Virus record (IMG/VR): IMGVR_UViG_3300036715_000434 | DNA from: an uncultured virus (IMG/VR IMGVR_UViG_3300036715_000434) | Lineage: Duplodnaviria; Heunggongvirae; Uroviricota; Caudoviricetes | Strand: one strand, 5' to 3' | Length of the DNA stretch: 20,000 nt | Shown here: in pieces, positions 1 to 20,000 of the stretch | How the letters are laid out: every line of letters begins with the position of its first letter | How positions within the stretch are numbered: the first letter of the stretch is position 1 | Translations under genes and position numbers: made by a program | The notes under the pieces: generated by a model | The model's database searches: none | Told to the model about the DNA's origin: nothing | What the model saw: only the letters and a program-made list of their open reading frames with translations

Positions 1-104
1 GTGAATGGGCCCTCGCCTTGAATCGTGTAGAAGACTTCCTGGACGGCCAGCATGCCGTCGTCGGGCTTCTGGTCCAGTTTGCGGATAGGGTTTCGGCCAA
101 ACAT
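1..104 (-). CDS. queE: 7-carboxy-7-deazaguanine synthase QueE-like radical SAM protein, N-terminal part (runs off the window start)
   Basis: Not in the ORF track. Manual translation from ATG at 104 on the - strand gives MFGRNPIRKLDQKPDDGMLAVQEVFYTIQGEGPF..., matching the QueE/NrdG N-terminal EiFxxiQGEG motif. SD AAGGAGA at 117-111. queD is in the same window. Confidence 0.8.
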   Translation of the reverse strand, partial: MFGRNPIRKLDQKPDDGMLAVQEVFYTIQGEGPF

Positions 105-132
105 CTTTGCTCTCCTTGGGGTGGTTGACTAT

Positions 133-189
133 GCGATCAAATTATACAGAGCGTTAGGGCTTAGACCGGTCTAGGTATAATTTGCTCGC
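133..189. promoter_or_regulatory. Back-to-back divergent promoters (TATAAT on each strand) with a central 12-bp palindrome
   Basis: GCGATCAAATTATAC (133-147) reverse-complements to GTATAATTTGATCGC, 14/15 identical to GTATAATTTGCTCGC (175-189). Perfect palindrome TAGACCGGTCTA at 162-173. Confidence 0.6.
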
Positions 190-222
190 CAGTCCCTAAA
201 CCAACCCCTGAAAGGAATGACC

Positions 223-618
223 ATGGCAAAGACCCAAGCACTCACGACGAAGGATCTGCAAGCCGGATTCGGAGTCGGCCACATGACGATCTTCAACTGG
301 CGCAAAGGCTCCGTGACCAAGGCCGCGCTGCCCGCAATCACCGACGAAGCAGGCCGCGTGACCTTCAGCCTGGCCGCGGTGAAGTCGTGGGCGAAGCAGC
401 ACAAGCTCGCATTTACCGCCCCCACGGAGACCGCGGCAGAAGGCAAGCCGGGCCCGAAGGCCAAGGTTGTTGTGGCCAAGAAAGCCGCCAAGACGAAGGC
501 CACAAAGCCCCGCAAGACCGACCCGGCCACGATCGACGCGATTCAAGACGTGGCCATCAAGGCTACTGGCGGCCGCCTGAAGCGTTCGACGGCCAACGCC
601 GAAGCCACAGCGCAGTAG
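223..618 (+). CDS. Putative DNA-binding protein: N-terminal MerR/excisionase-like HTH plus Lys/Ala-rich tail
   Basis: LTTKDLQAGFGVGHMTIFNWRKG resembles an HTH; AKKAAKTKATKPRK is a basic low-complexity tail. SD AAGGA at 212-216 favours ATG 223 over 217. Confidence 0.65.
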   Translation: MAKTQALTTKDLQAGFGVGHMTIFNWRKGSVTKAALPAITDEAGRVTFSLAAVKSWAKQHKLAFTAPTETAAEGKPGPKAKVVVAKKAAKTKATKPRKTDPATIDAIQDVAIKATGGRLKRSTANAEATAQ

Positions 619-634
619 GTCTAGGAAAAGCCAA

Positions 635-1303
635 GTGAGCAACAAACGAGTCACGTTGACGAGGCCCGAGTACACGAGGGCCCCGGTGACTCGTGCCCAC
701 TTGGCCACCAAAACCAAGTCTGGGATGGGGGGAGGTATAGCCCCCTTTAAGGGGGGGCTCTCCCCCCATCTTTCCCAGAGGCCATCAAGTAGCAACAAGA
801 AAGTTAGCGTTGATGAGGTGTTGAACCTCGTCGAACAACTTAGTCAGGTGGATCGACAAGAGCTTCTCGACAGGCTAGCCCTCGCTCAAAGCAACGAAGC
901 GGGGGATCCTCGTGAAGTCGAGATGTGGTGCGTAGCGATACAAGAGTCTCTACAAGACGCTCTCGGCCCCTCGGCTGGGGCGATGGGGGGCCCCATGCTG
1001 GTTAAGCGCCTTGTTGGCTCTCCGTCGCATTGGAAGCCCGTGGCCCTGTTCATGTCCTCGAGTGGGCTGGCGGAGCTACAAGTGCGTGAGCGGCAACTAG
1101 CCTACCACCTCCTCGCTGATCTCCTCGTGAAGCATGTCTGCCAGGTGGCCAGCCACGTAGGCCTACCTGTCGGCCTGAAGTTCCTAGGCAACAACGTGGC
1201 CTCTATCACCGGCGTGTTCGAGCAGGCTTTCCCCGGCTACCTGGCGGCGGGCCTGGCCCACGTGATTGTCAAGGGCATCAGTGGCCACCCCAAAATCGAA
1301 TAA
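635..1303 (+). CDS. Hypothetical protein (start uncertain)
   Basis: 222-aa ORF filling the space between neighbours, with a helical-looking C-terminal part; no recognised motif. Confidence 0.6.
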   Translation: MSNKRVTLTRPEYTRAPVTRAHLATKTKSGMGGGIAPFKGGLSPHLSQRPSSSNKKVSVDEVLNLVEQLSQVDRQELLDRLALAQSNEAGDPREVEMWCVAIQESLQDALGPSAGAMGGPMLVKRLVGSPSHWKPVALFMSSSGLAELQVRERQLAYHLLADLLVKHVCQVASHVGLPVGLKFLGNNVASITGVFEQAFPGYLAAGLAHVIVKGISGHPKIE

Positions 1304-1322
1304 TCGAAAATCGAATAAGTTG

Positions 1323-1358
1323 TTGTCATGGCCCTGGGTCTGTATATGGAATCAGGGC
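1323..1358 (+). promoter_or_regulatory. Putative sigma70-type promoter, homologous to those at 1634 and 3891
   Basis: TTGTCA (1323-1328), 18-nt spacer, TGGAAT (1347-1352); shares TCTGTATATRGAAT with the other two copies. Confidence 0.55.
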
Positions 1359-1607
1359 ATGGACCACCAACAAGACTTCGACTTCGCAAGGCAGAGCAAC
1401 GAGTTCACCTCGGCAGCCCATCTCCTTCGCTACGTGGCCGCCCTCAACATCGAAGCTACCAAGACCGAGTTCGTTGCCGCCGCTGTGAAGGCCGGCTACC
1501 CGGCTCACGCTGCCGGCGCCCGCTTCGGCGAATCACGTCGCGTCACCCTGATCGACGAACCCCACCTTATTCGGCTGGCTGACGGTTCCCTGGCTTATCT
1601 GGAGTGA
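1359..1607 (+). CDS. Small hypothetical phage protein, possibly leaderless
   Basis: In-frame ATG at 1359 of the 1266..1607 ORF (MDHQQDFDFARQ...); no SD, and the ATG lies 7 nt after the -10 element. Confidence 0.6.
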   Translation: MDHQQDFDFARQSNEFTSAAHLLRYVAALNIEATKTEFVAAAVKAGYPAHAAGARFGESRRVTLIDEPHLIRLADGSLAYLE

Positions 1608-1633
1608 CCAGAAGGGTCTTTGCAAGAAAGCTG

Positions 1634-1703
1634 TTGCGACCTTCAAATCTGTATATAGAATAGAGCCATCGAATCAGAAACCACCCCGGAGAACGAAGAT
1701 GAC
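1634..1703 (+). promoter_or_regulatory. Promoter plus leader plus RBS, copy 1 of a 58-bp exact direct repeat (1646-1703)
   Basis: TTGCGA-16 nt-TAGAAT. AATCTGTATATAGAATAGAGCCATCGAATCAGAAACCACCCCGGAGAACGAAGATGAC is identical to 3903-3960. Confidence 0.8.
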
Positions 1704-1968
1704 CAGACAAGAGAAGATTACCAAGGCGCAAGAGATCCTCACCCTGATCCGCAGGGCGGGCCTCAAGTTCGAGGAAGTCTGCGCGGTCGAGTTTGCCAGC
1801 CAGATGCAAGAGATCGCAGATGGCTACAACGAAGAGAACCCAAGTGATGAACCCGAGGACAAGGCCACGATCTACAGCGAGGCGCGGAGCTTCGTTGAGT
1901 GTGACTGCTGTGACCTCTCGTCCGAGGCCTGGGCCGCGTTCGAGGAACTCTACGGCCCGCAAGACTGA
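1699..1968 (+). CDS. Small acidic hypothetical protein
   Basis: 89 aa, GGAG SD, directly behind the repeated promoter/leader. Confidence 0.75.
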   Translation: MTRQEKITKAQEILTLIRRAGLKFEEVCAVEFASQMQEIADGYNEENPSDEPEDKATIYSEARSFVECDCCDLSSEAWAAFEELYGPQD

Positions 1969-1979
1969 AGACGAACCCA

Positions 1980-2008
1980 CCGGCAAGGGCAACTAGCCTT
2001 TGCCGGCG
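1980..2008 (+). repeat. Conserved intergenic hairpin, copy 1 (GGGC-AACYA-GC loop)
   Basis: Stem CCGGCAAGGGC/GCCTTTGCCGG with loop AACTA; 1981-2008 is 27/28 identical to 4989-5016. Confidence 0.8.
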
Positions 2009-2057
2009 AGATTCCGACAGAAAATCCGCCATCCCCAAACCCCTACGGAGAGAAAAC

Positions 2058-3032
2058 ATGCCCGCAACCCAGACCCAAGCAGCCCCGGCCACCCCCTACA
2101 CCGGCATCATCAAGGCCCGCCCGAGCGCCTACAACCTGCTCGATCCCAAGGCCATCAAACGCCGCGTCGGCTTCAACCCGCGCTTCGACTTCGGCGAGAT
2201 CGAAGAGCTTGCCAAGAGCATCCGTGTTCAGGCCACGGAGCACGCGGTCCCTGGCGGTCTGCTGCAACCCCTGCGGGTCAAGCGGTCCGGCGATGGCTTC
2301 GAGTTGATCGACGGCGATCGTCGCATGACGGCCATCGAACTCCTGATGGCCCTGGCCGCGAAGGGCTCGCCCGACGGCTACTCGTTCCACGAGGGCGTCC
2401 CGGCCTTCACGGTCGATAAGGGGCAAGATGACATCACTTCGCTGATCCAGATGTTCGAGTCGAACACGGGCAAGTCGTTCCTGCCCCTTGAGGAGGCCGC
2501 CGCCTACAAGCGCATGCAGGAAGCCGGCATGACCATCGAGCAGATCGGCAAGAACGTTCAGCGGGCCCACGTTCACATCGTGGCCACCCTGGCTCTGCTC
2601 GATGCTGACGACTCGCTGAAAGAGGCGGTCAAGTCCAAGAAGATCGGCGGCACGATGGCAAAGAAGATCGCTGTCGGTGCCCGCGGCGACAAGGCCAAGC
2701 AGGCCGAACTGACGAAGGAGGCCGTCGAGGCTGGCTCGGACAAGAAGAAAAAGCGCGTGGTTCTGGGTAAGGTCGAGCAGGTTCGCGCCGCGAAGGCCGC
2801 CGCCAAGGGCAAGACCATCAAGATGCGCGCGCTCAATGACGATCAGCTCTCCGAGATGGGCGAGAAGCTCTCCAAGCACCTCATCGCGGTGATGAAGGAA
2901 GCCAAGATGTCCGGCGAACAAGACCTGGCCGCCTGGGTCGGTGGTGAGGATTCACTCGTGGTCGCCTTCACGTTCGGCGCCCTTCAGGCCCTGAAGGCCG
3001 CGGCTGGCATCAAGATCAACTTGGAGCTCTGA
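2058..3032 (+). CDS. ParB/Spo0J-like protein (ParB N-terminal domain plus HTH)
   Basis: NPRFDF..IEELAKSI...GLLQPLRV...FELIDGDRRMTA matches the ParB/Srx-fold signature; LPLEEAAAYKRM...MTIEQIGK fits the HTH. SD GGAG. Confidence 0.85.
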   Translation: MPATQTQAAPATPYTGIIKARPSAYNLLDPKAIKRRVGFNPRFDFGEIEELAKSIRVQATEHAVPGGLLQPLRVKRSGDGFELIDGDRRMTAIELLMALAAKGSPDGYSFHEGVPAFTVDKGQDDITSLIQMFESNTGKSFLPLEEAAAYKRMQEAGMTIEQIGKNVQRAHVHIVATLALLDADDSLKEAVKSKKIGGTMAKKIAVGARGDKAKQAELTKEAVEAGSDKKKKRVVLGKVEQVRAAKAAAKGKTIKMRALNDDQLSEMGEKLSKHLIAVMKEAKMSGEQDLAAWVGGEDSLVVAFTFGALQALKAAAGIKINLEL

Positions 3033-3035
3033 ACC

Positions 3036-3581
3036 ATGGCCACCACCCCCTATCAGGGGATGGCAGACCGAGCCCGAGCAATCGGGGTCGCTCACTTTGC
3101 CATGGACCCTGCCTCTGAGGTTCACGGGGTCCCCCACTGGGACCGCGTGGCCGCGAATGCCCGGCTCCTGGTCTCGCGCATAGAGACCGGGGCCGACTTG
3201 GCCGTGACGGTCTGGTTCGCCTACTTGCACGACTGCTGCCGACACAACGATGCTGAGGATCCGGAGCACGGCCACCGCGCCGCCGCCCTGGCTCGCTCAC
3301 TTTGGTTCGACGGCAAGCTGCACCTGTACGCACATGAGTTCCAGGAGCTGTTCGAGGCCATCCGAGACCACTCAACTGGCCGCATGCAGGGGCCTCTATT
3401 GGCCAGGATTTGTTGGGACGCTGACCGCCTCGACTTGCCCAGAGTTGGCACGATGCCAGACCCAGGCCACATGTGCACCACGATCGGCCAGAAGTTGGCC
3501 GGTCAGATGAAGCCGAAGACCAAGCTACGTGTCGGCCACGGCCACGGCCTGCTGATCCCCCGCTATCGGAGGTCAGGATGA
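3036..3581 (+). CDS. HD-domain metal-dependent phosphohydrolase
   Basis: HGVPHWDRV...AYLHDCCR...EHG...AIRDH...CWDADRLDL gives the H...HD...H...H...D pattern. Confidence 0.85.
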   Translation: MATTPYQGMADRARAIGVAHFAMDPASEVHGVPHWDRVAANARLLVSRIETGADLAVTVWFAYLHDCCRHNDAEDPEHGHRAAALARSLWFDGKLHLYAHEFQELFEAIRDHSTGRMQGPLLARICWDADRLDLPRVGTMPDPGHMCTTIGQKLAGQMKPKTKLRVGHGHGLLIPRYRRSG

Positions 3582-3772
3582 CCGCCCGCGCCGCTAGCCA
3601 TACGCTCGTAGTTGAACAGGTCCGTGGGGGCCTCATCTTCACTGAGACTCACAGCTACAACGATGCCAAGTGGGGCTTGGTGACGGTGACCAGCACCTTG
3701 CGCATCAGGGCGCCACGCCGGGCCATCACCCAGGCGCTGCGCTCTATCGGCTACGTGAAGGCCAGCCGCTGA
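3578..3772 (+). CDS. Small hypothetical protein
   Basis: ATG at 3578 overlaps the HD gene stop (ATGA); SD GGAGG at 3568-3572; MTARAASHTLVVEQVRGG... Confidence 0.6.
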   Translation: MTARAASHTLVVEQVRGGLIFTETHSYNDAKWGLVTVTSTLRIRAPRRAITQALRSIGYVKASR

Positions 3773-3793
3773 ACTCTCCGTACTTTCTCCTCC

Positions 3794-3806
3794 GGGGGGG
3801 GGGGGG
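3794..3806 (+). repeat. G13 homopolymer tract
   Basis: 13 consecutive G counted in the intergenic region. Confidence 0.9.
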
Positions 3807-3824
3807 CCCTTGTAGGGTCTCTTG

Positions 3825-3853
3825 GCCAGGGCTTCAAACCCCTGGCTTTTTTT
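3825..3853 (+). terminator. Rho-independent terminator
   Basis: GCCAGGG/CCCTGGC stem followed by T7. Confidence 0.85.
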
Positions 3854-3890
3854 ATGCCCTAGTGATGTACAAGGTCTTTGCCAAAAGATG

Positions 3891-3960
3891 TTGCCATCGT
3901 TTAATCTGTATATAGAATAGAGCCATCGAATCAGAAACCACCCCGGAGAACGAAGATGAC
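3891..3960 (+). promoter_or_regulatory. Promoter plus leader plus RBS, copy 2 of the 58-bp exact direct repeat (3903-3960)
   Basis: TTGCCA-16 nt-TAGAAT; identical to 1646-1703; upstream GGTCTTTGC...TGTTGC is also shared. Confidence 0.8.
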
Positions 3961-4159
3961 GAGCCCCACAGAAACCATCAAGATCGCGAACGAAGTCACC
4001 CTTGAACTGAAGGCGATGAAGGAAATCGGCATGCGCATCCCGGCCAAGGCGTTCAAGTATGTCGAGGCAAACAAAGAAGAGATGGCAGAGTTCCGCAACA
4101 GCGGCATGAAGATTGCTGAAATCGCTGACTACGTGATTGGAGCCTCGCGCATCCTCTGA
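3956..4159 (+). CDS. Small hypothetical protein
   Basis: 67 aa, GGAG SD, directly behind the repeated leader. Confidence 0.75.
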   Translation: MTSPTETIKIANEVTLELKAMKEIGMRIPAKAFKYVEANKEEMAEFRNSGMKIAEIADYVIGASRIL

Positions 4160-4165
4160 CGAACT

Positions 4166-4196
4166 CACCTGCTAGGGCAACCAGCTCTAGCAGGTG
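4166..4196 (+). repeat. Conserved intergenic hairpin, copy 2 (diverged, with compensatory changes)
   Basis: 13-bp stem CACCTGCTAGGGC/GCTCTAGCAGGTG with loop AACCA. Confidence 0.75.
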
Positions 4197-4242
4197 CGCT
4201 CTGAGAAAGCCGCCGCTACCACAACCCCTTAGGAGATCAACC

Positions 4243-4521
4243 ATGTACTTCCGTATCCTCATCAACAAGAACGGCGAACAGTTCTTCCGCACCTCACGCC
4301 TACACTCGTCCTCCGCCGCGATCGCCGCCCGCCTGTTGGTTTGGAAGGGCGCCGAGGGCATCACCAAAGAAGATGACGCCGACGCCATATTTGAGGTCAC
4401 CATCCTTCAAGTGAACGACGAAGGCATCGGCCACATCATGACGGTCGAAGAGTACGAAAACCTCGTCACCCAGGCGATGAACTATGCTGAAGACGCCAGC
4501 GAAAACGCACAACCCCTCTGA
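4243..4521 (+). CDS. Hypothetical protein
   Basis: 92 aa, SD AGGAG. Confidence 0.7.
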   Translation: MYFRILINKNGEQFFRTSRLHSSSAAIAARLLVWKGAEGITKEDDADAIFEVTILQVNDEGIGHIMTVEEYENLVTQAMNYAEDASENAQPL

Positions 4522-4537
4522 ACTCCTAGGCAATAAC

Positions 4538-4966
4538 ATGACCACCATTACCCGACCCCTCCTGCGCACCCTTCGCGACGAGATCAATGCTGCCCTGGCC
4601 GAAGTGGGCGCCCGCCACGGCGTCACCCTCGTGGCTGACAACGTGAAGTTCACCGACATGTCGGCCCGCTTCGTTCTCTCGGTCAACCTGGCCAACGAGA
4701 CGGTCCAGGCTCAGATCGCCTCCGGCGTTGACCCCAAGATCGCCAAGGCCGAAGCCGACTACAAAGAGTTCTGCCAGGTCTGCGGCGCTGACCCCGCCTG
4801 GCTGGGCCAGCGTGTTCGCGTCGGCTCCGGCGAGTTCAAGGTCGTCGGCCTGCTGCCCAACAAGCACAAGAACTGCATCCTGATCCAGCGCATCTCGACG
4901 GGCAAGAACTTCATCGTCGACCCGGCTACTGTTCGCTCTGGCATGTCCATCAACAAGATGATGTAA
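4538..4966 (+). CDS. Hypothetical phage protein
   Basis: ATG 4538 (MTTITRPLLRTLRDEINAAL...) follows the upstream stop; small beta-rich C-terminal domain. Confidence 0.7.
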   Translation: MTTITRPLLRTLRDEINAALAEVGARHGVTLVADNVKFTDMSARFVLSVNLANETVQAQIASGVDPKIAKAEADYKEFCQVCGADPAWLGQRVRVGSGEFKVVGLLPNKHKNCILIQRISTGKNFIVDPATVRSGMSINKMM

Positions 4967-4988
4967 ACCACTCGCTGATCGAGTTCAG

Positions 4989-5016
4989 CGGCAAGGGCAA
5001 CCAGCCTTTGCCGGCG
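4989..5016 (+). repeat. Conserved intergenic hairpin, copy 3
   Basis: CGGCAAGGGC-AACCA-GCCTTTGCCG. Confidence 0.8.
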
Positions 5017-5049
5017 TACTCACGACGCCTCAACCCAAGGAGAACAAAA

Positions 5050-6114
5050 TTGGCTCACGAACTCACCAAGAACAAGATCACCAGCAAGATCGAGATGGCC
5101 TATGCTGGCGAAACTCCGTGGCATGGCCTCGGTCAGCGCCTGATGCCCGGCGCCAGCGTAGAAGAGTGGCTGGAGGCCGCTGGCATGACCTGGACCATCC
5201 GCCGCACCAAGCTGATGTACTACGCCGACCGCGCCCAGAAGGACCTGCGCATCGACGACGAGAACGTCGCCCTGATCCGCTCCGACACCGGCGAGCGCCT
5301 GGGGATCGTCAGCGCCGACTACCAAGTGGTGCAGCCCTACGAGGTCCTAGAGTTCTTCCGCAACCTCGTCGAGACGGCCGGGTTCGAGATCCACACCGCG
5401 GGCACCCTGTTCGGCGGCAAACGGTACTGGGCCCTGGCTAAGCTGAAGGAAAGCAAGATCAACGGGTGGGATACCGTCGGGGGCTACTACCTCCTGTCGA
5501 CCACCGCCGATGGCACTCGCTCGACCGATGGCCGCGAGACCACGATCTGCGTCGTCTGCAACAACACGCTCTCCGCCGCCCTCTGGGGTGACGATCGCAA
5601 ACACGGCTTCAAGATGAGCCACCGCCAGCGCTTCGATGCCGAGCGGATCCAGAAACAGCTGGGCCTCACCTCTGAAAACTTCGACGCCTTCCTGGAGACG
5701 GCCAACGATCTGTCGCACATCAAGGTGAGCGAGGCGGCAGCCGACGACTTCATCATGAAGCTGCTGCGCCCGAGCGCCGCGGTCAACGCGATGGTGGCCG
5801 CTGAGTCGCCTGACGACTCCTTTGCCGCTCTGCTGGCTCGGCCTGCGAAGCTGAGCATCGAGGCCGACGAGGACAACGTTCGCCGTCCTCGCGGCGCCGA
5901 CATGATCCTCGACCTGTTCCTGGGCTCTGGGATGGGCGCCAACCAGAAGGGCCGGGCTGGCACGGCCTGGGGCCTAGTCAACGCGGTGACGGAATACGTC
6001 GATCACCACGCCACGGCCAAGACCGACTCACACCGCCTGGATCGCGCATTCTGGGGCACTGGTGACGAGCTGAAGACCGAAGCTCTGCAGCTGGCGCAAC
6101 AGCAGTTTGCCTGA
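5050..6114 (+). CDS. DUF932 (TIGR03299-like) phage/plasmid protein
   Basis: MAHE...MAYAGETPWHGLG, LGIVSADYQVVQ, TAGTLFGGKRYWALA, VVCNNTL and GTAWGLVNAVTEYVDH are typical of the family. TTG start at 5050 with SD AAGGAG. Confidence 0.9.
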   Translation: MAHELTKNKITSKIEMAYAGETPWHGLGQRLMPGASVEEWLEAAGMTWTIRRTKLMYYADRAQKDLRIDDENVALIRSDTGERLGIVSADYQVVQPYEVLEFFRNLVETAGFEIHTAGTLFGGKRYWALAKLKESKINGWDTVGGYYLLSTTADGTRSTDGRETTICVVCNNTLSAALWGDDRKHGFKMSHRQRFDAERIQKQLGLTSENFDAFLETANDLSHIKVSEAAADDFIMKLLRPSAAVNAMVAAESPDDSFAALLARPAKLSIEADEDNVRRPRGADMILDLFLGSGMGANQKGRAGTAWGLVNAVTEYVDHHATAKTDSHRLDRAFWGTGDELKTEALQLAQQQFA

Positions 6115-6251
6115 AGCCTGACAGGGCTGACCAGGAGGGCGCAGGACGCGCTTTCTTGGCCTCAGCCACCCTTCCTCCTATCCTCTCCCCTCTTTTAACG
6201 CCGCCTAGCCCGTATATATCGGCTGGCATCCCTCACCCCTGGAGAAACAAG

Positions 6252-6764
6252 ATGATCGAATACGTAGTTCTGCCATTCAAGAAAGACGAGCCGACAGATG
6301 ACCTGCCGAAGAACCACAAGCCCCTGATCTCAACCAAGACCTACGGGCACGAACAGGGCTTCTCCTCGACGTTTCGGCAGTGGCGCGCGCACTCTCACTG
6401 CAACAAGCTGCACGGCTACTCCCTCGGCTTCAAGTTCACGTTCGCCGCCCAGGATGTCGACGCCTGCGGCTGGGTGGTCGACTTCGGTGGCCTGAAGACC
6501 CTGAAGCAGATCATGGAAGACACGTTCGACCACAAGTTGCTGGTGGCCCAGGATGACCCCCTACTCGATCTCGTGAAGCAGATGCAGAGCGCCGGCCTGG
6601 CCGATGTCATCATCGTTCCGGCGACTGGTTGCGAGGCCTTCGCCCGCATGATGTTCGACGTGACTGAGCAGTGGCTCAAGGACGCCGGCTTCGCCCCTCG
6701 TGTCTGGTTGATCTCTGTAGAGGTCAGCGAGCACGGGGCCAACTCCGCCATCTGCCAGGGGTGA
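6252..6764 (+). CDS. queD: 6-carboxytetrahydropterin synthase QueD (PTPS family)
   Basis: STKTYGHEQGFSSTFRQWRAHSHCNKLHGYSL, GWVVDFGGLK, FDHKLLVAQDDP, GCEAFA, VEVSEHGANSA. SD GGAG before ATG 6252. Confidence 0.9.
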   Translation: MIEYVVLPFKKDEPTDDLPKNHKPLISTKTYGHEQGFSSTFRQWRAHSHCNKLHGYSLGFKFTFAAQDVDACGWVVDFGGLKTLKQIMEDTFDHKLLVAQDDPLLDLVKQMQSAGLADVIIVPATGCEAFARMMFDVTEQWLKDAGFAPRVWLISVEVSEHGANSAICQG

Positions 6765-6767
6765 GCC

Positions 6768-7478
6768 ATGTTCTACAAGCTATCCCCCCTCCTCGTTTCG
6801 TGGGCCATCGCTGCGATCATCTGCGTCGCTGGCGCTTCCTATGACATGGCGCCGGCGCACTTCTTCGTCGGCTTGTTCATTGCCCTGTCCGGGGGCATCG
6901 CCGCTGGCTTCATCACTGGCGCCGGCTTCAGTCGACGGGTCGATCCCTGGCTCTTGCAGAAGCGGCTGATGGACATCTCGAACCAGCCGGCCCCGAACAG
7001 CCCGATGCTGACCAAAGGCACCCTGCTCTACTACGCTCTTCAGCTAGAAGAGATGGGCGAGCAGGCCCGGACCCTCCTGGCCATCATGATGCACCACCTG
7101 CCTCCGAAGGGCGTCGTGGTCGGCTACGAGGACTACCGCGATGCGCTTCATATGGGTGAGCCCATGCTGCGCCAGCTCTCAGCCAGCCTGCGCCGTCACT
7201 GTGCCCAGTGCCCGGACGATTGGGGGCTGTCGCTGAACCGACCCGAAGCGAAGGCACTGCTGGACGACCACGTCGACGTGATGGTGGTGGCCTCCGGCTT
7301 CGGCCTGGCCACTGGGCTTCCTGGCCCGGCTGGCTACCTAGCTGTTCAGGCATCGAACCTGAGCAAAGCCAACCCCGAGACCGGGATGATCGACACCGAT
7401 CCTTCAGGCAAGTGGATCAAGGGGGTAGGCTACTTCCCACCAGCCCTCGAAAAGGTGCTGGAAGATCACATGACCTAA
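6768..7478 (+). CDS. MazG-like/PRA-PH all-alpha NTP pyrophosphohydrolase with two predicted N-terminal TM helices
   Basis: LQLEEMGE...LLDDHVDVMVVASG...VQASNLSK...GKWIKG.GY.PP.L matches the DR2231-like family pattern. The first ~52 aa contain two hydrophobic stretches. Confidence 0.75.
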   Translation: MFYKLSPLLVSWAIAAIICVAGASYDMAPAHFFVGLFIALSGGIAAGFITGAGFSRRVDPWLLQKRLMDISNQPAPNSPMLTKGTLLYYALQLEEMGEQARTLLAIMMHHLPPKGVVVGYEDYRDALHMGEPMLRQLSASLRRHCAQCPDDWGLSLNRPEAKALLDDHVDVMVVASGFGLATGLPGPAGYLAVQASNLSKANPETGMIDTDPSGKWIKGVGYFPPALEKVLEDHMT

Positions 7479-7504
7479 CCCTTTGAACCTCTGGGAGCCC
7501 TCAC

Positions 7505-7702
7505 ATGAAGCTGATCACCGGATTCATTCTCGGCGTATTCCTCGCCATCGCAGTCGGCTTCGCCATGGTGCGATGCGTGGCGCAGGAGGACAACGCAACC
7601 CCACCTCATGCACTGACCCAGCAAGACATTGACGAGCTCACGATGAAGTGGTCGAAAGAGCCGTTGCCTGATCTGCTGGCTGGCAAGAAGGGGAAGCCAT
7701 GA
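7505..7702 (+). CDS. Small membrane-anchored hypothetical protein
   Basis: MKLITGFILGVFLAIAVGFAMV hydrophobic N-terminus; SD GGAG. Confidence 0.65.
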   Translation: MKLITGFILGVFLAIAVGFAMVRCVAQEDNATPPHALTQQDIDELTMKWSKEPLPDLLAGKKGKP

Positions 7703-7878
7703 GCAATAAGAGCCCAGCCGTAATGGCCAACGTTCAGGCGAACGTCAAGGAGCTTATTCAATCCTCGTTCATGGATTTACTTTCGGACGAGCTATGGGAC
7801 GGGCTTGTGGCCCAGCTCTTCGGCGTGGGGACGGCGTATGTCGTCAACTACAGGCGCAACAACACTCCGAGGTTCTAG
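7699..7878 (+). CDS. Small hypothetical protein (59 aa)
   Basis: Below the ORF-track cutoff; ATGA overlap with the previous gene; MSNKSPAVMANVQANVKELIQSSFMDLLSDELWDG... Confidence 0.55.
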   Translation: MSNKSPAVMANVQANVKELIQSSFMDLLSDELWDGLVAQLFGVGTAYVVNYRRNNTPRF

Positions 7879-7883
7879 ACGAC

Positions 7884-8171
7884 ATGTCACTCATCCTCCG
7901 CGATCAACTGCTGCGCGAGTGCTGGGTGCCCACCAGCCTACGCAAGCCAGCCCCAAACCCAGCCGGCCCCCACTACTCGGTGCCAGTCTGGGGGGTGATA
8001 GACGACTCCAACTTCACCATCGCCGGAGAGACGATGTTCGCTGATGTGGTCGCCTATTGGCCGGCCCTAGACAAGTTCACCGTCACCCACCAATGCCGAG
8101 CCGACGAGGACGCCGATGATCACGTCGTCAAGGTGATCTGGTGGCAGCCTCTTCCGCCATTGCCATACTGA
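7884..8171 (+). CDS. Hypothetical protein, DUF551-like
   Basis: W.P...RKP start and VIWWQPLPPLP end resemble the phage DUF551 pattern; SD GAGG. Confidence 0.6.
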   Translation: MSLILRDQLLRECWVPTSLRKPAPNPAGPHYSVPVWGVIDDSNFTIAGETMFADVVAYWPALDKFTVTHQCRADEDADDHVVKVIWWQPLPPLPY

Positions 8172-8186
8172 TCCGACGATCCCACC

Positions 8187-8214
8187 AAAAGCCAGCCTCC
8201 GCGCTGGCTTTTTT
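8187..8214 (+). terminator. Rho-independent terminator, possibly bidirectional
   Basis: AAAA-GCCAGC-ctccgc-GCTGGC-TTTTTT. Confidence 0.85.
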
Positions 8215-8240
8215 CATGCTTGGGCCACCCCTTATACTTT

Positions 8241-8467
8241 AACCACCCAGAGCTCCTTGATTACGCACAGAGCAGATCCAGGCTCTGTGCGCTCGTGATG
8301 GGGCAAGTGGCAGGGTAGGCGCTTCAGGGCATTTTGCGTCGATCCTGGGAGGTCCTAGGGGGCTTCCTGGCGCTCTTCTGGGGTTGAGCTGCTTCCATCT
8401 CGTGACGAGATTTGCTGGATCCCCCGGTGCTGAAGTTCAGGCTTGTTCGGCATTGGGGTTCTTTTTC
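8241..8467 (+). ncRNA. Candidate structured ncRNA or attenuator-type leader (family not recognised)
   Basis: TATACT at 8233-8238, several hairpins (8264-8291, 8348-8367, 8397-8411), and a terminator-like stem 8422-8458 followed by TTCTTTTT. Confidence 0.4.
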
Positions 8468-8491
8468 ACCCAGGCCAAAGGAACTAATACC

Positions 8492-9241
8492 ATGACCAAC
8501 AAGCGACGCAAGTTCATTCATGGCTGGCGGCCGGATCAACACGACGGCCGCGACCATCTTTACATGATGATCGGCAAGCCAGCCCAGCTGCCGCCCTCTA
8601 TTGATCTCCGCGGCGCCATGCCAGCGGTCTACGATCAAGGCCAGCTCGGATCCTGCACCGGCAACGCCATCGCAGGAGCCATCGACTACGCCAATGGCCC
8701 CGGTGGTCTGATGCCGAGTCGCTTATTCATCTACTATAACGAACGCGTCAAAGAAGGCACGGTCCGTCAAGATGCCGGGGCCATGATTCGCGACGGCATC
8801 AAGTCAGTCAACCAGCTTGGCGTCTGCCCTGAACTCGACTGGCCCTACGACATCAGCAAATTCAAGCAGAAGCCACCCAAGGCAGCCTTTGCCGACGCGC
8901 TGAACAAGAAGGTTAGCTCGTATGCCCGCATCACCTCGCTTCAATCAATGAGGACGTGCCTGGCCTACGACAACAAGCCATTCGTGTTCGGCTTCGCAGT
9001 CTACGAGAGCTTCGAGTCTCAAGCCGTGGCCGACTCAGGTCGGCTAGAGATGCCCACGCCAGGCGAACGCCTACTAGGCGGCCACGCAGTGCTCTGTGTC
9101 GGCTATGACGATGACTCACGTCGCATGATCGTCCGCAACTCGTGGGGATCAAGTTGGGGCATCAACGGCTACTTCACGATGCCATACGACTACATCACCA
9201 ACCCCAAACTGGCCGACGACATGTGGGCCATCACCCTCTGA
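8492..9241 (+). CDS. Papain-like cysteine peptidase, family C1A (xylellain-like)
   Basis: LPPSIDLR, DQGQLGSCT (oxyanion Q, catalytic C), SRLFIYYNER, GGHAVLCVGYDD (H), VRNSWG..WG.NGYF (N). SD AAGGA before ATG 8492. Confidence 0.93.
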   Translation: MTNKRRKFIHGWRPDQHDGRDHLYMMIGKPAQLPPSIDLRGAMPAVYDQGQLGSCTGNAIAGAIDYANGPGGLMPSRLFIYYNERVKEGTVRQDAGAMIRDGIKSVNQLGVCPELDWPYDISKFKQKPPKAAFADALNKKVSSYARITSLQSMRTCLAYDNKPFVFGFAVYESFESQAVADSGRLEMPTPGERLLGGHAVLCVGYDDDSRRMIVRNSWGSSWGINGYFTMPYDYITNPKLADDMWAITL

Positions 9242-9252
9242 AGTAAACCAAG

Positions 9253-9546
9253 ATGAGCTACACGTTCCAACTCCGCGCTACCAACAAGATCGAAGCGCAC
9301 AACAAGGTCAAAGAGCAACTCGACATCGTCGCCCGCAATCAGGTTTGCCACAACCGTGACAAGGCAATCCACCTCGCCGCTCTCGGCGCTCAACTCACGT
9401 TGCTCGACGAACCCACGATCGACCAAGACATCAATGTGGCGATGAGCGGCTCGCTCACCGGCCAGTGGGTCGGATCCGACGTGACCCAGTGCTACGGGGC
9501 CAACCTCAGCATCGGCGTTGCTCTGGTCAACAAGCTGCCCATCTGA
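9253..9546 (+). CDS. Hypothetical protein
   Basis: 97-aa ORF 11 nt after the peptidase stop. Confidence 0.7.
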   Translation: MSYTFQLRATNKIEAHNKVKEQLDIVARNQVCHNRDKAIHLAALGAQLTLLDEPTIDQDINVAMSGSLTGQWVGSDVTQCYGANLSIGVALVNKLPI

Positions 9547-9624
9547 ACGAAGCATGGGAGACCACTAGAAGTCTCCCAGCTAGTAACCCCATCCCACAAC
9601 ATATTAGCACCTACGTAGAAAACC

Positions 9625-10071
9625 ATGCAAACCGACGAAGACCCCAAACCACGTAACAAGGGCGGACGGCCACTAGGTTCAATGAGCAAGCTCGCACGTG
9701 ATGCCAGGCTCAAGGCCGAACGTACTGGCCTCCTACCCCACGAGATCCTACTTGACATCGCTCGCGGCAATCCTCAGAAGGAGAGCTGGACCGACCAGGA
9801 GACGGGGGAGATCATCGTTAAGCATCTGCCCCCTGCTCCGATGGAGATGCGCGTAGATGCAGCGAAGGCAGCGGCTCCGTACTTCGCACCGAAGATCAGT
9901 ACCGTGGAAGTGATTCAAGGAGTTGGTGATGAGGATCTCGACAGCATCATTGCGCGCGCTGCCGCCGAGGCAGGTGTTAGCATTGGCTTTGATGGAGAAA
10001 GCGAGGAGGATGAAGCAGAAGGAGGAGCGTCAACACGCCCTCGCACTCGCGTACGAATCATCGGGGACTGA
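9625..10071 (+). CDS. terS: Probable terminase small subunit
   Basis: N-terminal [23 protein letters not shown] helix, acidic tail; immediately upstream of and overlapping terL. Confidence 0.7.
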
Positions 10072-11356
10072 CGATAGGTCGCCGCCTCCGTTCACCCAGA
10101 ACTACGCGAGCCTCGTCCTAGATCCGAACCACAAGCTCTACTGCTTACTTCACCAGACCGCCCCCTACAAGATTTTTTGGGGCGGTCGTGGCGCCGCGAA
10201 GTCGTGGGGCATAGCCGAGGCGCTCATACGCAAAGCCAGCGCAGCGTCTGTGCGTGTGCTCTGCACGCGTGAGATCCAGAACACGATCAAGGACTCAGCC
10301 CACAAGCTACTGAAGGACATGATCGACCGACTAGGCATGACTAGTTGGTTCACCGTCACTGCTGACTCGATCAAGTCACGTAGCGGTGCAGAGTTCATCT
10401 TCAAGGGCCTGCGCAACAACGAGAACGGCATTCGTTCTACGGAGGGCATCGACATCTGCTGGGTCGAAGAGGCGCAAGCAGTCTCGGAGTCAAGCTGGCG
10501 TTCGCTGATTCCTACTCTACGTAAGGACGGCGTCGAACTATGGGTGAGCTTCAACCTAGTCGACGAAGCTGACGCAACCTACCAGCGTTTCGTCGAGCAT
10601 CCGCCCACCGGCGCGATCGTTCACAAGATCCTCTACTACGACAATCCGTACCTGTCGGCCAAAAGCCGGCAAGATATGGAAGACGACAAAGCTCGTGACT
10701 TCCATATGTACGAGCATATCTGGTTGGGCCTGCCGCTCAAGATCAGTGATGCAGTCATCCTCAACAAGAAGTACACGGTACGGGCCTTTGACGACGACCT
10801 CTGGCAGTCAGCCCCTAGACTTCACTTCGGGGCCGACTTCGGATTCGCTAACGATCCCTCAACCCTCAATCGCTATTTCACGATCGAGAGCGAGGCCACC
10901 AAGAAGCGCAAGCTCTACATCGAGTACGAGGCCTACGGCACTCACGTCGAACTAGACGAGATGCCGGAGTTCTACGACTCAGTGCCTGGCTCACGTGATT
11001 GGCCGATCAAAGCTGACTGCGCTCGCCCTGAGACCATCTCCCACCTCCGACGCAAAGGCTTCAACATCTCTGCTGCTGAGAAGTGGGATGGCTCAGTTAA
11101 GGACGGCATTGCGCATCTGCGTGGCTTCGACCAGATCATCATTCATCCTCGCTGCATAGAGACCGCCAGGGAGGCCCGGCTCTGGCGCTACAAGGTCGAT
11201 CCCAAGATCGTCGACCCCAACGGCAACCCCCAAGTCTTGCCGATCGTTGTCGACAAGCACAACCACACCTGGGACGGCATTCGCTACGGGCTCGATGGGT
11301 ACATCCAGCGATCCGGAGCAGTGGGCGTCTGGGAACGCCTGGGTCAAATGGCCTAG
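9929..11356 (+). CDS. terL: Terminase large subunit, PBSX/SPP1-like family
   Basis: Walker [19 protein letters not shown], Walker B ICWVEEAQ, nuclease [10 protein letters not shown] and [18 protein letters not shown] at 9917-9922 before ATG 9929. Confidence 0.95.
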
Positions 11357-11428
11357 CTTTCTATAATCAACTCGCTTCCCCAGTGATTCGACTTTTCGAT
11401 CACACCAACCACCTGAAGGACTTTCACC

Positions 11429-11797
11429 ATGCCCGCTGCATACTCCGCCGCCGAGATCAACGCCGCACTCCAGCAACGCAACACGCGCTTGGCCTCTGGC
11501 TGGCTCGACCTCCTCGGCGCTTCGAGTGAGCTCATTGCTTCCGTCCAGTTCAACTCCACGGCCGGCGCTGTGGTCGGCACCACCCTGACCTTCTCCGGCT
11601 TCCCCAAGACCGCCACCCCTGGCATCACCGGCACGGCCATCGCTTCGGCCCGTCTGCGCAACGCAGCTCTCGCTGACGTGGCCACCGGCTTCACCGTCGG
11701 CCTGGCTGGCTCTGGTGCTCAGGTCATCGTGAACAAGATGACGCCCGCCTCGGGCGACACCGTGGCCGTTCAGTCCTGCACCCTGACCGACTCCTGA
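11429..11797 (+). CDS. Putative virion structural/appendage protein (beta-rich, 122 aa)
   Basis: Ala/Gly/Thr-rich; TGTA.ASARL...VG..GS.A motif typical of small phage fibre or decoration proteins. SD AAGGA; TATAAT at 11362-11367 upstream. Confidence 0.6.
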   Translation: MPAAYSAAEINAALQQRNTRLASGWLDLLGASSELIASVQFNSTAGAVVGTTLTFSGFPKTATPGITGTAIASARLRNAALADVATGFTVGLAGSGAQVIVNKMTPASGDTVAVQSCTLTDS

Positions 11798-11799
11798 TC

Positions 11800-12120
11800 A
11801 TGCCGTTCGCTCAACAGCCAGACGTAGTCGCACTCGCTAGCGGCGTGCGTAGTGGTAGCGGGGGCATTGGCTCTCCTATCGCTGCGCCGACCTGGCTGGG
11901 GGCGTTCAATGGGGCCCAGACCGTCAACCACACGTTCGGGGTAGCGAACTCTATCACCGGCACAGCGTCGACCGCCTGCACCTTCTCCGTCACGCCGGGC
12001 TACTCGCTCCCGGCTGGCGCAACCCTAGTCACCGTCTCGCCGACTCAGTGCCGCATCGACTTCGACGCGAGCCTGGCCACCGGCACCTACACGTTCAAGA
12101 TCCGGGCCACAGCACCATGA
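11800..12120 (+). CDS. Small Ig-like (He_PIG/cadherin-like) protein, apparently lacking its last beta-strand
   Basis: APTW...TFSVTPGYSLPAGATL...GTYTFKIRATAP* parallels the Ig domain of 15949..17418 but stops after RAT. Confidence 0.6.
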   Translation: MPFAQQPDVVALASGVRSGSGGIGSPIAAPTWLGAFNGAQTVNHTFGVANSITGTASTACTFSVTPGYSLPAGATLVTVSPTQCRIDFDASLATGTYTFKIRATAP

Positions 12121-14159
12121 GCACCTTCGTTGACTCCGGGCTGATCAACGTCGTCTCGTCTATCGTGGTGCCTGCGCCGGCCCCGACGGGCAAGTACTAC
12201 ACAGACCAGCCCTACCTGTGGCAACCCATCGCTACTAACACGATTGTGCAGCGCATCCCCGGCCCGGCCGGCTCGGCTCCGTTCAACCTCAACCGCGAGA
12301 TGGTCGGCCCGACTCGGGATCACGTCTGCGCCTTCAACGGGCAGGTCTCGTGGGCCTGGAAGAACCGTGGTGGGGATTGGCTTGGGCCGCCTCCGACACT
12401 GACGCCACAGAGCGCCGTGGGCTGGTCCTCGATTGCATCGCCCGGAGGCAGTGGCCTTGCCTCCTCGGCGCCCTACACGATGGATGTCACGAGCCTGGCC
12501 CAGTATTGCTGGACCAACGACCGATGGATGGCTCTGGTCATGCAATGCGACTCACAACGCATGATCTGCGCGAACCTCGGCGCTAATCCCCCGAAGATCA
12601 CCTACAACTACTCGGATGGCACCTCCGAGGTCCTCGATATCTGGTTGATGGCCTCCTTCGGTGGCAGCAGCGTCCCGGTGACCAGCTCACTGCAATGGAT
12701 GCTACCCGGCTGCATGGAGTTCCGCCGGCCGAAGAAGCCGGTTACTTCGGCCTCGCTCTACTTCTACATCGACGGGCACTTCAGCGGATCCCAGCCGATC
12801 CGCGTCAACCTACTGGATCCACCGCGCAACACTGACGGGGTTCAGCTTGGTGTGGCCAACAACTCGGTGCTTGACGCCAACCTAGCCAATGAGCCTGGGG
12901 TGCAGTTCGCGGTGCGATTCATGGATGGCTGGAACCTGCAGCAAGTTGTCGGTGTTAACTCGGTCAACTACACCTCTGACAACGTCTACGACCCGGCGCT
13001 CTGGGGCGGCGCGCCAGACCTGAGCAAGTTCCCGAACATTGGGCAGGGCAAGATCAACAACGTTCCCCATGACGTGATCAGCCCGGACCACAGGCTCTAC
13101 CAAGAAAGAGAAGATAGCCCACACGGGTGGTCGGTACTTTCCAGTGAGTGGCAGAGTGTCGACAGCACCTACACGGGTGAAGGATTCACACCGATTGCGC
13201 CGGGTATGGGGGCGCTGAGGATGAAAATGTACAAGGCCGCGGACATCTTCACGGGCTTGCCACTCGCTGACGCCTCGCATTGCGGATCGAGTGGGTCCGG
13301 GGCCTCCGGGTGCATCATCCCCCTGCCACCTGAGGAGTTCGGCTACCAGCAGGAAATCTACACACGCTACTACCACATGATTGGCGCTCCCCGTGGCCTG
13401 CCTTATGTGGCAGACCCGGCAGAGCGGTATAACGTCTACCAGAACAGCGGTGACTTGACCAATCTAACCTCTCCGCAGTGGTGCGATCGTGGTGGCAAGT
13501 TCGGCTTCACTCCGATGCATATCTCCTGGCTCGGTGGCCTGTCTTCCAGTGCTGGCGGTCCTCGTGGATGGCAGATGCGGCATGCCTGGGCAGAGGTCGA
13601 CGAGATGTATGGTGGCCCATGTGAAGGGGGCTGGCGCGTCGGCGTGCACACCTACGACTTCTCCTACGCGCCCCCGAATCCTCCCGGCTATGCGATGGGT
13701 AGCCAAAGTCCGCAGAACTCCGGCTGGAGCCAACGCGGCGGTCTGGGCTCCATGATGTATGCGGGCAAGTGGTATTGCATCGAGATGCGCACCAAGCTCA
13801 ACAGCATTGACCAGCCAGGCGTCCTCGCTGACGGCAGCCCCCACTACGTCGACGGGGTTCAGCAATACTGGACCCCCGACGGGGAGATCGAGGTCTGGTT
13901 GGATGGCATTCGCGTGCTGCTCAATACGGGCCTAGTCATGCGCTCCGCCCCGATTGACACGCCGGCTCTCTGGGAGGCCAGAACCGGAGGAACTTGGAAC
14001 CCCTCTACACAGGCCCGGCCAACTGGCAACCTCGGACATCGCTGGGTGTGGATCAACTGGTTCCACGGCGGCGTGCTGCGGGCACCAACAGACTACGTCG
14101 CTTTCTACGCTGGCCTTGCCTTCGGCAAGAGCTACATCGGACCCATGAGGCTTGCATGA
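12117..14159 (+). CDS. Large putative adhesin/receptor-binding protein with C-terminal concanavalin/polysaccharide-lyase-like beta-sandwich
   Basis: ATG 12117 overlaps the upstream stop (ATGA); GGKFG, GKWYCIEMRTKLN, DGEIEVWLDG and WINWFHGG motifs. Confidence 0.65.
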   Translation: MSTFVDSGLINVVSSIVVPAPAPTGKYYTDQPYLWQPIATNTIVQRIPGPAGSAPFNLNREMVGPTRDHVCAFNGQVSWAWKNRGGDWLGPPPTLTPQSAVGWSSIASPGGSGLASSAPYTMDVTSLAQYCWTNDRWMALVMQCDSQRMICANLGANPPKITYNYSDGTSEVLDIWLMASFGGSSVPVTSSLQWMLPGCMEFRRPKKPVTSASLYFYIDGHFSGSQPIRVNLLDPPRNTDGVQLGVANNSVLDANLANEPGVQFAVRFMDGWNLQQVVGVNSVNYTSDNVYDPALWGGAPDLSKFPNIGQGKINNVPHDVISPDHRLYQEREDSPHGWSVLSSEWQSVDSTYTGEGFTPIAPGMGALRMKMYKAADIFTGLPLADASHCGSSGSGASGCIIPLPPEEFGYQQEIYTRYYHMIGAPRGLPYVADPAERYNVYQNSGDLTNLTSPQWCDRGGKFGFTPMHISWLGGLSSSAGGPRGWQMRHAWAEVDEMYGGPCEGGWRVGVHTYDFSYAPPNPPGYAMGSQSPQNSGWSQRGGLGSMMYAGKWYCIEMRTKLNSIDQPGVLADGSPHYVDGVQQYWTPDGEIEVWLDGIRVLLNTGLVMRSAPIDTPALWEARTGGTWNPSTQARPTGNLGHRWVWINWFHGGVLRAPTDYVAFYAGLAFGKSYIGPMRLA

Positions 14160-15523
14160 CCACCTTCGTTGACTCCGGCTTGATCTCCTTGGTCAGCTAC
14201 GACCCTGGCACCGGCCTCATCTCACCCGGGTCAGTGCTCAATGTGGGGTCCAACACCCTGCAGTCACTTGACCCCAACCTGGATGCCACGCAGAACGCGA
14301 ACTACGGCGGGGCGAACTTGGTCCCGGCCTATGTCGCTGGCTTTGCTTCGTGGTGCTATTCGGCGACGGGATGGGGGCGCTGCACCGACTACAGTGGCCT
14401 CGTCTACTGCTCTGGCTACGGCGCTGAGGGCAGCTTGATGAACTACGGCTCCGCTGGTCACGCCGCTGGCGGGCCTTGCATTTGGGCTCGCTACGATATC
14501 GCCACGGCTACGTGGTCGCTCATTGGCAAGGCGTTGCAGACTGACTCGCTGACTCAAGTCTTTCTGCCTGGCACCAACACCTTCAGCGGCATACCCCCTG
14601 CCACCCGCTGGAATAGCGATTGGGGGGATTGGATCGGTGCTAGCACCGATTGGCCGGTCGCCTGGCGTCAGCCTGGCTTTAATCCACCAGAGGGTGCCCA
14701 CACACGCGCAGGGCTCGTCTATCGCCCAGCCAGCGCAGCAGGCAACAGTCAGGGGGAAATCTGGGCAACGTGCTTCTCCTCTGGCGTGACGGGCGGGTTG
14801 CCGCTGGGGGCCTCCATGGGCTGCTTCGTGTTTGACCTCGACACGGGCCTCTGGAGCCGAGCCACCAAGCGGGCCTACGGCACCCCATTCGAGGCGCAGT
14901 ACGACGCGGTGCACGACAAGATAGTCTGCTGCGTCTGGGAGTTCAGCCATTGGATGGACTTCGTTGATGTGCTTGACTGCGCTACTAGAGTCTGGACCCG
15001 CCGCTACATCACCGATCCCACCCGGCCTTACGTGCAGTTTGACAGCAGTCAGTTCATCTACCAGAACTGGTTCGTGGTCTGCGTGATTGAGTCCATCAGC
15101 AATCCCAACCCGCCAATGAAGCTCTACGCGGTGGACCTGAACCTTATTGCTGGCTCGGCCAGCATCCCAAACGTGTGGCCACTCAACATCTCTGCGCCTA
15201 GCGGCTATCCGGTGACGCTGAACATCCCGAGCGGCGTCAACGGGCCGATCAACTCGCAGACCAACGCATGGATGTATAACAGTGACGACGGCTGCTTCTA
15301 CTGCATCAACAAGGGCGGGGATCCTCACCGATTCTGGAAAATGACCCCGCCAGCCGACCCGATTACCGGCACGTGGGTCATCACCCCGCAGACTCTCACC
15401 GGTGATGCTCTCGTGGTCTCTAGCACCGACTACGCCACGATGCACTACATTCCGAGCAAGAAGGCGTTTGCCTACCAGTCCAACAACACTTCCGCCAGGA
15501 TGGCGCTCGTGAGGTCTCTGTGA
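14156..15523 (+). CDS. Large putative adhesin/receptor-binding protein, predicted beta-propeller-like
   Basis: ATG 14156 (ATGA overlap); repeated blade-like motifs YDIATATWS, FDLDTGLWS, LDCATRVWT, DPITGTWV. Confidence 0.65.
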   Translation: MTTFVDSGLISLVSYDPGTGLISPGSVLNVGSNTLQSLDPNLDATQNANYGGANLVPAYVAGFASWCYSATGWGRCTDYSGLVYCSGYGAEGSLMNYGSAGHAAGGPCIWARYDIATATWSLIGKALQTDSLTQVFLPGTNTFSGIPPATRWNSDWGDWIGASTDWPVAWRQPGFNPPEGAHTRAGLVYRPASAAGNSQGEIWATCFSSGVTGGLPLGASMGCFVFDLDTGLWSRATKRAYGTPFEAQYDAVHDKIVCCVWEFSHWMDFVDVLDCATRVWTRRYITDPTRPYVQFDSSQFIYQNWFVVCVIESISNPNPPMKLYAVDLNLIAGSASIPNVWPLNISAPSGYPVTLNIPSGVNGPINSQTNAWMYNSDDGCFYCINKGGDPHRFWKMTPPADPITGTWVITPQTLTGDALVVSSTDYATMHYIPSKKAFAYQSNNTSARMALVRSL

Positions 15524-15939
15524 TCATCCCGAAGACAACCCAGTGCTCTTGTGAGAAGTGCCAGGCCATGTGCGCTCACTCGGTCTGCCTGCCCACGCCT
15601 GAAGAGGCCCGCATTCTCATCAAGAGGGGCTACGGGCCACGCCTGGCCACCTACCAGCTCTGCCCTGATCCGACGCAGCTGGTCTTCGTTGGGCCAGCTC
15701 CCAAGGGCAAGGAGGGGGCCAGGGCTCTGCCTGACACGGGAGCCGCCTGCACCTTCTACACTGACGGCGAGTGTGAACTCCACGACCTCGGATTGAAGCC
15801 TCTGGAGGGCCGGCTTGCCCACCACGACCGTGATCCAGCCCCGATCAGGATTCACATGTCCACGCTTTGGCGTGGTAAGACATTCAACAGCGTGCTGGCC
15901 AAACTGCTCTCACGCGCTCACTCAGCCACCACGGAATAA
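15520..15939 (+). CDS. YkgJ/FliB-like cysteine-cluster (Zn or Fe-S binding) protein
   Basis: CSCEKCQAMC...C and CTFYTDGECELH...KP pattern; GTGA overlap with the previous gene. Confidence 0.7.
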   Translation: MIIPKTTQCSCEKCQAMCAHSVCLPTPEEARILIKRGYGPRLATYQLCPDPTQLVFVGPAPKGKEGARALPDTGAACTFYTDGECELHDLGLKPLEGRLAHHDRDPAPIRIHMSTLWRGKTFNSVLAKLLSRAHSATTE

Positions 15940-15948
15940 GGACCGACC

Positions 15949-17418
15949 ATGACCAGACCCACAGTAATCGCAGCAGACTATCGGGACGACCAGTTCGGCC
16001 CCGAGACATTCACGGTGGCCTGTGGCTCCGGGAGCAATCGAGCCATCCTCGTTGTTGCAACGGTCTGGGGGGCCTCGTCTGAGATGCCGATGACCGCCGA
16101 CCTGGGCGGCGTCTCCCTGACGGCCGGCACTCCTCAGTTCAGTGGCTCACTCACCGGCTACCTGCGCGCCTTCTGGTTGCAGGGGGCCTCGATGCCTACT
16201 GGCACGCAGACCCTGACGGTGACGCCCAGCTCGGCGGTCCACCTGAGCGTCTCCTACGCGCTGTATGACAACGTCACGGCACTGACCACCCCGCCAACCT
16301 TCGCCAGCAACGTCAGCACCAACCCGCTGATGACGGTAGCCACCGCGGTAGGCCACGTGGTGTCGATGACCTACCGGGCGGACGCGGCCAATGTCCCGCA
16401 TACGGCCAACGCCCCCGCCGTGTCGCAATACCAGGAGGTCGGCTACGGCCCTTATGCGGGCATCACCGTTGATGCGCTGGTGGCCTCCGGCTCATCCATC
16501 AACATCAACACCACCTGCTCTTCTACAACGGGCTGGGGCGGATTCGCCTGGGACATGACGGGCACGATCTCCGCCCCGACGATCCTGACGCTGACCGGCC
16601 CGTCGAGTGGCACAGTCTCCGTCGCGTCGACCAACTTCACCGTGGGCACCGACAGCACGATCACCTCGGGCAGCTTCGTCTGCACGCCGAGTGATGGCGG
16701 CGATGGCGGGACGTTCAGCCCAACCACGGTGACCTTGAACAGCGCGACCCAGTCGGCCACCTTCACCTACACGCCGGCCTCCACCGGGGTCAAGACGATC
16801 TCGATCTCGACCTCTGGCCTCATCGCCCCGTCGAACCTCAGCTACACGTCGAATGCGGTGGCCAACCCGCCGCCGACCTTCCCCGGCCCGAACATCTCCA
16901 ACATCTCCGCAGTTAATGCGGTGGCGATCACCCCAGTCTCGACGGCCAGCAAGTTTAGCGATAGCGATACGCTGACCTACAGCGCTCAAGGAATCTGGCC
17001 AGTGGGTATCACGGTCAACGCATCGACCGGCGTTATCTCGGGGACCTCCTCGGCTCTGGGCACTTACGCGACTTGCAAGGTGAGGGCCACCGACACGGCA
17101 AGCCAGTTCGTCGAGTCGAACGTCTTCACCATCACCGTCGCAGTCGCCACGGGCTCGATGACCTTTGGCCCGATGTCGAACAACGCCGGCAGCCTGTGGC
17201 CCTCTGGCACCGCGGTCAAGCTCACGTGGTATCCGGGCGGCCGCGTCGGCGTGCTTTCTGGCATCACGCCAGTGGAGATGGACATCACGCTGGGCTCCGG
17301 TGGTCTGGCCACCACTACGGCAACGCTGGCCAAGGTGGCGGGCTGCGGATTCATCGTCAAGCAGGGGGCCGACGCCCTCACCGATTCGGTCTACTACCAA
17401 GCTGGCACCCCGGCGTAA
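15949..17418 (+). CDS. Ser/Thr-rich multi-domain protein with Ig-like (He_PIG) domain, putative virion appendage
   Basis: PPTF...LTYSAQGIWPVGITVNASTGVISGT...GTY...VRATD...FTITV is a typical putative-Ig domain; SD AAGGA. Confidence 0.75.
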   Translation: MTRPTVIAADYRDDQFGPETFTVACGSGSNRAILVVATVWGASSEMPMTADLGGVSLTAGTPQFSGSLTGYLRAFWLQGASMPTGTQTLTVTPSSAVHLSVSYALYDNVTALTTPPTFASNVSTNPLMTVATAVGHVVSMTYRADAANVPHTANAPAVSQYQEVGYGPYAGITVDALVASGSSININTTCSSTTGWGGFAWDMTGTISAPTILTLTGPSSGTVSVASTNFTVGTDSTITSGSFVCTPSDGGDGGTFSPTTVTLNSATQSATFTYTPASTGVKTISISTSGLIAPSNLSYTSNAVANPPPTFPGPNISNISAVNAVAITPVSTASKFSDSDTLTYSAQGIWPVGITVNASTGVISGTSSALGTYATCKVRATDTASQFVESNVFTITVAVATGSMTFGPMSNNAGSLWPSGTAVKLTWYPGGRVGVLSGITPVEMDITLGSGGLATTTATLAKVAGCGFIVKQGADALTDSVYYQAGTPA

Positions 17419-17424
17419 ACCATC

Positions 17425-18393
17425 ATGATGCTCCGCGACCTGAACCAAGTCCGGGATGGCAAGCGCATCCTGGACACGCCCTGGGTAGGCGTTCTGGGGG
17501 CCACCATCCCGAGCACCGGCTCGAATGGCGTGCCGGCCCTCCTCTACAACGACGTGATCTCTGACTCGCTGCAGACCAACGCAGTTCGGATCTGGATCAC
17601 GTCTCACAACTTCGACACGTTCTACGTCTACGATGACAGCTCGTATACGTTCACCGTCTCGGCAGATGGCATCTACACGGCAACTGGCGTCCTAATCGTC
17701 GATGATGTCGACCAGAATGCCCCGGCCACGGTGCTCACGGTCAACATCGGCAACACGCTGCTCAATGCTGCGGCCGCTCTGGCTGTGAAGACAACTCCGG
17801 TGATGGCCGCTGCGGCGACTGTCTCCGGGGTCCTCAGCGCGACGGCCACGCTTGGAGTCACCACAACCCCCGACCTTGCCACGACCGCGGGCAGCTCGCA
17901 GCAAATCACGGCTACGGCCACTTTGACGCTCCAGACGTATCCTGGTCTGTTGGCAGCTGCGGCATTCGGGGGAACGCTCCCGGTCACGGCCACCCTGGAT
18001 ATCACTGTCACCCCGTCGATCTCTGCTCTGGTCTTCACCGGCTACCAGTTGCCTGACACGATCGCCCCATCACGCTTGACGGCGGTCGACCTCGACAGTG
18101 ATGCGACTCACCCCGCGGCGGTGTTCATCAAGGATCCGCAAGCCGTGTTGGACTACGGGATCGACATCACTGCCTGGCTGGCTGACTCCCAGGACACCCT
18201 CGCCGGGTTCAACGCGGCGCCTACCGAGGGCTCTGATGTTTCCGTTCACGCTGAAGGGATGGTCGGTGGCGTGATGGCCGCAATGATCGGGGGAGGCACA
18301 ATCGGGGCTCCCAACGCGGTGATGTTCGACTTCCAGACTCTTGGCGGCCGACATGATCAACGCACCATTTACTTCCAGATCCAGGACCGCTAA
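17425..18393 (+). CDS. Putative virion structural protein with C-terminal KDPxAVLDYxID-type adaptor domain
   Basis: Ala/Thr-rich repetitive centre; C-terminal FIKDPQAVLDYGIDITAWL...T.GGR..QRTI. Confidence 0.65.
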   Translation: MMLRDLNQVRDGKRILDTPWVGVLGATIPSTGSNGVPALLYNDVISDSLQTNAVRIWITSHNFDTFYVYDDSSYTFTVSADGIYTATGVLIVDDVDQNAPATVLTVNIGNTLLNAAAALAVKTTPVMAAAATVSGVLSATATLGVTTTPDLATTAGSSQQITATATLTLQTYPGLLAAAAFGGTLPVTATLDITVTPSISALVFTGYQLPDTIAPSRLTAVDLDSDATHPAAVFIKDPQAVLDYGIDITAWLADSQDTLAGFNAAPTEGSDVSVHAEGMVGGVMAAMIGGGTIGAPNAVMFDFQTLGGRHDQRTIYFQIQDR

Positions 18394-18684
18394 ATGGCAG
18401 CCCAAGGAACGGCAACAATCGACTTCGGGGCCGTTCCTGGCTCCAACGAGGCTTCAGTCAACGTCACGGGCCAAGGATCCATCCTGACCACGAGCAAGGC
18501 TGAAGCGTTCATCATGGCCGACAACACCACGTCGGACCACACGGCCAACGACCACCGGTACGCGGCGGCTCTTATGGGCCTCACCTGTGGCACCCCCACA
18601 CTCGCCACCGGCTTCACCATCTACGCACGGTCGACTGAGAAGTTGACGGGCACCTTCCAGCTCAATTGGGTCTGGGCAGACTAA
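18394..18684 (+). CDS. Small beta-rich hypothetical (putative structural) protein
   Basis: 96 aa; starts immediately after the upstream TAA. Confidence 0.7.
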   Translation: MAAQGTATIDFGAVPGSNEASVNVTGQGSILTTSKAEAFIMADNTTSDHTANDHRYAAALMGLTCGTPTLATGFTIYARSTEKLTGTFQLNWVWAD

Positions 18685-18695
18685 AGGAAAACAGC

Positions 18696-20000
18696 ATGTC
18701 ACTCGACGCAGTCATTCGTGGCGTTACTTCGGGCACTGGCGCCGATGTCAATGCCTCCAAGCAACTCATGGTCGTGCCTGAGACCAATGCGGCCTCCAAT
18801 CCAGGCAATGTCGGCGGGATGCGACTCTTCTCGGAGAACGATCCGGGCGCCCAGACCGGCACGCCCTACCTCAAGTCTCCGGAGACCTCGCCAGACTACC
18901 GGCTGCGCATGGGACGGGACTCGGTTCTGTTCACCGACAACTTCAACTCATCGGCCCAGAATACGAACCTCTGGGCCTACACCTCTGCCACTTTGACGGC
19001 AGCGCAGCCGGGCGCGGGCACGGTCAACTTCTCTGCCGTGCAGGGCACCACCTCGGCGCACGGCGCGTTCATGCGCTCGTGGCAGTACTTCCCGCTGATC
19101 AACACCTCACCTCTGGCCATGGAGTTCTACTGGCAGCAAACGACGGCGGCCATGGTCGCCGGCGAAGTCTGGCTGCAAGGTCTCGGCCTCCCCTCCTCCG
19201 CTGTGGCCCGCCCGACGGATGGCGTGTGGCTCAAGTTGACTACGGCTGGCCTTGTGGGCGTCATTGCTTACAACGGCACGGAAGTTGAATCCGGCATCCT
19301 CTACCCGTTCGCCTCGTTGGTGGTGGGCACCAATTACAAGTCAACTGTCGTTGTCGGTGAGAACGGGGTGGAGTACTGGCTGAACGACATCTTCCTTGGC
19401 GAGCAGCCCCTCCCCAGTTCCAACGGCACCCCGTTCGTCGCGGCTTCGGCCCCGGTGTTCCTGATGAAGTACAACACGGGCACCGTCAGCAACACCAACA
19501 CCATCCGGGTCGCTCGCGTTGGGGTCACGCTGATGGACATTGACACGGCGCGTCCGTGGTCGGTGACTAACTCGGTCATGGGCCAGAACGCCTATGTGGG
19601 CCAGAACGGGCACACGATGGGCAACACGCAATTCGTGGGCACCATCACCACCGGTTCGAGCCCTATGCTGCCCACCAGCGTGGCAGGTTCCAACACGGCA
19701 GCGAACTCCGTTGGCCTGGGTGGCGTGGGTGCAATCAATGCGGCAGCAGCGGCGGCCACCGACTTTATCTGCACCAGCTACCAGAACCCAGCGCCCACCA
19801 TCAACATCACGGGCCGCAACCTCATCATCAGGGGCGTGCGCATCAGCACGATCAACACGGGCGCCGCGGTGGCCACCACGCCGACGACTATCCAGTGGTC
19901 GCTGGCGTTCGGGCACAACTCGGTGACGATGAACACTACTGAGAGTGGCTCCTTCGCTACGGCCACCGCTCACGCCCCGCGTCGTGTCGCTCTGGGCTTC
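18696..20000 (+). CDS. Large beta-rich putative virion protein, partial (runs off the window end)
   Basis: Not in the ORF track. SD AAAGGA, ATG 18696, open to the end of the window: MSLDAVIRGVTSGTGADVNASKQLMVVPETNAAS...APRRVALGF. Confidence 0.8.
   Translation, partial: MSLDAVIRGVTSGTGADVNASKQLMVVPETNAASNPGNVGGMRLFSENDPGAQTGTPYLKSPETSPDYRLRMGRDSVLFTDNFNSSAQNTNLWAYTSATLTAAQPGAGTVNFSAVQGTTSAHGAFMRSWQYFPLINTSPLAMEFYWQQTTAAMVAGEVWLQGLGLPSSAVARPTDGVWLKLTTAGLVGVIAYNGTEVESGILYPFASLVVGTNYKSTVVVGENGVEYWLNDIFLGEQPLPSSNGTPFVAASAPVFLMKYNTGTVSNTNTIRVARVGVTLMDIDTARPWSVTNSVMGQNAYVGQNGHTMGNTQFVGTITTGSSPMLPTSVAGSNTAANSVGLGGVGAINAAAAAATDFICTSYQNPAPTINITGRNLIIRGVRISTINTGAAVATTPTTIQWSLAFGHNSVTMNTTESGSFATATAHAPRRVALGF

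Follow-up and report, generated by a model that had tools for sequence, protein, structure and literature searches.

The question raised by this locus is whether a single immunoglobulin-like (Ig) domain can be divided between separate genes, with its last β-strand carried by proteins other than the one that carries the rest of the fold. The window is a 20,000-nucleotide stretch of the uncultured virus IMGVR_UViG_3300036715_000434 (Caudoviricetes), and the genome to which it belongs is that of a myovirus. Three genes follow one another closely on the plus strand: a 106-aa protein, the putative socket (P0001, 11800..12120), a 680-aa protein (P0002, cargo 1, 12117..14159) and a 455-aa protein (P0004, cargo 2, 14156..15523). 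Translation of all three ORFs confirmed the termini on which the initial annotation had been built, P0001 ending with ...GTYTFKIRATAP at its stop codon and the two large proteins beginning with MSTFVDSGLINVVS and MTTFVDSGLISLVS. These two N-terminal segments, each of 14 codons, are referred to here as plug peptides 1 (12117..12158) and 2 (14156..14197). The start codon of each lies in a 4-nt ATGA that also contains the stop codon of the preceding gene, P0001 and P0002 respectively, and the gene after P0004 begins at 15520 with a GTGA overlap.

The initial annotation had allowed that a sequencing indel at about 12117 might fuse the first two ORFs. Contigs of other sequencing runs list no inserted or deleted letters at either 12117 or 14156. 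The first junction is spanned gap-free by contigs from runs X3 (12030-12391) and X4 (11822-12350), as well as by a contig from X1, which may itself be the source, while the second is spanned gap-free by contigs from X2, X3 and X4. The split gene structure is not an assembly-indel artefact. Run X4 also contains a strain variant with five substitutions at 12245-12320, none of which falls in the plug peptide.

P0001 is predicted to consist of a disordered N-terminal region of approximately 25–30 residues followed by a He_PIG-like Ig domain that ends directly past strand F (RATAP, then stop). Against the Pfam He_PIG profile (PF05345) it aligns with positions 17-81 of 96 at E 0.012 and 16.5 bits, which is below the curated cut-off of 24 bits, as would be expected if 15 profile positions were absent. 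On this match P0001 is He_PIG-like, yet without full membership of the family. The AF2 model has a pLDDT of 75, with residues 1-25 below 50, and places strands at residues 40-44, 50-56, 61-64, 74-80, 83-88, 95-99 and 101-104; these make up six strands, A'-F, with no strand G and no strand past residue 104. The nearest solved folds among 48,161 chains (VIA-align) are Ig-type domains of titin, cadherin, Dscam and SraP at Z 6.0-6.5, a range that the tool calls common, and no chain reached Z>=8. In 15 single-domain Ig matches the alignment with P0001 ends roughly 6-29 residues short of their C-terminus. Foldseek found nothing in the PDB at E<=0.001, the top matches again being Ig domains, at E 0.15-0.9. 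Profile coverage, AF2 model and structure alignments all point in silico to an acceptor Ig fold that lacks strand G, and argue against a P0001 that folds as a complete domain, which the initial annotation had named as an outcome fatal to its proposal.

A HMMER search of 1.84 billion representative sequences (E<=0.001) returned nine proteins: P0001 itself, seven homologues and a 1575-aa repeat protein that matches by a short motif only. All seven homologues are separate proteins of approximately 57–148 aa that stop at the same alignment column. Homologues with an intact fused domain had been suggested as something to look for, and none of the seven is a fused form or runs on into strand G. One homologue (P0007) matches He_PIG positions 8-80 of 96 at 14 bits, and four others gave no He_PIG match. 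As judged from the aligned sequences, truncation after strand F is conserved across the socket family.

If the socket lacks a strand, the two plug peptides are the candidates to supply it. Likeness between P0002 and P0004 is confined to their first 14 residues, of which 11 are identical and all 14 positive (BLASTP E 0.004). The next-best segment has an E value of 0.14, in keeping with the first impression that no similarity is visible beyond the peptide. At the nucleotide level 23 of the first 24 positions are identical, including synonymous positions (both genes use GTT for Val), and an exact 17-nt repeat occurs at 12123 and 14162, where 0.07 matches would be expected and none of 200 shuffles gave two. 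In codons 9 to 14, L, I, V and S are kept while the codons differ (Leu CTG/TTG, Ser TCG/AGC), which suggests that selection has acted on the peptide and not on the DNA alone. No Pfam family matches the 40-residue N-termini by themselves, and the further genes led by TFVDSG that the initial annotation proposed to seek were not found anywhere searched.

The neighbouring gene P0003 (15949-17418) provides an internal reference for strand G. Its residues 314-398 (16888..17142, plus strand, ending …RATDTASQFVESNVFTITVA) match He_PIG positions 6-96 of 96 at E 7.8e-11, the 42.7 bits exceeding the cut-off of 24, and the SQFVES motif lies at 17101-17118, where it had been placed originally. We set the register by aligning the ...RATAP end of P0001 with ...RATDT of P0003, and scored each plug peptide, ungapped with BLOSUM62 and with the Met omitted, against P0003 residues 385-397. 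The peptides scored 21 and 18 and rank as the top two of the 63 ATG-started N-termini of the phage, the next best scoring 5; only 0.05-0.07% of 10,363 13-mers match or exceed these values. This is consistent with the original observation that the ORF end joined to either N-terminal peptide recreates the last strands of such a domain.

We modelled P0001 in complex with P0002 residues 1-40 in three runs, with P0001 as the sole acceptor modelled, together with three controls. The ipSAE values were 0.64, 0.63 and 0.64, while the best of the three controls gave 0.00; intact Ig domains are familiar to the predictor, which may only be rebuilding a known fold, so that these values speak for likeness rather than binding. 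The ipSAE mark is reached by 116 of 157 solved complexes and 2 of 215 mismatched pairs, counts that are only approximate here because the P0001 alignment had only 8 rows. The runs share at least 97% of contacts, with a partner pLDDT of at least 59. In the modelled interface P0002 residues 2-17 lie on P0001 residues 29-32, 36-47 and 92-105, with pairs 97:12, 99:10 and 103:5 antiparallel to F and pairs 41:11, 42:12 and 44:14 parallel to A'. In the model strands A' and F flank the P0002 N-terminus, which takes the place of a canonical G strand, and the docking that had been proposed for both peptides is thereby supported, as a model, for that of P0002.

We consider it probable on balance that a He_PIG-type Ig domain is split across genes here and that the P0002 and P0004 peptides dock on P0001 as strand G, the support for binding being computational throughout. 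The domain would be divided at the F-G loop. P0001 would bring strands A'-F, leaving an open edge, and the N-terminal peptides of approximately 14 residues would each provide strand G in trans, antiparallel to F and parallel to A'. Since either peptide could fill the edge, one small type of adaptor would be able to take up two alternative, unrelated modules for binding or degrading glycans. Translation would be coupled through the ATGA overlaps, so that socket and plugs are produced together. The complex of P0001 with its cargo would then form in the cell, the disordered N-terminal region of P0001, about 30 residues long, may anchor it on the virion, and the cargo would act on the host surface.

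The cargoes themselves appear to be globular enzymes or lectins. For P0002, a globular protein, the ESM Atlas gives a PL14 polysaccharide-lyase/CBM96-like lead (features 0.95, 181 shared), and its second structure match aligns residues 28-679; no homologue was found among 8000 candidates scored. For P0004 the lead is a Kelch-type β-propeller (features 0.93-0.95), with a structure match at TM 0.67 that aligns residues 24-455 and leaves approximately the first 23 residues outside the globular part. Neither protein matches Pfam, PHROGs or NCBIfam, and the lyase and propeller labels, which agree with the lectin/lyase-like and propeller-like assignments made at first reading, are leads only. As the structure alignments begin at approximately residues 24-28, the plug peptides are likely to be free tails.

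The socket and cargo genes lie within a 14.3-kb cassette in the interval from terminase to portal, which is absent from relatives. Profile scans with Pfam and PHROGs covered 33 proteins, 13 in the window and 20 in the adjoining record. Downstream on the plus strand, a 322-aa ORF (17425..18393) carries a C-terminal Gp77-like domain (PF23148, residues 236-317, E 1.4e-14, above cut-off) and matches PDB 8jou_D at E 0.0052. Gp77 is the fiber-tail adaptor of podophage GP4, and its presence speaks for a cassette of virion-appendage genes; the domain was found in this neighbour and not in the socket or the cargoes. Directly upstream of P0001, across a 2-nt gap, a 122-aa plus-strand ORF (11429..11797) is possibly a virion structural protein (phrog_3758, E 8.1e-05). 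It has a weak, below-cut-off match to BclA_C (E 0.046), no sequence match to the 8jou chains and an AF2 single-sequence model that is unusable (pLDDT 39), and no gp80-like fiber monomer was recognised at the locus. A 139-aa Cys-rich ORF (15520..15939, plus strand) follows P0004 in the same tight gene string and matches phrog_19147, a family of unknown function, at E 1.2e-12. The shared peptide, the truncation, the absence of an indel and the P0002 docking model give the initial interpretation partial support, and none of the three refuting outcomes that it had named was borne out, docking having been modelled for the P0002 peptide. We infer from the gene neighbourhood that P0002 and P0004 are adhesins of a phage appendage.

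Other explanations for the same features were weighed. The peptides could be generic docking or anchor peptides for another, complete domain such as the Gp77-like protein, with P0001 a small, unrelated Ig-like decoration that stops short by coincidence. Docking of peptides on complete domains is established, and KP32 RBP2 lacking its first 29 residues is not incorporated (PMC13352976); furthermore P0001 is sub-threshold for He_PIG, it was the only partner put in the complex model, and a fiber-tail adaptor domain is encoded nearby. We nevertheless think this unlikely, as it leaves unexplained the in-register likeness to P0003 strand G, the constant stop of the socket family past strand F and the modelled placement between A' and F that the controls did not reproduce, and among the 33 scanned proteins there is no match to a T4gp10-like branching domain of the sort that primary RBPs carry.

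Alternatively the shared 5' segment could be mainly a nucleotide-level feature, whether a recent duplication or gene-conversion tract, a short homology for cargo swapping or a device for translational coupling, with no docking involved. The near-identical first 24 nt, the repeated 17-mer and the position of both copies at ATGA overlaps all fit such an origin, which is compatible with a split Ig domain as an account of how the peptides arose. As a full explanation it is improbable, given the change of codons without change of residues in codons 9-14, the sparing of the peptide by the X4 substitutions, and the strand-G likeness and complex model that it does not explain. We give hardly any credence to the idea that P0001 and P0002 form one polypeptide, through recoding at the ATGA or an assembly error, in which the Ig domain is complete in cis. 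If the ribosome slipped by -1 on the last sense codon, the continuation would be exactly in register, and the P0002 frame is open upstream to 12048, but no X XXY YYZ slippery heptamer was found in 12048-12120, the contigs of other runs contain no indel, and all seven homologues are separate with the same end column. Moreover P0004 has the same peptide although P0002, upstream of it, has no Ig domain at its C-terminus.

The proposed strand donation in trans resembles donor-strand complementation and exchange in chaperone-usher pili (Fim, Pap, Caf1), which fill an Ig-like fold that lacks strand G. In both cases an Ig-like fold without its C-terminal strand G would have the gap closed by the N-terminal peptide of another protein, and the modelled strand is antiparallel to F, the orientation known from pilin donor-strand exchange. 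In contrast to these pili, phage assembly here would be cytoplasmic rather than periplasmic, the strand would be donated by large globular enzymes or lectins instead of pilins, and Pfam and PHROGs scans of the 33 proteins turned up neither a PapD-type chaperone nor an usher. A further difference concerns polymerisation. When the plug peptides were compared with the first 32 residues of five socket-family members, the best ungapped p values against shuffles were 0.048 to 0.65, so that no donor-strand-like N-terminus was significant after multiple tests; as the N-terminus of P0001 itself has no significant plug likeness, no polymer is indicated. Engineered fragment complementation offers a second comparison, as in SpyTag/SpyCatcher, a split CnaB2 Ig-like domain whose tag is covalent, and split GFP strand 11. 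There too a detached β-strand of approximately 13–16 residues rebuilds a β-sandwich or barrel and tethers a fused cargo, but those systems are man-made, whereas here a small family would preserve a split of natural origin, presumably with no isopeptide-forming triad.

Two phage systems offer further parallels. Secondary receptor-binding proteins of Klebsiella phages KP32, K11 and KP34 carry an experimentally established, conserved N-terminal docking peptide (PMC13352976). There, an exchangeable protein that acts on glycans is tethered to the particle by a short conserved peptide instead of a folded anchor domain; the 14 residues shared by P0002 and P0004 would be the counterpart. Unlike there, both cargoes bear the peptide here, the acceptor would be a separate 106-aa protein, and attachment would come about by completing an unfinished fold. 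In the split nozzle of podophage A1002, a tail fold that lacks strands is completed in trans by those of a separately encoded protein, as seen by cryo-EM, and the fiber subunits of the rope-strung fibers of A1002 and GP4 are joined by β-sheet augmentation (PMC13730344). Fold completion in trans is common to both cases, and a Gp77-type adaptor domain lies in the same cassette here, but the A1002 example is a core tail β-propeller/platform with one fixed partner, not an Ig socket common to alternative cargoes. The initial annotation knew of no such arrangement in phage appendages, and that novelty is tempered by the docking peptides (PMC13352976) and the fold completed in trans (PMC13730344).

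If the split Ig domain is real, it would be a minimal natural adaptor for phage host recognition, in which a 14-residue tag mounts unrelated enzymes on a 106-residue socket, and it would account for phages swapping or adding receptor-binding modules without a folded anchor domain. It would also offer a compact, genetically portable handle with which to alter phage host range in laboratory strains, and would join pilus-type donor-strand chemistry to virion assembly. More tentatively, the arrangement may exemplify a general natural tag-and-catcher mechanism, non-covalent and of a kind not known to have been described, in which any protein led by the detached strand could clip onto a member of a small family of Ig domains without strand G, with phages mounting interchangeable glycan-degrading or glycan-binding heads and bacteria perhaps displaying surface partners likewise. 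A hint of such bacterial use is that the homologue P0010/P0013, encoded on a 286-kb contig, opens with what reads like a Tat/lipoprotein signal.

Directly after the terminase large subunit gene (9923-11356, + strand; Terminase_3, E 6.4e-38) the window carries a densely packed string of genes, all on the + strand, which runs from a 122-aa ORF (11429-11797) with a match to a PHROG 'virion structural protein' to a 322-aa ORF (17425-18393) whose C-terminal domain is a fiber-tail adaptor of the GP4 gp77 type. Between these lie the genes for the 106-aa putative socket protein P0001 (11800-12120), its two candidate cargoes P0002 (680 aa, 12117-14159) and P0004 (455 aa, 14156-15523), a Cys-rich protein of 139 aa (15520-15939) that matches phrog_19147 of unknown function (E 1.2e-12), and P0003 (489 aa, 15949-17418). 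ATGA stop/start overlaps join P0001 to P0002 and P0002 to P0004, and a GTGA overlap joins the P0004 gene to the Cys-rich ORF. A scan for promoters and terminators over 9500-19000 gave no signal exceeding chance. An AF2 model of the 122-aa ORF was discarded (pLDDT 39). Just upstream of the terminase genes, 8489-9241 encodes a cysteine peptidase of the papain family (Peptidase_C1, E 6.1e-13; phrog_16701 'peptidase'), possibly a lysis or accessory enzyme.

Translations, BLASTP and register scores bore out the initial annotation of a truncated Ig ORF followed by two unrelated large proteins with a common start peptide. The C-terminal end of P0001 reads …GTYTFKIRATAP, while the N-termini of P0002 and P0004 are MSTFVDSGLINVVS and MTTFVDSGLISLVS. 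The two cargoes share 11 of 14 residues, with 14/14 positive (E 0.004), and nothing else in common, the next segment having an E of 0.14. The likeness begins precisely at the ATG, with one difference in the first 24 nt, and the exact 17-mer repeated in the two 5' ends is beyond chance (0 of 200 shuffles). From codon 9 onward the conserved residues are encoded by differing codons, which points to selection on the peptide.

As an internal reference for the missing strand, residues 314-398 of P0003 form a full He_PIG domain that covers profile positions 6-96 of 96 (E 7.8e-11, over the cut-off). P0001 matches only positions 17-81, at 16.5 bits and below the 24-bit cut-off, and its homologue P0007 matches positions 8-80. 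The AF2 model of P0001, built from an 8-row alignment, has a pLDDT of 75 (below 50 for residues 1-25) and places strands at 40-44, 50-56, 61-64, 74-80, 83-88 and 95-104, with none later. Foldseek returned no PDB matches to this model at E<=0.001; VIA, run exhaustively, returned Ig-type domains (titin, cadherin, Dscam, SraP) with a middling Z of 6.0-6.5, and in 15 single-Ig-domain rows the alignment stops approximately 6-29 residues short of the chain end, where strand G is located. With the strand-G register set by the P0001 end (RATAP against RATDT of P0003), the N-terminal peptides of the two cargoes match strand G of P0003 with scores of 21 and 18, and the next best N-terminus scores 5. They are the top two of 63 N-termini, and only 0.05-0.07% of 10,363 13-mers score as high. 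Using jackhmmer no further intact domains were found among related loci. The socket's own N-terminus was also considered as a donor strand, as in a pilin-like polymer, and sequence comparison lent this no support.

Docking was modelled for P0001, with its own alignment, and residues 1-40 of P0002, together with three controls. The complex scored 0.64, 0.63 and 0.64 and the best control 0.00; of the solved complexes 116 of 157 attain the pass mark, as do 2 of 215 mismatched pairs, a calibration that is rough here because of the own alignment. A serious caveat is that a predictor which has learned from intact Ig domains may rebuild the fold from two pieces, so a pass indicates that the pieces fit the fold rather than that they bind. 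Contacts agree between runs by at least 97%, with a partner pLDDT of at least 59. The modelled interface brings peptide residues 2-17 against P0001 residues 29-32, 36-47 and 92-105, with pairs 97:12, 99:10 and 103:5 antiparallel to strand F and 41:11, 42:12 and 44:14 parallel to A'. In the model the P0002 peptide is thus in the canonical strand G position, and a corresponding role for the P0004 peptide is predicted from its 14/14 positive match to that of P0002. The plug-and-socket arrangement of the initial annotation passed each computational test run and stands as a model: we hold with moderate confidence that a split He_PIG-type Ig socket is completed in trans by the N-terminal strands of P0002 and P0004.

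The initial annotation also raised a sequencing indel at ~12117, and none was found. Contigs from four coded sequencing runs were compared with 11429-15939, and no insertions or deletions were listed in them. The 12117 junction is spanned gap-free by contigs of X3 (12030-12391), X4 (11822-12350) and X1, which is possibly the source, and the 14156 junction by X2, X3 and X4, although the four run studies come from one year and similar habitats and may not be fully independent. The X4 contig over 11822-12350 is a variant with five substitutions, none in the peptide. Across 12245-12605, within the opening quarter of P0002, the strain variant in X4 carries nine substitutions, with the junction and shared peptide intact.

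A HMMER search of 1.84 billion representatives returned nine proteins at E<=0.001, none of them a fused socket and strand G: P0001 itself, seven homologues (P0005-P0011; 57-148 aa, 38-53% identity to P0001) mostly from Logan assemblies, and a 1575-aa protein that was rejected as a fused form, being a generic repeat protein with a short-motif match. All seven homologues stop within one alignment column of the P0001 end, which makes the truncated form the conserved form. Searching IMG/VR with P0007 matched the present virus alone, a P0010 search of genome contigs gave only an irrelevant low-complexity match, and searches of metagenome contigs with P0013 and P0008 gave no match. One homologue (P0010/P0013, 148 aa, on a 286-kb contig) has an N-terminus that by eye resembles a twin-arginine signal with a lipobox-like Cys after it, so the family may also occur as bacterial surface lipoproteins; Pfam and NCBIfam gave no support for the presumed Tat signal.

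No further genes led by the shared peptide turned up. The exact 17-mer occurs in five IMG/VR stretches, two from the present virus and three being chance matches within unrelated ORFs; the degenerate back-translated pattern matched no virus but IMGVR_UViG_3300036715_000434, and a word search with P0004 residues 1-40 (49 candidates, E<=10) returned P0004 alone. Among related loci, large ORFs share N-termini only in the present virus and in two sets of adjacent paralogous genes, namely leucine-rich-repeat-like proteins beginning MEIDLSNKGLEGV (L060, 49-4690) and pentapeptide-like repeat proteins (L030, 17353-18537). Both look like ordinary paralogue families, not docking tags.

In the proposed mechanism the overlapping stop and start codons would cause the P0001, P0002 and P0004 genes to be translated together, P0001 would form an open six-strand sandwich, and the N-terminal tail of either cargo would enter as strand G. 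The flexible N-terminal ~30 residues of P0001 may then tether the socket-cargo pair to the virion, and with many sockets per particle both cargoes would be displayed. The system probably arose from a fibre protein whose Ig linker was split at the F-G loop, and the near-identity of the first 24 nt suggests that the second cargo gene later acquired a copy of the 5' end.

It is possible that the peptide docks to some other, complete domain, as P0001 was the sole partner modelled, but this would leave both the in-register likeness to strand G and the conserved truncation unexplained. That the shared 5' segment is purely a nucleotide-level feature is improbable given that codons 9-14 are conserved at the protein level. 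Still harder to credit is a fusion of P0001 and P0002 in cis through recoding or error, as neither a slippery site nor an indel was seen, each homologue is a short protein on its own, and P0004 bears the peptide though its upstream neighbour lacks an Ig end.

Chaperone-usher pili use donor-strand complementation, the same principle as that proposed for P0001 and its plugs, but neither a chaperone nor an usher was found among the 33 proteins scanned with Pfam and PHROGs, and sequence comparison gave no support for polymerising subunits. Docking peptides conserved on secondary RBPs of Klebsiella phages have been validated experimentally and bind a complete branching domain (PMC13352976); they reportedly also feature in PMC6872550. 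In podophage A1002 the nozzle lacks strands that a second protein supplies, and fibre dimers join a rope via sheet augmentation (PMC13730344). The literature searched, which lay mostly outside subscription journals, describes neither a shared phage socket made of a split Ig domain nor a donor-strand phage tail fiber system.

The viral record that continues past the window end (G001) is identical to it across 11429-15939 and encodes a portal, MuF-like protein, protease/scaffold, cement protein and major capsid protein, together with neck proteins, tail sheath (DUF3383, E 2.5e-125), tube and tail assembly chaperone. This gene content, including the sheath, identifies the phage as a myovirus, not a podovirus. 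The terminase-to-portal gap is 14.3 kb here (11357 to ~25681) versus 0-1.4 kb in five related records, which places the socket and cargoes in a lineage-specific accessory cassette. Outside the present virus the socket is absent from 6162 ORFs of 80 terminase-related loci; one 14-bit match in five related virus records was disregarded for its internal stop. Cultured phages gave no match to 9923-18393 (megablast) or to P0001, the 122-aa ORF or the 322-aa ORF (tblastn). The cassette (11357-20000 and on into L012, the same record as G001) holds mostly orphan genes, of which only the final two (812-aa and 332-aa ORFs) recur in L021, the closest partial relative.

The Gp77-type adaptor domain, the PHROG match of the 122-aa ORF and a tail-fiber-like 138-aa ORF found in the cassette suggest that it encodes appendages. 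The 322-aa protein carries its gp77-type (GP4) domain in an otherwise myovirus genome, and its middle, read by eye, is rich in Ala and Thr, where segments like 'ATATL…TTP' recur and recall a 'rope' that would serve beta-augmentation. At the DNA level Tandem Repeats Finder reported no repeats.

Neither cargo belongs to a Pfam, PHROG or NCBIfam family, and no P0002 homologues sized 374-1190 aa were found. ESM Atlas offers leads only: a PL14 polysaccharide lyase/CBM96 for P0002 (features 0.95; structure row aligned from residue 28) and a Kelch-type propeller for P0004 (features 0.93-0.95; TM 0.67, aligned from residue 24). As these alignments start at residues 28 and 24, the peptides would be free N-terminal tails on globular proteins.
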